The position numbers and the translations under genes are program-made. A model generated the notes under the pieces. The model searched no databases. It saw only the letters and a program-made list of their open reading frames with translations, and was not told where the DNA came from. Positions 1 through 64,000 of a stretch of 64,000 bases of DNA are shown one piece after another. This DNA is from Macrostomum hystrix (Eukaryota; Animalia; Platyhelminthes), in assembly GCA_950097015.1 (NCBI GenBank), contig CATNEN010000039.1, positions 10,540,001-10,604,000 of the forward strand, read 5' to 3'. The first letter of the stretch is position 1. The number at the start of each line of letters is the position of its first letter.

Positions 1-2209
1 GTGCATGCAGGCGCACTCTCCGCAGCGCGATTGGTTATATTCCACCATTATCTGCCTTCCCGCTTGCCACAGCCACAACCATATCACCATAGAATCATAA
101 AATCTCTTACCTGGCTCGGCCTGCGCGCCACTGCAGGTGGGGCACAACTCTCTTACCAGGGCCTGATTGGCTCAGCCATCCCAGCAGCATAGACCCAACC
201 CCTACTATCAATTTGCATTGTCGCTTATCTCCTCAGTACAAGAGCGGCAGAGTTGCATACAGTCATACTACAGCTCTATCTCATCAGACTCAAGATTCAG
301 AACTATACTCACAAAATATCAATGTTTTCCGGATATACACATTTTATATATTATATGAGCTAGATAGTATATACAGACATATAGATACATACCTTTTACC
401 TTGACTGCTCACCAATTCCAAACTACAATGCATGCCATGGAATTTCCACGGGATTTCCTACACCAATGCAAAACGTTGTCTTTCCTCAGCTCCTGTAAGA
501 CAAGTAAAACTGAATTCATCACTTATAAGAAATATTATTTCGCGAGTGTTTCTAAGAAATAATCGGTTTTCAAATCGCACTCAATCAACTGACCTAAGCG
601 AGAAAAACATAATTAGCAAAACAGAATACAATAATTAAGATGCATGGATAAAACTGAACAGTTAGTACGGGTATAAAAATTGAGCATAAGCACTTACGCT
701 CGAATGTGTGTTTGTGCTCATGTCAAATACCATTATCAGCATCGCAGAGTCGTGAACAGCATCTATAAGTGTGCACCTAGGGCGACTAGAGGATCGCAGT
801 CAACAAGCTTTGCAAGTGCGAGTACATTTATATCGTCGGTCATCGGAGCGATAAGGTTATTTGGATCTGCATGCTGAACAGTTGCCCACAACACAAAATC
901 AAGGACCACTAGCATATATATACTTGAGTAGTCCGTGCACAAAATGTGAAACACAAAATCTTCTACAATCCTGGCTCGCAAATGCAAATCAGGGGACAAA
1001 TAAAATGCCAGTATGTGGAGGGCATGAACCAAAATCTGCAGGATACTACCCGTTTATCCGCGACAATCGACAGTTTGTCCTGTTGTGATGTTGTGTCTCT
1101 AATTTAATGTAATTTTAATATGCTAGTTACAATTACATGCATTATATTATTTGCGGTAGCCATATTGGTTAGGGATATTTTTTCGGTTTTTTATTAATAT
1201 TTATAATGATTTTGTTTTAGTGTACTATATAGTCGTAGTTCGTATTCAAATGTGCTAATTTGGCCTTTCTAGGAAGGCTCCCTCGCCCCCGGGTCTGGCT
1301 CTACGACTGAGTGTTCGTTTTTATTTTGTCAGGTACTAGACACCTAACTTTGCTAGGCCTATTCTACATAAGTTATTGCATAATTTTAGGCATTGTTTGC
1401 CTTCTTAGACATTGTTGTTATGTACAGTTTCATGCAGATTAATTACCACCAGTTTTACTACTACAATTAAAGCTTTTTGTCCAAGGGCCTACTCACTCAT
1501 CCAGTGTTATGCTAACACCAAAGTGTAAATAAAAATGGAATGTTGTTGAATGGACAGAGGTAGCTTAACCAGCATTGGCTATTGTGTTTATTATCTGGGG
1601 TTCCTGCATGGTGCATGCAGTGTTGGCTTGTCTTGTCTGAATTGCCTAAATGTACATGGCGCTGGGCTTTCACCTGCAGGGGTGGATCTGGCATTAGCCT
1701 ATTTTATTATTGCTCTCTTTGTATACGTATTAAATTTTTATGCCAAATAGACTCATGTGTACTTTCTGCCAATCTACATTTTGCGGGCTCTTACAGCTCA
1801 GTGCACAAAAATGTCAGAAATGTGATTGTAAACATTGTATTTAATAATTGTGTTGTGCTGCTAGCTTTGATGATACTAGGTTAAGAAACACATTTTTCTA
1901 TATTTTATTTATGTGATGAATTATATTAAATTAAAAAGCTATATTTTCTATATTTATAATTGTAGTAGCCATTTTGGGTGTGCGGTTTTATTTATCCTAG
2001 TTTCTAATATTTGTCTATTTAGTATCACGTGAATGACGTGTTACTATAGTAGCTGACTGTGCCCAAGCGGTAAGGCACTCCCTAAAATCCTATTTCCAGT
2101 CTTCCGGGGCTTTACGCGGTGGACTGAAGTAGCCCGGTAATCACGATCAGGACTGACCTTACACTACATATGATCTCACTCTATTTATTTGTCCAGGGTA
2201 ACACACCCT

Positions 2210-2395
2210 AAACAGTAAGACAGTACGTCTTATCTATATCAACAGTACGTTGATATATCCTAATTTATAAGACAATACGTCCTATTTATATCAACAATAC
2301 GTTGATTTTAACCTAAATAATAAGACAATACGTCTTATTTATATCAACAATACGTTAATTTTAACCTAAATAATAAGACAATACGTCTTATTTAG
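2210..2395. repeat. ~53-bp tandem repeat (~3.5 units) built from two alternating hairpins
   Basis: TAAGAC recurs at ~2216, 2268, 2321 and 2374. Units contain TAAGAC-A(A/G)TAC-GTCTTA and ATCAAC-A(A/G)TAC-GTTGAT. Confidence 0.75.
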
Positions 2396-2838
2396 ATCAC
2401 TACGTTTTACTCCCTGTTAATAATATAGAACTAATACAGCTCAATACTATTATACAGTGTAACGTTGACCAGAACTAACACAGTTCTAATCTTAAAGAAT
2501 CAACACGAAGTCATGTAATTTTAGAAAACACTAGCTAAATTGGCTTTCTTGTTTGATCGCCAAAGACAAGCGGGGAGAGCGCGAGGCGAGTCAAGTTTAT
2601 TTTTGAGACATAAAAATCCCTTCTTTTTATATGAAATATTTGAGGTGAAGGAAAAAAGTAAAACAAATATTGTATTAAATTTCTTTTTTAAAGGAAAATA
2701 CTATTTACTATATGAAGAATAAAAGCGCCTAGTAAAATAATAGAATACACTTTGTAATATAATTCGCTAACAAAATTTATTTACATCAAAAAGTTTGAAG
2801 CGGTATTAATAAAATTCTTTCTATTTCATAATAAAAAA

Positions 2839-4310
2839 CTAGCTTTTTTGCCCGTTGTTTTTGGGGCAGAAATTTAAAGCAAAGCAGTAAGCAATTCATG
2901 TCTCTGTATTAACTTTATAGTGAAGGTCACCATTAATTTATTTACTGCATTAATGAAAAGTGAAGAGTTTGTTTAAGTACGTTTAAGTAAAAAATAAGTG
3001 AAAAGTGTGTCCAAACAGCCCCCTCTTGATTACTTCTTTAGAAACATGTCTCGAACCACTCCTCTATACAGTCAGTGGCAAATCCAGGAATTTTGTTTTG
3101 GGGCGGTCTGTCAGGGGAGCGCCATGAGAATCACAGAGTGGGTGCCAGCAGTGTCTGGACTGCAGTCTCATTGCGACAGGCCTTGGCAGTCCGGTCTCTG
3201 TTATGTTCTTGGCGCTGTTGTGTCTGGACTGCAGTCTCATTGCAATGGGCCTTGGCAGTTCGCTCGGCAGTTAAGCTCTCGTCGCCTATCTACGTCTCTG
3301 CCGTGACTGGCTGTAGAGCTTGTTGCAGCTCCAGCACTGCTTCCACTGGTGCCTGATGTCTGTGCTCTTGTCCAAGGTCGAAGGTTATAAGGCTGGACTG
3401 GCTCAGCTTCATTTTCACTTGAAACTGCTTGTGGCTGTGCAGAGGTGCGTGGTCTAGGTGCTGCTGTTGTTGCGCCATCTTCTACTGCATCATTTGGCCT
3501 TGCTGTTGCTCATCAAGCTGCTTTAGTCAAGCGACTTAAACAACTTTTCTTAGGTGGCATCTGAAAGTTAGAAGTAGTCCAAATGTCAGGGGACCTGTGT
3601 TGAAAAATCTTTCTCTTCTCTTCAGTGGGAAAGGCTTATTTTAGCAAAGCACTGTACGCCAGCCGCTATTTCCTCTCTCTTTCTTCTATCCCAGGCTGGC
3701 TGGAGAGAAATATCGACCGGAGAGCCCTGCGCACTGGGACGCCACCGCACTCACCGCACTCAGTCTCAGTGCTGCTTGGGGGCCAGTAGACAGTCTAGGG
3801 GTTTGGGCTGTGTACATTCATGGCTTGAAATACAATGTACAGTCTGGGGCTTCGGCGCCCGGGGAAGGGAGGGGTGGCTATAATAAAATTTGGCCTGCAG
3901 AGTAGCGGAGGGGAGTTGGGGTGGCTGTCCTCGGAAAACAAAAAGTGACTCACTTTGAGATGATGCAGCTTTGCTCTGGATTGAGTAGAGATGTTCAAAA
4001 TTGACAGCATTGTTGGAAAACATGTAAAGTGTAAGTGGATCAAATTTGGAGAAAATCTGACAAAGTGGGGCGACGATATGTGGAATTGAGTGATTTTTTG
4101 ATGATTTTTGAGCATTTTTTCGCACTATTAAGCAGGAGGAAATGATTTTTCGGGAATTTGAGTAGCCTATTGCACTCAGAGTAGGTAGTTTTCGGTATGT
4201 GCAAAGTTTGGTGCGATTTGGTTGAGCGGTTTCGGCGTCTATAAAGACAAAAGGTTGCACGCACACACACACACACACAGAGACAGAGTTTTCACTTTTA
4301 TAGATATAGA
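2839..4310 (-). mobile_element. Non-autonomous Helitron (1472 bp)
   Basis: On the minus strand it starts TC (TCTATATCTATAAAAG, then a (TG)n tract) after an A and ends CTAG before a T. A subterminal hairpin TGCCC..GGGCA lies at ~2849-2869, a few nt from the CTAG. No TSD. It contains a decayed RepHel-like N-terminal ORF. Confidence 0.75.
3140..3560 (-). pseudogene. Decayed Helitron RepHel N-terminal coding remnant with 23-aa STPR-like repeats
   Basis: ttttcag-like acceptor directly before ATG at 3560 giving MPPKKSCLSRLTKAA. In-frame TGA TGA at 3515-3510 and a later frameshift. A 69-bp direct repeat (3151/3220) encodes ETAVQTQQRQEHNRDRTAKACRN. Confidence 0.55.
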
Positions 4311-4877
4311 TTTTGGAAAAAAGAAGTTAGGAGCTGACAAAACTATTGTCATTATTTGGACATTGCTTCGTTATAATGTTCAGTGGACCTTATTGAGTTT
4401 TTATAATAATATGATTGTAAGAATGAATGTCTGCCATAAAAAGGGTATAATAAATGGTAAGCCTGAATAGGTTTGTATTTTTCACCAAAGCAAACCCTTG
4501 GAAAATGAAATACCTTAATATTAATTATTTGTATATTTTAAGTTATTGATTGTTTCTAATGTTTGGAAGTAGCTCTAGTTACATTTTGTTTTACATTTTG
4601 TAGTTGGTTATTGGTTTCTAAGCTAGTTAATATTTTTGTCATAACTATAATTTTATAATTAACAATTTCACTTAAGATAATGTGTTAATTATTGATTATG
4701 CTTGATTTGTCATGCCACATGTATCACAAGAGATCTAGAGATCTCTTTTTATCTTCAGCAGGCTGTGGAGCCCTGTGAACGAACTATCATCACCACATTA
4801 AACAGCATCAAGCAACCAACCGCGCTGCTTGGCTCATTAATTCACTAGTAAACTTAGCTCTATGCACTAAATCTAGC

Positions 4878-5627
4878 ATGACTTCCCGAATAGCAACCGT
4901 TGCTAACGTGGCCTACCAATTGTTCTCATCGGTGGCTGAGCAGGGCTCCACAAGCGTAGGCAAGGAGAGCATTTCCCGCCTACTGCAACTACTGTCCAGT
5001 GTCAATGCCAAGGATCTTGACTTCGACACTCGCCTAGTAACAGACGCTTCCTGCGCCCACGCGCCTGTTCTCTATCTGCACATTGTGGAGAATGCCGTAC
5101 TGTCTATGGGAATCTTTGTGCTCAGGCCGGGCGCCCGCATTCCGCTGCACGACCATCCGGGCATGTTTGGCCTGTGCCGCCTCATCCACGGCAGCCTTCG
5201 CTGTCGGGCCTATTCGCCAGCCTCGCCGGCGGTTGCAGCGGCTGCCAAAGCAGCCTTAGCTGCTCGCCTACTACCGAGATGGCAGCTGCCAGAGCTGGTG
5301 CCCGTCTCCTTAGCAACGGACGCCGTGTTCACTGGCGCCTCCCAGCCGTTGCTGCTGACCCCATCGGAGGGCGGTTATCACGAGCTGCAGGCGTTGGGCG
5401 ACGGCGCCGCATTCCTTGACATTCTGGCGCCTCCCTACGATCACGACCTTGGTCAACGAGTCTGCCGCTACTATCGCGAGGTTGCCCTACCTAACGATGA
5501 GCATCAGCAGCAGCAGCAGCAGTCGAATGAGGATGAACAAATCAGGCAGGTTTTCCTATTGGAGATTCCGCAGCCCAGAGATTTCGTCTGTGGCACAGTC
5601 GACTACACGGGTCCAAAGGTAACCTGA
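4878..5627 (+). CDS. ADO: 2-aminoethanethiol (cysteamine) dioxygenase, PCO/ADO cupin family, 249 aa, intronless CDS
   Basis: Motifs MGIFVL..GARIPLHDHPGM (HxH), third His in GGYHEL, and FLDILAPPYD...CRYY typical of ADO/PCO. ATG 4878 to TGA 5627. Confidence 0.93.
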   Translation: MTSRIATVANVAYQLFSSVAEQGSTSVGKESISRLLQLLSSVNAKDLDFDTRLVTDASCAHAPVLYLHIVENAVLSMGIFVLRPGARIPLHDHPGMFGLCRLIHGSLRCRAYSPASPAVAAAAKAALAARLLPRWQLPELVPVSLATDAVFTGASQPLLLTPSEGGYHELQALGDGAAFLDILAPPYDHDLGQRVCRYYREVALPNDEHQQQQQQSNEDEQIRQVFLLEIPQPRDFVCGTVDYTGPKVT

Positions 5628-6859
5628 TGTCATACAGTTTGCGCTTCTGGGGTTTGTCAAGGTTGAGCAAGTTCTCATTAGGGTTCGTGTTCCAGTTTCT
5701 ATGCTAAAAATATTCGATAACACATTGTCAACTTGCCATTGTGAATTGGTTCTTATTTTGCTTAAATTAACTTCGGAAATGTACGCTTCTCAGAACTATA
5801 ATTCAGAGCCCAAGTCCTATTTAATGCCATTGCATTCTGTCGGTTCAAGTATTCTGTGTCCAGTAGCTTCCTAGCGATTTTGTGCTGCATATTTGAATTG
5901 GATTTCAACGTTAACCATAGTTTTCCGCCTCAGTAGATTCAGCGACTGTTTCAGCTTTTATATGAAGTCCATTTAATTGAATTCGCTGTACAAAGCATTG
6001 CTATTTTGTTTTCATTCTAACCACATGCTTCAGTGATTTAAGAAAGCTATATAAATTTTCTGCTGATCCTGTATTCTGAGCACGAAATTCTAACTTGGAA
6101 TCATGATCCATAGAAATTTGTGTGTACAAATTTTGTTCTATAAACTGGACATGCATTCTTAAGATATTGTTGGGCCGTAAGCCCGTAAGAGTCCTTGAAG
6201 CAGACTACTATATAAGAAGCAGTTTTTAAACGTCTTTTGCGCAATTTCGCAAATCACTTCGAACGATCTTTTCAGGGATGTTGGGAAGAAGAATTTTGAC
6301 GTTTAAACTAGCGAAGCGATCTTAATTGTCTGAAAAAACAAATCCAACGATTTCACAAACAGTAAGGTTTGCTGGTTCTAACGTCTCTGCTTTTGTAGCT
6401 TATTAGTCTGTATAGGCTTAACACACAATTATTCATTGTACGATTGGCTGTGCACTGCAGTCTTTTAACTTCCTTTGACTCACTGCATTGCGTAACAGGG
6501 ACCGTGTCTATGCATGGGGTAATTTTTGTTATTCTCTGCCAAACCGGAGTGCTGCAAAGTCTAGAAACGAGTTAACCGTTCTTTTCTGTTTTGCTGGATT
6601 GCTTTCTCATTCAATAATCTATTCATTGTGAAGAATAAACAACACTGTCGCGCTTGTTAACCATTTTTAAGTTAAAAAATAATTATAAAAACTGAATGGT
6701 CATTTTGTTCGCTAATTTACAAAGTCAGAGATTGCGAACAAAATGACCGTTGTTTATTTTTTAACAAACCAGTTAACCTCTGTGCTTTATTTATTTTCTT
6801 ATCTTACACACTTCAAATTTGTTTTAGATTTTTATGAAATTTTAGTTTTTTCTTTGAGG

Positions 6860-7366
6860 CCATTCATTCACAGTCCACTAATTGGTCCGTTGAAAGCTAC
6901 TTCTTGGACCATTCGCAGCCCGCTGATTGGTCCGTAGAAAACCAAATCTTTTTGGACCATTCGCAGCCCGCTGATTGGTCCGTAGAAAACCAAATCTTTT
7001 TGGACCATTCGCAGCCCGCTGATTGGTCCGTAGAAAACCAAATCTTTTTGGACCATTCGCAGCCCGCTGATTGGTCCGTAGAAAACCAAATCTTTTTGGA
7101 CCATTCGCAGCCCGCTGATTGGTCCGTAGAAAAACAATTCTTCTTAGACCATTCACAACCCGCTGATTGGTCCGTAGAAAACCAATTCTTCTTAGACCAT
7201 TCACAACCCGCTGATTGGTCCGTAGAAAACCAAATCTTCTTAGACCATTCACAGCCCGCTGATTGGTCCGTAGAAAACCAATTCTTCTTAGACCATTCAC
7301 AACCCGCTGATTGGTCCGTAGAAAACCAAATCTTCTTAGACCATTCACAGCCCGCTGATTGGTCCA
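6860..7366. repeat. 48-bp minisatellite (~10.5 units), each unit with a CCAAT box
   Basis: GGACC at 6906 and 6954 gives period 48. Unit GGACCATTCGCAGCCCGCTGATTGGTCCGTAGAAAACCAAATCTTTTT. The 5' and 3' halves are distinct subtypes. Confidence 0.95.
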
Positions 7367-7751
7367 TGAAAATAGATGTGAAAAAGAATTATTTTATACA
7401 ATCGGCTGTTGCTTTAAGCACGTATAATTTCCAAGTGTTCAGTAATCTGTAATGCTGATGTTAACATTGCTCGTTAGTTCATTGGCTTGCGATACTTACA
7501 GGAAGTTTACTTTAGCCAGCTATTCTAGGGACATAAATACAGCTAGGTTTGGCCTCAAGAATTAGATTTAAAATAGTAATTAACTGCAGAAATTATGGTT
7601 AGAGATGTTAGACATCTGTTAGCATCTTTGATATCCGGCTAACAAAACAAAATTTTCAGAAATCGGCGAACTTATAAATCTTCTCTGACCTGCAATTATT
7701 GCTTGCTTAAACAGCGGAATAAATTGCTTTAAAGAAACCCATTTTGTGATC

Positions 7752-10700
7752 ATGAACGACTCCAAAGTGCAAGTTGGCGTCAAGAAGGTTCCGATTCATC
7801 TGCAGTCGGCGCAAAATCGCCTGCTTATCAAAGGCGGCCGTATTGTCAATGATGACGGGGTGCTTGACGCTGACGTATATATCGAAGACGGCATTGTCAA
7901 GCAGGTCGGCTGCAACCTCATGACGCCTGGTGGAGTTCGCATCATTGAGGCGGCTGGCTTGCTAGTCATGCCTGGTGAGCAGCATGATCTGACCTGACCC
8001 AGCCCTGACCTGACCCAGCCCTGACCTGACCCAGACCTGACCCAGCCCTGACCTGACCTGACCCAGACCTGACCCATCCTCCTTATATACATACTTAAAC
8101 TGTGGTCTAACTTGACATACTTATTTTTTCCCGGCAAATTCTCCGCTAGACGCATAGGAGCCTGTGTTGACCCAAGCCCACCTCAACCCGCAGGCGGCAT
8201 TGACGCGCACACCCGCTTCCAAATGGATTTCATGGGCACGCAGTCAGCTGACGACTTTTACACGGGCACTCGAGCCGCCTTGGCCGGCGGTACCACCATG
8301 GTGATCGACACTGTCGCCTGCCAGCGAGGCGACTCTCTGATCGACCTGTTCAATCGTTATCGCGCATCGGCTGACGAGAAAGTCTGCTGCGACTACGGCC
8401 TGCGCGTTGTGGTGCCCCAGTGGGCCGGTCAGCGCACCGCTGACGAGATGGCGGCGCTGGTTCGGGATCACGGCGTCAACGCTTTCCACTGCCACATGTC
8501 CCATCCGGGCGTCTGGCTGCTGGAAGACGACGAACTGTTGAGTGTCTTCCAGACCTGCCGCCGGCTGGGCGCCCTGGCCCAGGTTCACGCTGAGAATGGC
8601 AAGGTGAGCGCCATTTCTTTGACTGGATGTGTTCAGATAACAACTGGTCATTGGCAGGTAGAAATAAAGTAGTGATTGACAGATGACTATCAGGTAGGAT
8701 TTGACAGGTGATTATCAAGTAGTATTTGACAGGTAACTTAACTGTAGTATTTGACAGGTTACTATACCGTAGTGATTGACAGGTGATTATGAAGTACTGA
8801 TTGACATGAGGTGTATATAAATTAATAATTAGCACTTGTTTATCCAGTACTGATTGACCATAATTTATTTTTTTAGGTGTTGAATCTAGGTGTCGATGAA
8901 TGCAAGTCTTTGTAAAGTAGTGATTGACGGCTAGATACTAGAATTAACGATTGTCATGTAGGAGGTGCAGTAATCGAATCAGGCCCCTCAAACGTCGCGC
9001 CCAGGTGATAGAGCGCACAGCCGAGCAGCTGTTCGCCCAGGGCATCCACGGTCCGGAGGGTCACGCCTATTCCCGGCCAGAGAGAATGGAGGTGGAAGCC
9101 ACCGTGCGCGCCCTGTGCATTGCTGACGCGGCCAATTGTCCGCTGTACGTGCTGCCCGTCACCAGCCCGGAGGCAGCCGACGCCATCGCCTGCGCCAGGC
9201 GGACTACTGGCCAGGCCTGCTTCGGCGAGGTTAGCCCCGCTGCTCTGGCCTGCGATAATACGGCTTACCAGGTGAGCAGCTTTCTGCTTAGTTCTAGAAA
9301 GTAACGCAAGTCAGAAAGGTAACGAATTTGTAGACGTTACAAATTAGCAAAACGTTTGTCATGTTACTATGAGTAGTATAAGGGATTGAGCGGAATCCCT
9401 TATCGAGATATTCAGAGATTCTTGTCGAAGATCCTGGTGAGATGGACAACTAACATTGCTTTGTGTGAACATCTATAGCGAATCCAAAGTGGTTCAAAAG
9501 TGAAGAAAATTACAATTAAATTTATCCAAAATAGTCAGCGATGATAGCCGATATGGTTTCATGATGAAATTTTGTGGGCAAAAATATCATGTCTATATTA
9601 GTGTCACCAAATGATGTGCCGCTGTCCGCAACACTCTTGCAGTTAGTATTGTTATTCATAGCAGGTATTCTAAAGAACTAGAAAAAGCTTGTAGCCCATT
9701 AGTTTAAGCTTAGGACATCGGCCCGAGAGGTCATAAGTTCGAATCCCAGGCCGATGAAAACGAACTTAAGTTCACTGAACTGGGTACCAGATCGGTTTGG
9801 TGGCCATCAGTCCATGGACTGTACGGCTGTACGCCCTGCCTCACGATACGCCGTGCAATAAATGCGGCTATGTATAAAACGAAAAAAATTTCAAAGAATC
9901 CTGCATCCGCAATTACACAAAAAAAAACTCGTAAACTCGCATTAAACTACTTTTGTAAGTAGAAATAGCCGAAAATGAGTATAAAATGTTTCATTGTCTC
10001 ATCGATTTTGCTTCATTCCTTCCTTAGCACCCGTCCTGGCGCCACGCCGCTGGTCACGTGACTAATCCGCCTCTTCGCGACCCCTCGGCCAAGGCCGCCC
10101 TGGCCGCTCGCCTAGGAGGCCTCGGAGGCGGCCAGCCGCTAGCCGTGTGCGCCAGCGGCCACTGCGCCTACAAATCAGAGCAGCGCGCTCTCGGCCGCGA
10201 CGATTTCCGCCAGATCCCGGCCGGCGTCAACGGAGTGGAGGATCGACTTAGCGTTGTGTGGGAGACTTGCGTTGAGACTGGCGCCCTGGATCCCTGCCAG
10301 TTTGTTGCCGTGACCTCGGCCAATGCGGCCAAGCTGTTTAATTTGTATCCGCAGAAGGGACGCATTGCGGTTGGCAGCGACGCCGATATTGTCGTGTGGA
10401 ATCCGACCGCTTCCAGGTGACGGAGACGCATTTCAGTATCCCATTTTGAGTAGTTTTTCCCATTTTTTGTAGCTAGAATTAATTTGAAAATTTTATGAAG
10501 CTATGAAATCAACATCTTTTGCGTTGCAATCATCAAACCCTACGTATTGAGGGTCCTGAAACCCAATATGACCTACACTCTCATTCCCTGAAACCCCTGA
10601 GGCCTCAGACGTTGATTCCCTGAAGCCCCCCTGAAGCCTCAGACTTTGATTCCCTAAAACCACTGAAGCCTCAGACATAGATTCCCTAAAACACCTGAAG

Positions 10701-13293
10701 CCTCAGACATAGATTCCCTAAAACCACTGAAGCCTCAGACTTTGATTCCCTGAAACCCCTGAAGCCTCAGACTTTGATTCCCTAAAACAACTGAAGCCTC
10801 TGACGTTGATTCCCTGAAACCCCTGAAGCCTCAGACATAGATTCCCTAAAACCACTGAAGCCTCACACGTTGATTCCCTGAAACTCCTGAAGCCTCAGAC
10901 TTTGATTCCCTAAAACAACTGAAGCCTCAGACGTTGATTCCCTGAAACCCCTGAAGCCTCAGACTTTGATTCCCTAAAACAACTGAAGCCTCAGACGTTG
11001 ATTCCCTGAAACCCCTGAAGCCTCAGACATAGATTCCCTAAAACCACTGAAGCCTCAGACTTTGATTCCCTAAAACAACTGAAGCCTCAGACTTTGATTC
11101 CCTAAAACAACTGAAGCCTCAGACTTTGATTCCCTAAAACCACTGAAGCCTCAGACTTTGATTCCCTGAAACCCCCCTGAAGCCTCAGACGTTGATTCCC
11201 TAAAACAACTGAAGCCGCAGACTTTGATTCCCTGAAACCCCCCTGAAGCCTCAGACGTTGATTCCCTAAAACAACTGAAGCCTCAGACATTGTTTCCCTG
11301 AAGTCCCTGAAACTCCCCCATGTTGAGTCCATAAAACCCCTGAAGACTTACATTTTGATTCCATGAAGTCCCATGTTTCATTCATTTTCTTGAAGCTCTC
11401 CCTTAAGTTTGATGCTGGAGCGTCAATGTAAATCTAGACATTGTTCGTGTTTTCATATCAGACCCGTGATCACTTGCATGTCCATTGGATTCGTTATTAA
11501 ATGTGATTACATTTTACCTTCAGAAAAACGATGCTATATATTTGCATGCATGCTTATTTAACCATTTTATTTCTATACTCGTACGTGTAGCTACCTGCAT
11601 TCGGTAAGTTTCAATTTTGTCTTCTATAGCGAAGAATAGTTCTAGAGATTTTATATAGTCTGTAAAATCAGAAATTTCTAATTCTGCATTTCATCCCAAT
11701 GGATCTGTGAAAAGTACATTTTTTCTTGGTTGCCATGCTGTGCTCCACTGTTTAAACGTCAAAAATAGCTTAAATTAGTATGTGGCTGCAACAATTTTAT
11801 ATCTTATGAGGTGTTTCGATAGTCTAAGTTCGCTTCTTTTCTCCGCTGTTCACAGTCCTTGTCTCCCCTGTTCACAGTTCTTCTCTCCCCTGTTCACAGT
11901 CCTTGTCTCCCCTGTTCACAGTTCTTCTCTCCCCTGTTCACAGTCCTTGTCTCCCCTGTTCACAGTTCTTCTCTCCCCTGTTCACAGTCCTTGTCTCCCC
12001 TGTTCACAGTCCTTGTCTCCCCTGTTCACAGTCCTTGTCTCCCCTGTTCACAGTTCTTGTCTCCCCTGTTCACAGTTCTTCTCTCCCCTGTTCACAGTCC
12101 TTGTCTCCCCTGTTCACAGTTCTTCTCTCCCCTGTTCACAGTCCTTGTCTCCCCTGTTCACAGCCATTTGACTCCCCTTTTCACAGCCCTTGTCTCCCCT
12201 GTTCACAGTCCTTGTCTCCCCTTTCCACAGCCATTTGACTCCCTGTTCACATTCTTGCCCTCTTTCAATTCCGTAGAACAATCACGGCGAAGGCTCAGCA
12301 CGAAAGCAGCGACTTTAGCGTATTCGACGGCATGGCCTGCCGCGGCGCTCCTGAGTTTGTCGTTAGCGGCGGCCGCCTGGTTGTTGACGAACGCCAGCTG
12401 CGCGTCACCCAGGGCGCCGGCCGGTTCGTTCAGATGCCGGCCTTCGCAGTGCACGCCTTCGGCCGCATCGATAAGCGCGAACGGGCCAAAGCGGCTGACC
12501 AGCTGCCCGTGACCAGGGCCGCCTACGACGGACCAGTGGCCGAGATCAAGGGTGACCAGGTGATTGATCAATCTTTACGATAAGGCGGTGTTGCTAGTAG
12601 ATATTACACTTCTTTTGTCTCGATTTTATTAACATTCTTAATAAACCGCTTTGGATTTTTCTAGATCGTGTGGCCCTATTGCTGTCTGTAAATAGAAAGT
12701 TGCGTCATCAGGCGCATAGTAGGGGTTTCCCGGGCAGAGAGCTGTGTTGCTATAAATAGAAAGTTGCGTCATCAGGCGCATAATAGGGGTTTCCCGGGCA
12801 GAGCGGTGTGTTGCTATAAATAGAAAGCTACATCATCGGGCGCATAGTAGGGGTTTCCCTGGCAGAGAGCTGTGTTGCTAAAAATAGAAAGTTACGTCAT
12901 CAGGCGCATAGTAGGGGTTTCCCGGGCAGAGCGGTGTGTTGCTATAAATAGAAAGTTTCATCATCAGATATGTCATCACGCCAGCAAGAGTTTCCAAGAG
13001 CGGAGCGTGTTACTGAAATTTAAATGCGCAAAGCGCTATACAGCGATGTACTGACATAAGTTTTTTAATCACCGCCTCTCCCTAATTTCCAGTCGAAAGT
13101 GCCGGCTCGTCCCCACAACCCGATAACGCCCGAAGACTTTCATCATCGTCCGCCAACTCGCGGCGGCGGTCGCGACATGCAGGAGAGCTCATTCAGCCTG
13201 TCCGGAGCTCAGATTGACGATAAGCGGCCTTCTAAATCGGGCATTCGCACCAACCAGCCGCCTGGAGGTGCCAGCTCCGGTGGTCTCTGGTAG
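7752..13293 (+). CDS. CRMP: Collapsin response mediator protein / dihydropyrimidinase-like (CRMP/UNC-33 type), ~590 aa, 6 exons
   Basis: Exons 7752-7974, 8194-8603, 9005-9271, 10028-10416, 12277-12559, 13093-13293; all GT-AG with matching phases, total 1773 nt. Motifs RLLIKGGRIVN, PGGIDAHTRFQ, AALAGGTTMVID, QVHAENG, GRIAVGSDADIVVW and the CRMP tail SSFSLSGAQIDD...PPGG. Confidence 0.93.
7988..8075 (+). repeat. CTGAC-rich short tandem repeat at the 5' end of CRMP intron 1
   Basis: Repeated CTGACCTGACCCAG(C/A)C units starting ~14 nt after the donor at 7975. Confidence 0.8.
9690..9830 (+). mobile_element. tRNA-derived SINE relic (family 2)
   Basis: A-box-like TAGCCCATTAGT and B-box AGTTCGAATCCC, followed by CTGGGTACC. 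No full cloverleaf. Confidence 0.4.
10575..11345. repeat. 31-33-bp minisatellite in CRMP intron 4
   Basis: Unit GAAGCCTCAGAC(TTT/GTT/ATA)GATTCCCT(A/G)AAAC..CT repeated more than 20 times. Confidence 0.95.
11846..12250 (+). repeat. 22-bp pyrimidine-rich minisatellite just upstream of the CRMP exon-5 acceptor
   Basis: Unit TCCTTGTCTCCCCTGTTCACAG / TTCTTCTCTCCCCTGTTCACAG, ~18 copies. Confidence 0.95.
12688..12968. repeat. 63-65-bp tandem repeat (~4.5 units) in CRMP intron 5
   Basis: AAATAGAAAG..CATCAGGCGCATAGTAGGGGTTTCCCGGGCAGAG recurs five times (last copy partial). Confidence 0.9.
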
Positions 13294-13679
13294 TTTCTTT
13301 ATTCGGCTTTGTGACCGTTTTTTAAAGACAATTCTTTTATTTACTACTGAGCATCGCTACTGGCTTGTGAAGCTGTTTTTTTACTAAACTACAAAATGCT
13401 TGCATGCTGCTTGCTGTGTTAACTTTTGTTATACTCATATTAACCATGAAATAGCTTACACAGCTATATTAATAGTACGAGTATTTATTCGTGTTATATC
13501 ATGTTTATACACAAGATGATTATTATTCCGTAAATAACTATGGATCTTAACCAGTAGCTATTCAATGTTTTTATGTGAACACTTTTTGTTTATTATTAAT
13601 ATATATATAGTCAAATTTTACGAAATGGATCGCTTGTTTTGGCTTAGTTTCTGAAATAAACATAGATATGTATTGGTCA

Positions 13680-13797
13680 GTGGCAGAGCGGTCCAACGCG
13701 TTCGCCTCTCGCACCAAGGTCCCTGAGCTCGATTCCGCGGCGAGGCCCACATTCATTCGGTGCGCAGCCGCGGAGAGAAGGCTCGGTGGCTTGTAAT
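13680..13797 (+). mobile_element. tRNA-derived SINE family 1, 5' part only
   Basis: GTGGCAGAGCGG (A box), GAGCTCGATTCC (B box) and GCAGCCGCGGAGAGAAGGCT, homologous to 14832-15172. Confidence 0.75.
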
Positions 13798-13895
13798 TTG
13801 TACAAGAACTAAAGAGTGCACACTAAAAAAGTAAATTAACATTCATTGGCGCTTTCAACCATGGACAATATTGTAGAGACATATATACGGTAGAT

Positions 13896-14106
13896 CAGGG
13901 GTCGGCAAACTCCGGCCCGCGGGCCAGATGCGGCCCTCGAAGCTCCCAAATCCGGCCCGTTGCCCCTTCTGACATCTACAGTGTCCTGTTTCATCTCTCT
14001 CGTGTCCAATCTCTCCCCTATCTCATATTTATACATTCAATGCGGCCCGCTGTCGTCTTTTAGGTTCTCTCTTTGGCCCGCCAGCAAATAAGTTTGCCTA
14101 CCCCTG
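13896..14106. mobile_element. hAT (Buster/Charlie-type) MITE, 211 bp
   Basis: 16-bp TIR CAGGGGTCGGCAAACT / AGTTTGCCTACCCCTG (1 mismatch). Perfect 8-bp TSD CGGTAGAT (13888-13895, 14107-14114) with central TA. Internal GGCCCG subterminal motifs. Confidence 0.92.
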
Positions 14107-14831
14107 CGGTAGATCAAGAGTAGCACCATATACATGGGTGGATGTGTCGGCCCTAAAATCTATGGAGCTAAGAAGTTGTACACTTGTATTCGATCCGAAA
14201 CACATTTTATAGAAGCGCCTATTAGCGTTTTTTTCTATTGTGTTAGTTGCGTTTCGATTTTGTTGCGTATTTTAGCAGTATTTTATTTCGCTTACCTAGC
14301 TATGATCTCACTCCCAGTTGAGTACCCAGCCATGACCAGTTCGTCTAGAATCTATCTATCGCGTGTTGTATCTGTGCTTTTCAGTTTATTTAATTAAAAC
14401 CTTAATTAGTCGTTAGTCGTTAGTTTGAGTTTTTCATTTAATATCTCTTTTGGATGCTTTTTGTTAATTTAATTAAGTTTTCGCCTGTCTGCTTGGTCAC
14501 ATGCTAGTTTCTAAGTCGTTTTATATATTTTATTAAAGCTTCATTTTAACATATTTTGCATCCACGAATATCCCAGTCTGTGTTCACCTCTAAGCGCATG
14601 CCATTCGCAACCTGTTTTATTCTACAATTTTATTGGCAATAATAATCTCAAACATTATTAGTACGTTTTTAATTTTAATTTACTAATAAACAAGTCGCAT
14701 CGATCTCCTTTTGTTTTTAGCTTGCTATAAAGCTTATATTTAATTGGTTTATTCGAAATTGTCCTTCTGCTTTCCTGTTTTACATTGAGTAGATAGAAGT
14801 AGTCTTTGTGTCGGTGGCAAGGTGACGCGGG

Positions 14832-15172
14832 CGGGGGTTGGTGGCAGAGCGGTTAACGCGTTTGCCTCTCGCACCACGGTCCCTAAGTTCAATTCCACGG
14901 CGAGGTCACATTTATTTGGGGCGCAGCCGCGGAGAGAAGGCTTGGGGGCTTGTCGTGCAATTTACGCCCTTGACGGCCAATTTCCAAGGCGCAGTGAAAC
15001 AGATGTACACACCTGTGTGAACGTATGCCTGCGTACAGTATCTGTGTGCGTGTGTGCTCAGGAGTCAGCGAAATGGGCAGAATTGCCTCCTCGCTGGCTG
15101 CGGGTCTAGTGTCAGTTAACGATGTGCCATTGCCTGCAGCCCTCCTGCAATTATTATTATTATTATTAATAT
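14832..15172 (+). mobile_element. Full-length tRNA-derived SINE family 1 with (ATT)n tail and TSD
   Basis: A box TGGCAGAGCGG, B box AGTTCAATTCC and (ATT)n tail at 15150-15170. Flanked by a 13-bp direct repeat AAGGTGACGCGGG at 14819-14831 and 15173-15185. Confidence 0.88.
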
Positions 15173-16251
15173 AAGGTGACGCGGGATTCGTTGTACATGA
15201 CTTGGTGCTGTCCGTCTAATGGAACTAGCGTGCTGCGGCTCTACGCTCAATCCTCTTCTGGTATTGGAGCTGGAGCTAATGCTTAGACACTTCACTGTCT
15301 GCGAATTGGGAGTCGAACCCTAGAGCGCACGCGCGGAATACAGGAGTCTACAGGGAGTCTAACTCTGTAATTCAAGATTTTCCAGGTAGTACATCCCAGA
15401 AAGCGCGCTCCAAGGAATTGATATGATTGTCCGGTTCTCTTAACAATAACTAGCACGACATCACGAACTCGCCTAACTCAAATGAATGAGTATTGGCAGG
15501 ATTACCGCAGGTTCCTCTGCTTGGAGACTTCTTGTTACTTTTCTTTCGTGCTCAATCGACTCACCTCTCTTGGAGGGTCCCGTCGATGACTCGAAAAATC
15601 GCTTGTATTTACTGCTTTTTCGAGGGAACCACCTGTCAACCTGTCAACCTTTATTTTCGCATGGGAGGCTGGTGATTTTAACATGATTGATGGATGACCT
15701 ATCTAAAATTGCGACTCGTCACTGTCATTTGTAGTCGGCTTCCCTTGATCTTAAAATAACTAACTGATCGACAGGTGACAAGTTCAGGTGACTATCAGTT
15801 GCTTTAAGTATTTTTATGCGCACAATATACTATACTACTACTAGCGTATGAGAAGAATGAAATCGAGTTTTGTGTTTCTTTTACATTACTCTACACGGGG
15901 CGGATGAAAATTGTTTAAATCTATTTCTTCATAAGACGCTCACAAATAGCCCTTTCAACGTAGGTTTTGCTTTTAGTTGCACTCCATACGAATATACCCA
16001 CCTGTACCGCCTGCCGAAGGAACGGAAAACAATTCGAAGCATTTCCTATATGTTCTTACCTGCTAACTATTCTTCGAATGGGCTAATTAATTCTATTAAT
16101 TCTATTAATTCTATTAATTCCAGCTGCTGCTATACAAATGGTATTAGTGTGCGCTAGTGGGCCGTATGCAGTTGCCTACCAACTGGTTTTATAAGACCTA
16201 CTAGGAAATTGACTAGATTAACTTGAAGCATACACACAGCCTGAAGTTGCA

Positions 16252-19200
16252 ATGGATCTAGCGACTATTACTTTTGCCGATCAAGCCCTCGAGGAAGCCA
16301 ATTCGTCTCCGTCTCAAAATCTCAAAGGTAGACACACTTTGAGGAGTTGGTCCTACTTATTGCGGGCTGCTTAGCTGCTTACCACATTGTGAACACCAAG
16401 GACTACTAAATTAACTACTAACTACTCGGCTGATCACTAATGGTCCTTGGTGTACTCTAGTATTCTAGTATCTGTGGTAGGAACAAGCATGAGTAATGTT
16501 TAACAGTTGGCTCGTGAAAGCAGGCATGCGACCAGAACTGAAAATTGCTACTTAGCGTACTTTACTCATACGAGTACTTTACAACCCTTTAGAGTTTTTA
16601 GAGAGCCTGCTATACTATTTAAGGTGTAAGTTAAAACATACGTATTTACGTTTTCAAAGAGATTTTTTTCATTGTACGTGCAATTATTAATAAAATTTTG
16701 CAGACGAAAGCCAACCTCGCCAGAAGGGAGCTCATGCCGAAGGTCCAGACAAGCGGGACATCAGCGGTAGGACTGCCTTCCTGAGAGCCGTCAAGCAGGG
16801 CGACTTTGATACTGTGGAAGACTACCTGAACCGTGAAGATGATGCATTAGTGATGGACAAGGACAACTGCGGCAGGAACGCACTGATTCTGGCGGCCATC
16901 AAGTCAGACGCCAAGATGACTGACCTCTTGCTGAAGTTCTGTGAAATCAACTGCCAGGTCAGTTTATGATTTTTTGTCCAAAAACCAAAAAATCTGCTTC
17001 TGCGTGTCCGATTAAACTTTTTTAAGTGACAGTTTGACCTAAATGAGCGTTCCCAAGGTCAGAAAAACAAGAAATTTAGTACCGGTAATAAGCTGCACTT
17101 GCCAATAACATGCAAATTAGTCATTGTCAGTAAGAGTTGGTAGTCAGGGACCTTGTTGCCCAGTCATTAAAGCTTCAGACTTCTGACTGACAAGAGTCAG
17201 TTTGACCAATACACTTAATAGCGTGTTTATTTAAATCGATAAAAACTATACATAGCATGGAACAACTGTGCAGCTGTCAAGATAGGATCAACGTGCTTTT
17301 TTACGTTGTTTACATCGCAATTGGCGCTCTCTAACTGCACTTTTCTCCTTTCTCCGCTGTTTAAATCTTAAATTCATTATCAAATTCTTATTCTTCTCTT
17401 CTCTCTCTTTCTCTCGTCTCCGATTGGCTCGCTGTTCTTCTGTCTTTCCTCACCCCCTTCCTTTTAATCTCTTACCCTCCGGCTCCGGCCCGACCAATCA
17501 GAACCATATCTCTTGTCACTTAAATAATATGTATTCATGACCTTAGAGGTTCGTAGCTCGTACACACACTCTCTCTAGGCTTCAAGTCGTAAATACGATG
17601 GTCTCTTGACTGTCTTGGGATTGCCTATCCGGAGAGGGCATGGGTCGTTTCTTGAGCCGACACGTGTTGCAAACGCCTTGGCATCAAGCAGCCGTCCGGA
17701 GGACCGTCTGCTCAACGATGATAAATCAATCCCGGGGTGGTGTCTCCCTTTGTCCCCGGTCCCGGGCCCGGCGATGAGGCTGGACCTACCCATGAGGTGT
17801 CAGGACTTGCTGACACCCTGACACCCATGTGGAATTCGGTATCCTACCCAAGTGGTTACGGTCCAGGCTCCGAACTGGCTCTGTGGTGGCATTTCCCGGC
17901 ACCAATAAATCTCTATCTAGGCCTCAATTCCCTCTAGCAACTTCGGTTGCAGCCCATGTAAGAGCGCTTCCCAGTAAGGTTCTGCAGCTTCCCTGTGGGC
18001 GTCTGTGCGTCCTGGGGTGGTCCTGAGACCGCAGATCCCTATTGGTGAGACGGTGTCCTATCCATGGGAGTCCTAGCAGTCCTAGGCTGGGAGATCTAAA
18101 TCCTTCAGCCATTCAATCCTAACCCGCCATTAGCCGGACCCTTTTGCCTTCATTAGGCTGACTTATTGCGTAGAGCCCAGTTTGGGCTGATCTGCCGGGA
18201 AACTGCAAAGCCATTTAACAACAAAGACAGTCTCCTGCTGCGAAAGAAAGTGCTTTGCTGGTTTATTTGCTGAATAATTATATCCCCATATTCTAGGACA
18301 TCCAAGGCTGCACCGCGCTCGCGCACGCTGTCATGCTCAACGCGCCAATGGTGGTTCGTCGCTTACTCGAAGCCCAGGCCGATTACCGGCTCGCAGATTG
18401 CTTAGGCAACACGCCGATTATTCTAAGCGCCAAGGCAGGACACCAGGATGCTCTAGAGCTGTTTGCCAATTTTGTCAAAGATCCAGCTGACTGGAAAGTT
18501 GTTGGAGAGCTCGACCTCACTGCCGAGGAGTGGGCCGAACGTCGAGGCCACACTAAAGTACTGCAGTTTATCAGAGAGACAGTACGAGAATTGACAGGCC
18601 AAAGCACATATGGTGCAGAAGGGCGTGCTTGCAGCGACGCAAACGGCCGCGGAAAAGATGACAGAGGCGATGAAGGAGACGGTGGAACAGATGATGGAGA
18701 AGAAGGTTGCGAAGGAGGATGCAGCGGAGGAGGAGCTGGAGGAGGAGCTGGAGGAGGAGGAGGAGCTGGAGGAGGAGCTGGAGGAGGAGCTGGAGGAGGA
18801 GGAGGAGCTGGAGGAGGAGGAGGAGCTGGAGGAGGAGGAGGAGCTGGAGGAGGAGGAGGAGCTGGAGGAGGAGGAGGAGCTGGAGGAGGAGGAGGAGCTG
18901 GAGGAGGAGCTGGAGGAGGAGCTGGAGGAGGAGGAGGAGCTGGAGGAGGAGCTGGAGGAGGAGGAGGAGCTGGAGGAGGAGCTAGAGGAGGAGCTGGAGG
19001 AGGAGCTGGAGGAGGAGCTGGAGGAGGAGCTGGAGGACGAGGAGGAGCTGGAGGAGGAGCTGGAGGAGGAGCTGGAGGAGGAGGAGGAGCTGGAGGAGGA
19101 GGAGGAGGAGAAGAAGGGGGAGGAGGAGGCGACGCTGAGGATGGTGCTAGGCGCGAGTCTCGCAACGTACCATCGAACTTGAACATCGGCAAGGCGCAGT

Positions 19201-19820
19201 ATAGGCTTGACAGTAGAGAGGCCTATATTGTGTTAGTTAGAAGGATTCAACCAAAGGCCGGAGAGATCCTCAATTCGGATATGCAGGCTACCTTACCGAT
19301 TGACAGCTGCATCTCAAGGATTATTCGTAGGCTTGAAATGTCTTTAGTTGAGAAGCTTGTCGTCGAAACGGCGGAAGAAATCTCTGCCCAAAATATTGAT
19401 GAATTCATCACTAATCGCAGAGGCCTTGGGGCACTGTTCCTTGTGGACTTTTGCGCAGTGGCCTATCAACACAGGCAAGAACTCTTGCGCAACAGAGCGG
19501 ATGTCAACATGTTCGTTTTGCAGGGCTACCTTGAAATCCCTGCAGATGACCATGAAAGGGTCACTAGTTCACCAGTTCCAACGGCTGACAGTCATTCAGA
19601 TTCCTTATATATCTGCAGCCACTCGAAGGGAGAGAACCTTCAAGGTAGCTGCTATTTCACCTGTTTTGAAAATGTATTGGTAGAATTAGCCAATACAAGA
19701 GTCAGCGAGGAGTTTACACACTCGTTACTCCGCATCCGCGCTGAAGTGCAGAAGCTGACTAGCAACCAACAGAATCCATACTTCGTCAACTTTCTGAACA
19801 AGCTACTCTATATTTTGTGA
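16252..19820 (+). CDS. Ankyrin-repeat protein with Gly-rich linker and C-terminal degenerate caspase-like domain, ~617 aa, 3 exons
   Basis: Exons 16252-16327, 16704-16957, 18297-19820 (phases 1 and 0 consistent, 1854 nt). Ankyrin motifs GRTAFLRAVKQG, GRNALILAAIK, GCTALAHAVML, GNTPIILSAKAG, LTAEEWAERRGH. The C-terminus resembles a caspase p10. Exon 1 is the least certain. Confidence 0.8.
18725..19128 (+). repeat. (GGA)nGCT coding repeat (Gly/Ala linker)
   Basis: GGAGGAGGAGCT-type units in frame with the ankyrin ORF. Confidence 0.95.
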
Positions 19821-21765
19821 GCGTTCCTTCGAGAGCTCAGAATGGCACTTTTGTCAGACGTCACTCGAACTCATTCAAAGCACGAGTTGTTTGCGAGTTC
19901 TTTCCTTTATATGAAATAACTAAGAAGCATCACTTCAAAAATTGTTTGAACATTTTTTTGCTTTCTTTGCGGTGAAAAACTTTTTTTTGAAAATTCTATT
20001 ACTGCCTGCCTTTCAATAATGATTTTTGCTCTTCAAATAATTTTCCGTTTAAAGTTAAAAATCCGTTTAATTTCGCCAACTCTTCAGACAATCGAGATAT
20101 TCAATGTTTCTGGCCGAAGGTCAGGTTTTTCCCATAAGCGCTAGTGCATTTCATACACCCCTATACGAGCGTACACGAATTAGCACTGCGCCTCAGTGCG
20201 GCCTTGCCAGGCCTTCAAAATTTATCAGCATGTCATCCGAATGTGCCTTGTATAATATCGTCTTCGGTGGTCACCTACCTTTATCTAGACGGATTTGTTG
20301 GACCTTTAAGGCCTAGAACAGGTGAAAATAGGCCACTATGGACACCCTGGCGCGAATTTCTCCAATTTCACTGATCAAGTCTAAATATTAGGCGCAGCTG
20401 AACCACAGTACACCATTGACTAGTCTGTAAACCAATCAGTCACCACCCAATGCTGTTAGCATTCAGGCGCTGCCAAAAAAATCAGGGAGGGGGAATTCCC
20501 CCTTGTTATAAAAACGGGCGGCAAAGTGGCTTGGTAGTCCTACTGTTAAAGGTGAAATCATAACGAAAAGTGGCAGTAAGAAATCGTTAAAGATTGCGAC
20601 TGTTGCGTCCCTCTCTGCTTTAGAAGTCGATAGTTGAATGAAAATCTAATTAGCTATCACCACGGGTACTATATTTAACACTATAATTCATGATAATATT
20701 ATAAATATTGGTGCTACAAAAAGTTTAATTGACATGTACTTCCATTTTGATTGTTATGTTTTATCAATGAAATGCAGAGTTGTTATTTAATATTTTTCAA
20801 GCTTTCAAGGAAGTGCAAACTTTTCTATTTAATATCACTATATTAGTGAATTCTGTAATAATTGCACCGGTACAAATAAAATATTTTTTCTTTTTTCGTT
20901 TTAGTTGTCCCTGTAATAACTGCTTTTCTATGCTTAGAAACACATTTTTACTCAAGAGTAAATCAACGAACTTTTTACTCGCAAAAAGCGATTCTTAAAA
21001 CGGAATTAAAATAAATAAATAAATATAAGCCATACACGTAAATCCATATATATGTACATAAAGCTTTGGTAAATTTCACTAATGTAATAATACGTTTAAA
21101 CAAAATTATAACAAAATGTCAAAACATAACTTTCTTATATTTTTACTACTCTACTCACAGTAGAAGTTGTGGAAAATCGTGACAAAAAAAGAAATGAGAA
21201 TAATGTATGATCTCTTTGTATTAGCTCGAGCATTAACTCGCATATTCTACCGACTATGAAAACTTCATCGCTTGATTGTGAATATATTTTGAATCATAAA
21301 AATGTCATTATGCGTGGGCCTGTGCCCTGTGCAATGAAGTTCGAAGCCAGCTTTCACGATCTAACGATTCCCCTGTATTGATGTTGACAGAGCCATCTGC
21401 CCATACTCACAGTTTCTCGTCTGATGAATGACAAAATAAGTCAGAACGTTTCGTCAGAAGCTCGAGTGCAGAGTTTGTAGAATTGATAATTGGGCTGAAG
21501 GTTTTCAACAGTTTCTGGGGAAATTTTCTATGCCAAGTCACGCTTGGTTGTCGATGGATTCAATTTCTTGCTTATCAGTTTTTGTACGCAGCGTTTTTCA
21601 TGGCTATTTTGAGTTATCCACGAGGGTAAATCGATTATTTTTATAATTTCTTGTTCCATCGACACAGCATCACAAGCTTTTCGTGTGACTGAAAGATGCA
21701 CAATCGAAAAAAATGTATGCACAGTCAGCTAGGCATAGACTGTTCCTTCTCACAAGTGAGAACTG

Positions 21766-24298
21766 ACGCCATGCTCACTCCATTCCTGTGTCAGACACCC
21801 ACCTCACGCCATGCTTATTCCATTCCTGTGTCAGACACCCACCTCACGCCATGCTCATTCCATTCCTGTGTCAGACACCCACCTCTCGCCATGCTCATTC
21901 CATTCCTGTGTCAGACACCCACCTCACGCCATGCTTATTCCATTCCTGTGTCAGACACCCACCTCACGCCATGCTCATTCCATTCCTGTGTCAGACACCC
22001 ACCTCACGCCATGCTCATTCCATTCCTGTGTCAGACACCCACCTCACGCCGTGCTCATTCCATTCCTGCGTCAGACACCCACCTCACGCCGTGCTCATTC
22101 CATTCCTGCGTCAGACACCCACCTCACGCCATGCTCATTCCATTCCTGCGTCAGACACCCACCTCACGCCATGCTCATTCCATTCCTGTGTCAGCCACCC
22201 ACCTCACGCCATGCTCATTCCATTCCTGTGTCAGCCACCCACCTCACGCCATGCTCATTCCATTCCTGTGTCAGACACCCACCTCACGCCATGCTCATTC
22301 CATTCCTGTGTCAGACACCCACCTCACGCCATGCTCATTCCATTCCTGCGTCAGACACCCACCTCACGCCATGCTCATTCCATTCCTGTGTCAGACACCC
22401 ACCTCACGCCATGCTCATTCCATTCCTGTGTCAGACACCCACCTCACGCCATGCTCATTCCATTCCTGTGTCAGCCACCCACCTCACGCCATGCTCATTC
22501 CATTCCTGTGTCAGACACCCACCTCACGCCATGCTCATTCCATTCCTGCGTCAGACACCCACCTCACGCCATGCTCATTCCATTCCTGCGTCAGACACCC
22601 ACCTCACGCCATGCTCATTCCATTCCTGTGTCAGACACCCACCTCACGCCATGCTCATTCCATTCCTGTGTCAGACACCCACCTCACGCTATACTTATTC
22701 CATTCCTGTGTCAGACACCCACCTCTCGCCATGCTCATTCCATTCCTGCGTCAGACGTACACCCACCTCACGCCATGCTCATTCCATTCCTGCGTCAGAC
22801 ACCCACCTCACGCCATGCTCATTCCATTCCTGTGTCAGACACCCACCTCACGCCATGCTCATTCCATTCCTGTGTCAGACACCCACCTCACGCCATGCTC
22901 ATTCCATTCCTGTGTCAGACACCCACCTCACGCTATACTTATTCCATTCCTGTGTCAGACACCCACCTCACGCTATACTTATTCCATTCCTGTGTCAGAC
23001 ACCCACCTCTCGCCATGCTCATTCCATTCCTGCGTCAGACGTACACCCACCTCACGCCATGCTCATTCCATTCCTGCGTCAGACACCCACCTCACGCCAT
23101 GCTCATTCCATTCCTGTGTCAGCCACCCACCTCACGCCATGCTCATTCCATTCCTGTGTCAGACACCCACCTCACGCCATGCTCATTCCATTCCTGTGTC
23201 AGACACCCACCTCACGCCATGCTCATTCCATTCCTGTGTCAGACACCCACCTCACGCCATGCTCATTCCATTCCTGCGTCAGACACCCACCTCACGCCAT
23301 GCTCATTCCATTCCTGCGTCAGACACCCACCTCACGCCATGCTCATTCCATTCCTGTGTCAGACACCCACCTCACGCCATGCTCATTCCATTCCTGTGTC
23401 AGACACCCACCTCACGCTATACTTATTCCATTCCTGTGTCAGGCACCCACCTCTCGCCATGCTCATTCCATTCCTGCGTCAGACGTACACCCACCTCACG
23501 CCATGCTCATTCCATTCCTGCGTCAGACACCCACCTCACGCCATGCTCATTCCATTCCTGTGTCAGACACCCACCTCACGCCATGCTCATTCCATTCCTG
23601 TGTCAGACACCCACCTCACGCCATGCTCATTCCATTCCTGTGTCAGACACCCACCTCACGCTATACTTATTCCATTCCTGTGTCAGACACCCACCTCACG
23701 CTATACTTATTCCATTCCTGTGTCAGACACCCACCTCTCGCCATGCTCATTCCATTCCTGCGTCAGACGTACACCCACCTCACGCCATGCTCATTCCATT
23801 CCTGCGTCAGACACCCACCTCACGCCATGCTCATTCCATTCCTGTGTCAGCCACCCACCTCACGCCATGCTCATTCCATTCCTGTGTCAGACACCCACCT
23901 CACGCCATGCTCATTCCATTCCTGTGTCAGACACCCACCTCACGCCATGCTCATTCCATTCCTGTGTCAGACACCCACCTCACGCCATGCTCATTCCATT
24001 CCTGTGTCAGACACCCACCTCACGCCATGCTCATTCCATTCCTGTGTCAGCCACCCACCTCACGCCATGCTCATTCCATTCCTGTGTCAGACACCCACCT
24101 CACGCCATGCTCATTCCATTCCTGCGTCAGACACCCACCTCACGCCATGTTTATTCCATTCCTGTGTCAGACACCCACCTCACGCCATGCTCATTCCATT
24201 CCTGCGTCAGACACCCACCTCACGCCATGCTCATTCCATTCCTGCGTCAGACACCCACCTCACGCCGTGCTTATTCCACCCCTGCGTCAGACACCCAT
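21766..24298. repeat. 40-bp minisatellite (~63 units) with 728-bp higher-order structure
   Basis: Unit CCATGCTCATTCCATTCCTGTGTCAGACACCCACCTCACG. 44-bp GACGTAC variants at 22754, 23038, 23482 and 23766. Confidence 0.97.
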
Positions 24299-26682
24299 CT
24301 TAAGCCTTGCCCATCAATCAAGAAGTTTAGCTTTTTAAAGATGCTAATTGAAGGAAGAAATAGTTAGGAATGAAAATGAATTTCAACATCAGTGACTATT
24401 CACACACCTATTTTAAAATTAGGTTTATATGAGCCCAGCCATTGTGGTCACGTTACATTTTGGGATTTGAAGTTGTTCTTTGCGGAGAGCTATGAAAACG
24501 GAAAAGCAGCCTATTTAGATTGTCTGTTGACCGCTTCTACACAGTTATTCAAAAGAGCCTCATTGGCCAAACGCAGCCACATGAAGCTCGAGCGCCCCCT
24601 TCTAATGCACTGATTGCATTCCAGTCTGAATGCCCGACTGATTAGAGAAAAGTACTCCCAAATGAATGCTTAAGAGAGCGAAACGAGGAAGAGATTGAGC
24701 TGAATGATGAGTCCGTTAAAGGCGAGTAAAGATAGAGCTTTAGGGAGCCGCAAAGAAGACAGGCGTCAGTGAGGTTAACGATGTCGCCGCAGTCAGTGAA
24801 TTCGGTTTCATTTCGACTCGGACAGGCTGAAATTGCATGCAGGCAGGAGTTGCCTTTCTCACTCGACCGCCCCGGTCCCTCGGCCGAGCCTCTTCACTTT
24901 GAAGATTTTCGGGCCTGCCTCGTCCATAGCCGAACCCCATGGGGATGCCGCTATGTGCCTTCGTTCCACCGTTTCTTTGACCCGACGACGGCGGCCTAAC
25001 AGAGGCCTGAGAGGAAGGCACGCGAGATTGAGCTGCTCTCTGCTTAGATGTCATGCAGAGTGGAGACCCTAATGAGCAGGGGGGAATGAGAGAGGCGTTG
25101 CAGAATTATTTTCCATGTATTAGTTAGCCGGAAAAGATTTGATATTATCTTAGGGTTAATAAAATAGAATAATTTGGGACGTAAATCTGAAAATGGAACA
25201 TGCTAATTCATCTGGACGCTAAGCCAATGAGCGTTACCGGAGGGTGAGGCCAACAAGTGGGCAGGGAAGGCAGGGAAGGCATGAGGGAGAGAGATTTAGA
25301 TTAGCCAGCCAATCCCGCTGGCCGGACGGGGATAGAAGTGGCAAAGCCAGCCACCCACTGAAATATACTCCTGGGTGCAAGGTGCAGTCATTTTAACCAA
25401 TAATTGAGATTGCAAAGCAACGAACAAACGCTATTATTAGCATCTCGCGCCTCAATCACTGAGTAGAAATCTCTCGCCAAATATTTTTCTCCCTAAAGCC
25501 TCCAGCAAGACAGGCAAGCTAATTGAAATCCTCGCCAGCAGCGGAATCTGGGCCAGAAATGATTGACGCCCCTTTTCCCACCCATAGCCCGTAGATATAG
25601 CTCCTACTTTCGGTCACAACAGTCAGGCTGTTTGTTACTGCAGCTGGAGCATTCGGGCTCAAGAAAAATTTGCACTTTCAAGCCGAGAATGTAGCTAACA
25701 TAGGCGAGAGGGCGAGAGAGTGAGTCTACTCTCCTACTTTCGTCTGCACTTAGAGTTGCTATCAACTGTTTTTTTTCAGTTAGGGAACTTGAGGGGAGGG
25801 CAAAACTGATTAAAATTCATTGATCCCGGCCGGCACACGCGACTCAGGATCGTTCCCGTCTTTCGTTTTTTCGCTCTCTCTGGTTCTCTGTGGCTGAGTT
25901 GCTCATTCATCAGTTACTTTTTTAATTGAGGTGTCAAATTGTCTCGGCAGCCGAAAGTTAAAAAAACTATTCGCTGGATCGATTTTAAAAAGCCTTTAGA
26001 AAAAGGCAGTTATCTATGGCCAAAACTGAGCCACCGAAATATGCACTAAATTTAGTCTGTTGAAAGATAAAAAAGGTTACGGTACATCCACAGAACTTCG
26101 TTAAGTTTTGTGGGTACATCCATAAATTAAAGATGAAATTAACGTTTAGTTAGCCTACGCTTGCTGAAACGAGGTTGAAACTAACGGCAGCCCGCCCGCT
26201 GCTGTTGTCTATGGTCGAATTCCATAGATATGCACAGCGGGCGTATCTAACTAACTACAACACTAATATGAATATCAATATTGGTATAATATTATCGCTA
26301 TTGTCAATTTAAACGATAATTTGGACATTCACACCGATAATGTCTGTGGTATCATGCTATGGGGGCATTTGAAAAACAGCGACAAGAAATAGCAAAGAAA
26401 GAAGCGAGAGCAAACCAAACAGGCGGCGAGCAAGGCAAGAGCTTTCCCTTCCGAGTTTTTAATTTTGTTTTTCTCTAGTCTATGCTCGAAAGGGTGAATT
26501 TTCTTCTGAGTGTCTGAATTCATTTTCGTTTTGAATGTCCCTTTCTCGTTTTGGTTGTCCAAACGTCTATGTTCTCTAGCGACGAGGTTTACTTAAAGGA
26601 TAGTTAAATCCATAGCCATTATCGTTTTGAATCTCTAAATTATTATTTAGATTGACAAAAGCTATACTTGTTTGTTATGAGA

Positions 26683-26905
26683 ATATTAATAATTGCAGGA
26701 GGGCTGCAGGCACTGGCAAATCATTTGGTGACACTAGTCCCGTAGCGTAGTACACACGCACACAGATACCGTACGCAGGCATACACTAACACAGGTGTGT
26801 ACACCTGCCCTTTGACTTTCTCATCTTCGTCTCTATGCCTTGGAGGTTGGCCCTAAAGGGCGCCACAAATTAATGTGGCCTCGCCGCGGAATCGAGCTCT
26901 GGGCC
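26683..26905 (-). mobile_element. tRNA-derived SINE family 1 copy (5'-truncated)
   Basis: Reverse complement of the 14832-15172 tail (TTGCAGGAGGGCTGCAGGCA) and head (GCCTCGCCGCGGAATCGAGCTC). Confidence 0.78.
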
Positions 26906-27503
26906 ACCAAACCCCCTTTCTTTATTGTTAAAACATGATTGCTTTGCTAGACAATTCTTGCGCAGTTGCAGTGAAACGAAGACAGCCAGGGCCAAAGACT
27001 CGCAATCTGCGGCTTGCCCCGAGCCGGATTCCGATGAAAATCCCAGCCAGATTCTCGATAACCCCAAGGGGATTAGCCTGTAGCTGGGAGGCTTTCTTGT
27101 ACAGGAAGACGGGAAACGGGAAAGTGACACGGCTTTTCTGGGTATTAGTGGTTGCTAAGCCAATGTTCTAATAGCCAAGTCAGGAAACATATAGTTAGCA
27201 TATATTGCTCGTGTGTACATATGGAAGTTCCCGGAAAGTCAGGGTCGAGACAGTCGGTAAGATTTTTTGTGCCAGTCATTTGCATGATGAAAATCTTATT
27301 CGTCCGAATGTGTCAAGCCGGCTTGTTTTAGTCAACAAGAACTGTGGTGAGAAAAAGCGAGACCACTTCAAGCACGAACTACGGAATGCAACAGAGAGAA
27401 TATATATGTTTCGAGTCCACTTATCGATTCTAGTGATTCGATTTTTCTACTGGAAAATTTGGAGGGGAGGAATAAGTGAAGTGGGAATATGGATTGGAAC
27501 GAT

Positions 27504-28290
27504 GGGAGACACAGATAGAAGACACAGGCCGAAGACAGGGAGACACAGACAGAAGACAGAGAGACACACACAGGGAGACACAGACAGAGCAGACACAGAC
27601 AGAGCAGACACAGACAGAGCAGACACAGACAGAGCAGACACAGACAGAGCAGACACAGACAGAGCAGACACAGACAGAGCAGACACAGACAGAGCAGACA
27701 CAGACATAAGACAGAGAGACACAGACAGAAGACAGAGAGACACAGACAGAAGACAGAGAGACACAGACAGAAGACAGAGAGACACAGACAGAAGACAGAG
27801 AGACACAGACAGAAGACAGAGAGACACAGACAGAAGACAGAGAGACACAGACAGGGAGACACAGACAGAAGACACAGACAGAAGACAGGGAGACACAGAC
27901 AGAAAGACACAGACAGAAGACACAGACAGAAGACACAGACAGAAAGACACAGACAGAAAGACACAGACAGAAAGACACAGACAGAAGACACAGTCAGAAG
28001 ACACAGACAGAAGACACAGACAGAAGACAGAGAGACACAGACAGAAGACAGAGAGACACAGACAGAAGACAGAGAGACACAGACAGAAGACAGAGACAGA
28101 AGACAGAGAGACACAGACAGAAGACAGAGAGACACAGACAGAAGACAGAGAGACACAGACAGAAGACAGATGACAGAAGACAGAGAGACACAGACAGACG
28201 ACAGACACAGACAGAAGACAGAAGACAAAACCAGATGACTGGGAGACAGACAGAAGACATGGAGGCATAGACAGGGAGACAGGGGGACAC
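27504..28290. repeat. Complex GACA/GAGA/CACA microsatellite
   Basis: Nearly T-free plus strand. 15-bp GACACAGACAGAGCA and 21-bp GACACAGACAGAAGACAGAGA units. Confidence 0.95.
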
Positions 28291-29309
28291 AAACTAAAGA
28301 AACGGACGGGACAAAATCCCTCAAGCCTAAGTTAATGGACAGCTTCAAAAGGTGTCCATAATTGCTATCTCCCAGTCCGTTACTTTGTAGTCTCAGCTTG
28401 AGCTACTTATTGGCCGTGTTACGATGGTATTAGGAGTTTGCGCGCTGCCTATTGGCCAGTGCAACCTACCCAGTATCCGGCCCGTCATCTCCCCCGGTAC
28501 CCTGGGACGGGGGCAAAATAAGTATTTCAAAGTCCACTACGATCAATCCTAGAGCAAGCTGGCAACTATATTGTTTAACACCAGAGATATATTAACAATA
28601 TTTCTAGATTGGACCAATTCAACGCAAACTTTATCGGGTAAGTCGGGGAGAATCCGTCATTACTTTTTCTTCCTAGCTGACATATTTTATAAGGTATCAT
28701 GTTTCAAAGAAATATGAGCCGGCAGAAATTCCCCACGATGCACTTATCTCCCTGGCTGGCGACCAAATGAGTAGCTTTCTAGACCCGCCTGCACGATACA
28801 ACCGGAAATTGTACGACTATCCGCAAAAAATATTCGTTGGTTAGGAGATTCTCAAATTTAATCCCCAAGAAAGTGACTCTGCACGTCCCAGAGGGTAACG
28901 AAGTCCCAGAGAGCATGCGCGGTGAGTCAGCAGAGCCGCAGTCGACAAATTCAATCATCGGGCCAAATTGCGTCACCAAGGGACCGCACGGCTGGCCCAA
29001 CGATAAAGTCTTCCCGACTAGATTATATACATAGATTACGGATTTGATTTTCGCGCGTGCCATAATGATTTACTCGTATATTCTCGTACTTGTGCTGCTG
29101 GGACAAACACCTGATAAATAATGAAGGCAAACTACTGTTCACTGGCTAATTATCTTAACATGCATTCTACATCATTGTGAAGGAGAAATTTTGGGATCTT
29201 TCAATCAAGGCCGACCTATTGTATGACCTTGATCTATTACTGACTTTCTAAATTACTATTAAGAAAGGCTGTCTTTTCCAATTGGCTACCACAACAATGA
29301 TATTAGCTG

Positions 29310-29553
29310 GAGCTGCGGGCAATGGCTGAGGAGGCAGCCATTCCGCTGACTCCTGAGCACACACACACACAGGTGTGTACATCCACCCTGACTTTCTCAT
29401 TGTCAGGCAGTGTACACTTCACTGTGCCTTGGAGGTTGGCCCTCAAGGCCGTAATTGCACGGCAAGCCCCCCAAGCCTTCTCTCCGTGGCCTCGCCGCGG
29501 AGTCGAGCTCAGGGCCCTCGATGCGAGAGGCGAACGCGTCAGACGCTCTGCCA
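29310..29553 (-). mobile_element. tRNA-derived SINE family 1 copy
   Basis: Minus strand reads TGGCAGAGCG..ACGCGTTCGCCTCTCGCA..GAGCTCGACTCCGCGGCGAGGCC..GAGAAGGCTTGGGGG..TGCTCAGGAGTCAGCGGAATGG. Confidence 0.82.
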
Positions 29554-30404
29554 TTCACCGCTCATGAGACAGCGAGTGCTCAGTGTGAGAACGCGAAACC
29601 TGCAAGCCATTCTACCGTTGAATCGCGAATTGATTTTCAAGTCACAAAACCGTCACCCTATCCAAGTGCCAGGTCTCCCTCCCTTCACCAGGCACCCCAC
29701 GCGATCACGCCATGCCGCTTCAGCTGATCAGCGCATCAATGGGTCCCCGACCCCTGACCAGCGGGGTTTACAACTGCAAGAGCGGAAAGTGATACATTTC
29801 GTAGGCAAAATAATATGCTTTTGCACACAGAGGTGTTTCTTTACTGACTTTTACTGCAGCAGCAGCAGCAGCAGCAGCAGCTTCATTAGCGCAAGCGTCC
29901 TATACGCCTGGAAAAGCATACGAAAAGACGAATTCGCCAAAGCAGAAAGATACAGAGAGACTGAGTGACTGGGAGCGGACCAATAGTCAGTGGGCTGTAA
30001 ATCTCAGCTCTTCCCAACTCCCACCCACTCCATGGCCTCCTGGTCCTCGGTCCTTCAGACCCTCGCCGCAGTAATCTGATTGCTAAATTTTTAGTTGAAG
30101 AAGAACTCCGCCAGGTTCCTATCTCTTCGGCCACATCTATCTCTCTCCCTCTCTTCAGCCTCTTCAACTGCCTGGGGACCACGAGACTCTCGCTTGCTCC
30201 GACGCCTCTCAAATTTACGCCGGTTCGATGGAGGTGCCCTAATTGACTCAATCGACTGAAGTGCCTCCTTCTGTAGGGCCGGCTCCAGACTGTACGGGTT
30301 TCCAATCCACTCGGCCTGTCAATCTTGTTTTCTTATTGCGGGGATAAAAGTCTCATCGACCAGTCAACCCGGAGAATAGACAGTTTGAGCGGTCAGCCGA
30401 CAGC

Positions 30405-33400
30405 ATGAGTACATTCGCGCTGCTGTTATCGCTGCTAGCGCTGCAACCAGAACTCGGCTGGCAGGTTGAGTTGAATGTCCCGGAGTCGGCTCACGAGCAG
30501 TCGAACCCCTACAAGCAATGCGCATCGGAGAGTGCCAATTGCACCTGCAGCTGGCAACAATTTCACAACCTCTCTCGGCACAATAGCCTTCGCGTGCTCA
30601 GCTGCGCCAACTATCAGGAGCTCAGACACTTTTCCTCGCTGATTCACATCGTCGACTTCAGGCGCAACTCGGCGCAGTCCTTCGACAGACTGCTGCGACT
30701 CATCCTGTACAAGGAGATCTTTATGCTGAACGCGGCGCACAATGAGATCTCCCACCTGCACACCAGTGAATTCAATCGGCTGTACAATGCCTCCTGGCTA
30801 AGCCTGGAGTACCTGGACTTGTCACACAATGTCATAGGCAGCATCAACCCGACCTACTTCGCCATCTTCCCAAGCCTGACACACCTGCTGCTGGCCGACA
30901 ATAACATCGGCCAGCTCGTGGAGGGCGTGTTCTCTCGCCTGTCAAAGCTGCGCCTGCTGTCGCTGTCCGGAAATCCTTTGAAGGTGTTGGACAATGATCC
31001 GTTCAAGCCTGGCTACCCGGCCCGACTGGAGCTGCTCAACATGAGCCGCTGCCAGCTGGTGGACTCCGAGCCGGACTTCTTCGCCTCGATGTTTTTCCTG
31101 CACACGCTGGACCTGTCAAGTAACTGGCTCTCCCACCTGCCACAGGGCGGTTATCCCAGCCTGCGAGCCCTCAACAGCCTGGACCTGTCCGGCAACCGCT
31201 TCGAGTCGATGCCGGTTCGATTTCTACGCAAATTTCGCCGACTGGAGCTGCTAAGGCTGGACGACAATCGCGGAATTCGCCGACTGGCCAGAGACGACCT
31301 CGCCGGGCTGAACGCCAGCCGGATCTCAATGCGACGCTGCGGACTCGCGGCCATCAACGCTATGGCGGTGCACAGCGTGCCATACCTGTTGGACTTGGAC
31401 CTGGACGAGAATCGCCAGCTCGAGTTCGTGCATCACCGAGCGTTTTACGACGTAGTCCGACTGGGACGCCTGAGCATGGCCAGCTGTCGACTGCACAGCC
31501 TGCCAGGTGAGCTGACTGGCCAGGTGCTCAATACAGTCGTTGACATTCGCTATAATCCGCTGTGGTGCCTGTGCGACAACGCCTGGATTGCGGAAAGACT
31601 GCTGCCGAGGCCCTCGAAGGTGACATTCGCGTTTCCGGGGTCGCTCTACTGCACCGCTTACTTCGTGGTGACGCCGTCTCGTGGCGAGCCGTTCCCTGTG
31701 ATTGACAGGCGTCACATGCTCAACGCCAGCGGTGAGTGTTAATGTTCTATTTGACTGTTCTCTTGTTTTCCACAAGAGGGTCGTTTGGGGGTCAAATCGG
31801 GCATTTGGGAGAATTTAAAAGCGCCACTAACGATTTGGGAGCGCCATAGAGGATTCGGGAGCATCTCAGAGGATTTCGAAGCATCTCAACCACTTTGGGG
31901 CATCTCAGAGGATTTGGGAGCATCTCTGTGGATTTGGGAGCATCTCTGAAGATTTGGGAGCGCCATCGAGGATTTGGGAGCTTCTCTGAGGATTTTGTAG
32001 GGCAATCGAGGATTTGGGAGCTTCTCTGAGGATTTTGTAGGGCAATCGAGGATTTGGGAGCCTCTCTAAGGATTTGGGAGAATCTCTGAGGATTTGGGAG
32101 AATCTCTGAGGATTTGGGAGAATCTCTGAGGATTTGGGAGAATCTCTGAGGATTTCGGAGCGCCATTGAGCTTCTCTGAGCATTTGGGAGCGCCATGGAG
32201 GATTTGGGAGCTTCTCTGAGGATTTGGGAGCTTCTGTGAGGATTTGGGAGCTTCTCTGAGGATTTTGTAGGGCAATCGAGGATTTGGGAGCCTCTCTAAG
32301 GATTTGGGAGAATCTCTGAGGATTTGGGAGAATCTCTGAGGATTTGGGAGAATCTCTGAGGATTTGGGAGAATCTCTGAGGATTTCGGAGCGCCATTGAG
32401 CTTCTCTGAGCATTTGGGAGCGCCATGGAGGATTTGGGAGCTTCTCTGAGGATTTGGGAGCTTCTGTGAGGATTTGGGAACTTCTCTGAGGATTTGGGAG
32501 CTTCTCTGAGGATTTTGGAGCATAACCGTGCGATTAAGAAAGGATTAGTTTCTTAAATAAAAGTACGATCTAGTTGCAACAAGTGTGTGGGATACAACGA
32601 CAAAATCGATTAAAAAGCTTCATTCGTTTGGTTCGCAATTTCATTCTTTTCAGAGCGCACAGACGGTAAGGAAGCGAAAAATAAATTAAAGTCACGACCC
32701 ACCAGTCCGGAGCCCTCCAACTGCCAACGGAGATTTTAGGCTTGTGGCTACAGCACAACTGTAGGGCCTATGCTGTCTGTCAAGCCAGATTTGTCGGTTT
32801 CTAGATCATTCTAGATATCTTTGCGACATAGCTAGAAACACATGAAAAATTTCTTCGTTTCTGTTTATTGAATAAGCAGAATTTAATTTCATCTTTATCT
32901 GCATGCACTTTTAATGTGCCGCTTTTTGTCGCGGTGAATAAAATCGTTGCTCCTTTATGTTCAAAGTCAAAATAGTTCTAGATTGTGACTCTATCAATAT
33001 TATGATATGATTGGACGACGCATCACCCACCCCCAGCTCAATCTCTTCTCCCCATTTCAATCTGATTGGACGACGCATCACCCACCCCCAGCTCAATCTC
33101 TTCTCCCGATTTCTATCTGATTGGACGACGCATCACCCACCCCCAGCTCAATCTCTTCTCCCGATTTCAATCTGATTGGACGACGCATCACCCACCCCCA
33201 GCTCAATCTCTTCTCACGATTATCACTGATTGGGTGGTGCACTTACACTCCGCAGTCTCCGAGACAGCTGGATGTCCACCGCGCATCTATCATCCGCTGT
33301 CGAACCTGACCATGGAGCTCAGCCAAGGCGACCGCGTGATTCTTGAGTGCCTCACCAGCGGCCTGCCTAGACCGAACGTCTTCTGGATGTTCCCCGACAA

Positions 33401-34698
33401 TGAAACTCATCTGGAGGCGCCGCAGTCTTTAAAGCCGCAGGTGTCCACGGGGGTTGGGCGCAGCCGCGTCCACTTGGCCGACGGACTTTTAGATCTGCGC
33501 GACGCGCGGGTCTCGGACAGCGGCCGGTACACCTGCACAGCGTTCAACTCGCACGGACACCGAAACGTCAGCTACGTACTGATTGTGCAATCTCGACTGC
33601 TGCAGCTGGTGCCCGTCTCGACTGGCACCGACCGCCTGACGGTGACCTGGCGCGGCGCTGACAGATTCCACGCAGAGTACTACAGCATCGGCTACCGGGA
33701 GGTCGACTCCTACGATGTTTCGTCGCGTAGGCGGAGGACCTTTCGCTCTGTGTATCCAATCCGGCACGAGTGGAGCAGCTTCACCGCGCACCACCTGCGA
33801 CCAGCCAGGTACTACCAGTTCTGCCTGGTGCACAGGAACGCCAGGCACCTGTACGATAACGGCAGCAGTCAATTGGACATTCACCTGGTTGAATTTCCGC
33901 TTGTATTCAGCAACGGTCAGTGCATTGTGATGCGAACCAAATACAGCATTGAGCGCTTGTATGGACACGGAATCTACAGGTAAGAAAGACTCAAATATTA
34001 CTTGACTCAACATTGGTTATAATTTTGCAGGGGGCTGTGGGAAATGGCACATCATTTGGTGACAGTTGACCCGCAGCCAGCGGACAATCACACAGATACT
34101 GTACAAAGGCACACCCAGCAGTGAAGCCAGTGTACAACCTCATTGTGTCTCGGAGGTTGGCCCTAAAGAGGGTATACAAGCCATTAGGCCTTCTCTCGGC
34201 GGCCATGGCCTAAATTTGTGTTGCCTCGCCACGGAATCGAGTTTAGGGACCTTGTTGCGAGATGCGAACGCCTTACACCCCACTGCCTCTCACCCCATGG
34301 ACTCATAATCACTTAATCACTCTCGGTTGCCTACACCTTACAGAGTGGCACATCACAGCACGGTGTACATCCTGTTCGGAATGCTCTTCGGCATCGTGTT
34401 TCTCTGCTGCCTGACTGCCGTGGTCTATCAGCGCAGCTGCAAAAAGAAGCAGCTGAACCGCAAGCAATACCGCTACTCCACAGTCAGCTACCGCGATGGT
34501 GGCAACAACCTGCGGATGAAGGTACTGCTAGAAGGATCTCCGCCACCGATGCCACAGTCTAGATCGCCGGCAGTTAACGAAAATATACCAACGTCGGCGA
34601 CGGCGGAGATTAGCGGCGCAGCGGCGGCTTCGACTACGGCAGGGGATGTGTACAGTTCCAGGAGTAACTTGCTGATGCATTCGGACGCCAACTGGTGA
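30405..34698 (+). CDS. Type I membrane LRR-Ig-FN3 protein (LRRN/LIG-family-like), ~801 aa, 3 exons
   Basis: Exons 30405-31731, 33256-33979, 34344-34698 (phases 1 and 2 consistent, 2406 nt). Signal peptide, LxxLDLSxN repeats, LRRCT NPLWCLC, Ig (LEC..W..DSGRYTC), FN3 (LTVTW..LRPARYYQFCL) and TM VYILFGMLFGIVFLCCLTAVVY. Confidence 0.92.
31800..32522. repeat. 20-bp minisatellite in intron 1 of the LRR-Ig-FN3 gene
   Basis: Unit GATTTGGGAG(AAT/CTT)CTCTGAG, with a ~240-bp higher-order duplication. Confidence 0.93.
33008..33215. repeat. 55-bp tandem repeat (~3.8 units) upstream of the exon-2 acceptor
   Basis: TGATTGGACGACGCATCACCCACCCCCAGCTCAATCTCTTCTC occurs four times. Confidence 0.92.
34017..34288 (-). 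mobile_element. Diverged tRNA-derived SINE family 1 copy (in intron 2)
   Basis: TTGCAGGGGGCTG..GGCACATC tail and GCCTCGCCACGGAATCGAGTTTAGGGACC..GCGAGATGCGAACGC head match the other copies. Confidence 0.7.
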
Positions 34699-35544
34699 AA
34701 AAAAAGCAATAACAGCGGACTCTCATATTTTGAACTACTTCGAGTAGTTTGGCACAGCATCGAAATGACCTTCGAATTTTGATTGATCAAGGGGGCTTAT
34801 CTAGCTTCTATTTTTAGATAATCCAATTCAATTTGAAGGTTGCTTTTTTAAACAAAATCAAAATGGTTTTGATATTGACTTGCTTTAATTGTGTCTGTAA
34901 ATTTTTTTTTGTACAGAAAATTTCAGCCTGCATGTTTAGTTAACAAATATACCGCAAATAACGAGCAGCCTATGAGAATATTGGTGACATGCAGCTTTCT
35001 ATGTAAAAGCTTAGCGCAAGGCGCCATTGCTTACTAATCGCACAAGCTTGTTGTGACAGTTCCAGGTTAGACAGGTTCCCGGCCTAATTAGATGCTGCCG
35101 CGGAATCCCGCATCATCAGGATCCCCTTTGATTAGATTTGCTGCCGACTGCTCAATTCCCCGGAGAAATCGGGAAAGGAAGGGAGGATAGAGGGGAGTTG
35201 TAAAGGAAAGCTTGGCCGCGAAAGGCGTTGGAAACAGAAGTGTTTGAGTGTTGTGTGCTCCGGATGAGTTAGCAGACTGAAATAGTGCATAATGCATATT
35301 TTGGGCACATATTCTAACAAGCCAGACTTACTGCAATAAAAAAATGTCTCATTTTTCTGCATTTAACCAAATTCTCAATTCGCAAGCATCTGAAGTGGCT
35401 GAAGTGGCTGAAGTCTGAAGTCTATAACGTATATAAAGCAACTTCATTTGTGCTTAGCTTAGATTTGTAGAGCATACTGACGCCGTCACGTTAGTCCTAC
35501 CTCAGAGGGGGTGGAAGCTGAGAAGACAACTGAAGCAGCTTAGG

Positions 35545-35690
35545 CAGAGGAAGCAAGAGGAAGCAGTCGAAGCAGTGGAAGCAGGGGAAGCAGTCGAAGC
35601 AGGGGAAGCAGGGGAAGCAGTGGAAGCAGTCGAAGCAGTGGAAGCAGTGGAAGCAGGGGAAGCAGAGGAAGTAGATGTGGAAGCAGCTTA
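35545..35690. repeat. 9-bp GAAGCAG(TG/GG/TC) tandem repeat
   Basis: About 15 units visible directly. Confidence 0.85.
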
Positions 35691-36515
35691 GTTCTCACTG
35701 CTTCGATTGTGCAGAATGGAAGCACACGAGCCAGAGGAAGCAGCCAAGTGGCAATGCGATGTTCCTCTCCTGAGCAATGATTCGTGCAGCTCATGCACTG
35801 ATTTTGTGCCCCTGCATGTCGCGGCACGGCCTTAGGAAAACTTTTTCCTTGTTTAATAGGCGCTGAGTCTGCTGGAGCTTCGGCAAACATTGGCGACCTT
35901 GTTGTCTCTGGACCTTGCTGTCTTTTCTTTCTGCTCAATAATTGCTTTAAATGGCGATGGGGCGGAGACTGAGCGGCAAGCATGAGTTGGTTCCCGCTCT
36001 GCAAAGCACAGGAGCAGTGATTGATTAGGAAGACAAAATGCGAGCCCAAAGTTCGATGAGAAGTGACTCTTCACTGTGTGTCTGCATCTTTTTTAGTTCA
36101 ACTTTCAGTCCAAGCCTATATAAGTTTTCTTTTGCCTTAATTTTGTTGCTTGCTGACCAATTTTTCTTCGTGACCCAGGCAGAAAATGCTCGGACCTGAC
36201 CCATCCATCGATGAGACCTGCCAACGCATCGAGTTCATCGCCAGGGAAGACATCGCCTACTCAAATTTAGTGGCAAGAAAATGCAAAAGGATAATTGTTT
36301 TCGTTAAAAATTAGGAGAGGTGGAGATTCCATTGGCCGGAACTACTGGTAGGTCAGCTGATCGATCAGCTATTGGATGACAGCGGTGTAATAAAAAATAT
36401 GTATCCCAGCTCCCTATCTCTTATACTCACCCTTTCCTCACCCTCACCCATTCCCCCCACTCTAATTCTCACCCCTTCCCTCAATCCTATTCTCCCCCCT
36501 GTCTTCCCTCACCCC

Positions 36516-36930
36516 CTTCTCTTCTATTCTCTCCCCTTCTCTTCTATTCTCTCCCCTTCTCTTCTATTCTCTCCCCTTCTCTTCTATTCTCTCCGCTTCT
36601 CTTCTATTCTCTTTTATTCTCTCCCCTTCTCTTCTATTCTTCCCCTTCTCTTCTATTCTCTTCCCTTCTCTTCTATTCTCCCCCTTCTCTTTTATTCTCT
36701 CCCCTTCTCTTCTATTCTCCCCCTTCTCTTTTATTCTCTCCCCTTCTCTTCTATTCTCCCCCTTCTCTTCTATTCTCTTCCCTTCTCTTCTATTCTCCCC
36801 CTTCTCTTCTATTCTCTTTTATTCTCTCCCCTTCTCTTCTATTCTCTTCCCTTCTCTTCTATTCTCTTCTATTCTCTCCGCTTCTCTTCTATTCTCCCCC
36901 TTCTCTTCTATTCTCTTCCCTTCTCTTCTA
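36516..36930. repeat. Pyrimidine microsatellite (TTCTCTTCTA/TTCTCTCCCC), left part, split by the transposon
   Basis: Continues in register at 44973-45183. Confidence 0.93.
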
Positions 36931-37272
36931 CCCGCTTGGCTTTTTAGTCCGGATTTTGTCCGCCATTCGTCCGCTTTTGGGGTCCTTTCCGGACCAAATC
37001 GGGATTTCATCCGCATTTCATCCGGATTTCACGTCCGGACCAAAATGTGGGAGAAATTCCGGGCCAAATCCGGACAAAGGGGTTTCGCAAACCACTTTTG
37101 ATCCGGATCTCATCCGCAATTTGATCCGAACTTTTGAGCGGACGAAAAGTCGGACTGCAGTCCGGATGAAAGTAGGGCGAAAATGTATTTTGTCCGGAAA
37201 TTTCATCCGCTTTGTCTCCCGCCTGTTCAACCGCAATTGAGCCGGACAAAGTTCCGGACGAAGATCGGACAA
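36931..37272. repeat. Left TIR plus subterminal TCCG(G/C)/CGGA repeat field
   Basis: Dense TCCGG/TCCGC/CGGAC motifs in both orientations. Confidence 0.8.
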
Positions 37273-37698
37273 ATATTAAGATTGCTGTCTTACTTAATGT
37301 AGTCATCAGCTGTACCCACTGTACTGTCTGTACTGACAGACTGCTTATTCGAATAGTATTCGTATGCAAATCCTGGATACGCTAATAAATGATGTCATTC
37401 TTGTGCAGCGCGCACCGATTCAATTTGGCACTTTGACAGCTCGCCAGCCTTCTTTATTTGCATGATAATGAAGAGTTCTAGGTTGGCATAATTCATAGGC
37501 ATATTGTCAAGGGACTTAAACTGTACAGTGATGTACACGAAGCTTCTTTTCCATTTTGCCGTCACGTTTTGTAGGGTAATAGCTTCGCCTCCAAAAAGAG
37601 TAATAATTACGGTGCCACTGTTAACATGAGACAAAGGTAAAGCTTTCTTTAAAAAATTCGGTCATTCCAGCGCACCACGTTTCTGCTGTCAGCTGCAT

Positions 37699-40629
37699 AT
37701 GGAGGACGCACAGCATCGCAGGCGCCTCTGGATGAGGGCGTACATGCAGAAGCGAAGGGCGGCTCGCACACGCTCTCGGTCACCTATGTCTGCCTCTGGC
37801 TCATTGCCCGCCCATCCGGACTACACCCCACCCAGCGCCGATGACGGCTCAGACGGCAGTGCAGATGACGGCAGCGCCCATGACGGCTCAGACGGCAGCG
37901 CCGATGATGGCTCAGACGGCAGCGCCGATGATGGCTCAGACGGCAGTGCAGATGACGGCAGCGCCGATGACGGCTCAGACGGCAGCGCCGATGACGGCTC
38001 AGACGGCAGCGCCGATGCTGGCTCAGACGGCAGCGCCGATGACGGCTCAGACGGCAGCGCCGATGACGGCTCAGACGGCAGTGCAGATGACGACAGCGCA
38101 GATGACGGCAGCGCCGATGCTGGCTCAGACGGCAGCGCCGATGACGGCTCAGACGGCAGCGCCGATGACGGCTCAGACGGCAGCGCCGATGACGGCTCAG
38201 ACGGCAGCGCCGATGACGGCTCAGACGGCAGCGCCGATGACGGCTCAGACGGCAGCGCCGATGACGGCTCAGACGGCAGCGCCGATGACGGCTCAGACGG
38301 CGGCACCGATGACGGCAGCGCCGATGACAGCAGCGCCGAGGACGCCGGTGAAAATAACATCCCCGTGCCCCATGACATGCTGGAAAATGCCTGGCACGAT
38401 GCCCTGCCTTTGACAATCGGCGAAGCGCTGTGCGAGGTGAATTCCTGTGCATTAGACCTAAATGTGTCACGGGACGGATTTACCAGACTGTTGGCAATGC
38501 TGCATCGCCTAGTGCCCGGCAATAGGCTGCCTAGATCAGGACGAGCCGCTCGCGATGCAACTAAGTCGATGCAGACCATGTCGGGCACGACAAAGTGCTT
38601 CACAGTGTGCAATGAATGCAACAGGAGTTCGCCTGGGGTGTGCCGAGCAGGTCTCACAACTTACGTGCACTGCGGTGCGACCAACGTGGCGAACTTCTGG
38701 TGTTTTGATGTGCCCAGACAGCTGAAGACGCTCATAGAGTGCCGTAGCATGTTGGACCACGTCGTTTTCCCGGCCGACAGAGTAGTGCCACCCGACGTAG
38801 TTCACTTTGCCACTAGTGAGCTGTACATTCAGTTCATGGATGGCATCGATGTTCCGAGCCGCTGCGACCTGTCCTACACTTTCTGCTCAGACGGCTTTCC
38901 ACTGTTTAGGACAAGTTCGGTTGAAGTTTGTCCCGTCTACCTTAGTGTCAATGAGGTACATGATCGTTTTAAGCTGCGCTACGTAGTAATTTGCGGCGTT
39001 TGGGCCGGAAAGAAGAAGATCCATGCGAGTGCATTCCTCCCATTGGTCGTGGTCACCCTTAATGACCTACGCTTTACCGGGCTAGAGTTTGTTGACCAAC
39101 AAGGCGTTCAGCGCCGTCTAAGGTTTCATCCGCTAATCGCGATGTTTGACGCTCCAGCCAGAGCTGACGCGCTGTGCATGAAGCGCTTCTCCGCAAAATA
39201 TGGATGCGATAAATGTTATCTGCTGACGTCCCTACACCCCTCGAAGCACGGTCGAGTGTTCGGCGTACAACTAACTCCTGCCATGCAGGGAACCGCCCGT
39301 CGCCTTGGCTGCACCCAAACGCTGGTTCGGTCTATGAATGACACATTTACTCTAGCTGAGCGCCACTCGCAGCAGAACCTAAACTCACGCACCGACGTGC
39401 TAGGCGTCCGTGGACACTCGCCGCTCGGGCGACTGTGCGGGTTCGACTTTATCAGGGGGACACCACCGTGCTTTCTACACCAATTGTGCTCGGGATTGGT
39501 TCGCTACATCCTGTTTCAAATGTTTCTCGTGCGACATGAGAAGCCTGACCGGGGTGATACCAACTGCCCTGATCTGCACGGTCGGATTGCCGTAGTGCAG
39601 AGTCGCCTGGAGAACATTCGCCTGCCCAGCTGCGTGCAGCGCCACACGGTGCGTGAGCTAAGAGACCTCCGTCACCTTCGTGGCCACGAGCTAGAAGTCT
39701 GGATCCTAGCTTTCGGCCCGATGGTGCTGGGGGAATTTCTGCCACCGGAACACTACTGGCACCTGTTGCTCCTATCCTCCGCTGTATTCTGGATGACCTT
39801 GGAGGGTGCCCCAAGAAGCGAGTTGCGGCATGTCGAAATAACTCTCCGGCATTTCCATGCCGCCCTGCCGCGCCTATACTCTCTGAGGGCCCTCACGTAC
39901 AACAGCCACCAGGTGTGCTGTCACATGCTGCCATCCGTTCTGCTAGCCGGGCCACTGCACAGACAGTCAGCAGGACTCTTTGAAACCATGCACTCCCGTT
40001 TGCGTCGTCGGATTCACGGTTCCAGGCGCACTGATATCGAATTGGTTGGCGCAGTGGAGAGGGAAGTCGCGGTGATCCAGGCTGATGATTTTGTCAACGA
40101 CGGTGTCCGCCACCCTGAGCCACGCGGTAAACGCAGGACAGAGTCACTCGTGATTGAAGGAGTGCTGTTGCGACGTCCGCAGGGTGCAACGGACGGCTGG
40201 CGCACTGTGTCACTGCCCACCGGGGTGACCATCGTGGTATTCGAGTCCGCGCCCACGGAGGGCGCCGCCGGTAGAGGAAGGTCCACCTCCAGCTTTGTGG
40301 CACTTCGAGGACCAGAAACCACGTCCTTCAATTTCGCACGTGTTGAGGCACTCAGCGTCAACCAAGAAAACCGCGTCATGGTCTCTCTCGTAGCGCTACC
40401 CATTGAACCTCAGCTTGACCCACTGGAGGCACTTTGCGCGGTCTCTGCAGCGTCACCTGACCGTGGGTGCCGCTTCGCTCATGTGCGGCGCCTTATGGTT
40501 GACCCGTTCGTTGACAGGCTCATTCTCGGTGCCGCTGTACGCGTGCCTCTGGCCGACGTTGTCGGTGTATGCGTCGTTTCAGACACGTATATCGCCCTAA
40601 TGCCGCATGCCCAAATGGGTTTTTCTTAG
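37699..40629 (+). CDS. CMC/EnSpm-type DDE transposase (Transposase_21/Tnp2-like), 976 aa
   Basis: Motifs CNEC..HC zinc finger, SDGFPLF..CPVYLSVNE, FDAPARA, GCDKC (C2C), LH..CSGL, NSHQVCCH and GPL..SAGLFE follow the CMC D-D-C(2)C-LH-H..H-E order. Lies between the TIRs. Confidence 0.88.
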   Translation: MEDAQHRRRLWMRAYMQKRRAARTRSRSPMSASGSLPAHPDYTPPSADDGSDGSADDGSAHDGSDGSADDGSDGSADDGSDGSADDGSADDGSDGSADDGSDGSADAGSDGSADDGSDGSADDGSDGSADDDSADDGSADAGSDGSADDGSDGSADDGSDGSADDGSDGSADDGSDGSADDGSDGSADDGSDGSADDGSDGGTDDGSADDSSAEDAGENNIPVPHDMLENAWHDALPLTIGEALCEVNSCALDLNVSRDGFTRLLAMLHRLVPGNRLPRSGRAARDATKSMQTMSGTTKCFTVCNECNRSSPGVCRAGLTTYVHCGATNVANFWCFDVPRQLKTLIECRSMLDHVVFPADRVVPPDVVHFATSELYIQFMDGIDVPSRCDLSYTFCSDGFPLFRTSSVEVCPVYLSVNEVHDRFKLRYVVICGVWAGKKKIHASAFLPLVVVTLNDLRFTGLEFVDQQGVQRRLRFHPLIAMFDAPARADALCMKRFSAKYGCDKCYLLTSLHPSKHGRVFGVQLTPAMQGTARRLGCTQTLVRSMNDTFTLAERHSQQNLNSRTDVLGVRGHSPLGRLCGFDFIRGTPPCFLHQLCSGLVRYILFQMFLVRHEKPDRGDTNCPDLHGRIAVVQSRLENIRLPSCVQRHTVRELRDLRHLRGHELEVWILAFGPMVLGEFLPPEHYWHLLLLSSAVFWMTLEGAPRSELRHVEITLRHFHAALPRLYSLRALTYNSHQVCCHMLPSVLLAGPLHRQSAGLFETMHSRLRRRIHGSRRTDIELVGAVEREVAVIQADDFVNDGVRHPEPRGKRRTESLVIEGVLLRRPQGATDGWRTVSLPTGVTIVVFESAPTEGAAGRGRSTSSFVALRGPETTSFNFARVEALSVNQENRVMVSLVALPIEPQLDPLEALCAVSAASPDRGCRFAHVRRLMVDPFVDRLILGAAVRVPLADVVGVCVVSDTYIALMPHAQMGFS
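37834..38340 (+). repeat. 24-bp coding repeat (ADDGSDGS)n in the transposase N-terminus
   Basis: GCCGATGACGGCTCAGACGGCAGC ~20 times, with in-frame 15-bp variants. Confidence 0.95.
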
Positions 40630-41097
40630 CAGTTTAGTGAAGCCGGTTCTGTCCAACGACAAAAATGTAAACTTTAGGAAAAAGTATACCATAAAAGAAA
40701 ATACTATAAGTTATTGTATAATCTATACACATATTGAAATATTTTAGATTCGCCTCTGGGCTCTCGATGTCCAGCTTAATGAATATTCTTATTATCTTCA
40801 CCTGTGTTGGGTTAAATTGTAACACTTCAATATGCTATACCATTTTCAAACGAATATCGTATACGTTTACATTCATAAGACACGTAATGTAAATAGAGAC
40901 TTGAACGAACAATGTAACGTAATCTACTGGACACTAAATAAATCCGTCATGCTTTTGACTTGCGTAGAAGTCCGCGCTGCTGGCCTGTCTTCTCATTTCT
41001 GGTCACGGTTCCTCACTACCCACTACATAATTACAAATATGGCATAGGGAAACATGGAGACCTAAGCGCTGCATAAATCTTGCCATATTTCAGCCGA

Positions 41098-41853
41098 ATG
41101 GATGCCTCCGGACCTATTCAGTGGTCGCGTATTTTGGACGACGTCCTACTGGACAGCAACTTCTTGGACTTCTTGGACGACGATGATACCGAGACGACCC
41201 TCGGGGAGAGCGACCGCCGATCACCGGGTGAAGGAGCCTGGCCCGTCGAGAGCCAGAACTTCCTGGACCCGGACGACTCGCTCGCGTTATGTCCGCCTGC
41301 TGCCAGCAGTACACAGGCACCTGCTTTACCAACTAGCCCTCGTGTACCGTTGGAGAGCGACCGCCTATCACCGGGAGAAGGAGCCTGGCCCGTCGAGAGC
41401 CAGAACTTCCTGGACCCGGACGACTCGCTCGCGTTATGTCCGCCTGCTGCCAGCAGTACACAGGCACCTGCTTTACCAACTAGCCCTCGTGTACCCGTTA
41501 AGTACACGTGGGCGGACTATAACCGGTTGCCCGACGAGCCGCCGCCCAATTTCGACTCTCGCCGACCCGAGGAGCGCCGCCGAATCCCCGCTCAGACGTG
41601 CGCGGATTGCGAGAGTTGGTTCGCGGCGTTGCCACCGGCAGAGCGTGAGCGACGACTGCAGTGCCACGGGCGCCATCGACATCGCCCAGTTATCCAGTCG
41701 GCCGACTTCTTCGCTATTGCCATGCCGCCGAGCCCACCACCCGCACCGATAGAGCACATGAAGGTGATGAAGCGCCGTCGGCGCCCCCTAAGAGACCTGC
41801 AGTCTGCAGGGCAGTCGGTAAAGAAGCAGTCGGTTGATGAGAAAGACGACTGA
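41098..41853 (+). CDS. Transposon ORF2: 251-aa protein with a CtIP/Sae2 C-terminal (SAE2-like) motif
   Basis: ATG 41098 after TTTCAG. RRPEERRRIPAQTCADCESWFAALPPAERERRLQCHGRHRHR (41560-41685) matches the CtIP/Ctp1 R..EER....TC..C..YY......RHR signature. Internal 49-aa duplication. Confidence 0.78.
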   Translation: MDASGPIQWSRILDDVLLDSNFLDFLDDDDTETTLGESDRRSPGEGAWPVESQNFLDPDDSLALCPPAASSTQAPALPTSPRVPLESDRLSPGEGAWPVESQNFLDPDDSLALCPPAASSTQAPALPTSPRVPVKYTWADYNRLPDEPPPNFDSRRPEERRRIPAQTCADCESWFAALPPAERERRLQCHGRHRHRPVIQSADFFAIAMPPSPPPAPIEHMKVMKRRRRPLRDLQSAGQSVKKQSVDEKDD

Positions 41854-42181
41854 AAGCCGATGTAGCCGAGTCAAAAGCATGACGGATTTATTTAGTGTCC
41901 AGTAGATTACGTTACATTGTTCGTTCAAGTCTCTATTTACATTACGTGTCATATGAAGCTTGGGAAGTAAAAATTGAAGTTCGGCTCACAACTGGCAAGA
42001 CTGGAACACAGAGACTTCATTTCTGTTATTTTCGCATTCACTCATGTTACTCCATAGACTCTATTAGACTTGATGGTTACATTAGGTTAACCTTCGGTGG
42101 TTAGTTAACAAGGTTACCTCCGGTTACCATGAAAATTATTATATACATCAACCGTCATCATCATCAGTTGCAGCTACTACA

Positions 42182-44062
42182 ATGACCAAGCCTACGACGT
42201 CCAATCGAGCAGCATCGAAGCAAAAGGGCGGGCTTCAGCGAGGAAAAGTAGGGAAGGCCAAGAAGCAAAAGGAGAACACTCCGCCCGAACCAACGGGCGT
42301 GCCTGCTTCAAGCGACACGCCTCCTCCCACCGCGCCACGTGACGCAGCTGACGCGCTGGAAGAATCGGTCACAGACCAGAATGGCCAGACCAGCAGCACA
42401 GAGGACATGGTGCCTTATAAGTCGGAGAGCGTGGCGCGTTACTTTCTGTTCAAATACAGCTGTTACCATGACCGCACGGAAGTAGTGTCTACCGACGGTG
42501 AGAGCAGTGCTCCCGTCATTGTCGCGCGCAGTCGGGACTCACCGATCCCTGTTGCCGTAGGGAGCCGTGTGCTAATAGTCACAGCTAAAAAAAACCGCGC
42601 CTCGGCGAAACGCTGGTCCGGAGACCTGCTTCGCGGCCCGTTTTCTAAGAAAAGTGAGGCCACGGGTGCCGCCCTGCTAACCAACGTGCACGCCCCGCCG
42701 CTAGAGCTGCCTCGTGCCTGCGCCTCCTGTCGGGGGTTACTTGTGGAACTCCAGAGAGAGAAAAGTCTCACCGACACACTGCGTGAGTAGATGCTAGTAG
42801 ATGCTAGCTTTTCCTGCTGAAAAATGGTGCATCATATTACAATAGTGTAATGATGAGACTTATTGCGTGTACCCTTTTGCTACAGATTGTGAGTTAATTA
42901 TGTCTCTTTGTGACATCCAACAGGTTCTGAAGTTCGACTGCTTCGTACAAGCGAAAACCAGTTGCGCGAGCAGGTTCGACATCTGACGCACGGGAGCTCT
43001 GTTCAGTCTAAGGTTGAGAGTCGACTTCTCCTGCAGCTAGAGCAGGAGCAGGGCAGGAGCCTAAATATGCAGCGCAATGCGGAGAAGGCGAACGAGTGCC
43101 TCGTCCGCGCCTCGCATTACCTGCTGGCTTTTAATTCGGCATCGACATCTGCCAGCGCTCTGGCCGGACTCGTGCATCCGGCGGCGCCACCGGGGGCGGC
43201 GGCGGCTGCTGTGGCTGCAACGGTGTCTAGCGGCGATCCGGACGCGGAATCCGATCCGGGGGATGAGTCGGAGAGTTACCGCATTACGGACTTCTTAGCG
43301 GATAGTCACCTGTCTGTGTCGCAGACACGCGCTTTGAGCGACGCATGCGACAAGGCTGCATCTCAAGCAGGACCTTCTACGGAAGCTGTCGCTCGGGTAT
43401 CGCTTTCCGACCAGCAGCCCTTTTTGAAGATTTCCGCCCAGCGCCGCTCCGAGCTGGATCATCGCAACAATGAGCTGCGCAAATTGATGGCGCCCCCAGA
43501 AGATACCGACATCGAAGAGGCCACACTAGCATCCCGTCGCAGGGCCGCAAGACTGTCTACACTGCGCGCTCTTTTTAGGGCCATTTTTACGGACGCGGAA
43601 TTGGCGCACTCCAGCATTTCGGGTCGCCAAGCCTCTGGCTACGCCACGTCTGCTGTAAATCCTGCCAAACTGCAGGCGGCAAAACTGTGGCTGCAGAACG
43701 CTGACATCTCTTTTAGCACGGACGATCTGCGCCGCGCCTTCACTCGCTGCGGCGAGGCGGTTCGCCGACGCATGGGCCTGCCAAAGCGCATTCGGCCAAA
43801 GAAGAACCCAACAGATCGCCAGCGTCAAAAGAAGGCGGCTCGAGTCTCGCAGCAGACTGTAGTGCGCATCATCGGAGTCGGCTCGAATGCATCCAACCCT
43901 TCCGACGTCGCCGCGCACGCCGCTGCCATTCCTGCCGTTCCAACGACCAGCAGACCGGTTTCCCAGGGCGCTGAAAATTGTGCTGCTGCTGCAACTAGTG
44001 CTGCTGCAACTAACACCAGTCACCGACGTGCAGGAAATGGAGTCGGGAGATCTCGAAGATGA
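42182..44062 (+). CDS. Transposon ORF3: coiled-coil + BEN-domain protein, ~579 aa, 2 exons
   Basis: Exons 42182-42782 and 42924-44062 join via C|GTGAGT...CAACAG|GT (phase 1) into TDTLRSEVRLLRTSENQLREQV (coiled coil). BEN-like LRALFRAIFTDAELAHSSISG...VNPAKLQAAKLWL...LRRAFTRCGEAVRRR. Confidence 0.78.
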
Positions 44063-44182
44063 TTTGCTGCTGCGTGTTTTGCAGCAGAGAGACTGATTTA
44101 ATGATTTACATGAATTCATGTCCCTCGATCGCATTCTTTTCACTGGACCGCCTACGTATACTAGTGTATACGGAGATTGCGG

Positions 44183-44385
44183 CACCAGAGTAGAGTACAC
44201 CAGATCCGGGTATAATTAGAAGTTGTTTAGTGGACCACGTGTACAGTGCAGATATTGCACAACCAGAGTAGAGTACACCAGATCCGAGTATAATTAGAAG
44301 TTGTTGAGTGCACCACGTGTACAGTGCAGATATTGCACAACCAGAGTAGAGTACACCAGATCCGGGTATAATTAGAAGTTGTTGA
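44183..44385. repeat. 78-bp direct repeat (~2.6 units) inside the transposon, 3' of ORF3
   Basis: CCAGAGTAGAGTACACCAGATCC at 44185, 44263 and 44341. Confidence 0.9.
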
Positions 44386-44644
44386 TCGTGCACCAACTGG
44401 TGTAAGTGTCATTGCTGTAAGTGTGCATTAAAAGTATATACTTTTAGGCGTATATAGACGTAAGAATTAATAACATCTTTTATGAAAAGTGTTCCTAGCA
44501 CGTACTGGACATAATCATTTATTGTCAGTCTTGTCAGACTTAAATTCTTTCGCTGCAGCACTTGTTAGTTTATGCTAAACGATTGATGCATCTGCATACG
44601 CTTGGGTTGTTCGAATAAGTGGGCGCTGGAACTCACAGCATGCA

Positions 44645-44972
44645 GTGGTCCAGATTTCGGTCCGCTTTGTGGTCGCAGGGTGCGTGCGTCTCATTCGTCC
44701 GGATTTCGGTCCGCTTAGTGGTCCAGAATTGTGTGCGTCTCATTCGTCCGCATGTTGGTCCGGTCTCTAGTCCGCAAGAATGCGGATCAACATCCGGAGA
44801 AGAAAACGGACGAATTGCAAAAAGCAAAGCGGATCAAGGGGTCAAAATCTGCACTTTTCGTCCGCTTTGTAAACTTTTCATCCGCTTTTCAGATAGGAAA
44901 AAATACATTGCGAGGCGGACGAAAATCCGGATATGAAATCGGGCAAAACGGCGGACTAAAAAGCCAAGCGGG
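44645..44972. repeat. Right subterminal TCCG/CGGA repeat field plus TIR
   Basis: Same motifs as the left field; ends in CGGACTAAAAAGCCAAGCGGG. Confidence 0.8.
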
Positions 44973-45183
44973 TATTCTCTCCCCTTCTCTTCTATTCTCT
45001 TCCCTTCTCTTCTATTCTCTTCCCTTCTCTTCTATTCTCTCCGCTTCTCTTCTATTCTCTTGCCTTCTCTTCTATTCTCTCCGCTTCTCTTTTATTCTCT
45101 CCCCTTCTCTTCTATTCTCTTCTATTCTCTTCCCTTCTCTTCTATTCTCTCCCCTTCTCTTCTATTCTTTCCCCTTGTCTTCT
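44973..45183. repeat. Pyrimidine microsatellite, right part
   Basis: Same units as 36516-36930. Confidence 0.93.
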
Positions 45184-45429
45184 ATACGTAAGAGTTTTTT
45201 GTTTTCTACTCGCAGCTAAAATAAATAGGAATGCAATGATTCAACGGTGTCAGTAGTTAAGGTTGATCGTTACAGCTACAGAATGCAGAAAAAGTAAAGT
45301 TTAAACACACAGCGGCAAAGTTTATTCGTGATAAGAAAATTATGACAGAAATGCGATTCGCACCATGATTATACAAAAACGAAAGCGAATAGATTTTGCC
45401 AGATAGTCAGATATACTACTGAATCAAGG

Positions 45430-48400
45430 TTAGTTAGTAGTATAGAAAAGTGCGCGAAATTGTTCGGCCTCTTTGGCCATCTCCTCGGCGTTCCGATCCG
45501 GCCGGGCGGGCGACGCCGATGACTCCAGGGCGGTGTAGACGGCGTCGTTGGGCTGGAAATCGCCGGCCTGACGGGGCAGGACGTGGATGTGCAGATGCGG
45601 CACAGTCTGGCCAGCTAGGCGGCCGTCCTGGATGCTGAAGCTGCACGAGTCAGTGCGGGCTAGCTCCCTGAGCCTGGAGCTCACGAGCTCAGCCAGATTA
45701 ATTAGGTCGGCCCGTTCAACCGGCGAGAGATCGCTCAGCCGGCTAACAGACGTGGCGCGGCGCGGACAGACAAGGACGTGGTGAGGCCGGATGGGGCGCA
45801 GATTAACGGCCGCGTAGGACAGGCGGGTGAGGCAGAACACCTGGCTAGCTGGTAGGTGATGCGGGCCGAACGCGAAATCCGCTGACTCGGGTATGGGAAC
45901 TGGACATAGGGGGAAATGTAAGTCTTTGTAGGCTGTGTTGTATGCTACTTAAAACTGCTGGTTTATAAGTTGCATAATATTTACTGTCTTAGACAAGCAG
46001 TAACCTGTTAGACAGGCTGTAACCTGTTAGACAGGCTGTAACCTGTTAGACAGGCTGTAACCTGTTAGACAGGCTGTAACCTGTTAGACAGACTGTAACC
46101 TGTTAGACAGACTGTAACCTGTTAGACAGACTGTAACCTGTTAGACAGTCATGTTGGCCTACTCACGCAGTGCCAGCTCCCCAGATATGCTGGGATAAAG
46201 GTCGTATCGACGCTGCTCCATCACTGGCATGCCGGATCGCACCTGTTCCAGGTAGGTGAGATTGATACGGCACAGGGCCAGGCCGTCAGATTTGCCATCC
46301 AATTCGGCGCAAACCTTGCCCCATGGATCGATAATGCAGGCGTGGCCGTAGGAGTGACGCCGGGCATTGTGCGAGCCGGCCTGAGCGGCAGCCACCAGCC
46401 AGCACTGAGACTCGATGGCGCGTGCGCGCAGCAGAGAGATCCAATGGGCCAGGCCTGACAATGTTTGTTTCATAGATTGGCTAATCAGTTTAACCTGTGT
46501 GCACTGCATAGAAAATAACTGACATTATTTTTTCTTCTGTTGGATCGTATTGCTTTAGGGACACATTTCTCTCACCTGTAAATCCCATCTCTCTTACATG
46601 CAAATCCCATTACTCTCACCTCTGAACCTCATCTCTCTCACCTGTGAATCCCATCTCTCTCACCTGTGAATCCCATCTCTCTCACCTGTGAATCCCATCT
46701 CTCTCACCTGTGAACCCATCTCTCTCACCTGTGAACCCATCTCTCTCACCTGTGAACCCATCTCTCTCACCTGTGAATCCCATCTCTCTCACCTGTGAAT
46801 CCCATCTCTCTCACCTGTGAATCCCATCTCTCTCACTGTACCTGAGGACCCATCTCTCTCACTGTACCTGAGGACCCGTCTCTCTGACCATAGTCCTGCA
46901 TAATCACACAGAAAAGCAAGACACTCTCAATGCAACAGGACCCACCTGTCGGTACGGTGAAGGCGCTCGGATACGTAAGAATCTGGGCGCCACGTTCTCT
47001 AAGGCCAATCGCCACCTCGGCGAAGCGCATGTCGTAGCAGACGGCCAGGCCGACCCGGCCGGCTGGTGTGCCAACCACCGGTCCAAGGCTGGCGCCGGGT
47101 TTGGTGAAGCGCGACTCCATGAAGCTGCGGCCGCTGACCCCGGCGGCTGCGTCGTCTGGCACCCGGACGTCGAACATGTGAGCTTTGTCGTAGCGGCCGG
47201 CAATGCCACCAGCCGGATCAATTAGTAGGTGGCTGTTGCTAATGCGCTCGGGCAGCTGCGGATAGTAGGCAATGTTTGGGAGAGATGATAGTCAAGGAAG
47301 GAAAGTAGAGAAGCAGTTAAGTAGATTAGGTAGCTAAAGTAGTCAGGTAGAGTGGCTAGTCAAAGTAGTCAGGTAGTGGGTAGTCAAAGTAGTCAGGTAG
47401 AGTGGGTAGTCAAAGTAGTCAGGCAGAGTGGGTAGTCAAAGTAGTCAGGTAGAGTGGGTAGTCAAAGCAGTCAGGCAGAGTGGGTAGTCAAAGTAGTCAG
47501 GTAGAGTGGGTAGTCAAAGTAGTCAGGTAGAGTGGGTAGTCAAAGTAGTCAGGCAGAGTGGGTAGTCAAAGTAGTCAGGCAGAGTGGGTAGTCAAAATAG
47601 TCAGGTAGAGTGGGTAGTCAAAATAGTCAGGTAGAGTGGGTAGTCAAAATAGTCAGGTAGAGTGGGTAGTCAAAGTAGTCAGGTAGAGTGGGTAGTCAAG
47701 GTAGACAGGTAGAGTGGGCAGTCAAAATAGTCAGGTAGAGTGGGTAGTCAAAATAGTCAGGTAGAGTGGGTAGTCAAAATAGTCAGGTAGAGTGGGTAGT
47801 CAAAGTAGTCAGGTAGAGTGGGTAGTCAAAGTAGTCAGGCAGAGTGGGTAGTCAAAATAGTCAGGTAGAGTGGCTAGTCAAAGTAGTCAGGTAGTGGGTA
47901 GTCAAAGTAGTCAGGTAGAGTGGGTAGTCAAAGTAGTCAGGCAGAGTGGGTAGTCAAAGTAGTCAGGTAGAGTGGGTAGTCAAAGCAGTCAGGCAGAGTG
48001 GGTAGTCAAAGTAGTCAGGTAGAGTGGGTAGTCAAAGTAGTCAGGTAGAGTGGGTAGTCAAAGTAGTCAGGCAGAGTGGGTAGTCAAAGTAGTCAGGCAG
48101 AGTGGGTAGTCAAAATAGTCAGGTAGAGTGGGTAGTCAAAATAGTCAGGTAGAGTGGGTAGTCAAAATAGTCAGGTAGAGTGGGTAGTCAAAGTAGTCAG
48201 GTAGAGTGGGTAGTCAAGGTAGACAGGTAGAGTGGGCAGTCAAAATAGTCAGGTAGAGTGGGTAGTCAAAATAGTCAGGTAGAGTGGGTAGTCAAAATAG
48301 TCAGGTAGAGTGGGTAGTCAAAGTAGTCAGGTAGAGTGGGTAGTCAAAGTAGTCAGGCAGAGTGGGTAGTCAAAATAGTCAGGTAGAGTGGGTAGTCAAA

Positions 48401-49434
48401 ATAGTCAGGTAGAGTGGGTAGTCAAAATAGTCAGGTAGAGTGGGTAGTCAAAATAGTCAGGTAGAGTGGGTAGTCAAAGTAGTCAGGTAGAGTGGGTAGT
48501 CAAAGTAGTCAGGCAGAGTGGGTAGTCAAAATAGTCAGGTAGAGTGGGTAGTCAAAATAGTCAGGTAGAGTCGGTAGTCAAAATAGTCAGGTAGAGTGGG
48601 TAGTCAAAATAGTCAGGTAGAGTGGGTAGTCAAAATAGTCAGGTAGAGTGGGTAGTCAAAATAGTCAGGTAGAGTGGGTAGTCAAAATAGTCAGGTAGAG
48701 TGGGTAGTCAAAGTAGTCAGGTAGAGTGGGTAGTCAAAGTAGTCAGGCAGAGTGGGTAGTCAAAATAGTCAGGTAGAGTGGGTAGTCAAAATAGTCAGGT
48801 AGAGTCGGTAGTCAAAATAGTCAGGTAGAGTGGGTAGTCAAAATAGTCAGGTAGAGTGGGTAGTCAAAATAGTCAGGTAGAGTGGGTAGTCAAAGTAGTC
48901 AGGTAGAGTGGGTAGTCAAAATAGTCAGGTAGAGTGGGTAGTCAAAGTAGTCAGGCAGAGTGGGTAGTCAAAATAGTCAGGTAGAGTGGGTAGTCAAAAT
49001 AGTCAGGTAGAGTGGGTAGTCTAAATAGTCAGGTAGAGTGGGTAGTCAAAGTAGTCAGGTAGAGTGGGTAGTCAAGCTAGACAGGGCAGCGCGGCAGTTC
49101 TCACCCTCTCGTTAGCGTCATCCCGCAGATGCAGGCTGCCTATGGAAAGCCACAGTCCGGTCTCCTTAGCCAGAGCCCGATAATCTGAGCACACCTGGCC
49201 ATCGATGGTCTCAGCTAATCGCAGCGTGTCGGCTAGGCTGTCGCCAATGTAATCAGCGCACTCTGGCAGAAAGGCAATGCTGGCGCCGGCAGCGGCGGCT
49301 GACAAAATGTGCGCTCGAGCTTGGGCAAAATTTCTAGCCTTGTCCGCTGTGCAGTGCAGCTGGATAACTGCGGCCAAGTCGCTTCCGCCGCCGCTGCCAC
49401 CCGTTTCTATTGCTGAGGCCGATGTTGTTGACAT
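45430..49434 (-). CDS. NitFhit: Nitrilase-FHIT fusion protein (NIT1 + FHIT), ~465 aa from ATG 49434, 4 exons
   Basis: Exons 49434-49105, 47255-46946, 46454-46167, 45899-45430 (phases 0, 1, 1; 1398 nt). Nitrilase triad FLPEC / YDKAHMFDV / VCYDMRF, HW..LLRARAIE, and FHIT QDG..AGQTVPHLHIHVLPR. An N-terminal extension is possible. Confidence 0.95.
46000..46148. repeat. 19-bp minisatellite in NitFhit intron 3
   Basis: ACCTGTTAGACAG(G/A)CTGTA ~8 times. Confidence 0.93.
46568..46885. repeat. 21-22-bp minisatellite in NitFhit intron 2
   Basis: CCCATCTCTCTCACCTGTGAAT units; the sense (minus) strand reads ...TTCACAGGTGAGAG... Confidence 0.92.
47335..49075. repeat. 26-bp minisatellite filling NitFhit intron 1
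   Basis: GGTAGAGTGGGTAGTCAAA(G/A)TAGTCA ~66 times. Rare variants recur 518 bp apart (47701/48219). Confidence 0.97.
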
Positions 49435-49984
49435 TGGCAACAAACAGAGTCTGCTGCAGGCGGCTAGTGACGGAAGATTTAGAAGTTTTCTACTTACAAA
49501 GGACAACTGAAAATTTAATTCGATAATTTGGTTACGATTGGTACTACTCATAGTAATGCAAAATCAATTGTGTTAGACATGTGAAAACTCTAAGCTACGA
49601 TTCTAATTTAAATCATTTTATTTGCTAGCTATGTTACTGTAAGTAACGTGGTTACTTTTTTTCGCGAATTTTGTCTGAAAATTTTCAGGAAAAAATCAAT
49701 AATTTGAATGTCCACTCCGTTTCTGTAGGCGACTCAGAAACACAGCTTTCGAGTAGTCGCCCTCATGGGAGAGTGGTCAGGATTCGCTGCGCGTACTGTA
49801 GGAGCGGTTAGTGAGGAGGATTATAGCGCACTAAATTGGTATCTCTGGCTGCATCCTCCCGTTATCGCCGCTCCGAAAGGCAACTTTTTTAGCGCAAATA
49901 TCGCCATTGTAATTCTAAGCAACTATACAGAAATATTAAACGACAGATTGTCATTGACAAGAGTTTGACATTATTATACAATGA

Positions 49985-51833
49985 GCAGACAGACAGGTTG
50001 ATGGACGGACGGACAGACAGACAGACAGGCTAGCGGACAGACAGCCAGACAGGCTAATGGTAAAGCATGTTAAAGCATAATAGTAAATGGTAAAGTTAAA
50101 ACATGACAGGCTAATGCACTGACAGACTGACAAACTAATGGACAGACAGACAGGCTAATGCACTGACAGACAGACAGGCTAATGGACAGACAGACAGGCT
50201 AAAGGACTGACAGACAGACACGCTAATGCACTGACAGACAGACAAACTAATGGACAGACAGACAGGCTAATGCACTGACAGACAGACAGGCTAATGGACT
50301 GACAGACAGGCTAATGGACTGACAGACAGACAGGCTAATGCACTGACAGACAGACAGGCTAATGGACAGACAGACAGGCTAATGGACAGACAGACAGGCT
50401 AATGCACTGACAGACAGACAGGCTAATGGACAGACAGACAGGCTAATGCACTGACAGACAGACAGGCTAATGGACAGACAGACAGGCTAAAGGACTGACA
50501 GACAGACACGCTAATGCACTGACAGACAGACAGGCTAATGGACTGACAGACAGACAGGCTAAAGGACTGACAGACAGACAGGCTAATGGACAGACAGACA
50601 GGCTAATGGACTGACAGACAGACAGGCTAAAGGACTGACAGACAGACAGGCTAATGGACTGACAGACAGACAGGCTAAAGGACTGACAGACAGGCTAAAG
50701 GACTGACAGACAGACAGGCTAAAGGACTGACAGACAGACAGGCTAAAGGACTGACAGACAGGCTAATGGACTGACAGACAGACAGGCTAAAGGACTGACA
50801 GACAGGCTAAAGGACTGACAGACAGACAGGCTAAAGGACTGACAGACAGACACGCTAATGAACTGACAGACAGGCTAATAGACAGACAGGCTAATGGACT
50901 GAGAGACAGGCTAATGGACTGACAGACAGGCTAATGGACTGACAGACAGACAGGCTAATGGACAGACAGACAGGCTAATGGACTGAGAGACAGGCTAATG
51001 GACTGACAGACAGACAGGCTAATGGACAGACAGACAGACTAATGGACTGACAGACAGACAGGCTAATGGACAGACAGACAGGCTAATGGACAGACAGACA
51101 GGCTAATGGACTGACAGACAGACAGGCTAATGGACAGACAGACAGGCTAATGGACAGACAGACAGGCTAATGGACTGACAGACAGACAGGCTAAAGGACT
51201 GACAGACAGACAGGCTAATGGACAGACAGACAGGCTAATGGACTGACAGACAGACAGGCTAAAGGACTGACAGACAGACAGGCTAATGGACTGACAGACA
51301 GACAGGCTAAAGGACTGACAGACAGGCTAAAGGACTGACAGACAGACAGGCTAAAGGACTGACAGACAGACAGGCTAAAGGACTGACAGACAGGCTAATG
51401 GACTGACAGACAGACAGGCTAAAGGACTGACAGACAGGCTAAAGGACTGACAGACAGACAGGCTAAAGGACTGACAGACAGACACGCTAATGAACTGACA
51501 GACAGGCTAATAGACAGACAGGCTAATGGACTGAGAGACAGGCTAATGGACTGACAGACAGGCTAATGGACTGACAGACAGACAGGCTAATGGACAGACA
51601 GACAGGCTAATGGACTGAGAGACAGGCTAATGGACTGACAGACAGACAGGCTAATGGACAGACAGACAGACTAATGGACTGACAGACAGACAGGCTAATG
51701 GACAGACAGACAGGCTAATGGACAGACAGACAGGCTAATGGACTGACAGACAGACAGGCTAATGGACAGACAGACAGGCTAATGGACAGACAGACAGGCT
51801 AATGGACTGACAGACAGACAGGCTAATGGACAG
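49985..51833. repeat. GACA-based minisatellite (GACAGACAGGCTAATGGACT variants) between RPL35 and NitFhit
   Basis: Variable-length units; ~632-bp higher-order duplication (50851/51483). Confidence 0.95.
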
Positions 51834-52171
51834 TTAAGCTTGCAAGAATTTGGCTAGCCAGAAATGTGAAAACGCCCTAAAATCTTCTAAAAAACCTTCT
51901 CAGCTAACAATAACAGGTAGGTCAATCTAAACAATTATAAAAATAAATGAAAATACAAACAACAAACTGAATATTTTTTAATCCACGGAGCTGAGCAAGC
52001 CTTCGCAGAGCGGCATTCCTGAACGCGTCTTTATAAACTTTAGCGCGCTCAAATCTGATCAGCATTTCAAAACCATTTGTGAATATTTCATCAGCGCTTC
52101 CAACAGTTCAAACACAATCCGCAAAACAATTGATTTTTGATGGTCAAAGACTTAATAAAACAAAACTAAAG

Positions 52172-52780
52172 TCAAGCCTTGACAGCGAATCGGCGAGTTG
52201 GGAAGGCCCGCAGGCGACGCTGCTGCTTGGCGGTGGTCCGACTGGCTTCAAACGGCGTCAGGGCGCGGCGAAGAGCGCGAGTCTTCTTCTGGCGCAGGTC
52301 GCGCGACAGGTGCTTGCTAGATTTTTTCTGGAAGGCGCGCAGGTGATCCTTCTGGGTCTGGTGAATCACCGTGTAGATGCGGGCGATATTCTTGCGCACC
52401 TGGTGAATCTGGGCCAGCTTGGATGCGGCGCCGCCTGTCACCTGGCGGGGAGAAGCGAGTTACATTGTGAATGGATTGCTAGACTAGTCACATTGTGAAT
52501 GGATTGCTAGACGAGTCACATTGTGAATGGATTGCTAGACTAGTCACATTGTGAATGGATTGCTAGACTAGTCACATTGTGAATGGATTGCTAGACTCGT
52601 CTAAAGACGTAGGTTAGATAGGTAATTTATAAAAATATGTTTCTATAAATTAATACGGCCGCTAGTTACCTTGGCAACGCGAAGTGTAGCCAGCTCCTGC
52701 TTAAGTTCGGAGAGCTGCTTCTCCAAGTCGGCCTTGGTCTTGGTGCGCAGCTTCTTAGCGGATTCCTTCTTGCCAACCAT
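52172..52780 (-). CDS. RPL35: 60S ribosomal protein L35 (uL29), 126 aa, 2 coding exons
   Basis: Exons 52780-52670 and 52441-52172 (phase 0). LEKQLSELKQELATLRVAK|VTGGAASKL..VRKNIARIYTVI..DLRQKKTRALRRALT..RRFAVKA. Confidence 0.95.
52460..52597. repeat. 28-bp minisatellite in the RPL35 intron
   Basis: CACATTGTGAATGGATTGCTAGACTAGT ~5 times. Confidence 0.92.
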
Positions 52781-52896
52781 TGTTGAAACTGTCTCTTATG
52801 GGATTGCGATCAAAGTTAGATTATTTGCTGATCGGGTTGTCAGCCCAATTGGCTAAAATAGCAGAGGCGAGATGTTCGTTAAAGCGCTTTTTGTTG

Positions 52897-55458
52897 ACCA
52901 AGGGAATAGAAGTGACTAGAATGACCCAAGGTAGGGAAAAGAGGTGCCTAGCCTGACCCAATGTAGGGAATAAAGGTGACTTGCCTGACCCAATGTAGGG
53001 AATAGAGGTGCCTAGCCTGACCCAGTGTAGGGAATAGAGGTGACTTGCCTGACCCAAGGTCGGGAATAGAGGTGCCTAGCCTGACCCAGTGTAGGGAATA
53101 GAGGTGCCTAGCCTGACCCAATGTCGGGAATAGAGGTGACTAACCTGACCCAATGTAGGGAATAGAGGTCAACTAGAATGACCCAATGTAGGGATTAGAG
53201 GTAGACTAGAATGACCCAATGTAGGGATTAGAGGTCGACTAGAATGACCCAATGTAGGGTCATAGAGGTGACTAACCTGACCCAAGGTCGGGAATAGAGG
53301 TGACTTGCCTGACCCAATGTCGGGAATAAAGGTGACTTGCCTGACCCAGTGTAGGGAATAGAGGTGACTTGCCTGACCCAGTGTAGGGAATAGAGGCGCC
53401 TAGCCTGACCCAATGTAGGGAATAGAGGTGACTTGCCTGACCCAATGTAGGGAATAGAGGTGACTTGCCTGACCCAATGTAGGGAAAAGAGGTGCCTAGC
53501 CTGACCCAATGTCGGGAATAGAGGTGACTAACCTGACCCAATGTAGGGAATAGAGGTCGACTAGAATGACCCAATGTAGGGATTAGAGGTGCCTAGCCTG
53601 ACCCAATGTCGGGAATAAAGCTGACTTGCCTGACCCAAGGTCGGGAATAAAGGTGACTTGCCTGACCCAAGGTCGGGAATAAAAGTGACTTGCCTGACCC
53701 AAGGTCGGGAATAAAGGTGACTTGCCTGACCCAAGGTCGGGAATAAAGGTGACTTGCCTGACCCAAGGTCGGGAATAAAGGTGACTTGCCTGACCCAAGT
53801 TCGGGAATAAAAGTGACTTGCCTGACCCAGTGTAGGGAATAGAGGTGACTTGCCTGACCCAAGGTCGGGAATAAAGGTGCCTAGCCTGACCCAGTGTAGG
53901 GAATGGAGGTGACTTGCCTGACCCAAGGTAGGGAATGGAGGTCAACTAGAATGACCCAATGTAGGGATTAGAGGTAGACTAGAATGACCCAATGTAGGGA
54001 TTAGAGGTCGACTAGAATGACCCAATGTAGGGAATAGAGGTGCCTAGCCTGACCCAGTGTAGGGAATAGAGGTGACTTGCCTGACCCAATGTAGGGAATA
54101 GAGGTGACTTGCCTGACCCAAGGTCGGGAATAAAGGTGACTTGCCTGACCCAAGGTCGGGAATAGAGGTGCCTAGCCTGACCCAATGTCGGGAATAGAGG
54201 TGACTAACCTGACCCAATGTAGGGAATAGAGGTCAACTAGAATGACCCAATGTAGGGATTAGAGGTAGACTAGAATGACCCAATGTAGGGATTAGAGGTC
54301 GACTAGAATGACCCAATGTAGGGTCATAGAGGTGACTAACCTGACCCAAGGTCGGGAATAGAGGTGACTTGCCTGACCCAATGTCGGGAATAAAGGTGAC
54401 TTGCCTGACCCAGTGTAGGGAATAGAGGTGACTTGCCTGACCCAGTGTAGGGAATAGAGGCGCCTAGCCTGACCCAATGTAGGGAATAGAGGTGACTTGC
54501 CTGACCCAATGTAGGGAATAGAGGTGACTTGCCTGACCCAATGTAGGGAAAAGAGGTGCCTAGCCTGACCCAATGTCGGGAATAGAGGTGACTAACCTGA
54601 CCCAATGTAGGGAATAGAGGTCGACTAGAATGACCCAATGTAGGGATTAGAGGTGCCTAGCCTGACCCAATGTCGGGAATAAAGCTGACTTGCCTGACCC
54701 AAGGTCGGGAATAAAGGTGACTTGCCTGACCCAAGGTCGGGAATAAAAGTGACTTGCCTGACCCAAGGTCGGGAATAAAGGTGACTTGCCTGACCCAAGG
54801 TCGGGAATAAAGGTGACTTGCCTGACCCAAGGTCGGGAATAAAGGTGACTTGCCTGACCCAAGTTCGGGAATAAAAGTGACTTGCCTGACCCAGTGTAGG
54901 GAATAGAGGTGACTTGCCTGACCCAAGGTCGGGAATAAAGGTGCCTAGCCTGACCCAGTGTAGGGAATAGAGGTGACTTGCCTGACCCAAGGTCGCGAAT
55001 AGAGGTGACTTGCCTGGTAGGGAATGGAGGTGACTTGCCTGACCCAAGGTAGGGAATGGAGGTGACTTGCCTGACCCAAGTTCGGGAATAAAAGTGACTT
55101 GCCTGACCCAGTGTAGGGAATAGAGGTGACTTGCCTGACCCAAGGTCGCGAATAGAGGTGACTTGCCTGACCCAAGGTAGGGAATGGAGGTGACTTGCCT
55201 GACCCAAGGTAGGGAATGGAGGTGACTTGCCTGACCCAAGGTAGGGAATGGAGGTGACTTGCCTGACCCAAGGTCGGGAATGGAGGTGACTTGCCTGACC
55301 CAAGGTAGGGAATGGAGGTGACTTGCCTGACCCAAGGTCGGGAATGGAGGTGACTTGCCTGACCCAAGGTCGGGAATGGAGGTGACTTGCCTGACCCAAG
55401 GTAGGGAATAGAGGTGACTTGCCTGACCCAAGGTAGGGAATGGAGGTGACTAGCCTAA
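52897..55458. repeat. ~32-bp minisatellite upstream of RPL35 with 1064-bp higher-order duplication
   Basis: GCCTGACCCAATGTAGGGAATAGAGGTGACTT variants. Identical spurious ORFs at 53228 and 54292 are offset by 1064. Confidence 0.96.
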
Positions 55459-56799
55459 CAAAATAGCACAAAAGAATGAGCATGTCAAAAAAGGGTTAGT
55501 CAATATCCGGTGTAATGCAATACATATATGCTCGTATACTAGTTTTTTTGTAAAAATGCTGCAAAAATGCATTAAAGTAAAGTAGTAACGGAAGTTGACG
55601 GCACGTTAGTGACTAGTTTAACGCATGGATAAATTATCCATCTAAGAAATTAGATTGTCTTGCAGTTAAATTTCTGCCATGGTATTTTTTGCACTAGTGA
55701 AAATGCTAAATGAGTGAAATATAAGAAAAAATGTTGAAAAGGCAAATAAAGTACATCAACTTTCTAACCTAGACAAAACAAAAAATAACAACCCTAGCTT
55801 TTCATTTTAGCCATAGACAAGTACCGTTTATTGAAACTGTGCGAAACCTATACAGTTATTCAATTGCAGGCAAATCAAATTGCCAAACTATTAGACTAGA
55901 AGCACAAACACTGGAAAAATTCGAAAAGAAATAAAAAAAGAAAATATGGAACAGAAAAAGCGGAAAAGCTGATAAAATCGACCACACTATATAAAGTTAT
56001 TGGGTAAGTTACTTTACGGAAATCTTTCATCCGAAACCAGCCTTTCCTGTGTGTGTGTGTGTGTGTGTTCCGTAGCGTTTAATTGCTGACTGGGCAGCTC
56101 TGCCTATGCGACAGAGCTATGACTAATCAGTAAGGCATGGATAGTAATATTACATTATTGCAAAACATAGGATGCCGAGACAGACCTTCCCCAATTCGCT
56201 GGCGTAGAAGAAGGGATTGCAATCCCTTCGACTAGGGGAAGAAATATTGGGGATGAATTCTGCCTGCGACAACAACCTCAACGAATCCATTGCCCATAAA
56301 AAGAAGGCCCGGCCCTCAAAACAGTTGTGATTCTCCCTAAAATCCCAACTTATCTTAACGATACAAACTGCAAGCCTTCGTAAGGAGTGCAACGATTGCA
56401 CACAAAAGGTAAGCCAACTGACTATTTGATTGTCAGCCTTAGAGATGAACAATCAAGGTTGCCATTGGACCACATTTCTTTGCATACGCATGGAGCCAAT
56501 ATCAGAAGCAGCTATTGTTGGTGACAGAAATGCCAGGCCAGCAGTAGCTATTTTTGAAATACAAACTGACCATGGAATGTAAAGAAGTGTGTTCTTTGAG
56601 CAATTGTGAACAACAAAGCCTGCAACCAAAGCTCATCAACTTATTGTTGTCATTTTGATTCTTAAAAACGAAAAAAGCAACATTTTGTTATATGATATTG
56701 AATGTTGAAGGTTATGAAAACCGACACGGACACAAAATATAAGTGGATAAACTATGAAATTAGCTAATTGCTAACCATAAACAGATAAAAAGTATGTAA

Positions 56800-57647
56800 A
56801 ACAGGCACACAAGGATAGAGGCTTAAACAGACGCACAATGATAGAGGCTTAAACAGACGCACAAGGATAGAGGCTTAAACAGACGCACAAGGATAGAGGC
56901 TTAAACAGACGCACAAGGATAGAGGCTTAAACAGACACACAAGGATAGAGGCTTAAACAGACACACAAGGATAGAGGCTTAAACAGACGCACAAGGATAG
57001 AGGCTTAAACAGACGCACAAGGATAGAGGCTTAAACAGACACACAAGGATAGAGGCTTAAACAGACACACAAGGATAGAGGCTTAAACAGACACACAAGG
57101 ATAGAGGCTTAAACAGACACACAAGGATAGAGGCTTAAACAGACACACAAGGATAGAGGCTTAAACAGACACAAGGATAGAGGCTTAAACAGACACACAA
57201 GGATAAAGGCTTAAACAGACACAAGGATAGAGGCTTAAACAGACACAAGGATAGAGGCTTAAACAGACACACAAGGATAATGGCTTAAACAGACACACAA
57301 GGATAGAGGCTTAAACAGACACACAAGGATAGAGGCTTAAACAGACACACAAGGATAATGGCTTAAACAGACACACAAGGATAGAGGCTTAAACAGACAC
57401 ACAAGGATAGAGGCTTAAACAGACACAAAAGGATAGAGGCTTAAACAGACACACAAAGATAGAGGCCCAAACAGACACAAGGATAGAGGCTTAAACAGAC
57501 ACACAAAGATAGAGGCCCAAACAGACACACAGGTTAGAGGCCCAAACAGACACACAAGGATAGAGGCTTAAACAGACACACAAAGATAGAGGCCCAAACA
57601 GACGCACAAGGATAGAGGCTTAAACAGACACAAGGACAAAGGCTTAA
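56800..57647. repeat. 24-26-bp minisatellite
   Basis: ACAAGGATAGAGGCTTAAACAGAC(GC/AC) ~32 times. Confidence 0.95.
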
Positions 57648-59360
57648 AAATTGCAGATTGATAAGAACAGATGCTTCAACAGTGATACAAAGAGACTTAA
57701 AAAAGGACACACAGATTCACAAGGCTAAGGCAAACAAGGGAGGTTACATGATGAAGATAACCAGACGGATTCTGCACGAGTGCGAGGATAAATCAGCACT
57801 GATAAAAAACTAGAAAGAAGGCGCAGTCACACAGGCAATCAATAATTTCGAAAGCTGAATCAGCGTTAGTCGTAAGAGAGGATTGGGAAAAAATGAAACA
57901 AAGAAACCGCATATACAAAATATACGATTGCGCAATTCTCTGCATCTAATCGACAATGTCATATATCATATACAACGAAGCAGGCACACATAGGCAGCAA
58001 TACACAAACAAAGTCCAGGGCATGGATCGGTGATGGAAAGCAGAAAACGCATTGTGTTACATCATCTAAGCGAACCACAAACCGCACTACATAGACCATC
58101 CCACTACAGGGCGTGGGAAGATAAAACTGAATCCTTAACACCGAGGCCTGCATAATAAATTGCTGAATCACTCTTACCAGAACACTCGAGCCATCAAGCG
58201 GGACAGTAGCTAAAGCAGCTGACACAGGCCACACAGACACACAAAGGGAAAGTAGCGATGCAACTTTAACATTATGGTACAAACTGTAGGAAAGGTTAAC
58301 GACAGTTGCTGCCATATCTTTGCCCTGTCAAAAGACGCATTCGAGATTCCTTCAAGACATGGTCCTTGCGATTTTGCATTCACAGCGAAATGCCTGTCAC
58401 GATAGCTGCATAGCAACTGACTGGGTTGCACAAAATAGCCACATTTACATAGGTTACTAAATCTAATGTATTGAAATAAAACCTTAACAGAAGAGAAGGC
58501 AAGGCAGTGCAGAACTGCCTCCCATCTGGCTGCGAGCCAGTATCACAGCCTCCGCAAGTATTATAAATATTTTAATGAATATTAATACGGCACGATTAAT
58601 TTACACTAAAATGTGAACTCTATCAGACATATCTATATTTAAATGCGTAGATCAATTGTAGAAATTGAATATAGAATCTAACAGGATGTGAACAATCGTA
58701 ACAGAATGTGTCAAAAAATATACAAAGTATCCCATAACAATGACTAGCCAAATGAAATTATTTATCTTAACTTTGTTTAACGATGATTCAGAACTGTGAC
58801 TAAAATATACAGGCTGTAGGCTAAGAAAGAGATTAAGCGGATATTATAAACAAACAGCTTAGCTCTGACTAGTCAGACCTGTGGCACCGACACCGGAAAT
58901 GATTACCCATCAAGATAACAATAATTATTAATGGTCTCAGTTTTCTTTAACTAAAGATTCTAATAAAAGATTTTGTTAAGATTAGCCAGATAAGCAGCAA
59001 TTGAAATAAGTTTGACACCGGAACACATCCGGCACACAAAGTCGCTTAAAGACTATAAATATAAGACGGTTGTCGCTTCACAGCGAGGACGAAATCGAAG
59101 TGACAGAGAGACCTCAGCAGGACAATGGATTAAGATTAAAACCTATCGGTAAGTAACTTTTAACATTCCATTCTGTTAAGCTGATTCAAGGGCTGGTCCA
59201 AAACTGCCTCACGCTTTGGCAGAAAAAAAGCAATTTTGGTCCCCTTTAACCAGCTGGTCAGAGCGGAAGATTCAGCACTGATTTTACTATTTTCCTACTG
59301 TTAGTAGGCTGTTAGAAACATAGATTTCTCTGTAAGAATAGCGCCTATAAACTTTATTGA

Positions 59361-60348
59361 CTTCTGCAGTACTGACCCAACAACTGACTAAAGGGATAGT
59401 TCTGCAGTACTGACCCAACAACTGACTAAAGGGATATTTCTGCAGTACTGACCCACCAACTGACTAAAGGGATAGTTCTGCAGTACTGACCCAACAACTG
59501 ACTAAAGGGATAGTTCTGCAGTACTGACCCACCAACTGACTAAAGGGATATTTCTGCAGTACTGACCCAACAACTGACTAAATGGATAGTTCTGCAGTAC
59601 TGACCCACCAACTGACTAAAGGGATAGTTCTGCAGTACTGACCCAACAACTGACTAAAGGGATGGTTCTGCAGTACTGACCCAACAACTGACTAAAGGGA
59701 TATTTCTGCAGTACTGACCCAACAACTGACTAAAGGGATATTTCTGCAGTACTGACCCACCAACTGACAAAAGGGATAGTTCTGCAGTAATGACCCAACA
59801 ACTGACTAAAGGGATAGTTCTGCAGTACTGACCCACCAACTGACTAAAGGGATAGTTCTGCAGTAATGACCCAACAACTGACTAAAGGGATATTTCTGCA
59901 GTACTGACCCACCAACTGACTAAAGGGATATTTCTGCAGTACTGACCCACCAACTGACTAAAGGGATAGTTCTGCAGTACTGACCCAACAACTGACTAAA
60001 GGGATATTTCTGCAGTACTGACCCACCAACTGACTAAAGGGATAGTTCTGCAGTACTGACCCAACAACTGACTAAAGGGATATTTCTGCAGTACTGACCC
60101 AACAACTGACTAAAGGGATAGTTCTGCAGTACTGACCCAACAACTGACTAAAGGGATAGTTCTGCATTACTGACCCAACAACTGACTAAAGGGATAGTTC
60201 TGCATTACTGACCCAACAACTGACTAAAGGGATAGTTCTGCAGTACTGACCCAACAACTGACTAAAGGGATAGTTCTGCAGTACTGACCCAACAACTGAC
60301 TAAAGGGATAGTTCTGCAGTACTGACCAACTGACTAAAGGGATAGTTC
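59361..60348. repeat. 38-bp minisatellite (~26 units)
   Basis: TTCTGCAGTACTGACCCA(A/C)CAACTGACTAAAGGGATA(G/T). Confidence 0.96.
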
Positions 60349-62105
60349 GGATGCAATGACCCACCAACCCACCAAATGACTCAGAGTTCTGCAGAGTTCT
60401 GGAAAAAACGAAACAATCTTACAAAACTTGTTAAAATTGTCCGTTTTGCATTGTACAGACTGTAGATAGCACAGACTTTGGGTTTAAATCTGTCAGACTT
60501 AGTTGTAATCTTTGAGGCTGAAAAAGCAAAATTAGTCAAAATAATAATAAAGTGATGTAAAGCATGTAAAAAGGGTCTTCTCCTATATATTATCTTGCAA
60601 CCAATTCACTTTGATAATGTCATATATAGTTCAGCATTAACTAAACGAGCAATTTAATATATCATTGGGTAGAGTTGCTCACCTGATAAAGAGTAGATAA
60701 ATGAGTGATAATTAAAATAAATTAGATAGGTATTCATTTATTAGTTGCCTATAAATTCTGTCCAATTATAAGACATTTGCAGGGTTAAAATAGTTAATTT
60801 AACAAACAAATGGTTTGATTTAAAGTATATACCTTATAAGTATGTCCTTAAGGTATAACACAATGAATCAAATGAAATCAAACAGTGGCTTTGATAGTCC
60901 ACAACAACATTAAGTATAAAAAAATGGATCAGTGTTATATGAAGATGATAGGCAAGATACTGTACATTAATTTCATTTTAGTCTGGTTATATAATAGCTA
61001 ATATTACTAAAAAATCGATTTTCTCCAAGACTAATTTTCTTGTAGATGTGAAAATCTAAGTTTAAAGACACAGAAAAGATATAAGCCTAAATTATTTGAG
61101 TATATGAAGTGTAGAGTTAAAAGAAAAACAATGGACAAAAAACACAATTATTTGCATTTTTTATTTTATGTATACTTAAAGTACAGTCACTTTTGTGACA
61201 TTAAAAGTATTGGTTGATCTGCTGGTAAATTCAAAATGTATTGGAAATTTTTGTACTCTTGTCTGTTTGCATTCAATTCTTTAATGCCTGTTTCTCACAT
61301 TGATCTAATCTGATGACCTTTGTGCCACCTTCTGATAGGTCCACCACTCTTTCTGTTACCCCAAAAGTGCACTCTACTGTTATTGCATTGCCAATCCCCT
61401 AACATCAGTCTAGGTCAGCACTAAAATTCAAACATATATTCAATGGCCTTTTGCCCATTCATGTCTTATGGTTTCTCTTTATCTGAGCTACCTGAAAACC
61501 AGAAAAAATTTTATTACCTCTTCTTTTTCTTGACAAATATGAGTAAAATTGGCATCAATACAAAAGATTGGACATAAAAATAAGACCTAAATACACTTAG
61601 TCTTATAATGAAAGTCCTAATAAGTCTTTAACCTTAAAAAGACAAAAATTTCTTTTTTAACACTTCAGACCAACAGCTCTGGGAAAATGGTTTAATATTA
61701 GGTCTTAGCTTCATTTATACCCCTAGAATTTTAATTGGTATGCTTTGGTGTGTAAAAATTCACAAATACTACCTGTAAATGATATCATTATCTATGTAAG
61801 TAAACAGGAATACTATTTATGGATACAAAAATGTTGAAGTATACCTAGGTAACTTTACTAGCACCAGTTCTATGGATCCTAAAAACAAACTAATAAACAA
61901 AACATGGCTATTTAAGTGTAGCTCAATAATTGTGTTTATTTAGTGTCAAGTATAAGTCATCTCTCAAACTAGGATTGACATTTAGATGCTATATAATGTC
62001 ATTCTGGTGGCATACTTTGAATTTGATAACAATTGGTCAGCTCCATTTTTTTATTTGGCCAAAAAGACCCCCAGTAGACCAGACCACAAGTCTCCTTGAT
62101 AGGAG

Positions 62106-62377
62106 CATACATGCGCAACACCCGGCCGAACCGGCCGGGTGAAACGAGGGCCAAGCAAGGTAAGTCGCAAAAACCAATTGACCAAGCGCAAAAAAATCAA
62201 AGGGGGGACCAAGGGACAAAAAAGGAAGGCGTGAAGAAAAGGAAAAAGGGGAGAGAAAAAGAGAGCAAATGAGAGCAAACTAAGTCGTAAATAGAGCAAT
62301 GAAATGAACTAAGTCGCAAATGAGAGCAAAAACTAAGTCGCACGGCCGGCTAAGATTTGGGAGGTTGCGCATGTATG
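62106..62377. mobile_element. hAT-like MITE, 272 bp
   Basis: 14-bp perfect TIR CATACATGCGCAAC / GTTGCGCATGTATG. 8-bp flanks GATAGGAG and GATAGGAA (7/8 match). Repeated internal TAAGTCG motifs. Confidence 0.8.
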
Positions 62378-62769
62378 GATAGGAACATACTTCTAACTAG
62401 CTAATTGATAAATCAAAACTGGCACCTGTATACATGTAAAAAGGAACCAAATCAACATTAGATGTTTTAGGAATAAAACAATTGATATTGGCAATAATGA
62501 CTACTTAATTAACTTGAACGAACGAAATTTTAGTAACAACTGATGTGGCAATGACTAATGATAAGCTATGACATTAACTTAAGGTAAAAATTGCAATCCA
62601 GTACTACACTATTTCACTAATAATATCCAAATAATTAATAATTAATTAATAATTGATTACACCTGCCCCAATTGGGTCAGATGTGCAGCCGACAGCACAG
62701 CCGCAGCTAATGCGCGGCGCATCTGAAGGCTGCGTACAGCTGTTCAGTCCACACGGACTGGGGGGACGC

Positions 62770-62900
62770 CACACCCACCTTCAATTATCCCAGCTGATGC
62801 TGGTACCCATTTAACAGCTGGGTGAACTGAAGCAATGCAGAGTTAAGTGTCTTGCTAAAGGACACAAATTGTTCCAGTGGAGTCGGGAATCGAACCCCTG
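62770..62900 (-). mobile_element. CORE-type SINE relic
   Basis: Minus strand reads GGGTTCGATTCCC (B box), then TGTGTCCTTTAGCAAGACACTTAAC..TTGCTTCAGTTCACCCAGCTGTTAAATGGGTACC, resembling the CORE domain. Confidence 0.65.
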
Positions 62901-64000
62901 AAGTAAGTCTTCAAATATCCAAAAGTAAGTCTAGAACTTAACAGAAGCAAATAAATGACTGCTTTTTACTGCAATTGCCTAAATATAGTATCTATTTTTA
63001 TCAAACTTATATTTCATTTTATAGGGACTCTAGTGAGTGAAAAAAATGGAAAAAAAGAAAAAAGATAAAAAACAATGCTATGTTCTAATGAAAAAAAAAA
63101 CAAATTTTTTGTTAAGAAAATAAAGCTTACTATCAATAAAAAAATATATAATTTACTTTACAACAAGTGTTTATAGCTACAATTAGAGCAAAAACAAAAA
63201 AGTTATACAGTGCCAAAATTTGTTTTTAAGTATTCACTGTGTGATCAAAATTTAGACAAAAACTACCTTACATAGAACTTAAAAATTTTACAAATGCATT
63301 GATACTGAAATAAACAAATTAAAAATTAAGAAAGAGGATATAAAAATCTATATTAACAATTCTTTTTTAGTAAAATACAGTTTTTTTCCTTTGCATGTTT
63401 TTTGGTTGAAATTTTAATTTATTTTTTCAATCATTGTTTATAGTGTTTTCCAAATGTATCCCATTAAAATTTTATGTAGAATATGATATACTCAAACCTT
63501 TTTATTTTCCTTTAGCAAAATCTCTCAGAAACATGTTTCTCTAATGTACCCCTTTACACATTTCAGATGGCTTTTGCAATTGACTGTAAATAGTAAATTG
63601 ATGTCAATGCAACATCTATTTGTTAAGCTATGGAATAGGTATGGCTTTGCCACTTCTATAAAGCCAAAAGAGTTTTATATTGTAAAAAAATAAACACGTA
63701 TTTTTAGCATAGTGATCCTATTTGATGTAAAATCGAAATTTAATAGTTTAATACTGAGTGCTAATAGAAGATATTCACAAGGGGTGTTGCAAAAGTTACC
63801 GGACTAATGCTAATTCTGGTGACAATTTGTGTTTGATTTGGCTGAAAATTGATGTCTGTGGTATTCAGCCATAGAAAAGACTTTTCCTAAAATTTTATCC
63901 AGCTTAGTCAACCACAGCATACATGAGGGCCGAAATAGGTTGCAACCCTTGGAAGCTGTTGACACAATTTTTCACAAACCAAAAGTGAATGAAATTGAGT

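Follow-up and report, generated by a model that had tools for sequence, protein, structure and literature searches.

The CACTA element En/Spm encodes the two proteins TnpD and TnpA, has CACTA termini and produces a 3-bp TSD; TnpA binds DNA and has no relationship to CtIP. Helitrons, which move by rolling-circle transposition, encode RPA-like proteins and thus have a host-derived accessory ORF for DNA metabolism. Cut-and-paste elements gain copies only when their break is repaired from a template that still holds the element, and the choice of repair pathway therefore determines the success of such a transposon. To our knowledge, this choice has until now been regarded as the host's own. In vivo, CtIP, Sae2 and Ctp1 do not work without their N-terminal tetramerisation domain. 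Their RHR region is itself involved in DNA binding. The C-terminal domain of these proteins is the part that binds Rad50 and activates MR, and a 15-residue C-terminal peptide of Ctp1 is reported to activate Mre11 without CDK (10.1101/2023.08.05.552090). Genes for TET/JBP dioxygenases are reported from fungal DNA transposons of the KDZ/CMC type and others (PMC12730594). No paper in the literature searched reports CtIP/Sae2 cargo in a transposon of the kind described below, as the original prediction had supposed.

The window is a stretch of 64,000 nucleotides from Macrostomum hystrix (GCA_950097015.1, contig CATNEN010000039.1, positions 10,540,001 to 10,604,000 of the forward strand), and all positions given here are counted from its first letter unless a contig is named. 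It contains an intact element of 8,042 bp (36931–44972) whose 21-bp TIRs are perfect and which is flanked by a 2-bp duplication of TA. The left TIR (CCCGCTTGGCTTTTTAGTCCG, 36931–36951, + strand) is 100% complementary to the right TIR (44952–44972) and identical to the TIR of the C12 copy. ORF2 is flanked by this pair, and its proposed position inside the TIRs is thereby borne out. TA is present at both ends (36929–36930 and 44973–44974), the alignment with sister copies begins only at 36931, and the satellite broken by the insertion becomes continuous as ...cttctcttcTAttctctcc... once the element is taken out along with one TA. The duplications of other elements in the family are likewise 2 bp long (gg, tt, aa, and at), which together with ta gives 5 of 5 two-ended elements. 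Counting of motifs revealed a left subterminal array (36931–37273) of short (G/A)TCCG(G/C) motifs in both orientations; the window holds 18 GTCCGGA sites where 4.15 would be expected, and 8 of the 18 fall within this array. A right subterminal repeat array (44640–44972) closes with the right TIR, and repeat finding identified an internal tandem repeat (78 bp × 2.7) at 44184–44395.

The element is present as three near-identical copies, with sister copies on C12 and C9, and the window copy has four ORFs (the transposase, ORF2, ORF3, and ORF4) that are all open. An 89-nt inverted duplication surrounds ORF2 in this copy, with the left arm (40872–40960) 99% complementary to the right arm (41869–41957), which directly follows the ORF2 stop. 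In place of the right arm, contigs from RNA libraries have 38 other letters that match the sister copies. The idea that the arms delimit a nested element or an invertible segment was rejected, as the second arm is missing in C12, C9, and both RNA and DNA contigs. The inverted duplication is peculiar to the window copy.

The transposase ORF (37699–40629, + strand) is intact and encodes 976 aa with an N-terminal (DGSDGSAD)n repeat; a 24/48-bp tandem repeat (37852–38316, + strand) whose length differs among copies lies within the part that encodes the N-terminus. It has at least 69 matches across the genome and 38% identity to a Macrostomum lignano protein. Pfam gave no direct match, including to tnp2 (PF02992), for the transposase and six relatives. 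A database search did link it to P0003 (E 7e-14; pairwise E 4e-22 over 541 aa), which itself passes PF02992 and PF06869, and the alignment of the two pairs DGF-PLF with DGM-QVF and FDAPARA with CDAPARA. The matches of PF02992 in a genome scan lie at other loci and belong to other elements. Two traits of CMC elements are present, namely a TSD of 2–3 bp (2 bp in the 5 of 5 two-ended elements) and subterminal arrays in which short repeats occur in both orientations. CACTA/CACNG starts are absent; the TIRs open with CCCGC(T/C) or CCCGTG in four sub-families. The CMC label given to the element at first has its basis in the remote link via P0003, the 2-bp TSD and the subterminal repeats; the termini start CCCGC and not CACTA. 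We describe the transposase as a divergent tnp2/CMC-like protein, with the remote homology running through one intermediate protein. A complex prediction for transposase (742 aa) and ORF2 (202 aa) had a score of 0.00, which counts neither way on binding.

ORF2 (41098–41853, + strand; ATG at 41098, TGA at 41851–41853) encodes 251 aa, with an acidic, transposon-specific leader followed by a copy of the last exon of host CtIP. The length includes an in-frame tandem duplication found in this copy alone (41205–41495, + strand; 147 bp × 2.0, 49 aa, 98% matches in TRF). It is missing in C12 and C9, where ORF2 has 202 aa, and an RNA-library contig skips the 147 nt. The CtIP/Sae2-like part is the C-terminal ∼90 residues (41518–41790, + strand), in which YNRLP, CxxC, RHR, FF, MPPSP, and KRRRRPL follow each other in order and which ends 20 residues before the stop. 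The peptide quoted earlier for ORF2 begins at residue 155 (nt 41560). C168-x-x-C171 and R192-H193-R194 are invariant in an alignment of 10 copies, so both motifs are kept as predicted. In the C12 sister copy the RHR is already mutated to RNR.

The domain was recognized by alignments, Pfam matches in the family, profile search, BLASTP, hhalign and ESM Atlas. A first comparison with the human CtIP C-terminus had suggested 19/42 ungapped identities, and BLASTP of ORF2 against a C-terminal fragment of mammalian CtIP (P0011) gave much the same picture with 20/44 identities, also ungapped (E 4e-12). The likeness goes well past chance: with hhalign the family profile matched P0011 with a probability of 97.8% (E 7.6e-13, 71 columns). 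From 1.84 billion proteins the ten-copy profile picked up 378 with E ≤ 1e-3, and the genuine RBBP8/CtIP proteins that it found have E values between 1e-15 and 1e-12; the retrieved P0006 (named RBBP8), P0009, P0010, P0014, and P0015 have both CtIP_N and SAE2. The clusters of the ESM Atlas nearest to the ORF2 domain are SAE2. Six of the ten family members match Pfam SAE2 (PF08573; gathering cut-off 19.8 bits), which had been proposed as a check, the best of them with E 1.1e-5. The ORF2 of the window taken alone stays under the threshold: its 66-aa core reaches 12.5 bits (E 0.32), and neither the whole ORF2 nor its 118-aa C-terminal part gave a Pfam match. Scanning the 220-Mb genome with PF08573 returned four matches above the cut-off, all four from this ORF2 family (25.7 bits, or 27.7–28.7 bits with neighbouring stretches). 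Against PDB sequences, where no CtIP tail turned up, the ten-copy profile had only a chance match (2ke4, E 0.42), and two profile scans of metagenomes with different alignments gave no match. Judged from these comparisons, the C-terminus of ORF2 is a genuine CtIP/Sae2 “CxxC…RHR” domain.

ORF2 is not the host's only CtIP, since a separate host gene with three exons and a coiled coil lies at ∼3.40 Mb on the same contig as the window element (C39:3,400,457–3,402,415). This gene has 73–82% identity to M. lignano Mlig004387. ORF2 is intronless, multi-copy and within TIRs, unlike the single-copy, intron-bearing host gene. In the window lineage it has no coiled coil or CtIP_N, as had been noted, and its acidic leader is unrelated to host exon 1. 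Lineages L039 and L020 have an ORF2 with an N-terminal CxxC and a heptad-like segment. Capture of a full cDNA was rejected, as the likeness of the L039 ORF2 N-terminus to the coiled coil of host exon 1 is not significant (E 0.84). The CDK site equivalent to human T847/yeast S267 after RHR is absent in ORF2, where the window reads RHRHRPVIQSADFF, and an (S/T)-P is conserved further along, within MPP(S/T)P. The predicted lack of a T847-P equivalent is thus correct for ORF2; it is not specific to the transposon, because the host CtIP, which reads RHRDNQRPPLQAPNFF (QAPNFF) and has Q aligned with T847 in the ungapped register, is also without T-P. A gap at the T847 position is common to ORF2 and host CtIP.

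ORF2 keeps the whole “C-rich-H” tail that faces MRE11-RAD50 (CxxC, RHR, the FF/FW loop, (S/T)-P, and KRRRRPL). We tentatively regard it, with slightly less than even confidence, as an accessory gene that functions in a cut-and-paste family of CMC-like (tnp2-related) transposons and may act as an MRE11 co-activator at the element's own breaks. The protein would dock on the host MRE11-RAD50 in the manner of the CtIP tail and act at breaks left by excision of the element, most likely as a stand-alone, cell-cycle-independent co-activator of the MRE11 endonuclease. It could help to clear ends that are bound by transposase or putatively capped by hairpins, and so start resection; CMC transposases are not known to form hairpins. 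With the sister chromatid as template, repair might then restore the donor copy and give a net gain in copies. The broader proposal, that a stand-alone CtIP tail free of cell-cycle control engages MRE11-RAD50 at these breaks and steers the choice of repair, by activating or blocking resection, is possible, somewhat short of an even chance. For the excision of a hAT element in yeast, zero revertants were recovered without Mre11 or Sae2 (PMC3299998).

ORF2 may activate or may block the host MRE11-RAD50; a monomeric tail could equally block MRN because the ORF2 of the window lineage is without the tetramerisation domain. Such a tail might occupy the CtIP site on MRE11-RAD50 without activating it, or sequester the complex, in which case resection and the attack of MRN on transposition intermediates would be suppressed, to the benefit of end-joining at the vacated donor site or of the excised element's survival. 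The absence of a coiled coil or tetramerisation domain in this lineage agrees with such a role. The residue at the T847/S267 position cannot be phosphorylated although host RAD50, whose gene lies at C5:1,511,053–1,531,066, retains the arginine that pairs with the phosphate (IRAKV), and canonical docking is therefore uncertain. The purifying selection and linkage described below fit a decoy equally well as activation. However, loss of T-P is no mark of inactivation, because host CtIP is without it too, pieces of the Sae2 and Ctp1 C-termini, whether fragments or peptides, reportedly suffice to activate MR in vitro (10.1101/2023.08.05.552090), and the N-terminal segments of L039 and L020 might oligomerise. 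We consider such a decoy or dominant-negative role unlikely, though the likeliest alternative to a co-activator.

ORF2 might instead use its RHR tail to bind or bridge the ends of the element, TnpA-like at the subterminal repeats, with no involvement of MRN. The dense subterminal arrays call for a binding protein, and the RHR motif, like the binding and bridging of DNA by Ctp1/CtIP, is the subject of published work (PMC4551917, PMC6344080). The bridging of DNA by CtIP requires a tetramer, though, and conservation across the transposon lineages spans the entire MR-facing tail, beyond RHR. The element also offers ORF3 and ORF4 as alternative candidates for end binding. ORF3 (42182–42790, + strand; 202 aa) has no recognisable domain and keeps its position in related elements, while ORF4 (42962–44062, + strand; 366 aa) has a coiled-coil N-terminus, a C-terminus conserved in the family and 29 genome matches, mostly beside transposase/ORF2 loci. 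ORF4 had been called a BEN gene. Pfam gave no match for the window ORF4, and the sole match to BEN, in the counterpart from one related lineage, is sub-threshold (E 0.01, 16.5 bits); the placement of ORF2 downstream of the 976-aa transposase and ahead of ORF3/ORF4 holds, with BEN itself unconfirmed. A purely architectural use of ORF2 is, on balance, quite improbable.

As for the origin of ORF2, identity to the host CtIP within the domain is about 50–61%, and the host's own CtIP is the closest of all. The homology starts at DDEGSET, the first residues of the host last exon, and host and transposon copies form one clade in the tree (support 100/99). These data show that ORF2 arose when the last exon of CtIP was captured from the flatworm host, and that it gained its short acidic leader. 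Within that clade the host pair is nested among the transposon lineages, as sister to the window clade (84/92) and not basal to all, in a tree rooted at its midpoint, built from about 130 columns and with several forks left open. The nesting would also fit a reversed or mixed transfer, in which a transposon copy replaced the last exon of the host or served as donor for its gene conversion, or in which the exon was captured repeatedly, and so would the partial incongruence of the ORF2 and transposase relationships (the ORF2s of L012 and L017 are close, their adjoining transposases very different). Against this stand the few columns, the midpoint root and the open forks, as well as the host genes of the two species, which are orthologous and have introns and the coiled-coil exon. 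We find such a history very doubtful; it would alter the history and not the finding.

The genome contains about 30 non-host ORF2-like copies, at least 21 of which are found 0.2–6.5 kb downstream of a same-strand transposase match, and the expected co-occurrence of SAE2-like ORFs with these transposases is thus seen. The ORF2-linked transposase lineages are only 37–61% identical, and the elements with ORF2 carry full-length transposase ORFs. For several transposase lineages (39–44% identity) ORF2 was not detectable nearby, lineages without it being those at C38:20.235 Mb, C39:12.60 Mb, C37:1.587 Mb and C2:2.93 Mb, and the gene is therefore not indispensable. Between lineages, ORF2 has pN of 0.18–0.5 against pS of 0.63–0.95 (pS saturated), and its pN parallels that of the transposase in the same element pairs. 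These values show that ORF2 has passed down the family alongside the transposase under purifying selection and that the other copies are not decaying neutrally, in accordance with the original prediction. Contigs from three RNA libraries span all four ORFs, though not the spacer between transposase and ORF2; these are metatranscriptome contigs of low depth, all of them from a single study, and DNA may have contributed to them. That ORF2 is a passive, transduplicated host fragment (Pack-type capture) without function for the element is highly improbable and largely refuted by pN/pS and by its tracking of the transposase: fragments of host genes are often picked up by DNA transposons, CACTA included (PMC6379663), the homology begins exactly at a host exon boundary and the C12 sister copy has RNR for RHR, but the frames are still open in many lineages despite saturated synonymous sites, pN is far below pS and parallels the transposase, the place beside the transposase is conserved at no fewer than 21 loci, and the elements look autonomous and not like Pack-type derivatives.

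If the ORF2 tail does steer repair at the element's own breaks, by activation or by blocking, the transposon would carry its own “repair switch” instead of depending on that of the host. A transposon that retains under selection the very part of CtIP by which MRE11-RAD50 is activated would offer direct genetic access to the manipulation of break repair by mobile DNA, as well as a minimal CtIP module of natural origin for dissecting the activation of MRN. The related species M. lignano is a laboratory animal with transgenesis and RNAi.

Compared with known systems, the element resembles En/Spm in its tnp2-related transposase, its additional element-encoded proteins and its subterminal repeat arrays, and differs in its CCCGC termini and 2-bp TSD, against the CACTA termini and 3-bp TSD of En/Spm. 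Like the Helitrons with their RPA-like proteins, it is a eukaryotic DNA transposon with a conserved host-derived ORF for DNA metabolism; Helitrons, however, move by a rolling circle, and their cargo is a single-strand-binding protein and not a nuclease co-factor. The fungal TET/JBP transposons similarly keep a host-like enzyme gene beside the transposase in diverse lineages, but in another host kingdom and with a cargo that targets DNA methylation and silencing rather than break processing (PMC12730594). With the cellular family of CtIP/RBBP8, Sae2, Ctp1, and COM-1 (PF08573), ORF2 shares CxxC, RHR, the FF/FW loop and a basic KRRxxP end at the extreme C-terminus. In contrast to this family it is transposon-encoded, has about 30 copies, carries in the window lineage an acidic leader in place of CtIP_N or a coiled coil, and is shorter (202–251 aa versus at least 481 aa for host-type CtIP). 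ORF2 is further comparable to the 15-residue Ctp1 peptide and the C-terminal fragments of Sae2, which are also tails without an oligomerisation domain or a CDK phospho-site. These are laboratory truncations or, in nature, a hydrophobic switch that pairs with L77 of Rad50, whereas the RAD50 of this host keeps the arginine; they set a precedent for a tail that can act alone (10.1101/2023.08.05.552090).

As judged from sequence, the C-terminal part of ORF2 is a true CtIP/Sae2 domain, a point decided by the evidence of its family, Pfam on the window copy being insufficient. ORF2 aligns without gaps to a mammalian CtIP C-terminal fragment (P0011) with 20/44 identities (BLASTP, E 4e-12); the human CtIP sequence given in the original prediction was checked against this fragment. 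The expected match to Pfam SAE2 holds for the family, with six of the ten genome copies in our domain alignment (A1) matching (best E 1.1e-5), but not for the window copy alone, whose 66-aa core scores 12.5 bits (E 0.32; cut-off 19.8) and whose whole protein has no Pfam match. A PF08573 scan of the whole 220-Mb genome gave four matches over the cut-off, all of them ORF2 family members. The A1 profile, searched against 1.84 billion representative proteins, returned 378 matches with E up to 1e-3, 44 of them at 1e-10 or below, located C-terminally in proteins of ~500-1500 aa. All ten of the matches scanned pass SAE2 and five also have CtIP_N, including one that bears the name DNA endonuclease RBBP8. 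Alignment of A1 with P0011 by hhalign gave a probability of 97.8% over 71 columns, and the ESM Atlas clusters nearest to ORF2 are SAE2. The residues invariant in A1 (CxxC, RHR, an aromatic pair and the basic KRRRRPL end) are hallmarks of the "C-rich-H" tail.

ORF2 is enclosed in an element of 8,042 bp (36931-44972) that ends in perfect 21-bp terminal inverted repeats (CCCGCTTGGCTTTTTAGTCCG) with TA duplicated at both borders. A satellite with a 20-bp unit (CCCCTTCTCTTCTATTCTCT) runs on either side (36513-36930 and 44973-45185), and deleting the element plus one TA restores the satellite unit, giving a clean reconstruction of the empty site. All four frames are open and on the + strand: the transposase (37699-40629, 976 aa), ORF2 (41098-41853, 251 aa, with ATG at 41098 and TGA at 41851-41853), ORF3 (42182-42790, 202 aa) and ORF4 (42962-44062, 366 aa). 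Both the reality of ORF2 and its predicted place inside the terminal repeats are thus confirmed, while the label "BEN" given to ORF4 remains unconfirmed. The transposase N-terminus contains (DGSDGSAD)n encoded by a 24/48-bp tandem repeat (37852-38316), the length of which varies among the three sister copies. Beside the element lies a host gene (45433-47177, -) in which carbon-nitrogen hydrolase (nitrilase) exons precede a HIT-domain exon of like orientation, the NitFhit-type order known from invertebrates.

The transposase has no direct Pfam match, and the PF02992 matches in the genome belong to other elements. It is 38% identical to one M. lignano protein and aligns over 541 residues with the database protein P0003 (pairwise E 4e-22; database search E 7e-14), which passes PF02992 (tnp2) and PF06869; the catalytic-region motifs DGF and DAPAR line up between the two. 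The target-site duplication is 2 bp in all five elements having both ends. The ~330 bp at either end of the window element consist of short (G/A)TCCG(G/C) motifs in both orientations, and the window as a whole contains 18 occurrences of GTCCGGA, where 4.15 would be expected. The alignment with P0003, the 2-bp duplication and the subterminal repeats support a divergent CMC-type element. The CMC label of the original prediction therefore stands in part, although the termini are CCCGC, not CACTA, and the link to tnp2 is indirect.

ORF2 belongs to the transposon and not to the host. Its family comprises at least 38 matching stretches at ~30 loci (41-99% identity), compared with at least 69 genome matches for the transposase and 29 for ORF4. 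Manual comparison of coordinates placed at least 21 of ~30 non-host ORF2 loci 0.2-6.5 kb downstream of a same-strand transposase match, a lower bound because the scoring covered 60 of the 214 candidate transposases. The linkage extends to lineages with transposases just 37-61% identical to that of the window. Gene order is not fixed across the family, because in the more distant lineages two further ORFs, one zinc-finger-like and one coiled-coil with a weak BEN match, intervene between transposase and ORF2 (L036:5094-6254 and L039:5001-6341). One ORF2 type is present in four identical copies (C26:1365230, C38:24314384, C3:7696219 and C38:33672435); three have no transposase nearby among the matches listed and may therefore be a non-autonomous derivative retaining ORF2. 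Transposase lineages at C38:20235034, C39:12601577, C37:1586885 and C2:2932289 (39-44% identity) have long open frames and no detectable ORF2 nearby; they either lost ORF2 or predate its capture. We found no report of CtIP/Sae2 cargo in searches of the literature on CtIP/Sae2 with transposons, CACTA/CMC or Macrostomum transposons.

The sub-family of the window element consists of three near-identical copies (window, C12:1.112 Mb and C9:0.116 Mb), and only the window copy has all frames open; the transposase is disrupted in both C12 and C9, and RHR is changed to RNR in the C12 ORF2. The window copy alone carries an in-frame 147-bp tandem duplication (41205-41495), which gives it an ORF2 of 251 aa in place of 202 aa, and an 89-nt inverted duplication bracketing ORF2 (arms 40872-40960 and 41869-41957, 99% identity). 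The second arm sits right after the ORF2 stop and displaces ~30-38 nt found in the sister copies and in public contigs. Both the 147-bp duplication and this arm are absent from the sisters and the public contigs; they are recent changes of the window copy and not family design. The 89-nt duplication resembles a scar left by template switching or repair, within an element bearing a repair-factor gene.

The host has its own CtIP gene at C39:3,400,457-3,402,415 (-), which excludes ORF2 as its only CtIP and upholds the predicted separateness of the two. Of all loci in the genome, this gene matches outside CtIP-like proteins best; it has three exons (coiled-coil, middle and a last one with the domain) and shares 73-82% identity with Macrostomum lignano Mlig004387, and no transposase match lies near it among those listed. 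The genome is accordingly that of a Macrostomum-type flatworm other than M. lignano. In a maximum-likelihood domain tree, the transposon copies all fall into a single clade together with the two flatworm host genes (100/99 support), the CtIPs of other animals lying outside, and the host pair is nested among transposon lineages (84/92). With ~130 columns, the tree is compatible with one capture, several captures or later exchange. ORF2-host similarity continues beyond the upstream border of the Pfam domain as far as an acidic DDEGSET, the start of the host last exon, and the simplest reading would be capture of this exon from genomic DNA with addition of a new acidic leader. The leader motif (W/F)SxI(L/M)DD(V/L)L is common to several ORF2 lineages. 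The ORF2s at L039:2433-3287 (-) and L020:1039-1923 (+) instead have MDHWTHAA-CxxC and a heptad-like EEN..LRAE..RLR, which could be an alternative oligomerisation module; likeness of the L039 N-terminus to host exon 1 was not significant (E 0.84).

Constraint across copies, as opposed to neutral decay, was borne out: between ORF2 lineages pN is 0.18-0.5 and pS 0.63-0.95 (saturated), for example 0.178 and 0.709 for L012 versus L017. In the same element pairs, ORF2-domain pN (0.29-0.42) tracks transposase pN (0.27-0.47), and the two genes have co-diverged under similar constraint. RNA contigs matching the element at 95-99% came from three wastewater metatranscriptome runs of one study, which points to the animal or a close relative inhabiting wastewater. 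They reach the transposase to ~40650, ORF2 (41367-41829), ORF3 and ORF4; the spacer 40667-41060 has no metatranscriptome contigs and is covered in a DNA-like run. This suggests separate transcripts, the contigs being of low depth with DNA carry-over possible.

The C-terminal domain of CtIP/Sae2 is a Rad50 binder that, with Mre11, makes up the active nuclease state, the S267/T847 phosphate pairing with Rad50 R77/R79; S. pombe has a hydrophobic pair instead, and there a Ctp1 peptide of 15 residues activates Mre11 independently of CDK. Homologues in nature range from <200 to >900 aa (10.1101/2023.08.05.552090). Host RAD50 (C5:1.51-1.53 Mb) retains the arginine (IRAKV). The T847-P site is absent from ORF2 (QSADFF) as predicted, but this is not transposon-specific: the strict position is non-phosphorylatable in host CtIP too (QAPNFF), so the loss is host inheritance and not transposon adaptation. 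Where the human protein has T859, every copy retains (S/T)-P or T-Q, and in many transposon lineages Asp stands three residues ahead of the FF/FW pair.

Our tentative preference is that ORF2 works on its own at the element's breaks to co-activate host MRE11-RAD50, and there it would favour resection and repair that restores the copy. The loss of the tetramerisation domain is equally compatible with a decoy blocking MRN, a reading that we regard as rather unlikely. A DNA-binding role ranks below both and is distinctly improbable. That ORF2 is a passive fragment, also ranked below these two, is hardly credible, because its domain and the transposase diverged together under similar constraint. 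In yeast, the hairpins that flank excised hAT elements are opened mostly by Pso2, and cells lacking Mre11 or Sae2 yielded no revertants (PMC3299998).
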